A stretch of DNA of 64,000 bases from positions 12,484,478-12,548,477 of the forward strand of contig JARDVH010000097.1 of assembly GCA_030324005.1 (NCBI GenBank). Direction: 5' to 3'. The DNA comes from Negaprion brevirostris. Taxonomy: Eukaryota. Position numbers and translations under genes: made by a program. This document shows positions 1 to 64,000 of the stretch, in pieces (the first letter of the stretch is position 1; each line of letters starts with the position of its first letter). The notes under the pieces were generated by a model. The model was given only the letters and a program-made list of their open reading frames with translations. It was not told the origin of the DNA and searched no databases.

Positions 1-584
1 ATGAGGCAAGATTCCTTTCAAAAATGTGACTTCCATTATGTTTTGAACTGTGTTTAGTTTGTTTCCATGTGGTCTCATGCTGTGCCTATGTGGTAGTTCC
101 AGCAATGTTGAGAAAATATTATAGCATGTGGATGAACTTTATTGGCCTGTTTACACAGCTAGTAGCAACTGATTGACGAGATGAGAATGGTCTACATATT
201 ATATTTTAAAATAGGAATCTAAGGAGGGCATGGAAACTGCAGATGAGTTTGTTCCCAAAGGTTTATAATGATGTCTTTGGTGTGAGTTTGATCTGTAATT
301 TAAGATATTATTGCATTCTAGAAGGACTGATCTTATCTCAGTGAGTAAAGGATTGTGCACTGTGGTACATGGAGCAAGAAATTTAATCTTTACCCTGGCT
401 TCAGCAAGGACGTAACTAGATCTTTAGGATTGTTGATGACTTGCAGGGCAAAGGAATTTGGTTGCGGTTTCTAAATGTTGCTCAGCATGCTTTGTATCCT
501 TGCTGGGAAGGAGGATGTGCAGTTGGAAGGGAGAAATAAGATAGGACTGTCAGATGGGTTGGGACTTCCCTGTCTGGACTACAG

Positions 585-872
585 AGTCATAAAATCCTCA
601 CTGTGCAGAAGGTGGCCCTTTGGCCCATCGAGTCTGCACTGATTCTCTGACACAGCATTCCACCCAGGTCCTATTCCCGTAACCCCAGATATTTATCCTG
701 CTAATCCCCCTAACCTACACATCTTGGGACATTAAGAAGCAATTTAGCACGGCCAATCCATCCAATGGAAACTCGCATAGATGCTGAGAGAACGTGCAAG
801 TTCCACACAGTCACCCAAGGTCGGAATTTCAACCTAGATCCCTGGCGCTGTGCGGCAGCAGTGCTAACCGCT
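585..872 (-). mobile_element. HE1/V-SINE-like tRNA-derived SINE (CR1-like tail)
   Basis: Reverse complement of the recurrent family (GGTTAGCACTGCTGCC head, GATGGGCCAAAGGGCC...TGCACAGT tail). Confidence 0.8.
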
Positions 873-1620
873 GATTTGTAGCATAATCACTTTGGACAAG
901 GCCCCTAGAGAGTTTGTGCTTCACAGTGGGCTGCTGCTCTCAGAAGAGGAGAGCATGTGATCCTTTTAAATTCACCAAGCAGGTCTGCAAGTGAGTTACT
1001 GTTCCAAAGTAGACGGGCAAAAACTCATTCTATAGCTAATATTGTCTTTCAACTGGCTTGGCTTCAAAGGCAGCCTCTGATATTAAGATAAGGGCCAGTT
1101 TAGAATGTAAATGCTGAGAGTTTGGATCATTCGCTGCTTTTTAACCTTGTCATTGTCTCATTCATTTTACTGTGATGCAGTGTATTACTAGGCACATCAA
1201 AGGCTTGCTAGGAGAGCTTACCGGGAAGTTGTCTACTAATTTGTAAACATATTTAATCCTTTCTTTGCTAAGTGCTCCACTAGTATACAATCAAACAGAA
1301 TTTCTGGTGAATGTGCCCAATATTAATGCTTTCTTGGCTAAAATCTTGTTTTTGAAGAAGCTGTGCCACACAGGGAGCGAATGCACAGTAAGTCTTGATC
1401 CCTCCGTGCTCTTTGAAGAGATTAAAATATTTGGAACAAATCACAATTATGGCAACAACCAATCAGCAGTGCAAGTTAATAGGTCTGAACTATAAACAGT
1501 TCAAAAAGATGGAAGATTTGCGCAATTTCATGAAGTCTTTCAGTTGTCTGTTTACACTTGAACAAATTGGCAGGTGTTGTTGAACCATTGCCATGAGAAA
1601 GCTGGCCTACGGATCGCATG

Positions 1621-1900
1621 TGGTGGCACAGTGGTTAGCGCCGCTGGCTCACAGCACCAGGGACCCGGGTTCAGTTCCTGGCTTGGGTCACTGTCTGCGG
1701 ACTCTGCATTTCCCCTGAGTGGGTTTCCTCCGGGTGCTCAGGTTTCCTCCTACAGTCCGGAAGACGTGCGTGCTGGTGAGGTGCATTGACCATGCTAAAT
1801 CCTCCCTCAGGGGCCGGAGTGTGGTGACTAGGGGGTCTTCACAGTAGCTTCATTGCAGTGTTAATGTAAGCCTAACTTGTAACACTAATAAATAAACTTT
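1621..1900 (+). mobile_element. HE1/V-SINE-like SINE, tail type B
   Basis: Pol III A box TGGCACAGTGG and B box GGTTCAGTTCC. Tail CACAGTAGCTTCATTGCAGTGTTAATGTAAGCC...AATAAATAAAC. Confidence 0.8.
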
Positions 1901-2560
1901 AAAAAGATATCCCTATCTCTGAAAAGCCTGAAGATTCTTAAACAATGCCATGACCAACATTTACCATTCAATCAACACCATCCAAACTGATTTATCTGAC
2001 CATTTGTTTCATTGCTGACTGTGGGACATTATTGTCTGTAAGTTGACTTGTTGCATTTTTCTAAATTTACCACAGTGAGACAACTGGCCAGTGACGATGA
2101 CGACAAACTAAATACTTGAACACTTAATTTTTCTAATCCTCCAAGGCCTCGACCTTGCAGCAACTGTTTAGGTGTTGTTTAGTGGAATCAGTGGTTTTTA
2201 ACCTAATTGAATCACTTTTTTAAAAAAAAGGCTGGATCCAGCTGATCAAATGTTTTTTGCCGACATTGACAGTAATTTCAATTCAGAAAAGAATCCATTA
2301 ACTATCGTGCACTGTAGCGTAGTCTGAGTGTGGAAAAAGTTACAAAGAAAACAAAATAGCTTTTATTTTGGTGGTTTTATTTATAGATCATTTTTGTTCC
2401 ATCGTCCAAAGTGATTGGAGGGAAGAAGCCATAAGGAAGTGAAATGTTTATGAACAATAGTTATTTTATAATCGTGTGATAATCTTTAGGTTAACATTGT
2501 AAATTCCTGTGTCCGCTTGTAAACGTGTCACATTGTAGTTTCACCCTGGCTTGAATTTTT

Positions 2561-2706
2561 GGTAAGAAGTCTCACAACACCAGATTAAAGTCCAACAGGT
2601 TTATTTGGTAGCCTTTGGCTTTTTGCTACCAAATAAACCTGTTGGACTTTATCCTGGTGTTGTGAGACTGTGTTTACCCCAGTCCAACGCTGGCGTCTCC
2701 ACATCT
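2561..2706. mobile_element. Fold-back Penelope-like terminal-repeat element, centre deleted
   Basis: AGTCTCACAACACCAGATTAAAGTCCAACAGGTTTATTTGGTAGC is followed by its reverse complement GCTACCAAATAAACCTGTTGGACTTTATCCTGGTGTTGTGAGACT. Same family as 5185, 10960, 55769, 59007 and 63259. Confidence 0.65.
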
Positions 2707-3206
2707 TGAACTTCTGGCCCATTGGGCACCCTGCCCCCCCCCATTGCCATTACATGCTGACTGGCTCATTAATGGGCAGGCAATGTGAAATGCATTCTGT
2801 GAAGGGCTCTGCTTCTGGGGAGGGTGGGAAGAGAATGAGCACGGAGAAAAGAGAGGGTGCAGGCTGATGCTGCTAATGCGCTCCGTCAAGGGGGCAGCCA
2901 TTGCGGAGCGGGGAGCTGCAGATCTGTAACAAAATAATTCCCGAAGGAAAGAAGCTGAAGGCAGTACATTAAAGCACAAGGAGGTGATGGCCTGGTGATA
3001 CTATCACTAGACTCAGTTAATGTTCTGGGGACGCGGGTTCGAACCCTGTCACAGCAGATGCTGAAATTTGAATTCAATCAAAAAAAATCTGGGATTCAGA
3101 ATCTACNNNNNNNNNNNNNNNNNNNNNNNNNNNNNNNNNNNNNNNNNNNNNNNNNNNNNNNNNNNNNNNNNNNNNNNNNNNNNNNNNNNNNNNNNNNNNN
3201 NNNNNN

Positions 3207-3400
3207 CTCCCGCCTCGCGCGCTGCGGGGTGACGTCCTTCCGATACAGGGATTTCATTCATTTTTTTCGTTCCGGAGGATTTGGCGCCAGATTTCGGTGT
3301 GGATCAACAGCGGGCCGGAGGATGGGTCCGGAAAGAGAGGCTGGAAACGAGTCTGGACAGCAGGGTAATGGAGAGGGGACGGAGGGTTGCAGGGGATGAA
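3207..3400 (+). promoter_or_regulatory. CpG-rich segment, candidate internal LMO7 promoter/first exon
   Basis: High CpG density against a CpG-poor background, CRE-like TGACGTCC near 3230, and a donor-like CAGG|GTAATG at 3364/3365. The 5' side is lost in an N gap. Confidence 0.4.
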
Positions 3401-5184
3401 TGAATGCAGTGTCCAGCAGCTGTACACTGTGTGTTACTGATACATAGGATTGTATCGGAGTTGAGGATGCACCCTCTAGATTAATGGGCTTGCCAGATCC
3501 CGGGGGACAGGGTGCTAGACACAGGGCAGTGTCTGAGACCCAGGGCAGTGTGCCAGATCCAGCTGATGCACTGGCAGAAGTCCCTGCTGCAGGTCTATGT
3601 CCCGTGTCTCTGTCTTCCCCATCCAGCTGGTGTCTGCCACATGAGTGGGCAGCCAATCACTGGGAGTGTCTGCTTTCTTCGTGATATACTCTCTCGCACG
3701 GTCACTGTAAAGTCGATTCAACTTCAACTTCGCAGTTAGTCGCTGGCGAACACAGGAAGTTTGAGATATCACATGATTTAATTGCTTCCCTCCTCCCTGA
3801 CCTGGCAATGCAGTGACCCTTGTGTTTGTTGATGGCGCATCATTGGGTGAAACTCCTGGTGTCAGGGCGCAGCTGTCAAAAGGCGCTGCTTTATGTTTTA
3901 CTTTCCCTGTCCGCTCTTTTTCTAAAGCAAATTTCTCAAATGGCAATATTTCTGTGCAGCTGATTAATTTATAACATAAGTCTTACGATTGTATGTTTTA
4001 ATGATCACTCTTCAGTAAATTTCTATCAAAGTAATCCATTGTATTGAAAACGTGGTGGCTAATTTCAGGATAACCGCAGAACCGTAGACAAGTTGTCACT
4101 CTTGGGTAGAGTGAGTTGCCACCATTCTGATTGGTTTAATGATTTCAATGTAATCTGATTTATGCTTAAAGTGCTCCACATTTTTGCAGAAGTTTGAATT
4201 TTTCAGGGCTCTGTTGTAAATGCTCCTCTAGCAATAACGAATTGTCCTTCTCTGAGGATAATGGTGTATGGAGTGATTGAAGAGATTGAATTCTCAGTGT
4301 CCGCCTCTTGTAGTGAACATTGTGTTCTCATTTAACATCTTGCTTTTGCATGTATAGTCACATTAACTTTTCCCAATATAATTCTTTGAATACTGCTCCA
4401 AAGAGACACATTACCAAAGCTTTTTGTCTTTCACTCATCAGGACAAACACAAGAATACCAAGTTCTAAGCAGTCACACAGCTGAAAAGGGTGTTGATTGG
4501 TTGGCAGATTGACTCTGGCTGATGCAGCATGTTTTTTTGAGCTGATAGCAGCATTCTGTTGGTGGTAAATGCCATTCACATGGCCATTGCTGAGATGATT
4601 GGTTTCCAACAACCATGACCATCTTCCTTTGTGCTAGACATGACTCCAAGCAATAGGGAGTTCCCCCTGATTCACATTGACCTCAAATTTTCTTTGGCGT
4701 CCCTTGATGTCATACTTGCTCACATGCTGCCTTGATGGCATGGACAGTCACTCTCGCCTTACCTCTGCAATTCAATTCCTTCATCCGTGTTTGGACCGAG
4801 GCTGTAATGAGGCCTGGAGCCAAGTAACCCTGGCAGAACACAACCTGAGCACAACAGTGAGTTGCTGTGTAGGTGCTGTTTGATAGTTCTGTCAACAATA
4901 CTTCTATCACTTTGGTTGAGAGTGGACTGATGATAATTGAACTGGAGTCTGTTTGGTCCATTTCAACTGGTCAGTTTTAAGTCAAAAATAAACTGGTTGG
5001 ATTTATTTTGCTTTATATGGACAAATGTACCTGGATAATTTTCCATGTTGACACATGTTGTCGCCCTACTGGAAAAGGTTAGCTAAAGGTCCAGTTAGTT
5101 CTGTAATACAAGTCTGCAATGCTAAACCACGATGCCATAGGTGCCCATGGCCTTTACTATGAGAAAGTTCTGATCAGAACTTTC

Positions 5185-5317
5185 CACTTGCCTGATGAAG
5201 GAACAGCGTTTCCGAAAGCTTGTGGGTTTACTATCAAATAACCTGGTTGGACTTTAACGTGGTGTTGTGAGACTTCCTACTGTGTTTACCCCAGTCCAAC
5301 GCCGGCATCTCCGCATC
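5185..5317 (+). mobile_element. Penelope-like terminal repeat with hammerhead-like core
   Basis: CTGATGA-AGGAAC-AGC-GTTTCC-GAAA-GCTT followed by the family tail GTTGGACTTTAACGTGGTGTTGTGAGACTT...CCCCAGTCCAACGCCGGCATCTCC. Confidence 0.65.
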
Positions 5318-5967
5318 TGGTATGATGTTGACAGCAGTGTGTCACACTTACAAAGACCAGTTTCTGTTATAAGTGTGAACACGAGTGTTTTACATTGGAA
5401 CACGTTTGCAGGTTTTCAGTTTATTAATGTCAGCAGTTGATTTCAACATCAATTGAAAACACAGCTGACTGATCTCAGGGAAAACTGAATTACCCAAGGT
5501 TTCTGGAAATGTAAAGGATGTGAGGAATATTTTACATTGCGGCCCCAGCCGTAATTACAACAATAAACCACGTGCTGGTTTTGGCAGCATCATATTGAAA
5601 ACCAGGGTAACGTTGTGCTTTGGTATGTTTTTATTTTAATCACTATGTAGCTGACATTAATATCTGCTGCTTTTTGGCAGATTTTTCAAATATTAGGCAC
5701 TATAAAGATTTAATGTGAATGTATCACCAACAACCTAGTTGCTTCTCACAATTGATCAAAAATACCTGTAAAGTTGAAGTTGTAGTTATTGTAGACCGTG
5801 AATAGTATTTTATACAGAGTGAATGTGTTAAATGGGGCAAACTGATAAAATTTTATACGTTTGGGGAATTCTTTATGTAAAACAAAGAGCCAGAACTTCT
5901 GAGGACTGATGATCCCAATTGGTTTGCCATTCTGCTCTGGAGTCGGAGGGCGGGGTGGGGGTCATTT

Positions 5968-6252
5968 GGGGTGGCACAGCCGTCTGACAGTGCCAGGGAC
6001 CTGGGTTCAATTCCCGGCTTGGGCCATTGTCTGTGTGGACTCTGCACGTTCTCCCCGTGTCTGCTTGGGTTTCCTCTGGGTGCTCCAGGTTTCCTCCCGC
6101 AGTCTGAAAGACGTGCTGGTTAGGTGCATTGCCATGCTAAACTCTCCCTCAGTGTACCCGAACAGGCGCTGGAGCGTGGCGACTAGGGGATTTTCACAGT
6201 AACTTCACTGCAGAGTTAATGTAAGCCTACGTGTGTCACAAATAATAACTAA
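5968..6252 (+). mobile_element. HE1/V-SINE-like SINE, tail type B
   Basis: tRNA-like head, central CTCCCCGTGTCTGC/GGGTTTCCTC domain, type B tail. Confidence 0.8.
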
Positions 6253-7354
6253 AGTCAAAAGGGGTTTTAATTCTAACTTCTCCTGGCTAACTATTCTGCT
6301 AAGAGAGTCAGAATCATTCCAAGTCTCCACTATAAATTGGAGTATCAGATGGTTCCGAGTGCAGAGTAATTGCCCATCGGAGGTTTGAACTTTCTAGACC
6401 ATTCCTCTGCTGTCGTTGCATTGGGACTTCAGGAAGAGGGGGAAGTGGTGGTGGGGGGAAGGCGGGAAGAGTATCTTCCGAGGTATGATTCCTGGGGAAC
6501 AGAAGTTCTGGGCATTAATAACCTCCCTCAGTATAACTACGTATCAAGGGTTGCTGTTGTCAATTCTGTTTGTAGTTTGTATAACGTTTGGACCAAATGA
6601 AAGCTCCAAAATTTTTTTTATTCGTTTGTCGGACAAGGACGTCACTGGTTGGCCAACATTTACTGTTGAGTGATGTTCTGCTGTTTCTATTTTTAATTAA
6701 AGCCCTGTAGATTCTGAGTGGTAAGGACTTTCTAACACTTTTTTTTTTGAACAAGGTTGAATAATTGGTCGAATTGTCCAGCAAACATCTGTTGTGTAGC
6801 GACTGGGATTGGCTTTGGATTACTCCTTAGTAAATCTTTCTTATGATATTCCTTCCAAGCCTGAACAAGTTTGTTTTTGTTTGTAGACTGCAAAGTAGTA
6901 ACGTGGCTCAGAATTGTCCCAGCTCATGTTTGTGCTTGAAGCAGAGCAATGATTGAGTGGCTAGCCAGACTACAGTCTGGTTTGTTTGTCGCAATAAGGG
7001 CCCGAACTGTGAATTTTCACTTAGTAAATGATTTGATAATTTCATCTGACGTTTACTTTGGAGACACTGCTTTGTTCAGCTAATTAAAATCCATGTTTAT
7101 ATGAAGCAGTCTCAAATGTAGTTGTCAAGTATTAAATGATTGTTATTAAACCTGTTATTAAGTGTATTAGTCTTCAGTGCCCTGGAAGCAAAGTGTTTTG
7201 TAATGGGCTGCACTGGACGATGCATTCACTGCTTTGAAGAAATTACTTTCTTTAAATTTTGCTCTTGAAATATAGGCATCATAAATGAAGACAAAGCAAC
7301 ACACTTGATTGACACCCCATCAACCATGTTAAATATTAATTTTCTCCCCCACAT

Positions 7355-7665
7355 GAGGCAGCCTCGTTTGCCAAATACAGGATTTACAGATTCTTCAGCA
7401 CCACTTCCAAACCCATGACCTCTACCATCGGGAAGGATGGGGGCAGCAGACACCTGGGATTGCCGACGCCTGCACGTTCCCCTCCAAGCCACACGCCACC
7501 TTGACTTGGGAATGTATTGCCGTTCCTTCACTGTCACAGGGTCAAAATCCTGGAATTCCCTTCCTAAAGCACTGTGGGTGTATCTACACCACATGGCCTG
7601 CTGCGGTCCAAGAAGGCGGCTCACCACCATCCTTCTCAAGGGCAATTAGGAATGGACAATGATAA
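7355..7665 (+). mobile_element. CR1-like LINE 3' end
   Basis: CGTTCCTTCACTGTCACAGGGTCAAAATCCTGGAATTCCCTTCCTAA...AAGAAGGCGGCTCACCACCATCCTTCTCAAGGGCAATTAGG. A - strand relative lies at ~50775-50920. Confidence 0.65.
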
Positions 7666-7837
7666 ACAATTAGCAATTACTTGCAATAGGGTTTTTTTTT
7701 TACAATTTAAGTGATGTATATAAAAAAAAAAAATCGAGTCTTAATATAGATGGAATTGTGTGCTATACTTGCTGATTCCGACTCACGTATTAACAGTGAG
7801 CTGAGTGCATTGATGTTCTAAGACCTGTGGCACAGTG

Positions 7838-7972
7838 GTCAGGATTCTCTGGTCTCGTTCATCTTGCCACCGCTGCCAGCGAGACTGGAGAATTTGGCGC
7901 TTGACCGAAACTCCATTCTTTGCAGCGGGACTGGAGAATCCCAACCACTGGCGAGATTGGAGAATTCTGGCC
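7838..7972. mobile_element. Short palindromic MITE-like element
   Basis: Termini GGTCAGGATTCTC...GAGAATTCTGGCC. A reverse copy lies at ~16771-16907, with relatives at ~38365-38441, ~20481-20604 and ~41653-41762. Confidence 0.6.
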
Positions 7973-8359
7973 AAGATATCATCTTTGGAGTCTTCACGTG
8001 TGGAAAGATTGTCCTCATCTGATCACTACTTCCATCTGATTTTGATATGGTTACTAAAGATTCCACTGCAATGAAATTGCAATGCTGGAAAGAGCATTTA
8101 TTTAAAGTTAAATGGCTCACTGGGCAGCTTCCCCTCTTACCTGTCCCAGCCTGTACAGTCTTCTACAAAAGCTTCTCCTTCCTTCCGTATGGCCTCTGCC
8201 TCCATCCTTGGTTTTTCTCTAAGTTGTCATTCATTGGTATGATCTTACGCTTCTGTGCTGATCCACTTCTTGCTACCACTCCTTGATCACCAGTCTAAGC
8301 ATCTGACCCCTTAATCAACATCATATCCTAGGTTAGTAATAACTTCCTTCAATCCTTCA

Positions 8360-8670
8360 GGGTGGCACAGTGGTTAGCACTGCTGCCTCTTGGTGCAAGG
8401 GACATGGGTTCAATTCCCAGGTTGAGTCACTGTCTGTGCGGAGTTTACACATTGTCCCTGTGTCCCTGTGGGTTTCCTCCAGGTGCTCCGGTTTCCTACC
8501 ATAGTCCAAAAATGTGTGGGTTAGGTGGATTGGCCATGCTGAATTGTGTTAGGGGGACCAGCTAGGGTAAATGCATAGGGTTATGGGAATGGGCCTGGAT
8601 GGAATTGTGGTTAGTGCAGACTCGATGGGCTGAATAGCCTCCTTCTGCATTGTAGGATTCTATGATTCTT
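8360..8670 (+). mobile_element. HE1/V-SINE-like SINE, tail type A (CR1-like)
   Basis: Full head, central domain, tail GATGGGCTGAATAGCCTCCTTCTGCATTGTAGGATTCTATGATTC. Confidence 0.85.
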
Positions 8671-9706
8671 GCTCAACATGAACAGGATTAAAGCTGTCTC
8701 ATTCAGTTTCCACAGAATGCCTCTGAATTTTAGCCCTGGATGCACAGGTTGACAGAACTGACCCTTCATTGACTTCTTATCCATGGGTACAAGTACTCAT
8801 GTCTTCCTTCCATGCCAGTTTCAAGCATTTATCATCTACTCTTTAAAATGTGCCTTTATTTGTATCTTTCCCTTTACTGGACTTTTAGCTGCCTAAGCCT
8901 CATATTTTAGAACACACTTCTGCCTTGTTACCCTTCCATTAAACCCATCCACCCTGACCCTTTTTGATCTTGTCGTTGGCCACCACCTTTTTTTTTACAA
9001 TATCCTGATGAAGCATACCTTAGTGAAGCACTTGTGATGTTTTAGTATCTTAAAGGAGTTTTAAAGATGCTTGTGTGTTTGAAATGTTGTCTCAATTGAC
9101 TTAAAGGATCAAAGTGCTCGATTTGATCGAATTAGTTGCATCACTCCTCGCAGGATTGTGAAAATGTGGTCAATTCTTCTGAACATTATGATCTAATTAG
9201 ATATTAGTTAAGTATCACTAAGTATCATTAATTTGGTCTAAGAACACTTGTGTACAATGATTTTTCTTTATTCATCGGGTATGGACGTCATTGGCTGTGC
9301 CACTATTTATTGCCCATTCTTCATTTGTCCTTGACTTGCTAGGCCAATTCATTTCAGAGATCAGCCACATTGCCGAGGATCTGGAGTCACATATGGGCCA
9401 AATAGTAGCTTTGCTTCCTTAAAGGACATTCATGTCGATAACAATTCTAATCATAGAATTCCTACAGTGCAGAAAGAGGCCAGCCAGCCCATCGAGTCTG
9501 CACTGACCACAATCCCACCCAGCCCCTTATCCCTCTAACCCCGTGTGTCTACCCTGCTAGTCTCCCTGAAACTAAGGAGCAGTTTCTCATGGCCAGTCAA
9601 CCTAACCCGCACATCTTTGGAGTGACAATGATGATGGTTTCATGGTCACTTCTATTACATTCAAATTTCACCATCAGCTGCAGTGGGATTCGAGCCCTGG
9701 TCCCCA

Positions 9707-10800
9707 GATTTTCCAGAAATGGTTTTCTCTTATCAGTGTGAAAACAGTTTCTAAACGTGCATGCCTGCTTGAAGCCAGAGTAACTCTTTTTTTTAAAATA
9801 GTTATGTTGTCACAGAAAGTCACGAGTGACCCCTTCCCTTGTTGCTGCTCTGTTTGACGAATTTAATATGACCGCATACAACTGTCAACATAATTGGAAC
9901 ACGTGGCAGATATTGCGAGTGACAAAACTACTATGCCACCGGCTCCCTGGAATTAGCAGAAATGATCGCGCACCCAAAGCATTTAAAAGCAGGTGCCTGA
10001 GATAGCAACAGTTCAAAATCTTGGTAGTAGAAAGGTTTAACCCTTCAACGCATGAAGAAAATGTTGGAAGAAACAATCTTCCACAAAGAATTGTAGGAAG
10101 ATAAGCCAATTTGAATTTGGGGGGGTGCAGCGGTTGGCACTACTACCTCTCAGTGCCAGGCACCCGGTTCAATTCCAGCCTCAGCTGACTGTCTGCGTGG
10201 AGCTTGCACGTTCTCCCCATGTCTGCGTGGGTTTCCCCTGGGTTCCTCCCACAATCCAAAGATGTGTGGGTTAGGTTGATTGGCCCTTGGTGTCAGGCAG
10301 ACTAGCAGGGTAAATACAGGCGGTTACAGGGATAGGGCCTGGGTGGGATTGTGGTTGGTGCAGACTTGATGGCCCAAATGGCCGCCTCCTGCACTGTAGG
10401 AATTCAGTGAAAATGTTAATTTGATATTCACCCAAGTGCTTTCTCTCTTTCTCGAGCCTTTTCTGCCGGGGAGTTGCTCACCCATTCTGGACCCACCCAT
10501 ATATTTGCATGCATTGGATTTTTACATATTTGCAATGCGCATTGCAGTTTAATGATTAAAAGAAAAAGTTTTTGTCTGTAAATCTAAATTACGTGGCAAC
10601 ATCTGCTACATGTTCCAAGTATGTTGACAGTTGTATGCGGTCATATTAAATTCGTCAAACAGCAGCAACGAGAGAAGTGTTCGCTTGTGACTTTCTGTGA
10701 CAACATAAACACTAAAAAAAAGCGTACTCTAGCTTCAAGCAGGCACGCACGCTTAGGAACTGTTTTCACATTGATAAGAGAAAACCGTTCCTGAAAAATC
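9707..10800. repeat. Long inverted repeat (arms ~9707-9916 and ~10596-10800)
   Basis: For example GTTTGACGAATTTAATATGACCGCATACAACTGTCAACATA versus TATGTTGACAGTTGTATGCGGTCATATTAAATTCGTCAAAC. ORFs 9642(+) and 10641(-) translate to near-identical peptides. Confidence 0.9.
10122..10410 (+). mobile_element. HE1/V-SINE-like SINE, type A, inside the inverted-repeat spacer
   Basis: Same head, centre and tail as the 8360 copy. Confidence 0.8.
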
Positions 10801-10957
10801 AAAAATTTGTAACGAATATCTACATTAAACAAGTGCATTCTCTGAATTGTATGACAAGCAAATGCCCAAAATTTGAAAACGTCACACAATCCAAATTACT
10901 CATGATTTCTGAAAATTGTTAGCCACAAATTAATATCTAATATTTGTATTGGAGAGT

Positions 10958-11106
10958 TTTATTTGGAATTGCAAGCTTTCGGAGCACTTCTCATTCATCA
11001 GGTGAGTCACTCGGGCGATTGCAAATAAACCTGTTGGACTTTAACCTGGTGTTGTGAGACTTCTTACTCTGCCCCACCCCAGTCCAATGCTGGCATTGCC
11101 ACGTCA
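10958..11106. mobile_element. Fold-back Penelope-like element with hammerhead-like core on the - strand (10971-11004)
   Basis: Reverse complement reads CACCTGATGAATGAGAAGTGCTCCGAAAGCTT. The + strand family tail AAATAAACCTGTTGGACTTTAACCTGGTGTTGTGAGACTTCTTAC follows. Confidence 0.65.
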
Positions 11107-11767
11107 CTTGTATTGATACCACCTGAAATCACAATCTAATGTCCTAAATGTTGAACCTGGTACAGGTTTGATGGTGTGGTTCCTGAAGTAGAAATTTATT
11201 TTGCAGTGAAATACATTTTCTAGCTTCCTATCAGGAGAGACCTTCCTTTGATCAGACATTTAGTACCAAGAGATTCTCAATATACCAAATGAATGAGTTG
11301 AAGATATATAAACAGAAACATCTGTTCACCTGTAGCAGCCAAATCGAGCACCACTCCAAACGATGGTGCGAATGGCTTGCCCATCGTCCCACGTGGACCA
11401 ACTAGCTTGGGTAGACACATTCCCCTTCCTGGTCTGCGCAGGCTAACCATCCAAAACTGATCCAATTTTCCACCAGCTGGTAAGTTGTGTCAGGGAGCAC
11501 AGATAAATTGCAATTAATTGGATTGTTTTCTTTGGGTCCGGAAGAAACTCTATCTGTCTTTCATCAAAACATGCTGAAGCCAACCTGTGGCCCTTAACAT
11601 TGGTATTGGTACCTGAATTGGAAATAAAGATGCTAATATTCCTCATTCCTTGAATGCAAAAGTAAATCATTAAAATAAAACTTATTGTAAATTGCATAGA
11701 AGCTAAAAAAAAATTGGACAAATGTTCAAATGTCAGTAGGATCGTAGAATCCCTTCTGAACGGTGCA

Positions 11768-12083
11768 TGGGGGCACAGTGGTTCGTACAGCTGTCTCACA
11801 GCTCTAGGGATCCAGGTTCGATTCCTGGCTTGGGTCGCTGTGTGGAGTTTGCACATTTTCCCTGTGTCCATGTGGGTTTCCAGCAGGTGCTGTAGTTTCT
11901 TCCCACAGTCCAAAGATGTGCAGGCTACATTGATAGGTCTTGCTAAATTTGCCCTTAATGTCAGGGGGACTAACTAGAGCAAATGCGTCGGGTTATGGGG
12001 ATGGGCCCTGACTGAGATTGTAGCTGATGCAGACTCAATGGGCCAAATGGCCTCCTTTTGCACTGGAGGATTCTGTGATTCTA
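11768..12083 (+). mobile_element. HE1/V-SINE-like SINE, type A
   Basis: Same family. It interrupts an older - strand SINE tail (11743-11760 / 12084-12255). Confidence 0.8.
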
Positions 12084-12588
12084 TAAGAGCCATTCGACCC
12101 TTTGAGTCTGCACTCTGATGGAGTATCTTACCTAGGTCCTCTCCCCAGCCCTATCCCCACATTATTACCATGGCTTATCCATTTAGTCTATACATCTTAG
12201 GTCACTAAGGAGCAGTTTAGCATGGCTAGTCCATCTAACCTGCACATGTTTGGACATAATCCAACATTTAATTCTATGGGCAGGAATTTCTGTTGCTCCA
12301 ACTATTTTTGAGGATGGCACATTTTGGAGTCTTGGGCCCACCAGTAGCATTTTTTTCCTCTTTTTAAGTGTGTTTCCTTTCCTTTCCAGCCACACTAACG
12401 CTGTTGCCAGATTTCACCTAGGCCTTTTCTGCCTTCTGATTCCAATTTCTTTGCTGCATTACCTTCTGTCCGGATACAATGGAATCTATCTGCAGGTGNN
12501 NNNNNNNNNNNNNNNNNNNNNNNNNNNNNNNNNNNNNNNNNNNNNNNNNNNNNNNNNNNNNNNNNNNNNNNNNNNNNNNNNNNNNNNN

Positions 12589-12618
12589 CTCTCTGTCTCT
12601 CTCTCTCTCTCTCTCTCT
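12589..12618 (+). repeat. (CT)n microsatellite adjoining N gap
   Basis: ctctctgtctctctctctctctctctctct. Confidence 0.85.
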
Positions 12619-13667
12619 GTTCACTCTCAAACTCCTTGCTCCTCGCTTCTTCTAAACAAACTGCCCAGCCTTGTGTTTGGTTTCTTTCAGTTTCCTTTTC
12701 ATTATTGCTTGTCCCTACGATCACATTGTACGTTTTCCCAGTGGGATCTTTTTCACTGCCCCCGTGTTATGACTGTTTCCCAAGTTCTCTTATAGTTGGT
12801 CTAATTTTCTCAGTTTGTATGCGCTTCGTAGCGGACCTCAGCTGAAAATACTGAGTAAGGTTCCGTGTGAATACTGATCACGTGCAGATTGAACTCTTTA
12901 ATTGTCTGCTTTTGCATTCCTCATCAACTGACTAATTGATATCAAGTCTTGGATGAGTCAAAATCTCCTCTAGTTCAATCTGGGTAAACTGCAGTGTGCT
13001 ATATGTATGTATATAATGCATGTTGGGGTTTGGGGTGTGGACTGCCCTTTTAAGATTGTGGGTCAGGTGATTGCTGGGCAATTAGCTCCTCCCAGTTTGG
13101 GACCTGGTTGGACAGTCTGAGATCTGACTGGAACAGTGGACACCTGTTCAAATTACAAAGCCGATCTTGTAGTTCTTTATGCACACTTAGCCCATAGCGG
13201 CGCACACATAATATGAAGTCACTTTCTTCTTTTGACCTACACCAGCCTCTCCGTCGATGTTAACTTCCATCAGTCTTCCTGATCACCCTCATAGGCTAAG
13301 TTTAATGGTGGGAATTTTTCGCAGGTTGCTTGATCCAGAGTTACGTTTCCTCCCTGCGTTCATTCTGAACTGCCATCCACCATCAAAGGACTGCTCACCG
13401 TCCAGCCACCTCTTCTCCCGCAACTGCCAAGATTTTAATGCATTTCTTAAGACTTGATGTCTGTGATCCCCAAGCTGGCCTCGCTGCTTTCACCCTCCAT
13501 CATCATTTGCAAATTATTCAAAATGTTGCTTCTCGTATGCTGATTGTTAAAATTTCTATCGAAGGCCGTGTGGGTTGCTGGCATGCTAGCATTTGTTACT
13601 CTTGGCCGATTGCCTTCAAGGAAGTGATTGTGGGTTACCGTCTAGAATCGCTGCAGTCTAAAGCCCT

Positions 13668-13925
13668 GGGTGGCACAGTGGTTAGCACTGCCTCCCCGCA
13701 GGGACCTGAATTCGATTCACTGTCTGTGTGGCGTCTGCATGTTCTCCCCGAGTCTGTGTGGGTTTCCTTCGAGTGCTCTGGTTTCCTCCCAAAAGACGTG
13801 CTGGTTAGGTGTACTGGCCGTGCTAAATTCTTCCTCCATGTAGCTGAACAGACGCTGGAGTGTGGCGACTAGGGGATTTTCACAGTAATTTCACTGCAGT
13901 GTTAACGTAAGCCTACTTGTAAGTA
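13668..13925 (+). mobile_element. HE1/V-SINE-like SINE, type B
   Basis: GGTGGCACAGTGGTTAGCACTG head and type B tail. Confidence 0.8.
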
Positions 13926-14974
13926 AATGATTTCCAAACTGGATTTTTGATCAAACTCTACTCTTCCTAGTGACACTAAGAATCCGTTTCAAGTTCTCAG
14001 CTTTACTGTCACTGGAATTGTTGAGCACCCCACTTTAACAATCTCTTCCAGCCTGTTCCTTGTTCCACTATCCCTGTTTCATCACCAGTTGCAGCTCTTG
14101 CAGCCATTCTACCTCCACCCTCTGGAACTTGCTTCCAAAATCTTCCCTGTCAACCATCAAAACATGTTCTCTTAAGCTCTTCTGGCTCATTCCAGTCTAC
14201 CTGCTCTTCCATTTCCCTCCACCCATTGTCCTTCTCCACTCTCCTGTGATGGCTTTGTCATGCAGAATAATCTATAAATGCAAGTTGTACCTTGCCCCAG
14301 GAAGGAATTGCTTTAAAAATTGACCTATTCAACAAGACTGGATCATATCTCCTGGGCGTTTCACCTCAGTGCTGAATACGGTTAATCAAGATGATTTTTG
14401 AATGTACTATTTGGACTGACAGTGAAGCAGAATTGGATTGAGTTAAAATATTCTGGATTGATTCTTCATTGTCAGTCTTGCTGGAGTCAGGACACCTATG
14501 GTTTTGAGACATGTTAATATTTCTTCCCTTTGAGTCATTGCCCACTTGTTATGCAGGACTTTCAAGTGGGCTGCAGACTTCTTAAACAGACCAAGAGTGT
14601 TACGGTCTGCCACAGTAACTACCACTGCTTTCTTACGAAAAATATGGACATCTGTCAAAGGTGCTGCATTATTATAGTGCAATGATGTTCAGATGTCTTG
14701 GGGAATTCAATAGAATCCCTTCAATGCAGAAGAGCACCAACTTTCTCACCCAGGTCCACTTCCCTGCTTTATCCCTGTAACCCTGCACATTTACCGTGGC
14801 TAATCCATTTAACCTGTACATCTTGGGCCACTAAGGAGCAACTTAGTACGGAGTCCATCTAACCTGCACATCTTCGGATGTAATCCAACGTTTAATTCTT
14901 TGGAGATGCAAGAGAGAGAGAGCTGTAAGCCAAGCTGTGCGAGTTTTGATGAGAAAGGATAGAATTGCATTAAA

Positions 14975-15385
14975 AGATGTAGTTACAAAGTTCACTTAAC
15001 TGATTGGGATGCTGGGGTTGTCTTAAAAGAAAATGTTTGACGCACATCGAGCCTAAATCCATTGGAGTTTAAAAGAATGAGAGGCGATCTCATTGAAACA
15101 TACAAGATCCTGAGGGGACGTGGTAGGGGGAATGCTGAAAGAACGTTTTCCCTTGTGGGAGAGACTAGAACCAGGGTCAGAGTTTAAAAGTAAAGGTGTC
15201 TCCCATTTAAGATGGAGAGATTTTCTTTTCTCTGAGGACCGTTATTTGGTGGAACTCTCTTCCCCAGAGAGCACTAGAAGCTGGGTCATTGAATATATTT
15301 AAGGGTGATTTAGGTAGATTCTTGACAGACAAGAGTCAGTAGGTATAGCGGGTAGGCAGGAAACTCGAGGCCACCATCAGATCAA
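14975..15385 (+). mobile_element. CR1-like LINE 3' fragment
   Basis: Degenerate RRMRGDLIETYKILRG...FP...TRG signature. Confidence 0.7.
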
Positions 15386-15389
15386 TAAA

Positions 15390-15667
15390 TCATCAAATCC
15401 CTCTCGTGTAGAAGGAAGCTGTTCAGTCCATCAAGTCTGCGCTGACCACAATCCCACCCAGGCCCTAGCCCCGTAACCCTTTGCGTTTACCCTGCCAATC
15501 CCCCTGACATGAAGGGGCAATTAACCCACACATCTTTGGACTGTGGGAATAAACTGGAGAAAACCCATGCAGACACAAGGAGAACTCCACACAGACAGTG
15601 ATCCGAGGCTGGAATTGAACCCAGGTCCCTGGTGTAGAGAGGCAGTAGTGCTGACCACTGTGCCACC
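15390..15667 (-). mobile_element. HE1/V-SINE-like SINE, type A
   Basis: Ends ACCACTGTGCCACC, the reverse complement of the head. Confidence 0.8.
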
Positions 15668-16275
15668 CAGGTAGATTAGCCATCACCTTACCAAATGATG
15701 GACAAGGCTCAATGGCCTATCCCTACTAATTCATGTGTTGATGAATTTTTAGTATGTAAACTTTACTGCAGTAAATACTGGTGAAGCTGAGAGTGGAACA
15801 GACTGAAATAAAATACAGCGGCAAAGGAATGACCTTGGCTGCAAAATAGGGTCCGACAAGGCTCATCTAGATCAGCAATCTAGGTAGTTGTTGGTGCACG
15901 CTAGTTCCAATTAAGTGACCTGGATAAACAACCCGAGCAGAAACGTCCGATATGATAATACACACCTTGTTCAGAGATAATCCCATCATTTTATTCAAGT
16001 CAATGAGCTGTGCACCTAAGAGCAATTCACTGATTTTTTTTTTCTCTCTCTCACATGTTCGCTGCCAACATTTCTTTCTGGTAAATGATTGCTGTGTGGC
16101 TCTGCCAGCGCTATCAGATATAACTAACCTTTGTAACATTGGGGTGGAGAGCGCGGTTGTATTGCTGCTTCTTTGTAGATGGGTGATTTTTAAAAAGTGG
16201 AGTACAGCAAAATGCAATGTAAACGAGCCTTGCTTATGTAAGTTAGCCTGACGAGAATGTTTTGACCTCCTACAG

Positions 16276-16306
16276 GCGTGAAGAAAACCAGAGGCGGCAA
16301 AAAAAT
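16276..16306 (+). CDS. LMO7: LMO7 internal micro-exon (31 nt), end of CH domain: (x)REENQRRQKN
   Basis: ctcctacAG acceptor and GTAAGT donor. Translation resembles the recalled LMO7 segment QEETDRRVKN. Phase 2->0 fits the next exon. Confidence 0.8.
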
Positions 16307-17129
16307 GTAAGTGACCTGCTGTTAACTAAGTAGCTCAGGCGTGCTTCTGTCATGAATTGGGTTGCAAATTCTTTAATCTTGAAAATGCATGATTTTTGTC
16401 CGTGTTTTGTTTTTTTTTGGTTTTAAATTTACATCAGAATCAGTTTTCACCTTTTTTGCAATGCGTTTATGTTTGGAGCTCAATATCAGTCCAGGCCTCT
16501 GCCATCTCGATCTAAGTTTGGCCATATTCTTTGCTCCCGTGTTAATTTTGGAGTTACTCATCTAATTGGAACCAACAGTGATGGAGGATGATTTCGCACC
16601 CTTCAATCCCAAAGCAGGAATGTGCTCCAATATTTTGTGATAGAACCAATTTTGAATGGGAGGAATGAGTAGATGCATCTTTTAACCTAATTTTGTCAAA
16701 ATGGACTACTTTGTTTGTAACTATTTTTGAATTTGGGAAGACTTGCATTGTATCAAGTGTGAAAAGTTTAAGCCAGAATTCTCCAATCTTGAACACGGCT
16801 GGGCTTCTCTCGTCCTGCTGCAGTGATTGGAGATTTGGCTGAGTGCCAAACTCTCCATTCTCAATGGCAGCAGTGGCGGGGTGAACGAAACCAGAGGATT
16901 CAGGTCATAGTGTCTTCGTTCTGCAAAATTCCGTTTCTGATAATGACTTAAGTTTCTTTATGATAATTCAGCATTTATTAATAATGAAAAAAGAGTAAAA
17001 TCTGTCTACAGTAACTACAGTTGTATGTAGCTTTACATAATTGATTGAAAAATGAAATATATTGGCTTCAAAATGGCAGCTTTTTTTTTAGTTCTATCAA
17101 CAGCTGACAACCTCACCTTTTTTCTTGTC

Positions 17130-17710
17130 CCCCCACCCAACACCCACCGGATATCATTATTTCAACACCATTTACACCTTCTGTCAGCTTAAGCACATCT
17201 AACAGACTACTGCCTTGACCCTACCTCTTACCTAACGCCATCCATCTATCTGTCTGTGCGTGCTATTATTCATTATTCTAACAACACCTGGATGAAATTC
17301 TCTTCCTTGTGTCTAAGTTCCTCCATGGCCTTGCCTGCCCAGCTCTGAGTTCCTCCAACCCTACATCTGTTCACGATCTCTGCACTCTGCCAATTCAGGC
17401 CTGTAATAATGCATCATTGGTTTTAATTTCTCCGTCACTGATGGCTGTCTCTTCAGCTTTCTGGGTCTGAAGTGCTGGAATTTCCTTCCCAAATCTCTGG
17501 GTGTCTCTCCCTCTCTCTTTCTTCCTCCTCCACGCACCACTACCGTCACCACCTTCCTCCTGTAAGATATTCCTTAAAATCGACCTTCTTAATGAAGCTT
17601 TTAGCCATCTGGCCTCAACTGGCTCAGTGTCATTTTTTTCTGCTAACATTCTCCTGAAACATCTTGGGACATTTATGTTAAATGTGCTATATAAATGTAA
17701 GTTGTTGGAG
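17130..17710 (+). mobile_element. L2-like LINE 3' fragment
   Basis: Pyrimidine-rich degenerate 3' end finishing GAAACATCTTGGGACATTT...GTGCTATATAAATGTAAGTTGTTG. Confidence 0.55.
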
Positions 17711-17976
17711 CCTTGATGCCTGAGAGGGAGATAAATGTTAGGTGATAGGATTTCCAAATAATGTTTGGATCCCTTTTCTTTATTCTTTCGTGGGACGTGG
17801 GCAGTGTTGGCAAGGCCAGCATTTGTTGCCCATCCCTAATTGCCCTCGAACTGAGTGGCTTACTCGGCTATTTCAGAACCCACAGCATTATCTTGGGCCT
17901 CTGGATTGTTAGTCCTGTGATATTACCACTGTATCAAGCAAACTGAGATCCTGCTGGTCCTCTGCTTCAAAACCAA

Positions 17977-18260
17977 AGGTGGCACAATGGTTAGCACTGC
18001 TGCTGTATCGTGCCAAAGAGCTCGGTTTGATTCCCGACTTGGGTGACTGTCTGTGTGGAGTTTGCACATTCTCCCAGTGTCTGCATGGGTTTCCTCCCAC
18101 AGTCCAAAGATGTGTGGCTTAGGTTGATTGGCCATGCCAAATTGCCCCTTAGTGACAGGATAATTAGCAGGGTAAAGATGTGGGGTTACAGGAATAGGGA
18201 TTGTAGTCGGTGCTGGCTTGATGGGCTGAATGGCTTCATTCTGCACTGTGGGGGTTCTAA
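17977..18260 (+). mobile_element. HE1/V-SINE-like SINE, type A
   Basis: Family head, centre and tail. Confidence 0.8.
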
Positions 18261-19551
18261 GGGAGCTGTGTGAGGTGACTGAAAATGGTTGAAAACTTGG
18301 ATTTTAAAGAAGGTTTTTAAAGTTAGTGAGAGAAGGGGGAAATCAAATAAGATACTGGATGATTTGACTCTAAGTGGCCAAGGTCTGGATGAGGTTTCTC
18401 ACAATGGGAGGCTGAGCTGGGTGAAAGGAAACCTTATTATAAAGATGTAATGGTTTAAGGGATATGGGGTTTGAAGCTTGACATTGGGTGAAACAGGACA
18501 CCGTGTTTCACATGGGCTGGGTTTGCTTGGGCAAATGATTAGGTGTCAGGGTGGGAATGGTGGCACAGGAGCAGGGTTGATGACCACAGAGGTGGTGGTT
18601 AACAATATATTTCAGACCACAAAAAAAGTCCAGGTACATCAGAAATGGGATGATGGAGAGGATGGATAGAAGGATTTTTTTTTTGACAAGGTGAGTGTAA
18701 TAGTTTGAGTGGAAATAAATCATGAACTCTTCCCACTTAGTATGGGATCTGAGGGTGGAGGGAGGCCAAGGAAGAAAAAAATCAGTTGATTTAATGAAAG
18801 GAGCCTTGGGTTAGGCCACGTGGAGTTAGGTGACAGATCAGCCGTGATCTTATTGGATGGCAGAACGGGCTTGAGGGGTTGAATTGCCTACTCCTGTTCC
18901 TATTGTTGACATTGTACTTGGTGGTAATCCAGATGTAGTAGGAGGATTTGACTGAAAATACAGTCAACTTAGGCGAGCCACGTGTTGTGACAAATGGCCA
19001 GAGTGACTGTGTGTTCGGGCCTCTCAATGTTGCAGCCCTGGCCTTCCGGGAGAGAGAAAGTGGGGGATTATGGAGAGCAGTGGGATGGGTGGGAGCATCA
19101 AAAGGCATTGGTGAGACAATGGCTTGTTAGGATATTAGAAGCATAGCTGGCATAATGGCAGGAAGGGAGGTTGGATGAATTGGTGAGGTAGCTGAAATAC
19201 TGTGCCACCACTAATACCACACCCCCCAATTTTGATGTGTTTGCATATTCTGATATTAATAAATCCGAATAGAATGGATCCATACTGAAACAAATGAGAG
19301 AAGTCTTTTGAAAAGCTCAGTCAGGAGAAATGTTATATGTGTAAAATAATATGTGTATTTGGATGTGTGTGGTATCTCACTGTGTTTTGTTGTAAGGCAA
19401 TAGATTTGATGCATTCAATGAGAGTAAATGCTAACATGGACTTATGGAAAAAAATAAGTGTCATGTTCCATAAACTTACTTGAACAATGTTTCTTATTAT
19501 TGCTTTCTTTTTAAATCTTCCTGTGTCAAATGATTAAATGGAAAATGGTAG

Positions 19552-19665
19552 GTTCTGATCACGATATACTGGCTTGGAAGAAGAGCACAGCATGAACCTC
19601 ACTATGATGGACCTTACCTTAACCTGAAAGCGTTTGAAGGGCTACTTGGACAAACTCTAACCAAG
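19552..19665 (+). CDS. LMO7: LMO7 exon [38 protein letters not shown] (CH domain C-terminus)
   Basis: 114 nt, AG/GTCAGT boundaries. Near-identical to recalled LMO7 VLITLYWLGRKAQSNPYYNGPHLNLKAFENLLGQALTK. Confidence 0.95.
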
Positions 19666-20122
19666 GTCAGTGCCTCAATCTGTAAGTGCTGAGGTCAAGG
19701 CAAAAACCTAGAGACCAGTCAAATCTGGCAGGATAGGGCTGGACCAGATACCTGGAGTGTTCCATCATGTGATCTGAAGTAACAATCTGAGAAGGTGTCC
19801 ACAGAAAAACCCATGAGAGAAAATGCTGCAGGAACAATCACTATTTTCCTGATTTTAGAGAGTTTTATCATACTTTCAAAGCTAATCTGTGAATTTACAA
19901 GGTCGACTTTTCATAAAATGCTACTTTAACTGTGAGGTGCTTGTTCGCCAACATGATGNNNNNNNNNNNNNNNNNNNNNNNNNNNNNNNNNNNNNNNNNN
20001 NNNNNNNNNNNNNNNNNNNNNNNNNNNNNNNNNNNNNNNNNNNNNNNNNNNNNNNNNNNNNNNNNNNNNNNNNNNNNNNNNNNNNNNNNNNNNNNNNNNN
20101 NNNNNNNNNNNNNNNNNNNNNN

Positions 20123-21622
20123 TGAAGAGCAGACCCATTTACACTGCTCGTGCACGCCACCCAGTGGCTGCTATATTAATATTTGAACAATACTCTCTCT
20201 CCATTGTGGGCACAAACCTGGTCACCAGGTGTGGGGTACTCTTGGGGATGTTGTACGTAACACCAGTCTGGCCCATTCCCCAGTCCTGTGCTACAGCAGT
20301 CACCCAAGCCATCTTCAAGTTCATCTGGAGATCCAAGGTAGATCGTGTCCGAAGCAGCATGCACAAATCTGTGGAGAAGGGAGGAGAAAATGTACCCAGC
20401 GCCAGCCTCGTCCTGATGGCCCCCCTTTTGTGTGCGGCCGTATTAAGCTGTGCTTAGACCCTTGGTATGCAAACATCAATGCTGGAATTCTACCGCCGTG
20501 CCCACCGTGGAATCAGGGTAGGCAAGGGGCAGACAATGGAGATGTCCGTTGGCCTTGGGTGGGAATTTCTGGATTCGCTCAAATGAGGTTGTAAAATCCT
20601 GCCCCAAGTGTCACTACGCACTGAGGTTCTACTGTCCCTGGTGTTGGGAAGCCACGTTGCTGTGGGCCAAGTCCAAGTAGTTGGATTGTGCAAATATCCC
20701 CTGTCCGTTGGACAAAGATTTGTTCAGAAAAACACTCGACCATATAATGATCAAGCAGTGGTCGACATGTAATGCCCCCGAGGCTCTGAGGGGAAAAAGA
20801 GATGGTGGATCAGAGGATTCCCTGAACAGACTGTCAGAGTCATCTGGCAGAATGCCTCATCACCAGAACTTTCAAACAAGCACCAAGACAAGGCCAGTCT
20901 CTATCATATCCCTTATGTATGCCCAAGGTATCTGCGTCACTGTTCCTGCCCCCAAAGTGGCTGCGGCAGGAAAGAGAAAATCACACATCTCCTTGTGGAA
21001 CGTGCCTTTGCAAAGAAGGTCTGGAGGGAGATGCAGTGGTTTTTGCTGAGGTTCACCCCAAACAGTTCTGTGACACACGACTCTGTGCTCTACGGGCTGT
21101 TTCCAGGGACACGAACCAAGACAAGCATCAACTGCTGGAAGGCCATCAACTGGGTGAAAGACGCTGTTTGGTCTGCTTGAAACTTGTTGATTTTCCAGTG
21201 CAAAGAATCGTCCTCGACAGAATGTGCCAGTTTGCAGCACCCAAAGGTTTATACCTGCTGAGGGATACACACAAGCTTGGGGCACAATAGGGAAAGGGCA
21301 CAGAATAAGGCCTTTAAGCCAATGTACACTGAGGGGCCAGTAACTATGTTTAAAAACTTCTTGCATGATTTGCTAAATCCAAACTGTACTGAAGCACCAC
21401 AGAGCGCAACATGACCAATGTGTGTAGTTCGAACAGAACTGTACTCGTAGCAAAAATATTGCAATGTTAACGATCTCATTATTGAACTGAAGCACCTCAG
21501 AGTGCATCTTGATCCCTGGAGAAAATGGGTATATCATTACACTTTACTGTTGCAACAGTTGGAAATATTTTGTAACGTGCCTTTCAGATTTTACATAAAT
21601 AAAGTATATTTTTGCAAAAAAA
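20123..21622 (+). mobile_element. 3' part of a degenerate Tx1/L1-clade non-LTR retrotransposon
   Basis: Frameshifted ORF2-like peptides (SLSIVGTNLV...LYVTPVWPIP...IFKFIWRSKVDRV...KGGENVP; CPQSGCGRKEKITHLLVERAFAKKVW zinc-knuckle-like; CWKAINWVKDAVWSA). Ends with AATAAA at ~21597 and an A-run at 21616-21622. Confidence 0.8.
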
Positions 21623-21625
21623 CCC

Positions 21626-21760
21626 ATTGCGCCTCAGCCTTTTGGCTAAGATCAAGTATGAGATCAAGCCCAAGATAGGGTGCAATGCCTTTTTCTTGTG
21701 GGAATCATGAATTGGATCCGGTCTGAATCGGGATTTTGGAGCAAGTGCGGAGATGGATTT
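21626..21760 (+). pseudogene. U2 snRNA-derived sequence
   Basis: ATTGCGCCTCAGCCTTTTGGCTAAGATCAAGT resembles the U2 5' end (ATCGCTTCTCGGCCTTTTGGCTAAGATCAAGT). GGATTTTGGAGCAAGTGCGGAGATGGA at 21731-21757 resembles the U2 Sm site and stem-loop III. The middle is diverged and the branch-point-binding GTAGTA is lost. Confidence 0.75.
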
Positions 21761-22052
21761 GACTTTGTAACTTTTAATAATGAAATAAAAACATTTAAAA
21801 ATTTAAATTAATGCCCAAAACCTGGGAACAAATGATGAGTCCATCTTCCAAAGTAGAATGATGTTGTCTGTCTGACTGAGGTGGGGAATCAATCTCAAAA
21901 TAGGATAAAATAATTGACAGTCAAACTCTGCCTGTGGCATATTTTTGTTCAAAATAATCTGTCCTGCACCTTTTGTATTGAAATGAAAGTGTGGATATGA
22001 ATAGAAATTTTCACTGCCTGTGGCTTCATCTGAGTTTTGAATTCCCCTTTAG

Positions 22053-22251
22053 GCACTTGCGGACTGGGGTAGCGTGAAACGCAGTGGGAGAGACAGCGGC
22101 TACTGCGATATCTGGTGTACGGAACGGAGCGAGTCGACTTCACCACAGTTCAGGCATAGAAGGGATGACTCGCTTGACAGTTTAGATTCATTCGGGTCAA
22201 AGTCTATCACCAGCCTTTCATCGGACGTAACACTAAAGGGTAGCAGTGAAG
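22053..22251 (+). CDS. LMO7: LMO7 exon [21 protein letters not shown]...[14 protein letters not shown]...KGSSE(G)
   Basis: cccctttAG acceptor, GTGAGG donor, phase 0->1. Contains the RDSGY and DSLDSFGS motifs of LMO7/LIMCH1 (ORF 22074..22313). Confidence 0.95.
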
Positions 22252-22793
22252 GTGAGGAGAGTTTACCATGGTGTTCAGTCACGGGTGTGCTTTGGAAGGG
22301 AGTTATATATTGACCATCAACTATTGACTCTTATCCTTCTGTTTGGCTAGATAATTTAGTGACAATGCACCTTTTAGCAGTTAAAGTAAAATTAATGCAG
22401 CTCAGAGGTAAATTTAATATCCGGAGCTTCACTTTCAGGTGCAGTTACAGATTGCAAATCCAGGCAGATTGCACCATTGGAGTTGTCACGCATTGTGTTT
22501 GTCCTTTATGGAATGTTTTTGCCTGTTTTATATAAAAACAAATTGAAAACATTTGTCACTAGAGTGAAAATAATTTATGTACCAAGGATTTTATCACAGC
22601 GTGTTAATAGCTTTCCAAAAATACCTTAATGATTGCTGTCAGCGATCTGTGAACCTAGGGAAGATTGATCCCGAAGGAAAGTTATCTCAGCAGCGTGTGT
22701 TGGGCGTTAGCGAAGCCATGAGGTTCGACAGTGGAGGTTTTGAAGAAATATTTGTCAAGAAGTATGTCTTTCCTTGACCCTTCTCTGGTTTAG

Positions 22794-23049
22794 GTGGTGG
22801 GAGTGACGCTGAGTCCGAGTGTTTAAGTGGCAAGGCGATGGATGGGCCCAAGGATGACATGTTGCATCGCAGGGTCTCCACTTCTGAGTATAAACCCGTG
22901 ATGCCCTACAACCAGTTCCTGCCGACCAAAAGCAAACCTGCAACCTACGTCCCGGCTCCGCTGAGGAAAAAGCGAGCAGAAAGAAATGAAGATAATAGAA
23001 GAAGTTGGGCAAGCCCAATGTTTACAGAAAATGATGGAACGTTTTCGAG
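22794..23049 (+). CDS. LMO7: LMO7 exon, DUF4757-like region: GGSDAESE...[12 protein letters not shown]...[34 protein letters not shown]
   Basis: tttAG acceptor, GTAAGT donor, phase 1->2. Diagnostic YVPAPLRKK and RRSWASP motifs (ORF 22838..23053). Confidence 0.95.
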
Positions 23050-24860
23050 GTAAGTCGATTTTAAACCTTTCCGTATTTAATTTTGTGGTAGATTGCTCTT
23101 AATCATCTATGCATATAGATGAGCTTATTGTTCAAACAATTGAAACATTTGAAGTTTAATATGCAAGTTTTTTTTTACAGTTTGTACTAATTTAACTCAT
23201 TTCATCATCAAATTGGGGGGCGGGGTGGTGGAGAGAGAGAGAGTTTTTGATACAGTAGACAGAGAAACCCCCCCTCATTTCCAACCATGTTAATGCCCCG
23301 ATTAATTGTTTCTCGGACCTTTTTGAAGTTCCAAGAGGCCGAGTTTCTGCAGCCAGTCCTCAGTACTATTGGCAAATCTGAGCTGTACCTCATCCAAGGC
23401 CTTTGGATTTGCTGAGAGATTCTTACACCCAATAGTCAATGCGGTAGGTCAGATGGAGACCCCCATCCAGTTGAAACAACTGGATGAGAGAAGGGCCAGC
23501 ATTTCCTCGTCTTTAATTTTTTTGGTGGCAGTGCGCTGGCTTTGAGCGACTTGTGCATATACAAATAAACTCATCGTTTTCCTCCTCGTGTCACCAGCCA
23601 TGTTCATGATCTTTTAATTATTTACTTCCTTTATATTTAGTCTGAATTTTGAATGAAATTACAATAGTTTTAATTAATTTATATTAAGTTAATTTAAAAC
23701 ATTTTTTTTGATTCATAAAAGGAATAACCATTTTCAGGGTTTAATTAATCGGTACATTTTAGAAACACTGCGACATTGCTGGGTAAAATTCCAGACTCAT
23801 TTTAGCTGTTTTTTTTTCCCTACAAATGGTAAAGGAAATGGTTTTCCTGGTTGCCACGGAATTGTGAAGCAATCGCCCATTAGTACTCTATTCTTGACAA
23901 CACATTTATACGGGAATATAAAGGGCTGAATGAAGTCATTACAGTCCATCCAACTGGCCAAAACATTTAATATTAACGATGACAGTTTTCAGAAAAAGAG
24001 ACTCAGTCTCCTCGTTTGAGATGGTAGGCAGTCTCGAGTAGCAAAGTCCATTAAAGTCAATACAAATTTGCACGTGGATTTTTCCGCTATGATGCCCATC
24101 TTCCAGTTCACCTTTAACCCCCTATCATTTCCAATTGGTTTCCCTTTTAATGAGCTGGTACTAAACGCACACCATAATGTCAATGGTTTATCTCCGTTGG
24201 AAGCATATTGGTAAGGGAACCATTGACATGTACAGTTTTGCATTGGCAGGAAGGACACGATCACTGCAAAAGTAACCTTTTGCGTGTGTGCGTGTGTCAT
24301 ATGTGCATGTGTTCAACTTGCAAGGCAAGAAAAGCTCTTTAGCTATATTGGCATTTGCACTCGGGGCAAATGCTTTGATCCTTTACTGCAACCATACTAT
24401 TTCCTTTGTCTTTTGTTCCATGACATCTTTATCATTTCATCTCTCCTGCCGTCTCCCCACCTCTTTTGTTCTTCCTCCCTATCCTCTCCCTCTTGACTAC
24501 ATAAAACCCATTGCCTTTCCATCTAGTCCTGATTTAGAATTGTATTGGAGTTGAAGTGTTTTCTCTGATCCTCTCTCTGCGGACGCTGCCAGACTTGCTT
24601 GAGTATTTCACTTGCTGTTTTTATTTCAGAATTCCAGTGTCTGCAATATTTTGTTTTAAATTTTTAGGCAACAGGTTTATTTTGATGGGGTGTCAAACTG
24701 ATGGTGATAATGTCATGGCATGGTCTGTGCTGATACCTGCATTTGAATTGCTGGTGCTGTTAATGAATTCTTATTTTGCTTAATGCTGTGTGTTTCTTGA
24801 AGCTGATTGAGTTTGAATGTTATCCGAGCCTTCAATCCAAATTATCTTAATTGGCTTCAG

Positions 24861-25181
24861 TGGGCAAGAGAAATCTCTGCAGGAAGAAACGATGGTTGCC
24901 GGTGACAGTGGTTCATGTGGCACTTCCAGCAGAGAGGCAAGCAGAGCACCTCCAGAATTCCTATGTGACTATTCTGACACCGATTCTGGATCGGACAGTG
25001 ACGGAAGGGAGCCCGATCCCTTGCTGGATGACTTAGCCTGCCGGAAATTTGGTACACACGTCGATTTTGCAAGACATAGGTTTCACCAGCAGGATGCCAA
25101 TCCGCCTGCGCCGCCTGATCAAGCTCCCCACTCGATTGGTACCATCTCATCTTTAACAGAAGAGAATGGGCGAGCCACCAG
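24861..25181 (+). CDS. LMO7: LMO7 probable cassette exon (321 nt, phase 2-2): GQEKSLQEE...DSDGREPDPLLDDLACRKF...ENGRAT
   Basis: ttcAG acceptor, GTCAGA donor, open frame (ORF 24817..25260). Length is a multiple of 3 and it carries the PDxxxDDxxxRK motif. Confidence 0.75.
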
Positions 25182-25522
25182 GTCAGAAGTGCGTATGGGA
25201 TGTGCTTTGAAGTGCAGCTTCAGCGACTGCCAAATTAACTTAACATTTGCATTTCACTGACCAAACATTTCATACTTCCATCAATAGTTCTTTATAATGA
25301 TTTTGGCTTGTGTGTTGTACATCATAATACCGTCTACCATCCACTGAATCAGCATATGCCTCTGCAATCAGTGGACATGAAGGCTTTGAACTAACGCATA
25401 CCATGACATGCTGGCTTAATTTAAGAGCTTTTGAAGACCTTAGAAGAAAGCATGTTACTTCCCTGCTATGTATATATATTCTGGCAGGTAAACCTTTTAT
25501 TATAACTGGATGTTTCTAACAG

Positions 25523-25780
25523 TAGCCAGAGTGGTGGGCCAGCTGAAACTCATTGGGCACTTTGTGATGACTCCTCCTCGGAGGAAGAGAAAGGTGCCGA
25601 TCCAGACATTGAGAAGGACGACTTGTTCGTGCGGAAACTGAACCCAGTGTTGCCCAGGAAAGGTGTTGCTTCCGATAGATTCCTCCCCAAAGATTGGACT
25701 GCAAAGGAAGCAGAACATTGGAGGCAGATACAGTTGGGTTCTCGAAGCAGACCGTGGTATAAGGAGTTCCAGTACATCAG
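25523..25780 (+). CDS. LMO7: LMO7 cassette exon (258 nt, phase 2-2): SQSGGP...PDIEKDDLFVRKLNPV...DRFLPKDWT...RPWYKEFQYI
   Basis: Hand translation; this exon is missing from the ORF track. Resembles recalled LMO7 KDDLYVRKLSPV...FLPKCWT...PWYKEFQGF. ctaacAG acceptor, GTTTGT donor. Confidence 0.9.
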
Positions 25781-25889
25781 GTTTGTCCTTGCTTGACTAA
25801 CATAGCGTGGAGATTTGCTATGATCGATTGCCCAAGGTGCGCCGCCGCACCCCCTCACACACACACACAGCTCATTACTATCCCTCGTT

Positions 25890-26180
25890 GCCCCAGTCAG
25901 AATGTTATGGGTTCACATCTGATTCCAAAGTGCTTGGGCACATGAAGGCTGACACTTCGCTGCAGTTCTGAAGGAGTGCTGCGCTGCCAGAGATGCCATC
26001 TTTCAAATGAGATACTAAACTTAAGGCCCTGTTTACCCCTTTGCAAGTATTTGAAGAAGGTTTTGGGGAGTTTCCTATAATTGCACTGATGACAACAGTT
26101 GGAAGATACTTTATTAGCTGCACAAGTGCTTTGGGATGTCCCAATGTCTGAAAAGTGCTATACAAATGCACTTTCTTTCT
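25890..26180 (+). mobile_element. DeuSINE (SacSINE1-like) fragment with L2-like tail
   Basis: GGCTGACACT..TGCAGTTCTGAAGGAGTGCTGCGCTG..AGATGCCATCTTTCAAATGAGA and tail AAGTGCTTTGGGATGTCC...GAAAAGTGCTATACAAATGCA. Related remnants at ~35385-35760 and ~1960-2070. Confidence 0.6.
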
Positions 26181-26740
26181 ACCTTTCTATAAAGAGTTTT
26201 TTTAAAAATCTCCTAAACTGAACTCCATCTATTACATTACTTTTCCTGCTTTTTAAAACAAAATTACTGATTTTTTTTTTTACTGATTTAATCCACTTTA
26301 TTTAAACCAAATGATTTGGATGTTTTTCACAAAATGAGCTCCGGAATTTTAATTACTAGTCAAAAAAAAATCTGAATTGCTCAGTCAAAATATGAAAAAT
26401 TGTCATAACATTTCATTAAAGGAACAGTTATTAATGGTATTTAGTTTGATAGGGGTGGGGGGGTGGATAAAATGGCATTCCTTTGACAGTTTTGGATTGT
26501 TTAATTTGCAAACTCACCCAGTGTCTGGTTGAGACAATGGTGTAGGTAGCAACTGAAGTAATTACAGCTCAAGCATTCTGCAAATTAAGAATTTTAATTG
26601 AGCAATGGATTGAGGTCACCAGATCAGGGTTGCTCACAATATCTTGGTATTTCAATATATTTTTTCACACATTATCAACTTTAAAGATTGCGACAGTTAC
26701 TGGCTATCAAATTGGTACTGGGGAAAAATAAGATTTCTGA

Positions 26741-27085
26741 TGGTGGCACAGTAGTTAGCACTGCTGCCTTACAGCCCCAGGGACCTGGCTTCGATTCCCA
26801 GCTTGGGTCACTGTCTGTCTGTGTGGAGTTTGCACATTCTCCCCATGTCTGCATGGGTTTCCTCTGGGTGCTCCGGTTTCTTCCCACCCCCCAAAGATGT
26901 GCTGGTTAGATTGATTGGCCATGCTAAATTGCCCGTTGGTGTCCCGGGTTGCATAGGTTACAAGGATTAGCGGAGTAAACGTATGGGGTGATGGGGATAT
27001 GGCTTGGATGGGATTGCTGTCAGTGCAGGCTTGATGGGCCGAATGGCCTCCTTCTGCACTTTAGGGTTTGTATGACTCAATGATT
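26741..27085 (+). mobile_element. HE1/V-SINE-like SINE, type A
   Basis: Family head, centre and tail. Confidence 0.85.
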
Positions 27086-27211
27086 CCTGTGAAACTACTT
27101 GACTTGAATTTGTTTGAATTCTGTCCATCTTATTTCTTTAACTTTCTGATAATCACTTTTTGCTCTCCTTGTGATCTTTTCCATTTACTGCTCTGCCACC
27201 CCCAACTGCAG

Positions 27212-27385
27212 AAGGAAACCATCTGAGTTGCAAGAGGATTTCAGTCTTAAGACAGCTAGCACTGGAGACAGACAGGAGGCCAGTGCTGTAAGTTACTGTG
27301 GGCGTAATGCTCCAGCTGTGAAATCGGTGACAGCAATGTCCCAAGAACAGCCAGAAGAAGTCACTTGCAGCTTAGATGCACAAAG
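27212..27385 (+). CDS. LMO7: LMO7 putative cassette exon (174 nt, phase 2-2): RKPSELQEDFSLK...TCSLDAQ
   Basis: Pyrimidine-rich upstream region with ctgcAG acceptor and AG|GTTACT donor. Open frame (ORF 27171..27695) and symmetric phase. I do not recognise the peptide itself. Confidence 0.55.
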
Positions 27386-27537
27386 GTTACTGTCTCTGCA
27401 TGATTCACTAACAATTAGTACTGGAAAGCACTGGTTTGTTCTGCCTTGCGTAAAAATAATACAGATAATGTCTAGACAACATTTTATATTAAATCAAGAC
27501 TCATCAGATCAGGCCTGGAATTTAGTAGAAAAACATA

Positions 27538-27865
27538 AGGTGGCACAGTGGTTAGCACTGCTGCCTCATAGTGCTAGGGATCCAGGTTCGATTCCGGCTT
27601 GGGTGACTATCTGTGTGGAATTTGCATGTTCTCCCCGTGTTGGCATGGGTTTCCCCTGGGTGTTCTGGTTACCAGACATGTGCAGGTTCGGTTGATCAGC
27701 CATGCTAATTTGTCCCTTAGTGTCCCAACATATGTGGGTTAGGGGGAATAGTGGGATAAAAATGTGCTGTTATGGGGATAGGGCCTGGGTTAGATGTTCC
27801 TTTGGAGACTTGGTGCCAACACGATGGGCCAAATGGCCTGCTTCTGCATTGTAGGAATTCCACAA
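27538..27865 (+). mobile_element. HE1/V-SINE-like SINE, type A
   Basis: Family head, centre and tail. Confidence 0.8.
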
Positions 27866-28371
27866 TGTAAAAAAAACGCAAAACTATTGACTAGCCAAAT
27901 ACATTTTCCTTTGTATTTAAGATTGTGAGCACATTGCAATATGCTAAATTTTCAACAATGTGACAGGTCACTATGGCTATATTTAGTCAGAATTTGGGCT
28001 TACCGCTAAACTGGTTGCTGCCTTGTGGCGAAAGACGACAACAACTTGTTTAATGTCTAACCCCACTGAGACAACTATGAAATCTGATCTCGGTTAACAA
28101 AATAATGTAGCACACTCTGATTGTGCTTGATCCACTATTCCATGATAATAACTTGAATATCAAATTGTCCTGGATGCATTGTTAATAGGCTCACGGCAAC
28201 TCATTAAATAATGAGCAAATATTTGTTACTGTGCTTTCTATCTGTCTTGCTTTCTTGTCTTTTTTTGGTATTGCTATGCATGCAAATTTTATTCTCCTGA
28301 TTACTTTCCAGTAAATCTTTCCTTTCCTCTCTTTCTTTCCAATCTCTTTTATATTAAAAATACATACGCAG

Positions 28372-29094
28372 CCTATTCCCACTGCGCCAAGCTCTGGATG
28401 CAAGTCGTACTTATTCAGAATTGGCGGACTTTTCGGTCCCCAGGCCAAAGGTCGATCCGGCCGCGGGTCCCCGGATTCTAACCCGGAAGCAGAATTCCTT
28501 GCAGAGCCAGCAGACCCCCTCCGCCAAGCAGGGAGAGGAGGCAAAGAAGGATGTGAAACCGGATTTGGAAAATGACGACATGTTCAGCCGTAAAACGGGC
28601 GCTTTCCATGCGAATCCTGACCTGAGCCTCTTGTGCAGTGAGAGCAGGAGCACCTCCGGGGCAAACGACTCGACTGAGCGACTCGTTGCGCAGGAGAGGA
28701 GAGACAAAACTATAATTCCGGACCCGGAAAAGGATGATGTAATTATTAGAAAAGAACGGCTTTCTCAAATGAAGCAAATAGTGCCTTCGGGGGCTCCAGA
28801 CGTGTACCATCCCGTTCCTTTCCCGGATCCGTGGAGCTTGCCGGAGCCCCTCCGCTCCCGATTCCTTTGTCCACCTGACCAGGCCTCGGAAGCAGCAGAA
28901 AGCTCGGACACCGCGTTGCCATGTCCAGTCAAGGACGACATGCTTTCTCGGAGAATGGCCTTGTCCCAAGCAAACCAGACAGTGCACTGTCGAAATTTTG
29001 CCCCTGCCTCATGTACTGAGGACGATGCAAAGAGGTGGGAGACTATAAGAGAGGCCAGCCGATTAAGATACAAGAAGCAGCTGCTGGTTGAGAG
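28372..29094 (+). CDS. LMO7: LMO7 large cassette exon (723 nt, phase 2-2): LFPLRQAL...KVDPAAGPR...PDLENDDMFSRKTGAFHANP...SGAPDVYHPVPFPDPWSLP...RWETIREASRLRYKKQLLVE
   Basis: ORF 28421..29173 extended in frame to the tacgcAG acceptor; GTCAGG donor. Several recalled LMO7 motifs. Confidence 0.93.
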
Positions 29095-29559
29095 GTCAGG
29101 GGCCGTTGAATCTATAAATGTGCGTTCCACCCGTGTCTCTGAGCCCCAATGTGACAAGTCCCTGTCGTACTGACTAAATTCTGCATGAGGAGTGAATGTG
29201 TGAAGTTTTTGTAATATTGAATTGCTCTTATATGAAGTATTTTAGTTTATTTATTAGGTAGGCTTACATTAACACTACAATGAAGTTGCTATGAAAATCC
29301 CCTATTCGCCACACTCCGGCACCTGTTCGGGTACACTGAGTGAGAATTTAGCACAGCCAATATACCTAACCAGTCCCACTTTTGAATGGGGTGGGGAGAG
29401 GGTGGGGTGGTGGTGGGGGTGGAGAGAGAGAGATCCATCCCACCATTTTAACTGTCAGGTTAAATAAAAACAGTGCACCCACATGAGCTGCCTCCCATGG
29501 TAACCATATTATTGGCTTGGCTACCAGAATGTTTCAGAAACTCAACTGCCCATTAACTG

Positions 29560-29960
29560 TAACTGTAAGGATAGATTGGAGAGGTTGGGTCTGTAAGGCT
29601 GAGTGGAGACTTGCTAGAGGTATTCAAGATCCTGAGGGATATGGACAAGGTAATTTATAGTGAGAAACTGTTCTCCCTCAAGGGTAAGTCAAGAAGAGCA
29701 GAGATTCAAAATAGTGAGGAAAAAAAGAGTACAGGCATTGTGAGGAAGAAGTTTTCTCCTTGTTTGGAGTCTGGCGCGAACTACCTGAGAGGCAGGTTCA
29801 ATCGAGATATGCAGACGGGAATTGGATTGCTATCAGAAGAGGAGGAACATGTAACGTTATGGAGATAAGGCAGGGGAGTGGGACGACATGGAAAGCTGTT
29901 TCAGTGAGCCAGTGCAAATTCAATGGGCTGTGTGGTCTCCTTTTGCACTGTAAAGATTCT
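29560..29960 (+). mobile_element. CR1-like LINE 3' fragment
   Basis: RLSGDLLEVFKILRDMDKV...KLF signature (ORF 29611). Confidence 0.65.
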
Positions 29961-30357
29961 GTGGGAGTGGAGAAGAAAACAAAAGGGCATGATGGGGTGG
30001 AAAGCAGGAGAGATTATGCAGGAAAAGGGATAATGGGCAAGGCTTGCAAAAAAGGAGTGGGAATGAGGCAGGTTGTGTTGAAATATAATTTGTATTGAGA
30101 GTGAGGGCAAGTTTTATAATATACGGTACTTTTAGACCTTCGAGTACTTTGTGAAGAAAGTGGATAGTAACATAGCAGCTGGCACTTGTGGTTTTAGGCA
30201 CTGCATTAAGTTACGTTTCACCACCTCCCCTGTAGTATACCATCAAATGAGGTGGTGTACCTCAGATAAGATGTGCCAAGCAAGAAGGCAGAATAATAAC
30301 ATTTCCATCACATTGCAGTCTGGTCCAATACCCTCCAGTGACCCCGTCACCCCCCTC

Positions 30358-30360
<3 letters not shown>

Positions 30361-30401
<41 letters not shown>
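30361..30401 (+). repeat. (CA)n microsatellite
   Basis: About 20 AC units. Confidence 0.95.
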
Positions 30402-30402
<1 letters not shown>

Positions 30403-30532
30403 CAAATGCAATTCAGATATTTTAGTACAGTTTTTAATTTTATTCAGTAGTGTATTTCAATTTCAAGCACAAATTTCATCATGATATTGCCCAGTGCTTG
30501 TTGAAATTGTCAGCTTGATTTTTCTTGTTAAA

Positions 30533-30845
30533 ATAAGACCGTAAGATATAGGAGCAAAATTAAGCCATTCAGTCCATCGAGTCTGCTCTGCCGTTCAATC
30601 GTGGCGGATATGTTTCTCAGCCCTATTTTCCCGCCTTTTCCCTGTAACCTTTGATCCCCTTACCAATCAAGAAATTATCTATCTCTATCTGAAATACACT
30701 CGATGACCTGGCCTCCGCAGCCTTCTGTGGCAATTAATTCTATAGATTCACCCACCTTTGCTGAAGAAACTCCTCCTCATCTCAGTTCCAAAGTGTTGTC
30801 CCTTTACTCAGGTTGTGCTCTCGGATCCTTGTCTAATGGAAACAA
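30533..30845 (-). mobile_element. CR1-like LINE 3' end
   Basis: ATAAGACCGTAAGATATAGGAGCAAAATTAAGCCATTCAGTCCATCGAG is the reverse complement of a CR1-type terminus. Confidence 0.65.
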
Positions 30846-31093
30846 AAATATCCATCACNNNNNNNNNNCAGTGTGATTTTTAATGTGGCCGTTCCCCTAG
30901 CAACCTTGGTGCTTAGATTACAAACGTCTGAAACTTTGGCTTTGAATGTATCGATAATCCATCAGGGCTTTTGATCAGTGACAGAATCCTAAAATCATAG
31001 TTACCACACCCTCCCCAACACCAAATTTAATGAGCTGGGAGTAAAGGAGAGAAATCATGTCTGATCTATTTGTCTGACCTACCTTGCTGAAAG

Positions 31094-31165
31094 CACAGTG
31101 AGGAGGGTTCACAACATCAGGTTAAAGTACTACAGGTTTATTTTGAATCACAGACTTTAGAGCAC
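31094..31165 (-). mobile_element. Penelope-like terminal-repeat fragment running into an N gap
   Basis: CACAACATCAGGTTAAAGTACTACAGGTTTATTTTG resembles the reverse complement of the family tail. Confidence 0.5.
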
Positions 31166-31265
31166 NNNNNNNNNNNNNNNNNNNNNNNNNNNNNNNNNNN
31201 NNNNNNNNNNNNNNNNNNNNNNNNNNNNNNNNNNNNNNNNNNNNNNNNNNNNNNNNNNNNNNNNN

Positions 31266-31690
31266 TGGATTGAGTTATAAGCAGAGGCTGGATAGACTGG
31301 ATAGACTGGGACTTTTTTCTCTGGAGCGTAGAAGACTGGGGGGGGTAATCTCATAGAAGTATATAAAATAATGAGGGTCACAGATCAGCTAGATAGTCAA
31401 CGTCTTTTCCCAAAGTTAGGGGAGTCTAAAACTAGAGGGCACAGGTTTAAGGGGAGAAATAAGAAAGTCCAGAGGAGCAATTTTTTCTGAAGATGGTGAG
31501 TGTCTGGAGCAAGCTACCAGAGGTGGTGATAGAGGCGGGTACAATTTTGTCTTTTTAAAAAGCATTCAGACAGTTACATGGGTAAGATGGGTAGAGAAGG
31601 ATATGGGCCAAACGTGGGCAATTGGGACTAGCTTAGGGTGGCATTGGCAAGTTGGGCCAAAGGGCCTGTTTCAATGCTGTAAAGCTCTAT
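31266..31690 (+). mobile_element. CR1-like (HER1-like) LINE 3' end
   Basis: LSYKQRLDRL..LGLFSLERRRL.G.LIEVYKIMR...ESKTRGHRFK. Confidence 0.8.
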
Positions 31691-32625
31691 CACAGTAACT
31701 CTGAGGAAAAGTGAAGATTGTTAAATGAGCTTAAATTTTATATTAGCAGCAACTAAATCCCTTGTGCTTTCACAAATTAGCGGGCGGTTATATTAAGTAC
31801 TAACACTAGGCACTTTACCCAAAATATGACTCTTATTGTGCAGTCTATTTTGGTAGATGTTTGTATGTTTGTGCATTTTACAAATGTTTAGCTCGTCATA
31901 ATACAGGATTTTAAGTTTGTTTAACACTGAAATTGTATTGCAGAAACAAATGCTTTTGGAACTCAATAAATGTGACTATCAAACAATAAATGTTAACATG
32001 TTATTAATGCTTCAGAGGTTTGCATCATTAAGGGCTATGAGATCTGTTGTCCTCCTTCATCTGATTCTTACGTTTTATTAGGTGTTTAAATGTGTTGCAG
32101 AGCCTAGTCTGCAAGTTTGTAGCACGGGGTTCACGTGTACAGCTTTAATGTAAAAAGAAATTGTGAATTAACATGGTGATTTTAGTTTCTCTTGACATTC
32201 TGAGTAAATGTCAGAGATGGCATTTTATATATGGCCTCTTCAAACATTTTTGCACCTTTGGCAATATTTCTGAGTTTGGGTATCAGCTGTATTTCGCACT
32301 GCCATTCTTTGATGTTTACCTGAGGTGGGTTCAAAACATTCTTCCTTTGATGTTTTATGTTTGCAAAATGGCTTTTTGTGCATCCAACCTTTTCCCCCAG
32401 TAATCATTGCATTTGTTACCGATATCACAAAATCACCTGTTTATTCAGCAGTGAATATTGAACAGGTATTTAGCAAACTGTGGTATAGGCAGATTATTTG
32501 TGGGAAGGTGTGGTGTTCTAACAGAACTACAGACCCAAGTTAACAACTGGAACCACCTTATGTTAAGCACGCTTTGTGGTGTTAAGGTACATGCTTTTTT
32601 TTATTGATTCTGTTCAATTCTTTAG

Positions 32626-32658
32626 ACTTCGTCAAAGGTCAGCTGATAGTGATCTAGG
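32626..32658 (+). CDS. LMO7: LMO7 micro-exon (33 nt, phase 2-2): LRQRSADSDL(G)
   Basis: T-rich tract with ctttAG acceptor and strong GTAAGT donor. Positionally equivalent to the recalled LFQKIYGENG segment before SKSMSD. Confidence 0.7.
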
Positions 32659-34819
32659 GTAAGTTTAATCACGCCTAAAGTGCTTAGCTGTTTGTGTGTA
32701 ATATGTGTTTTGTACCGTGCATTAATGTGCCATACAAACATAACTTGCTTGCAAAGACTAACAAAATGATGTGTTGATATTCCCTGAGTGCAAGTGTCTT
32801 TAAACTGGGATTTAGTTTTAATTGTCTCACGTGTTTCATGTCCTAATGCTTTCAATCCCTGAAAATGATAGTGAGTTTGCAGTCGTATGCTTCTGGCTGT
32901 GTCTGCAGCAGGCAATGTAATTAAACAGCGTGTTAAAGCTAGTATTAATTTTAACTGTTAATATTTGACAATTAAAAGATGAAGATGTAAAAGATCAATT
33001 TTTAGTCTGCAGACTTGTAATTTAGATCAATAAATTCTATCATGTGCCTTAAACCTAACGTCAGTCCAGATTTTTGGAGAAAATGTAAACTTTTAAGATA
33101 TGCATTCCAACTTAAATTCTTTTCGTATATAAAACCGGAGTTAAAACGGAATTAGAATAAAGATAAAGTAACTTGTGTTGAAGTGATTTCAAGATGGCCA
33201 GTATGTGCTTAAAGAAGAGACAGTTGGCCAGAAGCCAGTTTAACTAAGTTTCGGTGTCTTTTTGATGGTACATGTAATAATTCAAGTGGGTTTTGTGGGA
33301 GAATCATTAGCCCAAATGATTTAACTTCTGTAAATATTGAGCTTTAAGATTCCACACCAAGGTTCAAAAAGAAATCAATTTTTTTAAGCCCTCCAGCATT
33401 TAATGCAAATTTTAAAAAACATTAGACACTGCCATTTTCCTTTGTGTAGGAAGCTGCCTCTGCAGCTCCTGCAATCTTCTAGGCTGCTTGATGTATCCAA
33501 ATACAAAGGACAGGAGTATGCAAGTTCATTGGTAAAATGAGCTGAGCTAGTGTTTCAGAAATTTCTTGAGGTGATTTGCATTGTTTCAATGACAGCCTTG
33601 AAAGCTAGGTGGATTGGCCATGCTAAATTGACTCTTAGTGTCAGGGAGATTAGCAGGATAAATGTGTGGGGTTAAGTGGGATTGTTGACAGTGCAGGCCG
33701 AATGGCCTCCTTCTGCACTGTAGGGATTCTACGATCACTTTTAAGCGTCTGCCAGTTTTAAAATTTTCAGAGCTGTAAGTGGATGATATATTCTGCTTTA
33801 GTATCACAGTACGTTGATCGTATCCAAATCCTTCTCATTGTTTAAACAAATTATTAATAGTTCCTTGCAAAACCAGTGCTAATTGAGGAGCGCCCCATGT
33901 CAGTGTCGCAGCTGCTGGAGTATGATCTGCAACTAACGTCGCTGGCATGCTATGTGGTGATGGTCAAAGATAGTTGCACATTGCAGTTGGCTTGGGGGAA
34001 CAGATGCAAAGCAATGTTTGGCTTTTTTGCAGCTTGATTTGACTTTGGCTGACGGTATGTCCTATTCTTGTGGTCACTTATAGCTGTGGAATTGTAACAT
34101 GCATCTTGAATCCCACAGTAAGCGTTAAAAAGGTTTGCATCCGGACACAACACTGACATGAACTCAATTTACAAACTTACTATTGTGGGTATATGATTGT
34201 GGTCCAGTGAAGTAATAACTTTTGATCTTTTTTTTAATGAGCTACTGAGGTCGTACACGCCACTTACATTTTCTAATTAGTGATTATTCTTGGGGCCCAT
34301 ACTAGTTGGGGACCATCACCAAATATTAGTTGGTCGTCCGTTGTATGTTCCTTGTCCTCTATCTGATACTGACTCCAGGCACACATTTCTATCTGACCGA
34401 ATAGTGTATTCTAAATCTCGATTTCGATTGATTCTTTTTTTTTTAAATGTCCAGTCACGTGTTTCAGTATTAATTAAGTAATTAATGGCATGTTGCTCTT
34501 TAAATTAAGATCATTCAAACACATTGAAATTACAGGAATATTCTGATATGCTAAACCACCAAATGTTTCCTGAGTAAGTACGTTCACACTCTTGCTGAAG
34601 TTCAGCTTCCTATTAGCTTAGCGGCATGTCCGGATAATCTTAGTTTCTGAATTCTGTTAAATTGCCCAGCTGAAGCAGACACACTAATGTAGAGGAAGCT
34701 TTAGAGGTTCTGGTATTTTATGGAGGAGTGGCATGTTTTTTTTTTGCCAAGGCATTAGAAACATTTGTTTTAGCACTGGGAATGGGGAATTCCAGAGAAC
34801 TGTCAGGCATTTTTAAAAA

Positions 34820-35117
34820 TGTTTATTTATTAGTGTCACAAGTAGGCTTACATTAACACAGCAATGAAGTTACTGTGAAAATCCCCTGTCGCCACACTCC
34901 CAGCGCCTGTTCGGGTACACTGAGGCAGAATATAGCATGGCCAATGCATCTTACCAGCATTATCTTTTAGACTGTGGGAGGGAACCAGAGAATCAGGAGG
35001 AAACCCGCGCAGACACGGGAAGAGTGTGCAGACTCTACACTGATAGTGATCCAAGCTGGGAGTCGAACTCAGGTCCCTGGGCTGTGAGGCTGCAGTTCTA
35101 ACCACTGTGCCACCATG
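34820..35117 (-). mobile_element. HE1/V-SINE-like SINE, type B
   Basis: Reverse complement of the type B tail (TTTATTTATTAGTGTCACAAGTAGGCTTACATTAACAC) through to the head. Confidence 0.85.
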
Positions 35118-37038
35118 ATGCCTATTATTTGCCATATTGGACCCTGGTGTCTGATGTGACCATGCATTTGTTTTCAGTAGATTAGACTTAAAATGTCCAA
35201 ACCAGGACATTTCTCAACCTTTGCTGATGAGCTCCACCCTTCTCATGTTATAAGAAATCCATAGACTCCCTAAACCGCAAGTATTAAAAAAATGAGTGCT
35301 ATAATTAAATAAATACTTTTATTGTTTTTGTTATGCTTGCTTAATGTGTAATTTGATGCTATTACTGAACAACACCCCTCAGCATATCAGCTGTAGTTTA
35401 GATGGTAGCACTCCGCCTCTTGGTTACAAGCTTCTGTGTGCAAGTCCCCAGTTAAGGGCTTAAGTACAAAGATTTAGCTAAACGCATAAGGACACCGGAC
35501 AGTCCATTGTAGTACTGTGATTGATACTGTCTTGAAGAACAGGAGTTAGCTACAAAGTTCTAGCCATTACTTATTCCTCGGTCAACATCACTCAAACTGA
35601 TAATCTGGTCATTATCACTTTGCTGTTTTGGGGACACTTGCAGTGTACAAATTAGTTGCAATTAGCAGTTTCCCACAGTATAAGGCTGACCATACCGAGT
35701 GAGTATTTTATTGCGGTAAAACACTTTTGAGATGCCTGGTGGGTTGTGAAAAGTGCAATGAAATGGCTTTGATTACCACACATCCATTTGATGGTCCATG
35801 GCGTTGAGATTTATTCAATATCTGGCATCTAGTAATTTTTTCAACCTTTTGGGGATAAAAGCGGAACATGTGAATAACCTTCCCTTTAATTCTCATGCCA
35901 ACGTTCAAACGTAATGTCACAAGGCTTTCCTTCCCAAAAAAAGCACATTTTAAAAAAAATGCAAATACTAACACTGAATCAACGTTGCATAATCCACTAT
36001 AATTTTTATCAATCAAATGTACGAAATCCTCCCCCTTAACAATTGCCAGTCAAACTCCTCCTCGCGTATGCCCGGCACCATGAGGAAGTGGCAAATATCA
36101 GATGATCAAGCCTTTCGTGGTTGGTCCCTCAATCCTGGCAGGCTGATCTTAGATGTAAAGCATCTTTTTGTGTAATTGAAACATTCCAAAATGCGTCATT
36201 GGGTAAATGAGATACTGAATCTGTGACCCTTTTCAGGTAGTCAAACTCACCCAGGTTATTTCTGCCCAGTAGTAAGCAGCTAATTAATGGGCGTACGTTG
36301 TGTATTCTTCTACACGTTTTCTTGTTATCTTTGGCAGACTCTCTNNNNNNNNNNNNNNNNNNNNNNNNNNNNNTTGAGAATCTCTGGTTTAGATAACAAT
36401 ACCATGCCAGATTCCAGTTCAAATGGGTCTTGCGTATGTTGGTAAATTTCAACTCATAGTTCTTAGGGTGTTTTTTTTAAAATGGTTCACAGTGCACCAA
36501 TCTACGTATATCTGGGGTTTCACCTCACCGAAATGATCCTTGCAAGCAAAACGGGAATCTGATGGTTTGTGAATTTGACGTAACTGATGAATTTCAACCA
36601 AGACCATTAATGCTACTCAATCCTTTAGTGATATTTAACGGAATTGATTGGTGGCTTTTATTGTGTTAAATTGCGCTACCATTAAATCTAAATGCCCTGA
36701 AGGTTAGCATCAAATACTTAATGGCATTGTTACGCTGGAGCCATACTGAAGGTGGGCGGTAGTTGAATTTCTTGGCTAATTGTGCACAATATTTCATTTT
36801 CCAGAGAAAACTACTACTTAGTTGATTAGATACTGTGTATTCTTGTAATTATACCGCGAGACGTAATAGCATAATTATGTAAACAAACAGCGCCATGCTC
36901 CAGTCAAACTGCTCATTTGTACATAATGGAACTATTTTTCTCCCAAGTCAGTGATAAATGCTCTAGTCTGCGATGAACCTCCATTGATTCTTGTTTTTTT
37001 TTCCCCAATGGCTATTGAGTATGTCCTTTTCAATTTAG

Positions 37039-37159
37039 GAGCAAGTCACTCAATGACGTGTCTGCTGACTATTCCAGTGAAGCTGCTAGGGCCCTGCGAT
37101 ACGAGGAGTTGCAGCGAATGAAGACTACTCTGCGTGAGCAGGACCAGCAATGGCAGAAC
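37039..37159 (+). CDS. LMO7: LMO7 exon SKSLNDVSADYSSEAARALRYEELQRMKTTLREQDQQWQN
   Basis: tttAG acceptor, GTGAGT donor, phase 2->0. Resembles recalled SKSMSDVSAE...LRYEEMQKIKSQLKEQDQKWQD. Confidence 0.95.
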
Positions 37160-37457
37160 GTGAGTTAAGCTGTCTTGTTTCTCAAGCTCGCCCTATTTTT
37201 AAACACTCAGCCACTGTGATAGCTGCAGGTTCCGCGCGCAACCCGACTGAGAAATGGCTCCTTTGGCTAGAAATTTTTCATACGGTCCTTTGTAATTTTA
37301 AATTGGGTCCATAACAACCCACAGATGTTTGGCTTCATCCATGGAGGGCTGAGAGATCGTGGCCACAAATCCACCCTTCCCTCAACATACTTGGATGCAT
37401 CCTGTCCAATTCTGGTGACTTCAACTATAACCAACCTTTCAAATGTCAGCTCATTAT

Positions 37458-37742
37458 CAATAGAACCCTACAGAGCAGAAGGAGGCTATTCAGCCTCAAA
37501 TCTGCACCTACCACAATCCCACCTATCCCCATAACTCCATGTGTTTACTCTATCTAGTCCCTATGACAGGAATGGGTAATTTAGCATGACAATCCACCTA
37601 ACCCGCACATCCTTTGGAGTGTGGGAGGAAGCTGGAGCACCCGGACGAAACCCGCGCAGACAGAGAACGCGCAGACTCGGCACAGGCAGTGACCCAAGGC
37701 TGGCATTGAACCAGGTCCCTGGGGCTGTGAGACAGTAGTGTC
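37458..37742 (-). mobile_element. HE1/V-SINE-like SINE, type A
   Basis: Reverse-complement family match. Confidence 0.75.
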
Positions 37743-38031
37743 TCTGTGTTGCCAGTGAGCTGAGGTTGTCCTATCATTTTCCCCTCATGGAAATGTACCT
37801 CAGCTGTAACTGGGCCATGTCTTCTTTTAACAATAACACATTGTTCCTTCATCAGTTTGGGAATCTTTGATTCCCATTTACTCTGGTCAGATTCGTTCTT
37901 GTCCCAATGAAATTGGCCCTCCTCCAATTAAGTAATTTTTATGCGAGATTGCTCCTTGTCCTTTTCCATAAATGACCTAAACTGCATGATATCCTATTAA
38001 CTTTCACAATACGGGCTTTGCCTTCTGCGTC

Positions 38032-38348
38032 ATGGTGGCACAGTGGTTAGCACTGCTGCCTCACAGCGCCAGGGACCCAGGTTCAATTCCCGGCTTGGGT
38101 CACAGTCTGTGTGGAGTTTGCACATTCTTGCCGTGTCTGTGTGGGTTTCCTCCGTGTGCTCCAGTTTCCCCCCCACAGTCCAAAGATTTTACGGGTTAGG
38201 TGGATTGGCCATGCTAAATCGCCCTTTAGAATGTCAGAGGAACCAGCTAGAGTAAATATTTGGGGATAGGGCCTGGGTGGGACTGGTGTCGGTGCAGACT
38301 TGATGGGTCAAATGGCCTCTTTCTGCACTGTAGGATTCTATGATTCTA
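38032..38348 (+). mobile_element. HE1/V-SINE-like SINE, type A (well preserved)
   Basis: GGTGGCACAGTGGTTAGCACTGCTGCCTCACAGCGCCAGGGACCCAGGTTCAATTCCCGG head through GGATTCTATGATTCTA tail. Confidence 0.88.
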
Positions 38349-38950
38349 AAACTCAAAGCCTTGACTGGAATTCTCCAACCTCATTCATGGCTGGGATTCT
38401 CCAGTCCCGCTGGTGGTGGGGCAAATGAGACTGGAGAATTCAAAGAATAACACAGCACGGGAAACAGGCCCTTCGGCCCAACAAGCCCACACTGCCATTT
38501 TAACATTTTGAGTCCCCTCTTCCACCTATGACCTTTGTCTATGCCTATGGCACTCGACATTGGAAACCAGATTGAGGGGATTCCTGCTCTGGTTTCTGAA
38601 ATATTTGAAGATTTTGTTTTTTGGAGCACGGTTTAAAACTGCAATTTTTTTTCTCTCTGTCTGGTTATTACTGAATACCCATCAATCTTGCACACTGGCA
38701 GGAAACCTGTGACCCATCTGGGCTCTGACTGCGGCCCATGGGACATTTTGTTGATCGTTGCCCATGTGCAGGATTGCCACATTCTGCTAGTTTCAGTCCA
38801 TTTTTTTTTCCTACCAATGTGACTGAGGTGGTACGCATATGAAGCGAGGGTACGTGAAATGAGGCGTATGCTGACTGCTCTCAACATTGTGCTCCCTCTC
38901 TGTCCAAATTGTAAACATTTCTTTGATCTTTACCATCTGGAAGTTGATAG

Positions 38951-39763
38951 TGTTACGAACCAGACCAGAATCTCCAAGATATTTTATGAAGTTAGCCTAA
39001 ACCCCCAACTTTCTTTGATTTTGGCATTAGGACAAGCATATATGGTGTTTCACTCCTGGTATGATTCAATTGGCCCACAAGGAATCTTTTATTAAAACAA
39101 GTTTTATTTATTAACACAGTTAAAATATAACAAAGAATCAGCTTTTACCAGTTGAAATTAATTAAACGTTACAAGGTATAATTCTTAACAGCTAACTATC
39201 TCTATGGTTGCAATTTAAGCAACATCTCCCTGACATCCGCCTACCCTTCAGAACCAGTTAACACCAAAAACAGATAAGCTCATGTGGATGTTAGATTTCC
39301 AGCCATTTAAGGCCTGTGGACAGAGATATAGACAGACACCTGTCTTCTGACTCCCAAAATGGCAGTTTCCAGAGAGAGAGATTTATCTTCAAGCAGCAGA
39401 ACCTCAGAGAAAGAAACCTATTTTTTGACAGGTCCAAGTCTTCAAATCCAAAGGGAGAAAGTGACAGACAGAGAGCTATTTCTTCTCTCTACAGATCCCA
39501 ATCAGCAAGGTTTCTCTCTTTGAGCCTCGCTCTGCCCCATCACATGACTTTTTTTTGTCAAGACCCTACTCTGAAAAACCCCAATGAAAAACACTAACAT
39601 AACAGCCCTCCATTTGTCCGGATTAAAACAAACATGGCAGCAATTGTGATCAATTAATCAATTATGCTGCTGCAGTAACAACAAAGGATGCTGGCTATAG
39701 ATAAAGCAGCGCTGATAAATAGAAGGGACTGTTTAAAACAAATCCAGCACCAGAAACATGACA
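38951..39763 (-). mobile_element. Probable solo LTR (Gypsy-like)
   Basis: Begins TGTTACG and ends CATGACA (imperfect TG...CA inverted termini). TTTATT (AATAAA on the - strand) lies near 39090-39110. No clean TSD seen. Confidence 0.45.
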
Positions 39764-40495
39764 CAACGTACAGTATTTTCGCAACAATTCTATTAATATA
39801 TAAACAGATAAGTATTTTCTATAACTATGAAGTATTTGGTGTGATTAAATATATTCAGTCTTGTGGGGTCATGGTTAGTGAACATGCCCAATTTCAACCT
39901 TGCAACCCACTGAGAAGGAGGGCCATCCATGCAGGCCACTCACTAGCCTAGCTGCCCATCAGTAATCTTGAAGGTGCCGTCATCTATATTAGAACATAGA
40001 ACATTACAGCACAAACAAGCCCTTCGGCCCACAAATTGCGCCGATCATATCCCTACCTACCAGGCCTATGTAAAACCCTCAATCCCATTAAATCCCATGT
40101 ACTCATCCAGAAGTCTCTTAAAAGACCCCAAGATATTGATGGGTGCTTAGCGGTAAGCTGAAATTACTGGTATGGCATTGGGTAGATAATAGCTTTGTAG
40201 CCAGTCTTTGCAAAGAGGAGCCTATAGTCTGTTTGTGTCAGCCATTTCGAAGTTAGAAAAGTCAGGCAAGATGCCTATCTCTCAGCTGATCTTAGTGTGA
40301 ATTTTGTCAGAGGTGTATAATAGTTTATGAATATTGCATTTGGATCTAGTGAGAAGGAGCACCCATGTGTACATTTGCGTCCAAGTTGCATATAAATCCC
40401 CCTCCTTGTAGTTCTGCATTTCCCTTGATGAGGTTGGTAGAAATGTTCAGTAATTTTTATTCTTTGCATTTTGTTGTTTTGAAAAACGTGACCAG

Positions 40496-40638
40496 GACTT
40501 AGCCAAGTGGAAAAACCGGCGCAAAAGTTACACTTCGGATCTGCAGAGAAAGAAGGACGAGAGGGAGGAAATTGAGAAAATAACGAGTGGCGAGAGTTCC
40601 AAGCCCACAAAGACATTCCAAAAACTGCAGAATGACAG
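40496..40638 (+). CDS. LMO7: LMO7 exon DLAKWKNRRKSYTSDLQRKKDEREEIEK...KTFQKLQND(R)
   Basis: accAG acceptor, GTAACC donor, phase 0->2. Diagnostic DLAKWKxRRKSYTSDLQ. Confidence 0.95.
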
Positions 40639-41794
40639 GTAACCCAGGAATTCTCTCAACATTTTGAATTGCCCTGATAAATCTCTGTCATGGTGCAGGA
40701 TATTGCTCATGGGCTCTACAGCTGGCTCACTGCCTCATTGTTTTTTATATTTTAAAAAGATACCAAGTTTTGCCTTGTCATTTAGAGGTGTCTCTTAGTT
40801 GTTTCACTTTGAATGGTGGGGAAGCATTCTTGAACTATTTCTTAGTTCCATTGATCCATACATCTGTGAAAGAAAACCACAGGTTCTAATTGGGCACTTT
40901 TTTTTGTATGTATACAAATGTAATTTTAATTACATCACTCCAGCGCACAGTCTTAAGTCTTCCCCTTCTGCAACGTCTGCGATACCAAGGGAATCATAGA
41001 ACCCCTAAAGTGCAAAGGAGGCCATTCAGCTCATTCAGCCTGCACCAACTCTCTGAAAGAGCATCTTACCCAGGCCCTCCCCTCCACCCTATCCCCGTAG
41101 CCCTGCGCATTTAACATGGCCCATCCACCTATCCTACACGTCTTTGGCTCTAAGGGGCAATTTGGCTTGGCCAATCCGCCTAGCTGGCACAGCTTTGAAA
41201 AATGGGTTAAAAACTGGCTGATGATCAGTGAGTGGGAATAACAGAAGAAGAAGGAAGCAAGAAGACCTTTCTGTGTTGCTGGAGGTAACTGACACAAGCG
41301 GAAAGAAACAGGGAAGCCTCTTCAGTTAACCGTGTGGAGATATCCAGGTCATCACTCCCTGTGGGACCCACAAACAAGCGTCTCCAACAGATGGCAAATC
41401 TGCCAAAATCTGCTCTATTGTCACAACATACCACTCACTCTCCATCCATTGCCTCACAGAGAGAGACCAAGGACTGATTAGTATATTTTAAACTTCAATT
41501 TGAAATCTTAACTCCTTCCTCACCCGATCGTAACAGCGTAGATTCTGCAGTTGCAACAATAAATATGCTTTTTCACTTTTATGATTAAGGTGACAACTTC
41601 TCTACACAGGTCCTAAACTTGCCAAGTGGGCTGACCTGTTGAGTGCATTGACTGGGTGAGATTTTCCAGTCCCACCCACCTATCAACAGACCTGTCATTG
41701 GGCCTTCAAATTATCCATCCTGCCCATGGTGATTCCCACACTGGGCAGGACTGTAAAATTTGTATGCACCCCGCCCCAGCCGAGCATCCCAAAT

Positions 41795-42087
41795 TTGATT
41801 TGTTGTCGCATGTGTTGGTATACTGTGAAAAGTATTGTTTCTTGCGTGCTATACAGACAAAGCATACCATTCATAGAGAGTGCAGAATGTAACAGTCATA
41901 GCTAGGGTATAGAGAAAGATCAACTTAATGCAAGGTAAGTCCATTCAAAAAGTCTGATGGCAACAGGAAAGAAGCTGTTCTTGAGTCTGAGGCACCTCAG
42001 ACTTTCGCATATTTTTGCCGAAAGAAAAAGGTGGAAGAGAGAAAAAGCTGGGGGGTGTGGGGTCCTTAATTATGCTGGCTGCTTTGT
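41795..42087 (-). mobile_element. Rex1/Babar-like LINE 3' fragment
   Basis: The reverse complement contains AGACTCAAGAACAGCTTCTTTCCTGTTGCCATCAGACTTTTGAATGG (RLKNSFFPVAIRLLN), a C-terminal motif I recall from Rex1-type elements. Confidence 0.6.
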
Positions 42088-44017
42088 NNNNNNNNNNNNN
42101 NNNNNNNNNNNNNNNNNNNNNNNNNNNNNNNNNNNNNNNNNNNNNNNNNNNNNNNNNNNNNNNNNNNNNNNNNNNNNNNNNNNNNNNCCACCTTGGGTGA
42201 CTGCCTGTCTGTGCGGAGTTTGCATATTTTCCCCGTGCCTGTTTGGGGTGCTCTGGTTTCCTCCCATAGTCCGAAGATTGGTCATACTAAATTGCCCCTT
42301 AACCCCCTTGACATTAACAGGCTGAATAAGTATGGTTATGGGGATAGGGCCTGGGAGGAATCGTGATCGATGCAGACTGAATGGGCCAAATGGCCTCGTC
42401 TTGCACTTTTGGGATTCTATGATATCCATATCTAAGAGTCATTGTTTGGTAGCTGAATTCAATATACATTTTTATCTGTCACTGTACTCTGTTCAGTGTG
42501 CATCTGCAGGTAGTAGTTTTACAGTGCTAGCTCCCCACAAGCCATGTTAAAAATGGAAAGCTACTTTAGAGCTTTCATTTTATCTAAAATACGTAGTGAT
42601 ATTTCTGTTATCAAACTTTTAAGACTAGTCTTGCTTTCATGGCTGTTTTGTATTTGTTTCCATCTCTGCTGGAAGACACCCATTACAAAATCTGCACACC
42701 TTATGTGTGCAGTACAGTGCAAGGAAACATATTTATCCCTAAAGGGTTAAATTGTCTTGTTTGCTTTTGAAAGACGACTAGGCAAGGAAAAGTTGGGTTC
42801 AGCTTTCACATTTATTCGCTGCAGTGATGATGTGGAATTTGGAGGCTAGCTGTCGTGCAGTATTTTGGATGGATTAGTGGAATGGGATGCTAAAGGAACT
42901 TACAGGATATGTAGGCTTATAATCAGCAAAAAACAGGCTGGGTAACATCTAAGCAATCCTGTCAGCATAATGATCTATTAATCTTTCCAACAAACGTAAA
43001 TCTGCTGTTTGATTTTAAATTTTGAGGTTTGCAGATTCAGATTTTCCCCTCTAATTTAGAGTTTTATAGCAGCATGAATGTGAAATCTAAAGGGTCCCTC
43101 TAAAATTCTATGAGTTACCTTTGGAGGATTGCTTTTATTATCAGCCAGTCGTAGCCAAAATAAAGCTTAGTTGTGCGTAATGATGTGCTGAATTCTGACG
43201 TGTGTATAAAGCTGGAGTATCAGGAAAATTTTGGCTTATTAAAAGTTTGGTGGTAAAATGGTGCTTGCTAACTATGTACCTCAGCAGGATTCTGATCAGG
43301 GTCTATAACCGTAACCCTCTAAATTGACCATTTATAAAACTGAATTTGCATAGATTTATCTCTTAAATCAGTTGTATTGCATAGCGTCTGGTATCTCTTG
43401 GAACTTTTGCTTGATTTTTGAGAAGAAAGTGATGGATTTGGAATTATTTAATTTGTGTGTTAAGTGGCTTAAACATGTCTGTCAACTGATGTAAATAAAG
43501 TTGGGGCTTTTGGAGAAATGTTAGGGAGGTGACAGCAGACTATCGAGTTAAATCTGGAGTGTTTTTATCGGTACTTGAAATACTTTGGACATTGCTCATT
43601 AAAGCATAAAGCTTAACAGATGGAAGGGAAATGTGCGGTCGCATTTTTCTTTAGGATTGGATTTTATTTCCTTTGCAAGGCATCTGAAGTTCAGATCCTG
43701 CTGTATTGAATTGAAAGTACACAAAGTCGATGGTACTGTTGTCCCATGTTGTTGAAAATGTAAGGCAAACAGCCATTCACTCTGATTTCAAGTCCCTTTT
43801 GTAGGGGGGTGGGGATTGTAACACAACACTAATTATCTTGAAGCTGACTAGTTTTGCAGTTTGTCTGAACTTTCCTCCGTTGTCCCACTGCGTGCAAATT
43901 ACAACCTGACTAAATAGTTTTGCAGACCACACCTACTTATCATCTCAATTTCGCATTCAGTCTAATGAGGTGTTTCTGCTCTTTTTTTCCCTTTCCAAAC
44001 TGTCCTCTCCCTCGCAG

Positions 44018-44504
44018 GGATCTCAGACAGCAGGGATCATACAGCGGCGACCAAACTGACTACAGAAAGCTGAACTCCTCGGACGAAGAAGTGTTTGTTG
44101 AAGAAACAAAGCCCCCAAGACGTTCGTATGAGAGGAGTTACACTGTGGAAAGTGAAATCCCTTATACCTCCCAGAGGTTTGAGGCAGTTTCCTCAGCACC
44201 TCCAACTCGAGCCCCAAAGACCTCCCAGAGGCTTGAGACGGTTTCCTCAGCACCTCCACCTCAAGCCTCAAAGACCCAGGCATCGGAGTTGAAAAGCACG
44301 GTCAATAACATGTCAGGAAAACAAAGCCCTCTTCCTTTCTATACCCGCCATGCACTGGATTCCAAAACAGAACAGACCCGGGTTTCAAGTTCTCTGCCAC
44401 GGAATTACCAAGCACCTGATGTGTCCAGGATCGCACCTGTAGTCGTACCAAGACCCTATGGTACACAATCNNNNNNNNNNNNNNNNNNNNNNNNNNCCTA
44501 TCCG
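44018..44504 (+). CDS. LMO7: LMO7 exon DLRQQGSYSG...TRVSSSLPRNYQAPDVSRIAPVVVPRPYGTQ...YP (contains 26-nt N gap)
   Basis: Long polypyrimidine tract with cgcAG acceptor and GTAAGT donor (ORF 43920..44522). Resembles recalled TRVSASLPRSY...VVTPRPFG. Frame is preserved across gap 44471-44496. Confidence 0.9.
44166..44273 (+). repeat. Coding tandem duplication, 2 x 54 nt
   Basis: TSQRFEAVSSAPPTRAPK / TSQRLETVSSAPPPQASK; units start at 44166 and 44220. Confidence 0.92.
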
Positions 44505-45790
44505 GTAAGTTGCTCTGGATAAATCCCGTTTGTCTCTTTAAGTAAACGTGTCTCGGGGTCCCTCTTGTTTTGAGTTAAGAGTATTGGATCGGAGCGGTTC
44601 CCTTTCAGATGTGTTCAAGGTCTCGAGTTGCGAATGGCTTCATTATTTATCAGCAATAAACCAGTTCGCGTTGGATCTGCAACTTAGCAGCCAGATAGAT
44701 TTCTCTCTATTCATTCTCCTTTAGTAAGTTGACGCTGGTGTAAAACTCTTACTCTGAGCTTTCGCTGCTGTTTCTGACGAGGCTGTGCAGATATTTACAT
44801 GTTTTCACTGAACAATGCAGCAGAATTTAGACCATTTTTGCACCACTTGATGCAGAAGCTTAAAACTACCAAACCACTACACCCAATTTTCCGGTTGGCA
44901 TTGTGCAAACACATTTCCAATTGTAACAGCATATGTAAACCAACACCCTATTGTGGCATTTCAATATGTAACCCAAGATCAGAACATGCCAATAGACATT
45001 CAGTTCAGGAAGCATTTGTGAAGAAAAGGAGCCAGTTAACCCCTCTGGTCCTGTTGCCTCTTCACTGCAATTTCTGTCTTACTTCAGATGTCCAGCATTT
45101 GCAATTTTCTTTTTTCTTTTGTTGCTTTTTATTTTGTATTTCAATTCTTCAAGAAGAGAGACAGGCAACGTTGTAAGCTTTGAATTACACTTTTCTAAAA
45201 CTGGTGTCCGCAAATTCCAGATAAATGAACATTTGTCTGGAAAATGTAGCGGATTATCGCAGTAACTTCAACGTGGTGTTAATGTAAACCTATTTGTGAC
45301 ACTAATAAATAAATAAACTTATTTTTAATCGTTGAGTCATCTAGTTCTGCCCCCCCCCCCGCCCCACAAACACCCATGTTTCTTTTGCAAATGCCATCCC
45401 CTCCCCCACAAAAATACCATCCTTGATACAAGATCCAAGTAAAGTCAGATTAGTTGACAAGGGTTTGGAGCAGTGGTGAGTTGCCCATCTTTACTGGCAC
45501 TATACAGAGACTGATGGTTTTAGCATCTGTGGATGCCAGAGGCCACAATCAGTGTTCTATTTTTACAGAGTGTGGAGAGCTGTGCTGTGGGGCACGTATC
45601 AATATCGAATCTGTCATTTCTGTGTTGAATACATCCTCATGGAAAAACTAGATTGAAAATGTGCAGGCACCAAGCGAAGTGTTAAAGCTCAAGCCTCACA
45701 GCGAGAACATCAGCATTTTTTTAAATGGGCCATTCCGTCTTTCAAAGGAGCTTGTGCCCTGGCTCAATTTTAATCTGCTATGAGTTGCCT

Positions 45791-46108
45791 TCATAGAATC
45801 CCTACAGTACAGAAGGAGGCCATTTGGCCCATTGAGTCTGCAACAACCACGATCCCACCCAGGCCCTATTCCTGTAATCCCACACGCTTACCCTGCTCAT
45901 CCCCCTGACTCTAGGGTCAATTTAGCATGGTCAATCAACTTAACCCGCTCGTCTTTGGAGGGTGGGAGAAAACTGGAGCACCCGGAGGAAACCCACACAG
46001 GTACAGGGAGGGGAAAAAAGTGCAAACTCCACACACACAGTGACCTGGGGCCGGAATCGAACCCAGGTCCCTGGCATTGTGAGGCAGCAGTGTTAACCAC
46101 TGTGCCAC
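45791..46108 (-). mobile_element. HE1/V-SINE-like SINE, type A
   Basis: Reverse-complement family match. Confidence 0.85.
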
Positions 46109-46977
46109 TGTGCTGCCCCTTCAGTCCGCATCTCATTTTATTTTAATGGGCTGTATCAATTTAAGGCAGCAGAGTACAGGTTAGCCGTCAGTCCTTGCTG
46201 TTTGTAGCTTTTAACTCCTGAATAGCCGTCATCTTTCTGGATCCGAACAAGTACTCTGGCATGCGAACGCCCAAATATTTTGCCTGGAGAGGGTGGGGAC
46301 CAGAAGGGGCCTCTTTCTTTCTTCCACGGGCTGCCAGATGAAATGCAAACTATTTACTGAATAAAGAACTGTTCAAGTGTCGGTATCGTGAACCATGTTC
46401 TGGCCCCTCCCTTTGCAGGCTGGGTTCATTAACGTTTCCCAGTCTGACCTATTTTAATTCCCTGTGCTGAAAGGCTTAAGCAATTTGGTGGATCTCCAGT
46501 CAGGTTTTGAACTGCGCTTGTCCCATTGTCAGGTAATTAGCTTCACGTTACCCACTCTCACAATTGGAATGGAGTTAAATGGCCATTTGTGCTTCACTTG
46601 GAAGTTTGCGAACAGGTGCAGCCCCTGGCAAAGCTGGGAACAGCTTGCAAAGAATGCAATGGTTTCTCTTTGTTTAGGGCTGTTTCTCACCCTGTTTGAG
46701 CTGAAGGCACTGAAATTTGGCATTTGCAATTCTTTCCCTTAAGAGTTGGTGGTGTGATTTGCCCTATATTTATAGCAGGGAAAAACAATTGGGAGGTACA
46801 AGAATAACATCTGAAATCTTCCAAGTACCTTATTTTAACTTACAGTTTCTTAACATATCAAAAATCCCAAAGAAGTGCGAGTGTAAAATTTGTCCAATTT
46901 GCAGCTTCAGATAAGGTTTTTACATCATCCAATGATTTGTTCACACATAAGCACAGGTTTTCAACCTAAACCCTTGA

Positions 46978-47335
46978 GGTGGCGGCGATGACTCAATGGT
47001 ATTATCACGAGACTATTAATTCAGAAACTCAGCCAATGTTCTGGTGACCCGGGTTCGAATCCTGCCATGGCAGATGGCGAATTTGAATTTGATAAAAAAT
47101 CTGGAATTAAGAATTTACTGATGACCATGAAACTTGTCAGTTGTCGGAAAAACCCATCTGGTACACTAATGTTCCTCAGGGAAGGAAATCTGCTGTCCTT
47201 ATATGGTCTGGCCTACATCTGACTCCAGAGCCACACCAGTGTGGTTGACTCTCAACTGATTTCGGGTAACTAGTGATGGGCAATAAATGCTGGCCACCCA
47301 GCGATGCCCGTGTCCTATGAATGAATTAAAAAAAT
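46978..47335 (+). mobile_element. Second tRNA-derived SINE family with CR1-like 3' end
   Basis: B box GGGTTCGAATCC and tail GGGCAATAAATGCTGGCC...ATGAATGAATTAAAAAAA. Related copies at ~2980-3106 (+), ~9265-9706 (-) and ~17775-17935 (-). Confidence 0.7.
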
Positions 47336-47629
47336 GTAAATCACAAGCAAATGTTTTTATTGTTCGAATACCCAAGATTTTGGAATAAAATTAGGGCTGG
47401 GTTTTGTAGTTGATGTGTAAAGGTAGTCATTGTTGTAATTGCTACTCCAGTATAGCAATCTATTGCTGCATAAAGGTTCATAATCAGACTGTCACTTTGT
47501 GTTGGCCGCTTCTCTGAGGTGAAGTCAGGTTGGCTTAATCCCTTACTAAGTAGTTCGGCGGTGCACTCAATCCATAGTACGCTCTCTTTGAGATTATAAA
47601 GTCTTCGTGAGGGAATTTTAAGAAGCAGA

Positions 47630-48075
47630 GATGAGATACAACAGTTTGAGTTATAAGGAGAGGCTGGATAGACTGGGACCTTTTTCCTTGGAGTGTAGGA
47701 GGCTTAGGGATGAACTTATTGAGGCTTATAAAATAATGAGGATCATTGATAAGGTAGATAGTCAACATCTTTTCCCAAAGTTAGGAGAATCTAAAACTAG
47801 AGGGCATAAGTTTAAGGTGAGAGGGGAGAGATATAAAAGGGTACAGAGGGGCAATTCTTTGAGTGGTGAATGTCTGAAACAAGCTGCCCGATGTGGTAGA
47901 GGCGGATACAAATTTGTCTTTTAAAAAACACTTGGACAGTTGTATGTGTAAGATTGGTATGGGGGATATTGACCAAATGCAGGCGATTGGGACTAGCTCA
48001 GTGATTTTTAAAAAAGGGGCAGCATAGACAAGTTGGGCTGAAGGTCCTGTTTCCATGCTGTAAACTTCGATGACG
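47630..48075 (+). mobile_element. CR1-like (HER1-like) LINE 3' end
   Basis: ORF 47631: LSYKERLDRLGPFSLECRRLRDELIEAYKIMRIIDKVDSQHLFPKLGESKTRGHKFKVRG. Confidence 0.85.
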
Positions 48076-48560
48076 ATTGAGTCTTTCCCCCCTGGAGTAG
48101 GGAGGGGAAGAAATCGGTTCAAATTGTTCCTGATCGCTCCTTGTGAGCCCTGTCAAAAATGTATTTCTGTGGATATTTTGTGACGAGAGGATTAGGCCTG
48201 GTTGTGAGGTGTCCTGCAGTTGAATAGCTTTTGGAAATGCATTGCCTCATGTGTGAAGATTGTGAAGAAATGGAACTCAATTGACGGCAAAGACTGGTAG
48301 TTCGGAAGAAAAACAGAACGTTATTTAATTCTGGTGTTCACATTATCCAAGTAATGCTGTTTACCTTGCCAGTTCATTATGTAGGTCAGTGGTTTGCTAA
48401 CTCCTTCCTAAATTCCAGTATTCCATCATATCTATTACTGCCAACAGTCAGTGCAGTGTAAGCTATTTTGGTATAGAGTCTGTTGTCGAAAGATGTTTTT
48501 GTTNNNNNNNNNNNNNNNNNNNNAAAGTTAGCTAAGGTATTTTTTTTCCGTCCTTCTCAG

Positions 48561-49019
48561 CAGCGGGATGGGCCATCCCGATTTAACGGAGATGCGAACG
48601 ATTCAAAAAATGTCCAGGCCACGCCAAGTTTCTTTGCGAAGCTAGAAGCAGGAGGATCCAAGGATAGGAGTGAGCTCTCGGCAAAGGAGGAGGGAACCAA
48701 GTGGGTCAGTCCTTCTGCCAGAATGGAGGAAAAGAAGTCAGCGCAGGTTTACCTTTCCTCAAAACCGGAAAGTGATGTGTACACCAGCAGCAACCTGTTA
48801 TCAAAACCAGAAGACGATGACCAATCGCAAGCCAGTTCTGTAATTAGTAGTAATGAGGAGGAGGAGGAAGAAGAAGAGAAAGAGACTCCATCCCTTATTA
48901 AGAGCAGCCTCCCCCATGAGTCAAAGCCCGACACTACTTCCGGCTCAGTAACAATGAATTCTTTTACAAAAACAACAAGCTTGCCTAAAGACAAGGTTAC
49001 CACAGCAGCCATGCAACAG
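48561..49019 (+). CDS. LMO7: LMO7 low-complexity exon QRDGPSRFNGD...SNEEEEEEEKET...TTAAMQQ
   Basis: ttctcAG acceptor, GTAAGT donor, 459 nt, phase 0-0 (ORF 48483..49073). RFNGD resembles recalled KYNGD. Confidence 0.85.
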
Positions 49020-49496
49020 GTAAGTCTGGAAAGTAGGTTACTATGTGCATTTGAAGTCAGTCTGGTAATGTGACTCTCCTTTTGACTGCATGTACAAGGG
49101 CACTCTTTTTGAAACAAAACAACCTCCTGGGCTAATTATTCTTTGACTGATTAATCACAAAATGATATAACAGCGTATATAGCCAACCTGACAGTAAAAT
49201 GTATGACAAAACCTATTCTTCATAGCGGCATTCATAGAGAGCCATTTCTCCCCACTGGGTGTCTGTAACAGGGAAATAGCTGCCAGAAACTAGGTTCTGT
49301 CATTTGGGAATAGTTTTTTTTGTAGCCTTCGAACTGCTCATTTACAAAGAGTTCCCAGACATTCCGGTCATGCCTGTGGATGTTTGCGGGGGTCGTGGAA
49401 AAGATCAATCAGACTGATTTATTAGATTGGCTTTCCAGGAAATGTTAATTGATGTTTGTTCTGCTATCAGTGTTAAATGCTTTTAATTTTTTTTAG

Positions 49497-49611
49497 GGAC
49501 AGTACAGTAACACACGAGTAGTTATCAATCAGAAACCAAACAGTGATCGGGACTTTGGGTTTGCGGTCGCTTGGAGTGCCACCGGTGCTACTGTCAAGTC
49601 AGTTGAACAAG
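49497..49611 (+). CDS. LMO7: LMO7 PDZ exon 1: GQYSNTRVVINQKPNSDRDFGFAVAWSATGATVKSVEQ(G)
   Basis: Poly-T tract with AG acceptor, GTAACT donor, phase 0->1. DFGF is the PDZ carboxylate-binding loop. Confidence 0.93.
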
Positions 49612-50401
49612 GTAACTACATCTTTTCTAAAAAATTGTAATGGACACTTTGAGTATTGTCTTGGTGCAGGAGTCTGTAGTATCTGGATTTCGCATCTCTC
49701 GTTCTGTGACTGTGGCAACAGTCATGCTAGCTTTAGTTGATGACCATGAATGACTTATGATGTAAAGGTCGTTCTCCCATGTAGGAATCTATTGAACAAA
49801 AATAAATATCAGAGAAAACCAATCAAGTGAAATTGCATCCGGATTTTGACACAAAGGAAATCGTTCCACANNNNNNNNNNNNNNNNNNNNNNNNNNNNNN
49901 NNNNNNNNNNNNNNNNNNNNNNNNNNNNNNNNNNNNNNNNNNNNNNNNNNNNNNNNNNNNNNNNNNNNNNCACAAAGGAAATCGTTCCACAGTCGCAGAA
50001 TGCAATGCTTAATCCCTTATTGGCTGACCGATTCAGCTTTCATATGGTTTGTTTACTTGTGGTACTTCGGAAACATGTCTGTCAACTCGATGCAGGCTCT
50101 CTTAATATTTGCACAACTTGTTTTGCAAAATGTACTTATCGTCGCTTCCCTTGGCAGTTATGTTTCTGTTCTCCCTAGCACAGCCTAGGGAACACTATTC
50201 GGCAATGGTGCAGCAAGGTAATATTGGGAAGTAGAATGTGTTTGTTTGCCCTCTGCCTTTTTAAAAAGCTTAACGAAACTGGTCTAATTGATTGCTGAAG
50301 GCCTGTTAGTTTTGATGCCAACAGTGATGAATGAAAAGCAGGATTTGAGTTTATTACCTACAGATCGTGTCAGCTCAGTGCTCCTATACACCTACACCCA
50401 C

Positions 50402-50403
<2 letters not shown>

Positions 50404-50433
<30 letters not shown>
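50404..50433 (+). repeat. (CA)n microsatellite
   Basis: About 15 AC units. Confidence 0.9.
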
Positions 50434-50435
<2 letters not shown>

Positions 50436-53084
50436 TAGTTAAAGTAGGCCAGCATTCTCATTCTAATGAAACCTTCCTGGCAACCTCTCGTACAATTCAG
50501 CTGAACAGGTACTTAGCTGACAGGATCACTATCAGGCCACAAGCAAATAAGTAAAAGCAGTGCTCCAAATGGACCTAAGCTTGGATTATACACTGAGGGA
50601 AGACTCCCTACATCCCAGTGTAAATGTCCAGGGCAAGCTTGCCTCACCTTCAGCCAATTCACCCCACTTTAATATTTAAGTGAGTCAGCCTTTAATTATT
50701 ATGTGAGATTTTGTCCCTCTCCAAGAGGAAGTTGCCCCCCATTCCAGAGAGCTTCTGGCCAGCACAACCACCTTTTATTTCATTTTTAATGGGATGCAGG
50801 CATTGATGGCTAGACCAGCGTTTATTACCCATCCGTAATTGCCCTTCAGAGGCTGGTGGTGAGATCCCTTCTTGAACTGCTGCAGTTGTGTGGTGTAGGT
50901 GCACCACAGTGCTGTTAGGCAGTGGCCATTGTTGGTACTGCCCAGAAGATATTTTGGAGAGGTTCAGTGGCGGACTGGACCGGACCTCTGGCTGAAAGTT
51001 CAGGATCTTGCTGGGGCCAAGCTGGAAGGTCCCCACAAGAGGGTGTGAACGCGCATGGTTGGTGGACACAGGAAAGAAAAACCACTGGGCTGTAAGTGTG
51101 ACTCCGATTGGCATCAGGAATCTGGAAAAGAGGCACGTTCCCTTTTTGCTGACCAGCCTAAAAAAGTCAAGCCTACTAGGCTGCATGTTGGGCGCAGGCC
51201 CTTCTCCACTACCCATTCAGCCTAAGCAACAGTGGGATGAAGCCCTTGAGTGACCCCCTGAAGGACATTAATTGGGCTATGTACAGTTGGCTCACCCAAT
51301 GCCTCCCCGCCACTCCTCACATCATGGGGGGATAGTGGGGGCATTGGGTGGTTGTCACTGGGTGCTGAGAGTGTGTGGCAGCAATACTATGTCCTTTTGG
51401 CATGGTACCTTATTTCACAAGTGCACCCACCTGCTTTCCTACTTGTGGGTGGCCAGTAAAACCCAACCCTTGAACTTTCGCTGTGAAGCCAATTACCTGA
51501 TTTCCCTTTTTGAGGTGACAGAAAGAATCAGCCCTTTGTTTTTGGCTGTGTTTGTGTTTTCAAATGTTGGCAGGAAAGGAGATGCCTTTTCTCCCTGGTT
51601 ACGTTTATTGGTGATGGACTGATTGCAAAACCAGTTATGGGTCTGAAGTAGCAATCGCCACCAATATTGCTAAATTTATCAATCTGTTATTGAACCATAA
51701 GTTTGTCATTACAGTCATGTAGTTGACCACATGAAAACCATGAAAGATTTTATTTTATAACCTCAAAAAAGGAGAAAATCAACTAAAACATTTTGGATGT
51801 GATGAAAGACAAATGTGATGAATACTAAAAGACAAATTTTTAGCTAAGACTTTGAAATTTGTTGAGGGTTTGAATTTTACTCTGGGGGCAGTGGATACTG
51901 TCNNNNNNNNNNNNNNNNNNNNNNNNNNNNNNNNNNNNNNNNNNNNNNNNNNNNNNNNNNNNNNNNNNNNNNNNNNNNNNNNNNNNNNNNNNNNNNNNNN
52001 NNNNNNNNNNNNNNNNNNNNNNNNNNNNNNNNNCCTTTGATTGGCACAAGGCAGGCCTCCTCACCAGATGGAAGTCCACCTCTGAGAGGTACCAAGTGAT
52101 TAGATGGCTGGCAGCTCTCTTGCTCCAGGAGCGGTGGCCAGTGCTGGGACTGCAGCCAAGCCAAGATGGAGGGCATTTCACATTGGATTCTGAATGTAAA
52201 GTTGAGTCTGGAGGCTGGCAGATGCAAATGGACGTGTGGGCTGGCAGCATGCCTGGAAAGGGCAAGAAATGAGCGGTGAGATGCAGAGGGGGTTTGTCTT
52301 TTTGGAGGGAACCTCTGATACCATGGGAGGTCCAACATGGAGGCACCCCTCCCCCTTTAAAGAGAATGTATCCCTTGAACTTTAATTTATAGTATTGACA
52401 ACAAGTTTAGGCCTTTTCCGCTGTGGGTAAAATTCCAGTGGCATTGGGGCAAGGTCATTAATTGGCATCTTAAGGGTCTTAATTTTTGAGTGAACAGGCA
52501 GCCCAATACAGCCCCTACAGTAGGTTAAATTGCAGTGGGATGGTGAGGGTGGGTAGTTGTACAGAATGGCACTGCTGGCAAGGCTTCTAATTTTGTGCCA
52601 CCTTCCCCGTATGCACACTGCATGCACTGATATGCACTTATGCACTCAAATTCCAGCTGTGAAGTTCACAACATAATAATTTCCAACATGGTGATTGCTA
52701 TATAAACAATCTGCACACCAAATCATTTACTTTTTATCTTGACTAAGCGCTTACAACTTCAAGGAGCCGTCTGACATTACCTTAGCTGGTGAGTTAATAC
52801 CAGTTGCAATGTTGTAGCTTCTGTCGTTGCCAACACTGCATCGAGTTGTGGAAAAACTCCTTCAATTGCAGTGAATGAATTAATCATGAAATTTGAATGG
52901 TGCAATTTAGGAACTTGAGCATTTGAAGGTTATTTGTACAACCTGCTCCAATAAATTGCAGGTTTTCATTCCGAGATAAAACTGTTTTTTGTATGCTTTA
53001 AGAAAAACCACTTTTATGTAGAAAGTAGCAATTAATTTTTTAAGTACGGGATCAGTCAATCCAAAACTCCTTGTGTTTTGCCAG

Positions 53085-53246
53085 GAGGACCAGCAGAATA
53101 TTGCCAGTTGGAAGTGGGTGATGAAATCATTTCTATCAATGGTGAAAATGTAGCCAACATGGATCACCAGGATTGGTTAGAGGCCATGGAGGATGCAAAC
53201 AGAAGTGGGAATCTCAATATGGAAATCAGAAGATATGAGAACTCTA
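53085..53246 (+). CDS. LMO7: LMO7 PDZ exon 2: GPAEYCQLEVGDEIISINGENVANMDHQDWLEAMEDANRSGNLNMEIRRYENS
   Basis: ttgccAG acceptor, GTGAGT donor, phase 1->1. Classic PDZ GPA...L.VGDEI..ING pattern (ORF 53078..53284). Confidence 0.95.
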
Positions 53247-54819
53247 GTGAGTCCCTAATTCTCTTTAAAGCATTGGCTAACTAATGCAAATGTCTGTGCA
53301 CCATGAATAAATAGCTCTGAAAATATCCCATCAGAAACAATTAAGGCTCCTCTAAGATTATGCCACAGGAAAAGATGAGAACAACGGCCAACTAGCAATG
53401 AAGAGAAGAATTGGCAGATTTTTGGGACAATGGCAGCATTCACTGTCAACGTCCATTTATTTTCCCAACATGCCGAGCAAATAGAGAGTCACCCTGGACT
53501 TTAGCCTGTTTGTCTGCTCCAAAGCACGGGTCCCCCCAACATCCTGTAGTCGATGTCTGTAAAACTTTACTCAGTAGGTTGTCTGCCCACACGCCTGACT
53601 CTTGGGCTGGAGGCCTACAGAACAGGGCTGTAGCTGAGTTGGGCTGACAGCCATTGGGTCGAGTGGTGATGAGGTTGGGGGTGGGGGGGCAGTGTGAGGA
53701 TGTTGGATGTTAGGCTTCTGATGGTGAAAAGGGAGGGTCTGATGTGTGCAGTGTGGGTAGTTACACGGCATGGCTCCTTGGACCTGAAGGAGGCATTCTT
53801 GCTCCTGGCTAACACGCAGTGCTGTAAGAGCATNNNNNNNNNNNNNNNNNNNNNNNNNNNNNNNNNNNNNNNNNNNNNNNNNNNNNNNNNNNNNNNNNNN
53901 NNNNNNNNNNNNNNNNNNNNNNNNNNNNNNNNNNNNNNNNNNNNNNNNNNNNNNNNNNNNNNNNNNNNNNNNNNNNNNNNNNNNNNNNNNNNNNNNNNNN
54001 NNNNNNNNNNNNNNNNNNNNNNNNNNNNNNNNNNNNNNNNNNNNNNNNNNNNNNNNNNNNNNNNNNNNNNNNNNNNNNNNNNNNNNNNNNNNNNNNNNNN
54101 NNNNNNNNNNNNNNNNNNNNNNNNNNNNCATTCAAACAGAACGGGTTGCCTTAAGAGGATTCTGTGACATGTGTGATTGGGTGGGAGGGTGTGGGATGGT
54201 GATCTCACCTACCTCTGATCAACTGGACGGCCTTATCCCTCCCCAACGTAATCCAATTTGGAGTCCCAGTATTGGGTTTGCAAGTGGCCTACCGGGGATT
54301 GCAAGGAGCAGGGGAGGGTATCCCACATCCCTTCTCATTCTCTGCCAAATCAAGGGACCTGGCATTAGGAAGTGGGACCACACAGGAAGCCAGTCTTTCT
54401 ACCCTTGGACCGTAACAGTGTTGGGCATCGTGGGGAAAAGTGACTCACAGCTCCCGCCTCCATTCGGTGTTCAAGAACCCCATCATTAATGTTAAATCCC
54501 AGTCATAGTAACTGAGTGCCTGATTCATTTGTTGCATGCTTTTGCCTGATGTAGGCCCAGAAATGGAGAATTAAGTGAACTCAATTGCACTTTCAGTTGA
54601 GATTTCTAAATCTAGGTTTAATATGCCACAACAGAACAGCCAATTGAACTACAACACCTACATTAACTAGGCTCAGTTTGTAATACATTTACATTTCATT
54701 TGCAGTTGTTCAGTGATGAACTTTGTCACTTTGATCAAGAAGACATCGTTCATATGACTTACTGTCTGTAGACACACATCCCACTATATCTGAATTGTTA
54801 CAGGGAACCATTTGGCCCA

Positions 54820-55255
54820 TTGTGACTATACTGGTTCTTCAAATGAATATTATGGCTTAGTGCTTTTTCCCTGCGCAGAAACAATGCTTCGAATAAACTG
54901 CCTCCACCACACTTCCAGGCAGTGCATTCCAGACCTGAACCGCTGGCTGTGTGACAAAGCTTTTTCTCATATCAAATTTACTTATTTTAAATCTGTCTCC
55001 ACTCGCTCTTGATCCTTTTACGAGTGGGAACAGTTTCTACCTGTCCACTTTGCCCACCTCCGTCTTCTATCAGACCTCCTCTTAGCCTCCTTGCCTCCAA
55101 GGAGAACAGTCCCAACCCCTCCGAACTACCCTCATGACTGAAGTTTCTCAACCCTGGGACCATTCCTGTAAACCACCTTCTGCAATCTCTCCAATGCGGT
55201 TCACATCCTTCCTGTAGTGTGGCGCCTGGAATTGTACACATTATCCCAGCTGAGG
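54820..55255 (-). mobile_element. CR1-like LINE fragment
   Basis: ORF 54987(-): RWFTGMVPGLRNFSHEGSSEGLGLFSLEARRLRGGLIE. Confidence 0.8.
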
Positions 55256-55768
55256 ATTATAATGCCAGAATAAACTGAATCACTCTTTTAAATAGAATTT
55301 GCAGTCCAGAAATGGTCCAGTTGATCTATGCTGTGAATCATACATCCCTACTTCATCCAACCCTTTTGGCATTTGTATTCCTTTACTTGCCTGACTTCTC
55401 CTCTAATGTTATTCTATTCAGCTGCTCCCTGTACTAATTTCCACATTCTAGCCACTCCCTGTGTCAGAGATTCTTGGGTACCAGCAACCTTAGACAAACT
55501 TGGTCGACTCTTAATACAAACAGCACAAGACACCATGCATCCAATGCAAAATTTTTAACTAGCTGTACACAAGGAGAACTAACTCCCCCACGGTCCCCAC
55601 CATCCCCACCCTCCACCAATAAAATTGGCTGGCGTGGTTCTGACTTCACAGAAAAACAACTCCTCAATTATAATCAATTACCACAAATCAGGAGCAAGCA
55701 TTTTGTTCACACCATTCATTGAGGTACACATTTGCCAATTAAATCCTGGCTTTTCACGCTTTAGTAGT

Positions 55769-55901
55769 CATGATGTGGATATGCCGGCGTTGGACTGGGG
55801 TAAACACAGTGAAAAGTCTGACAACACCAGATAATAATAATAATTTATATTATCAAATAAATCGGTTGGACTAAAACCTGGTGTTGTCAGACTTTTTACT
55901 G
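55769..55901. mobile_element. Fold-back Penelope-like element with centre replaced by AT-rich filler
   Basis: GCCGGCGTTGGACTGGGGTAAACACAGTGAAAAGTCTGACAACACCAG ... CCTGGTGTTGTCAGACTTTTTACTG. Confidence 0.6.
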
Positions 55902-56654
55902 TTTTCACCCTTTCCCATTTGATGAAAAATTGGCTTCTACTAATCCTTCATTTGCGTAGCGTATCCCCATATCTCACCTTTGGTATTTGTTATGGAAAAA
56001 TCCAGTCTTGCCCACCTTCCAGTGAAGGTCAAAAATCAGAATGTTATGTGGCCTCTGCAAGTGAAGGACTATCCTGAAAGCAGACAGTCTCCCTTGAAGG
56101 TCTGCAACTGATAACATTCTCACAAGCTGTTACAGAGAAGGCATGATTTTTAAGATCTGAGCATTTCAAATTCCACACCTGGGTAAAGAAGTTAAAAGCC
56201 CTTTTTATTTAAATAAATCTCATTTAGTCATTAGACAGGTGGCATAAGTAGTCAGTAATGGCAAACCTGAAGTTTATATTGAGATATTTAGGACGCAAAT
56301 ATAATTGGCCTTCCACACAATGTTTTGCTCAATGCATTATTTTTGTCTGTTGTGGTGAGCATTGTACTGAGAGTCTGCTTTACCTTATGGCGCCCTTCAT
56401 TTTATTGCAACCTCTTTGCTAAAGAAGCTTGAGGACATCCCAATGATGTGATATGAGTGTACATAAATAAAAGCAACATCTTCTGTTTTCATGCTCTGTT
56501 TTAGTCCACCCCGCTCCCCCTCACGCATGCTCGCTCTCCAAGAACGTGGAGCAATTCCAACTTTCCAATCACCAGCCCCTTAATTAACATTTAAACCTGT
56601 TACGGATTTTAAACTGAATTTGATGCCAAGACAATTGCATGAAAATGAGAAGAG

Positions 56655-56882
56655 GGGTGGCACAGTGTTTAGCACTGCTGCCCCGCACAGCCAGGGGCCC
56701 GGGTTCGATTCCCAGCTTGGGTCACTGTCTGTGTGGAGTTTGCACATTCTCCCCGTGTCTGCATGGGTTTCCCCCGGTGTTCCGGTTTTCTCCCACAATC
56801 TGCAAGACGTGGGGAATTTCACAGTAACTTAATTGTAGTGTTAATGTAAGCCTTACTTGTGACTAATAAATAAATAAACTTT
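56655..56882 (+). mobile_element. HE1/V-SINE-like SINE, type B with internal deletion
   Basis: Head and centre joined directly to the type B 3' end. Confidence 0.8.
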
Positions 56883-57096
56883 AGGCATTGCCCCCACTAG
56901 CACACAGCCCTTTAGTCTGAACTCCTGGGAGCACATTTCACTTGCCTCCGTCTTTCTAATCTTGTGTTCGATTGACTGCACTTCAGTCGTGGCTATTGTT
57001 GATTTGTTCCACCTACCTGTATTAACCTGACTTAGTATTATAAAACTCATGAAACAATCATTTATGACCTGTTTTGACTTTCAAAACAAATTCCAG

Positions 57097-57203
57097 GTAC
57101 CAGTGAAACAGAACACACCACCTTCAATGAACCTATTAGATGGGAAGAAACTGGAAAGATTATGGTGACCAACAGGAGCCAACCCTTCAATCAAGTAACA
57201 GAA
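57097..57203 (+). CDS. LMO7: LMO7 exon TSETEHTTFNEPIRWEETGKIMVTNRSQPFNQVTE
   Basis: ttccAG acceptor, GTAAGA donor, open frame. Phase 1->0 bridges the flanking exons; peptide conservation is weak. Confidence 0.65.
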
Positions 57204-57379
57204 GTAAGATTTCAGAAATTGTTCCATAAATTTGGGTTTTTATTTCATGTGATGTATGCTTTGGAAGATTTGTGTGCCTAGCTATTACTGCCAGTTAAGC
57301 TATGAAACGTAATTGAAATATCAAAGTGCGTGCTCAAAATTCTGAACATCAATGACTAGGTCGCTAGAGTCGGCCATCC

Positions 57380-57690
57380 TACATAAAATCCCTACAGAAG
57401 GTGGCCATTCGGCCCATTGTGTCTGCACCGACAACAATTCTACCCAGGCCCTATTCCCGTAACTCCATGTATTTACCCTGCTAATCCCTCTGATACTAAT
57501 GGTTAATTTAGCATGCCTCATCAATCTCACCCGCACACCTTTGGACTGTGGGAGGAAGCATGAGTACCCAGAGGCAACCCTTGTAGACGTAGGGAGAATG
57601 TGAAGACTCCACACAGATAGTGACCCGAGGCTGGAATGGAACCCAGGTCCTTGGTGCTGTGAGGCAGCAGTGCTACCTAATGTGCCACCA
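57380..57690 (-). mobile_element. HE1/V-SINE-like SINE, type A
   Basis: Reverse-complement family match. A + strand partial copy follows at ~57780-57938. Confidence 0.8.
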
Positions 57691-58607
57691 CATTTTCACT
57701 CAAGTTGCTTGGGATCTCACCTGACACAGTTGTAACAGCTGAACACTTTGAGGCAAGGTTTCATGTGGAGGGAATTTAATTGTGTGGGTTAGGTTGATGG
57801 GCCTCGCTAAATTATCCCTTAGTGTCAGGGGGATTAGCAGGGTAAATATATGGGGTTAAGGGGATAGGGCATGGGTGGGATTGATGTTGGTTCAGCTCGA
57901 GCTGAATTGCTTCCTATTGCACTACAGGAATTCTATGAATTGAATGGAAAGGCACCTTGGGTTGCTTGGCTGCCAATCCTCTTGGCGTTGTTGGTCAGCG
58001 GGACAAGGAAAATGGAAAAGAATGCAAAATTACTCACAACCAAAAAGAAAGAGCTGGGGAGGAAACCTTCCTTGATAAATGCAGAGAGCAGATGACTATT
58101 TTTGTCCTCCGTGGTCCACACATTGCTTTTTGATCAAATACAAAAATCAGTGTCTCTGAAGAATAACAATAGTGACATAACTAAACTGGATTAACAGTCT
58201 TGATGTCCAGCGCTGTCATTTATTTTCAAAGCAGGAGGAGATTTAAGTGAGTGAATAGCCAGGACAATGGAACGCCATGTGCAAAAGAAGTAGTTTATTC
58301 AACTTGAGCTGGAAGGAAAGTAAATTATGTTGACTACATCTGATAATTAGATGGGATGCAGTGGGTGTGATTTTATGAATGTAAATATTGATGAGGCAAC
58401 TCACACAATGGCCACATTTATTGTAAATGATCACTAGTATGCACCAAATTTCCCACATGTATCTTTGTCATCAAACGTTCCCTGCGCGTTGTGCAATTTA
58501 AGCATTGACCCCTTGAACCCTCGCTGGGTTACATTTTTCTCCCTTATGACTTTTAGTTGAATGACATTTGAGGTAATGAACTGAGTTAGACTCGCTCTGT
58601 TCCACAG

Positions 58608-58662
58608 ATTGACAGATCTGAAGGAGACCAGGAGAAATTGTTGGAGGATCCAAAGCCAAAAG
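58608..58662 (+). CDS. LMO7: LMO7 small exon IDRSEGDQEKLLEDPKPK
   Basis: ttccacAG acceptor and GTAAAC donor. Phase 0->1 is consistent with both neighbours. Confidence 0.65.
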
Positions 58663-59006
58663 GTAAACTACATTTATTCAAAAATTTGAACTTGTTGCTT
58701 TCTGGTTGAGGTCGTTTGTGCAACAGGTCCTTAAAAGAGCAGTCACAAGAAATAGAAGCAGGATTAGGCCACCAGGCCCTTCAAGCCTGCCCTGTCATTC
58801 AATATAATCATGGCTGATCCATGCCAGCCTCAGCTCCTTCTCTGTGCCATTTCTCCATAGCCTTCGATTCCTTGATCTACAAGAACACACAAAACAGAAG
58901 CAGGTCCATTGTTTTCCTGTAGTCTTTACACAGAGAGCTGGATTTCCAAACTGCAGCAGAGACAGGTTTGAAAGCAGACACGTTAGCAGCTGATCTCAGT
59001 CCTCAT

Positions 59007-59211
59007 ATGGAGATGCCGGCATTGGACTTGGGTAAACACAGTAAGAAGTCTCACAATACCAGGTTAAAGTCCAACAGGTTTATTTGTAGCAAACACCACT
59101 AGCTTTTGGAACTGGCTGTTCCTTCATTGAACTCCCACCCACCTGATGAAGGAACAGCCAATTCTGAAAGCTAGTAGCATTTGCTACAAATAAACCTGCT
59201 GGACTTCTTAC
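59007..59211. mobile_element. Fold-back Penelope-like element with hammerhead-like cores in both arms
   Basis: Inverted arms around CTCCCACC. The + arm reads CACCTGATGAAGGAACAGCCAATTCTGAAAGCTAGTAG (59140-59177); the mirror arm at 59096-59130 is degenerate. Confidence 0.7.
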
Positions 59212-59317
59212 TCAATTGGTCTGCCAGCAAGTTCCTGCCTCCAATTGGTAGTTGAGGAGATGGCTTCTGAGGGATGACAGATACTTGCTTGCTTTTACAA
59301 AGTTTAAAGATTATAAA

Positions 59318-59585
59318 GTTTTAGTGTCACAAGCAGGCTTACATTAACACTGCAGTGAAGTTATTGTGAAAATCCCCTAGTCGCCACACTCCAACTCCTG
59401 TTCGGGTACACTGAGGGAGAATTTAGCATGGCCAATGCATCTAACCAGCACATCTTTTAGACTGTGGGAGGAAACCCATGCAGACATAGAGAACGTGCAG
59501 ACTCCGCACAGGCAGTGACCCAAGTTGGGAATTGAACCTGGGTCTCTGGTGATGTGAGGCAGCCGTGCTAACCACTGTGCTACCT
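59318..59585 (-). mobile_element. HE1/V-SINE-like SINE, type B
   Basis: Reverse-complement family match. Confidence 0.82.
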
Positions 59586-61789
59586 TGCTGCCCAATCTAT
59601 TGGGTACGCAATTGGGCCAATTAAAGTATCAATTGTGGCACTCTTCACACGGCATCTGCATTTTCCAGAAGTAGCTGGAGTCTGTGGATGGAATGTTGGA
59701 GGACTTCCTGAGGTGGAGTGGGGGGAGAGTGGTGGTGGGTGCTGAATGCCAGAGATGGATCCTGCAGAGCGATTCGACATGGATCCACAGGGCTGAGAGG
59801 GTGTCAGCTGAGGCCATGTTCCATCCAGCATCTCCTCTCTATTGATGGCTTGGTAGTGTCCTTGGTGTAATTAGCAAGTCTTCAGAAGGTAGCTCCACCC
59901 TGATAAGTCCTCATGGTTCAACAGATACACAGCCCCGGTGGGGCTGCTGGTCACCAAGAACCATTCCCACAGGCTCACTTAAGTTGCTGAACCCATCTGT
60001 CATCCTTGATTGGACAGAGCTCCCAGAGGCAGACTGGTAATGGGTGGCAAATCTCAGAAGTCTCCTCCAGGGCCCTGCTACCCCTGAAATCCCAACCTGG
60101 AACATAGCTCCATGTCAGGATAAGGATCTTGGAGTTAAAATTCAGTGTAATATCTATGGTCCAAGTTTGAGAAACACATGTACTGAGTAAAATACTGATT
60201 TATTCAACTTGCATAAGGTAATTATAATTACTTCAACATGAAGTGCATCCAAGAGTCAAACCAGCTGTGTTCTTCACCTTGGCTCAGATCTGATGTGTAA
60301 TTATGAAGAGTCATTTAGCAATTAGCATAATAGCTGTGGNNNNNNNNNNNNNNNNNNNNNNNNNNNNNNNNNNNNNNNNNNNNNNNNNNNNNNNNNNNNN
60401 NNNNNNNNNNNNNNNNNNNNNNNNNNNNNNNNNNNNNNNNNNNNNNNNNNNNNNNNNNNNNNNNNNNNNNNNNNNNNNNNNNNNNNNNNNNNNNNNNNNN
60501 NNNNNNNNNNNNNNNNNNNNNNNNNNNNNNNNNNNNNNNNNNNNNNNNAAAGTGGAGTTGAGGTCCCAAACTAGCCATTGTTTTACCGAATGGCAAAGAA
60601 AGCTCAAGTGGCCCTACTGTCAATTCGCCCTCCTATTTTTTAATATTATCCCCCTTTCTTCTCCTCCTACATTCTCTCTCTCTCTATCTCCCTTCCTCCA
60701 CCAAAGAAAATAATTGGCAATTTTAACATGATAAAGGAGCCCTCACCAGTTAGGTAGTTAGAATAGCATCCCTTAAGATCACTATGTGAATAGACCCTTC
60801 AATACAAGCACCAAATATTAAGCACCACATTATGGTGATACTGGAGCCACCCGCAGGTAATTGCATCCTTTGAGGAGGTCATATATATACTGGTAGATTC
60901 TAAAAAAAACTGTACATTTTGTAACCACAGCATGAATTTGCCCTGACACAGCTAAACTCACACTGCACAGTACATTATAGGATTTCCTTCCTGTATATAA
61001 AACCATACAGCTATTTCATTACTTAACACATTTTTAAAATCAGCTTCAATTTCCTTTTATTGTAAATTTATGCATAATGTGCTGATTATTGCTTGATATT
61101 CCATCTGGGGGTTGAATAGTATAGTCCTTTAAAATGCAGTTCTATTTCTGGTCACGTACAATCCATCGTATAAAGAGCCCTGTGGATTGTTATCGCTTAA
61201 TTATCTAACATGCAAGTAGGGCACCATTGTATAATCTGAGAATATGATTCAAAATTGGACCCCCATCTCCATAAATGCTTTTTCCCCACTTGGGATAACA
61301 ACAGAAATGTTGCCCTCTCTCACTTGTAAGGACTCAAGATTCCACATGTGTGGTCCAAACAGATGTGGGTAAAATCTCAGCTGGGAATAGTACTGATGCG
61401 GGGGTGCGTTGGGTCAAGGCACTTGAAGCAATCTTCAAATGCATTTCAAAAGCGGTTCTGCCATTGAATGACAAAAGGCAGTCACAACAATTCTCACAAA
61501 CATCAAACGTAGTACTGTGTGATTTAGAGGGAATAGGCAATCGCAGCCTGTGCTCCTGTTGTCATGTAATTTTAAGGTCATTCCCAGATTAAATTTTGTG
61601 CAGTGTAGACTGTTAGCTTTCTCTCTTTGATCTCTGTCTGCAGTTGCAGGGGAGATTGAACTGAAGTGATGGCTGATTCGCTACAAGTGGAGGGTGCTGG
61701 AAATGGCTAAAATTGAAAGGAAACACTGCAAGTGCACAAAAATTAGGTTTTTTACTGAACCAGACTGCAATTTCGAAAATGAACTACTC

Positions 61790-62825
61790 AATCATAGAAA
61801 TCCCTACAGTGCAGAAGGAGGCCATTTGGCCCATTTGAGTCTGCACCGACCACAATCTCACCCAGGCCCTATCTTCATAACCCCATGTATTTACCCAAGC
61901 TAGTGCCCCTGACACGAAGGGACAGTTTAGCATTCAATTTCCAATCTTACCTAAGCCGTACATCTTTGTACTGTGTGAGGAAACTGGAGCACCTGGAGGA
62001 AACCCACGCAAATATGGGGAGACTGATGTCAGTATACATTTGTAGGTAAAAGTAATTCCAATTTCTCTCTGAATTCACTGAGTTGGGAATAGGTATTAAA
62101 GGAGACCCTGCCCCCACCCACCCACAGCAGACTGGAATATCATCTTGCAGGCAATTTTGGTTTATAAAGAGGAAAGTAAATAGAATTAGTCAAAGCACTA
62201 TGAGTTTTGTTACCCTGAAGGCAGCCTGGCCACTGAATCTCTGGTCCCATTTGTGAGGATCGCTCATTATAATGATTGATAGGGCAGCATCCAAGCCAAT
62301 CTTAGAATCCCCACAGTGCAGGAGGTGGCCGTTCAGTCTGCACCGACTCTCTGACAGAGTATCTTACCCAGGCCCTCTCCCCTGCCCTATCCCTGTTACC
62401 TCTCACATTTACCATGGCTAATCCATCTCACTCAGACATCTTGGGACACCAAGAGGGCAATTTAGCATGACCAATCCCACAACCCACCTATCTTTGGAAA
62501 CTAAACAACAATTTACCGTGGCTAACCCCATTTCATACAATCGTAGAATCCCACTATTGAAGGCAGAGGCCATTTGGCCCATTGAGCCTGCAGCGACTAC
62601 AATCCCACCCAGTCCCTATCCCTGTAACTGCACATATTTACCCTGCTAATCCCCCTGACGTGGAGGAGCAATTTGACATGTCCAATCCACCTAAACTGCA
62701 CATCCTTGGATTGTGGGAGGAAACTGGAGCAGCTGGAGGAAACCCACGCAGACATAGAGAGAATGTGCAAATTCCACGCAGACAATGACCCAAGGCCAGA
62801 ATTGAACCTGGGTTGCTGGCACAGG
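61790..62825 (-). mobile_element. Cluster of three HE1/V-SINE-like copies (~61790-62022, ~62303-62530, ~62540-62825)
   Basis: Repeated TAGAATCCC...GCAGAAGGAGGCCATTTGGCCC tail starts. Confidence 0.75.
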
Positions 62826-63258
62826 CTCGATTTGGGCCATAGTATCGCAGGGTTGGCGCATTTATCTTTCAAAGCTTGAAGGCAAATTTCTGTCTTCATC
62901 AAATCTGAACCACCCAGTCTTTCTGATTTAACATCCTGAGTGGATCAGTCAGGTTAGCCAAGCTCGAGACGTACCTCTCACAATATTTAACTATGACAAA
63001 GGAACAGCTTTTGCAGTTCATTTTTGCGTGTAATCGTTCCAAATTTTCATGAGCTTGTCAGTGGAGATTCCTCCTAATTCAGCATCTGATCCAGCATGGC
63101 ACCCTCAACAGCGGGTCTGTATATTTGGGAACTAGATGAGCAGGAGTGAGGATCCTCAATCAATCCTCACTGAGACACGCTGAGTGTAAACCAGGAATGT
63201 TTAAAAAAAAAGGAGAATAAATAATGGTGAGCTCTGTTGGCCTTGCTGCTGCTGCTGT

Positions 63259-63350
63259 GACTCACCTGATGAAGGAGCAGCGCTCTGAAAGTTCGTGAAA
63301 CCAAATAGACCTGTTGGACTTTAACTTGGTGTTATGAGACTTCTTATTAT
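63259..63350 (+). mobile_element. Penelope-like terminal repeat with intact-looking minimal hammerhead
   Basis: CAC-CTGATGA-A-GGAGC-AGC-GCTCT-GAAA-GT-TC-GTG followed by the family tail. Confidence 0.7.
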
Positions 63351-63843
63351 TGCTGCAGCTATTTCAATGAACCCTGGGCCATTGTGTTCCCACTTTAATT
63401 GCACTGTCTTAAAATTATGCAAGTTTAATGAACTCTTATACTTTCAGAGCTGTAAGTGTGAACATTTGGTAGAACAAATCACTTTGAGGTTGTTTATTTG
63501 CATCAGGAAATAATACATTCCTGGAAGGCTGTAATCCTATCCATTTGTGAGACTTAACCACAACAAAGTATTCTTGGAATACAGATGAACGCTTCAAGTA
63601 ACTGCTTATAGAATTTGGTGCAACTGCTTGCCATCAGCGTGATTAAGGCTCTTGTGAAATGAAAAAGCCAGCAACTAACTGCATGCAGTTTACCAGAATG
63701 AAGTTACTCCATGGCGTTATCCAAGTTGTGGTTATAATGATTGTAATTTTGTCTGGCAATGTTCGTACGTGCACTTGCAATTCTTTGTTTTGCGGCTGAG
63801 GTTAACTTGATAGTTAATGCGTTTTGTATTGTTTTTGCTTTAG

Positions 63844-63900
63844 CATCTGAGCCCCTTAGCCTGAGAAACTTTAAAAGACGGTCCCAGTTTTTTGAGCAAG
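63844..63900 (+). CDS. LMO7: LMO7 exon (A)SEPLSLRNFKRRSQFFEQ(G)
   Basis: T-rich tract with ttAG acceptor and GTAAAA donor. Resembles recalled ASESISLKNLKRRSQFFEQG. Confidence 0.92.
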
Positions 63901-64000
63901 GTAAAACAAAATTTAACATGCTTACGTTTTGTGGGGTTATCATCCAGGCTTATGTGGGGTTACCAAATGGGCTCCCGAGTTATGTTGACTATCTGCTCTG

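Follow-up and report, generated by a model that had tools for sequence, protein, structure and literature searches.

The insertion at 63254–63349 on the forward strand of the window, the 64,000-nt (64-kb) stretch of Negaprion brevirostris DNA analysed here, is probably (probability about 0.75) a short copy, dead on arrival, of the terminal repeat of a Penelope-like element (PLE), comprising pLTR and tail. It would have been made by the reverse transcriptase (RT) of that PLE from uncut RNA and is now decaying without a likely effect on LMO7, the gene in which it lies. The insertion (copy A) carries a minimal type I hammerhead at 63262–63298 (+), identified by its geometry, a descriptor match and the published consensus, and is one of seven loci of the same repeat family in the window.

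Read from the sequence, both core boxes of the hammerhead are present. Helix I has 4 bp, UCAC at 63262–63265 pairing with GUGA at 63295–63298; the sequence-only reading had given a CAC/GUG stem, of which the pairing stands and the length of three does not. The C3-A9 box occupies 63266–63272, A63273 is unpaired (bulged) between A9 and helix II, and helix II is formed by GGAGC at 63274–63278 and GCUCU at 63282–63286 (5 bp) with the loop AGC. The first helix II pair (10.1-11.1) is G63274·U63286, and G12-A15.1 is found at 63287–63290. The stretch 63290–63293 reads AGUU, where the family majority is AGCU, and U16.1 is followed by C17 at 63294, with the cut predicted after C63294. The core boxes, the five-pair stem II, the UH site and the predicted cleavage position all agree with what had been described before; the G·U as first pair of stem II is a small correction. 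The hammerhead is the minimum-energy fold of a 51-nt focal fragment. With all 13 core positions and both helices intact (constrained fold −8.1 kcal/mol), the focal copy is the best-preserved monomer within the 64-kb window.

The loose pattern CUGAUGA..GAAA was matched six times in the window against 1.79 expected, and since six matches were reached in 3 of 100 shuffles, this pattern is weak when taken alone. Two of the six (35224 and 47118) lie outside the repeat family. A strict hammerhead descriptor requiring a helix I of at least 3 bp, a helix II of at least 4 bp and UH, a check that had been proposed and was run, gave two matches (5192 and 63266), with a mean of 0.02 and a maximum of one in 100 shuffles; the cores at 59143 and 11001 fail it. 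A profile of the repeat found 11 arms at seven loci with E≤1.6e-10, the next match in the window having E=0.26, and so reproduced the seven copies counted earlier. The recurrence of the core was confirmed at 5192 (+), 59143 (+) and 11001–10977 (−), and all three read GAAAGCT as had been stated, so that the AGCU palindrome (15.2-16.2) is present in three of four cores, the focal copy having AGUU.

C3-A9, G12-A15.1, U16.1 and H17 are intact in all four forward cores and damaged in two partial arms. Over the four copies, 30 of 36 cells of the helices pair, against 19–55% in slid controls. Changes of G-C to A-U in helix II and of U-A to C-G in helix I covary and separate two subfamilies. The covariation that had been noted in stem II is thus present, but its score was reached by 89 of 500 shuffles with these four sequences and does not rise above chance. 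At 10.1-11.1 the focal copy and the copy at 59 kb have G·U, whereas copy B has G-C and copy D has U/C. No hammerhead family was among the 14 Rfam matches at E≤10 in the window; matches to miRNA families at 55792–55915 and 2542–2696 are fold-back copies of the repeat and score far below the gathering thresholds. The hammerhead was not recovered by unconstrained RNAalifold and six fragments had fold z-scores in an ordinary range (−1.60 to 0.89), both of which are expected for so small a motif.

Copy A consists of the hammerhead and a short-ended tail, 96 nt between target-site duplications (TSDs). The left TSD (63243–63253) lies in a (TGC)n run and matches the right one (63350–63360) in 10 of 11 positions (null fraction 0.011); the mismatched position 63357 reads T in sequencing runs X6 and X7, giving 11/11. 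The target run extends over 63243–63256, with one extra TGC in runs X2 and X6. The tail (63299–63348, about 54 nt) has the short end of the family, without the optional extension of about 40 nt.

Copy B (5184–5320, +) has an AGCU core, a bulged helix II of the GGAAC subfamily, a weak helix I and the full long tail; no TSD was found for it, and a perfect 22-nt palindrome is present at its 5′ junction (5163–5184). It is the sole core followed by a full same-sense tail of about 100 nt. The claim that each core is attached to a common tail of about 90–120 nt therefore holds for this 5.2-kb copy and not for the other cores, the long tails of the 59-kb and 11-kb copies being on inverted arms upstream.

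Copy C (59009–59206, both strands) is a head-to-head pair. Its inverted arm (59131–59009) has a long tail, begins within the first core box and has lost G12, and its forward arm (59136–59206) has the core at 59143 and a short tail with an internal deletion. The deletion (59190–59206) sits between two GACTT repeats, suggesting microhomology-mediated loss. No TSD was found for this copy, which folds as one hairpin of −96.6 kcal/mol. Copy D (10953–11098, both strands) joins a core on the reverse strand (11001–10977), with helices I and II broken, head-to-head to a long-tailed arm (11015–11098), and has an 8-bp TSD (10944–10951/11108–11115); its core-bearing arm ends after about 20 nt of tail.

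The profile also revealed two core-less fold-back pairs, each with one short and one long end: copy E (2562–2704, both strands), with a 13-bp TSD containing two mismatches (2550–2562/2705–2717), and copy G (55763–55901, both strands), with a 12-bp TSD containing one (55751–55762/55902–55913). The long arm of G runs about 10 nt beyond the other long ends (55763–55775, − strand); an ATG located 9 nt before the end of this arm is a candidate start codon for the ORF of the parent element. Copy F (31080–31165, −) has a damaged GAAA box and a short-ended tail, and its 5′ part runs into a gap. There are 13 N runs in the window (e.g. 31166–31265 and 60340–60548), of which one adjoins F and masks its 5′ end.

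TSDs of 8–13 bp were thus found at four of six testable loci (null fractions 0.011, 0.011, 0.003 and 0.047), with boundaries placed by eye and F left out for its N gap. The two loci lacking a TSD and the placement by eye weigh against the PLE reading. Head-to-head inverted pairs occur at four of seven loci. The 3′ ends form two clusters separated by about 40 nt, with five long-ended arms (B, C inverted, D inverted, E forward and G inverted) and five short-ended ones (A, C forward, E inverted, F and G forward); the forward arm of D ends earlier. Each inverted pair has one long end only. All four core-bearing forward arms start within about 12 nt upstream of helix I and therefore extend across the cut site, which is what an uncut RNA template would give. 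The inverted arm of D (11015–11021) and the forward arm of E (2616–2625) begin a few bases from the predicted cut site.

All seven loci in the window are single copies or inverted pairs, with no tandem arrays, and the tail has no poly(A) or simple-repeat end. An 8-bp stem can be formed by the tail in four long-ended arms, where RNAalifold picked another pairing. No partial-tandem pLTR-ORF-pLTR unit was found, the 4.1 kb between C and A containing SINEs and no RT or endonuclease match; such absence is what stubs would show. C and A belong to different subfamilies and have SINEs between them, and a reading of the two as the pLTR pair of a single element was therefore rejected.

Four public sequencing runs were examined over 62950–63700, with 11,741 to 16,168 contigs per run. 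Depth was concentrated at about 63257–63350; run X1 had 4e5 on the core, 1.7e6 on the tail and 6.6 in the flank, ratios that give an order of magnitude only and no copy number. With more than 11,000 contigs in each run, the repeat family is very abundant. Contigs from the flanks enter the element from the left in X2, X6 and X7 and from the right in X6 and X7, with 8–15 differing letters per 250–390 nt of flank, and no joint skipping the focal element was found in the runs examined; the focal insertion is therefore old and shared. In X2, X6 and X7 the orthologous core letters at the focal site are masked by paralogous depth. Of 18 joints 15 were listed, and since 14 of these connect opposite strands inside the element, fold-back copies must be frequent across the genome. 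The runs also contain a few joints of tandem-like type.

The biggest piles of 3′ loose ends (63344–63350) run on as the optional extension of the tail. The biggest 5′ piles are at 63260–63262 in all four runs, among 24 of 583 rows listed. A pile at this position is expected because the reference itself starts there, and what carries information is how poorly the letters further upstream agree (0.35–0.37). A weak shared signal of about 15 nt is readable upstream in all four runs, so some copies extend further. A 5′ pile this sharp, beyond which little sequence is shared, is more readily explained by a discrete short template than by random truncation. Core-less and inverted arms begin at varied starts (63289–63318). 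There was no 5′ pile at the cut site, 63295, among the 24 of 583 rows listed; six of the 14 opposite-strand joints map to 63300–63301, and mismatches to the reference could mask starts at 63295. These joints and the arm starts of D and E near the cut site are a possible footprint of cleavage. Position 63292 is C in 89–93% of the depth, which makes AGCU the palindrome of the family and the focal AGUU, with U there, a deviation. At 63286 (position 11.1), C accounts for only 39–51% of the depth.

Minimal hammerheads (min-HHRs) are present in the pLTRs of metazoan PLEs and also occur by the thousand as solitary motifs associated with truncated PLEs (Cervera & De la Pena 2014, PMC4209133). The shark motif shares with the min-HHRs presented there the CUGANGA-H box, a helix II starting with G, GAAA, the palindromic 15.2-16.2, UH, a short helix I and an AU-rich 3′ flank, as well as the bulged base after A9, a helix I of 2–5 bp and a helix II of at least 4 bp. 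By eye, the turtle sequence aligned there shares the helix III G/C pair, followed by CCAAAUAAA. The published entries have a Watson-Crick palindrome, whereas the focal shark copy has G·U there. Published min-HHRs are mostly solitary, spread genome-wide and sometimes in opposite-strand pairs, like the shark family. No shark is among the 40 species aligned in PMC4209133.

Endonuclease-positive PLEs are described with an adjacent inverted 5′-truncated copy and an optional tail of 30–40 bp at one end (Craig et al. 2021, PMC8557442). Head-to-head pairs and TSDs of 8–10 bp are reported for PLEs, and palindromes of 18 and 38 bp for the 5′ ends of rotifer pLTRs (Arkhipova et al. 2013, PMC3846280). The head-to-head arm, the optional tail of about 40 nt, the TSDs of 8–13 bp and the palindrome at one 5′ junction are shared with these units, but the shark copies are only 90–200 nt long and non-coding.

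In the Poseidon element PAc of Anolis carolinensis, reverse transcription starts at two internal sites, 111–118 nt past the start of helix II; PAc uses uncut RNA, and its hammerhead cleaves only with protein present (Frangieh et al. 2024, PMC11167929). The shark family shares the two 3′ ends bounding the tail, and its long end is, by eye, about 115–120 nt from the start of helix II. The PAc ORF starts at helix II, whereas the ATG in the focal core box closes after nine codons, so any parent ORF must start elsewhere.

Pfam searches gave no relevant RT or GIY-YIG match for 150 of 151 ORFs of at least 48 aa near the copies, and for 52 of the 105 ORFs of at least 90 aa in the window DUF4757 (LMO7) was the only meaningful domain. 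None of seven peptide candidates from the tail had a match at E≤10, and four tail-peptide matches were set aside as unrelated repetitive proteins; searches with the peptide around the ATG of G gave nothing. Pattern scans for the repeat gave no matches in viral, metagenome or GTDB contigs; one viral 18-mer match (L001) was dismissed as chance, aligning over about 38 nt only and without the core. Since no RT or GIY-YIG gene is linked to the repeat, we infer PLE membership from the motif and the insertion anatomy. As to the Penelope-related family proposed by the sequence-only reading, the hammerhead consensus, the dispersal and the PLE-type anatomy speak for it and the RT/GIY-YIG link was not found among the window ORFs scanned.

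Judging from PLE biochemistry, the GIY-YIG nuclease would nick the target and the RT would prime inside the RNA at either of the two tail sites, giving short or long ends. The cDNA would end shortly upstream of the hammerhead, either because a copy begun at the 3′ repeat was truncated early or because synthesis ran off the start of a transcript beginning there, and the inverted arm may be added by fold-back or template switch. In the parent element, activity of the hammerhead would depend either on dimer formation via the AGCU palindrome or on help from the element's protein. Solitary intronic copies would be fossils that decay neutrally after insertion.

The proposal of a non-autonomous, ribozyme-bearing family stands as far as a dispersed, retrotransposed family is concerned; a separate non-autonomous master is not needed, since copies of the end of an autonomous PLE, truncated or produced by run-off, account for the data. 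We regard as unlikely a self-standing, hammerhead-headed mini-element of about 95–135 nt, resembling a retrozyme monomer or a SINE, with its own masters and PLE protein acting in trans. It would account for the start of the forward arms just upstream of helix I in all four core-bearing copies, and for the pile of 5′ loose ends at 63260–63262 with low-agreement sequence upstream. Non-autonomous PLE derivatives are known (PMC8557442), pLTRs are able to act in trans (PMC3846280), and the non-LTR vertebrate retrozymes described by Li, Clavereau & Pollet (2026, bioRxiv 10.64898/2026.07.22.740005) are likewise non-coding, pLTR-related and dispersed as monomers with a type I hammerhead. Non-LTR retrozymes are, however, tandem units by definition when active, each unit with a hammerhead, whereas the copies in the window are single or inverted. 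The variable ends are of PLE style, with two 3′ ends and varied starts of core-less and inverted arms, and the upstream signal of about 15 nt in four runs indicates that some copies are longer. Run-off from the 5′ repeat of an autonomous PLE would make an equally sharp edge.

There is very little chance that the family is of another repeat class, such as a LINE or SINE end or a MITE-like fold-back DNA element, with an incidental likeness to the hammerhead. This would fit the missing link to a PLE ORF, the covariation that is not significant with four sequences, the Rfam search without a hammerhead match at E≤10, and the fold-back pairs with TSDs, which resemble MITEs. On the other hand, the descriptor matches are 100-fold above chance and every element of the PLE min-HHR consensus is matched at the family level. 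The fold-back arms differ from terminal inverted repeats in their asymmetry, their variable centres and their unequal ends, and the tail has no poly(A) or simple-repeat end. The PLE terminal-repeat copy remains the preferred reading.

The intronic position in LMO7 on the + strand, proposed earlier, was borne out by exon matches to shark LMO7. Exons were found on the + strand from about 16277 to 63900, the longest matching LMO7 of Mustelus asterias at 93% and that of other elasmobranchs at 63–79%, so that a carcharhiniform shark is the likely host. The exon upstream of copies C and A lies at 58608–58662 (about aa 1346–1367 of Mustelus LMO7) and the exon downstream of the focal copy at 63844–63900 (about aa 1367–1389), both bordered by AG/GT as judged by eye. 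A short exon at 16277 to about 16306 (+, about aa 107–116) was missed by the default search. Copies A and C, the latter 4.1 kb upstream of A, are thus in one intron (about 58662 to about 63844), and the copies at 31 kb and 55.8 kb lie in LMO7 introns too. Those at 2.6, 5.2 and 11 kb are upstream of the first LMO7 exon found and are presumably intronic, since LMO7 residues 1–106 are absent from the window. About 24 copies (14 +, 10 −) of a SINE-like repeat of about 310 bp and 68–86% identity are scattered in the window (e.g. 38033–38345, 8361–8667 and 11768–12080), putatively a tRNA-derived shark SINE of HE1 type.

The fold-back copies C, E, G and D would give long double-stranded hairpins in the LMO7 pre-mRNA. 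Should the family act on host RNA in any way, this would more likely be through editing or hairpin processing than through cleavage. The majority tail carries AATAAA (e.g. 59189–59194 and 11023–11028); in several arms it has the sense orientation of LMO7 and might act as an intronic poly(A) signal. In the focal copy AATAAA (63303–63308) is lost through G63308, where 98% of the depth has A.

The hammerheads in the window look like decaying fossils. Whether cores are better conserved than their flanks was checked on the window copies, and no sign of it was seen: among copies found through their tail, mismatches numbered 3 of 62 in the core and 29 of 394 in the tail (p=0.60, a test of low power on a small number of sites). 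Four of six window arms have an altered C11.1-G12 CpG. The focal hammerhead is nevertheless not clearly dead, because its core and helices are intact and G10.1·U11.1 is natural in PLE hammerheads, including the S. mansoni(1) entry of PMC4209133; as published PLE entries share this G·U, it need not be disqualifying.

We consider it highly improbable that the focal copy, acting alone, with the 59-kb copy or with other transcripts in trans, retains self-cleavage and modulates the splicing of LMO7 or its mRNA yield. Besides the intact core, both helices and the sense orientation, runs X2, X6 and X7 retain the insertion at this site. Two sense cores are present in one intron, with a spacing like the 2.1–3.4 kb between pLTR hammerheads (PMC4209133), and domesticated intronic hammerheads exist (PMC6155905). 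Yet the focal palindrome is lost, the 4-nt self-duplex of AGUU having +3.8 kcal/mol against −2.5 for AGCU, and helix III between copies A and C is worth only −0.2 kcal/mol. The focal fold has a probability of 0.13 in isolation, which drops to at most 0.04 when 60 nt of flank are added on either side and to 0.00 with 150 nt, and the 59-kb core is buried in the hairpin with its own inverted arm (helix II probability at most 0.01). Metazoan min-HHR monomers are reported not to cleave and their dimers to have low activity (PMC4209133); of nine frog hammerhead dimers one cleaved (bioRxiv 10.64898/2026.07.22.740005). With seven loci per 64 kb, moreover, the repeat is not specific to LMO7.

From the modelled folds and these published assays, the family is predicted not to cut host RNA efficiently and an effect of cleavage on LMO7 appears unlikely. 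The earlier suggestion that the copies could affect the pre-mRNA is weakly contradicted by the tail-like decay of the cores, the lost palindrome, the low fold probability in context and the inactivity of published monomers. It would be a long shot that a mini-element of about 95–135 nt was copied some 100,000 times from transcripts starting just above the ribozyme, and that its best sense intronic copies, such as that in LMO7, still cut pre-mRNA when helix III pairs with the RNA of another copy or when an element protein folds them. If this were true, shark introns would be a genome-wide field of conditional ribozymes.

The intronic hammerheads of amniotes in RECK, CTCL and DTNB (PMC6155905) are also of type I and in sense orientation, but they are single-copy, canonical and conserved, whereas those of the shark are minimal, very high-copy and decaying. 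The shark family is undescribed in the literature searched and in the 2014 supplement (PMC4209133), Repbase and Dfam lying outside this search; the survey of retrozymes and PLEs in bioRxiv 10.64898/2026.07.22.740005 covered one chondrichthyan. What is new is a very abundant family in a shark host, the class of min-HHRs at PLE ends being known since 2014. Its tens of thousands of short copies are a fossil record in which the start and stop sites of reverse transcription can be mapped, and 5′ ends on or off the ribozyme cut site bear on the role of PLE hammerheads in vivo. The family would be relevant to gene regulation only if intronic copies cleave host pre-mRNA.
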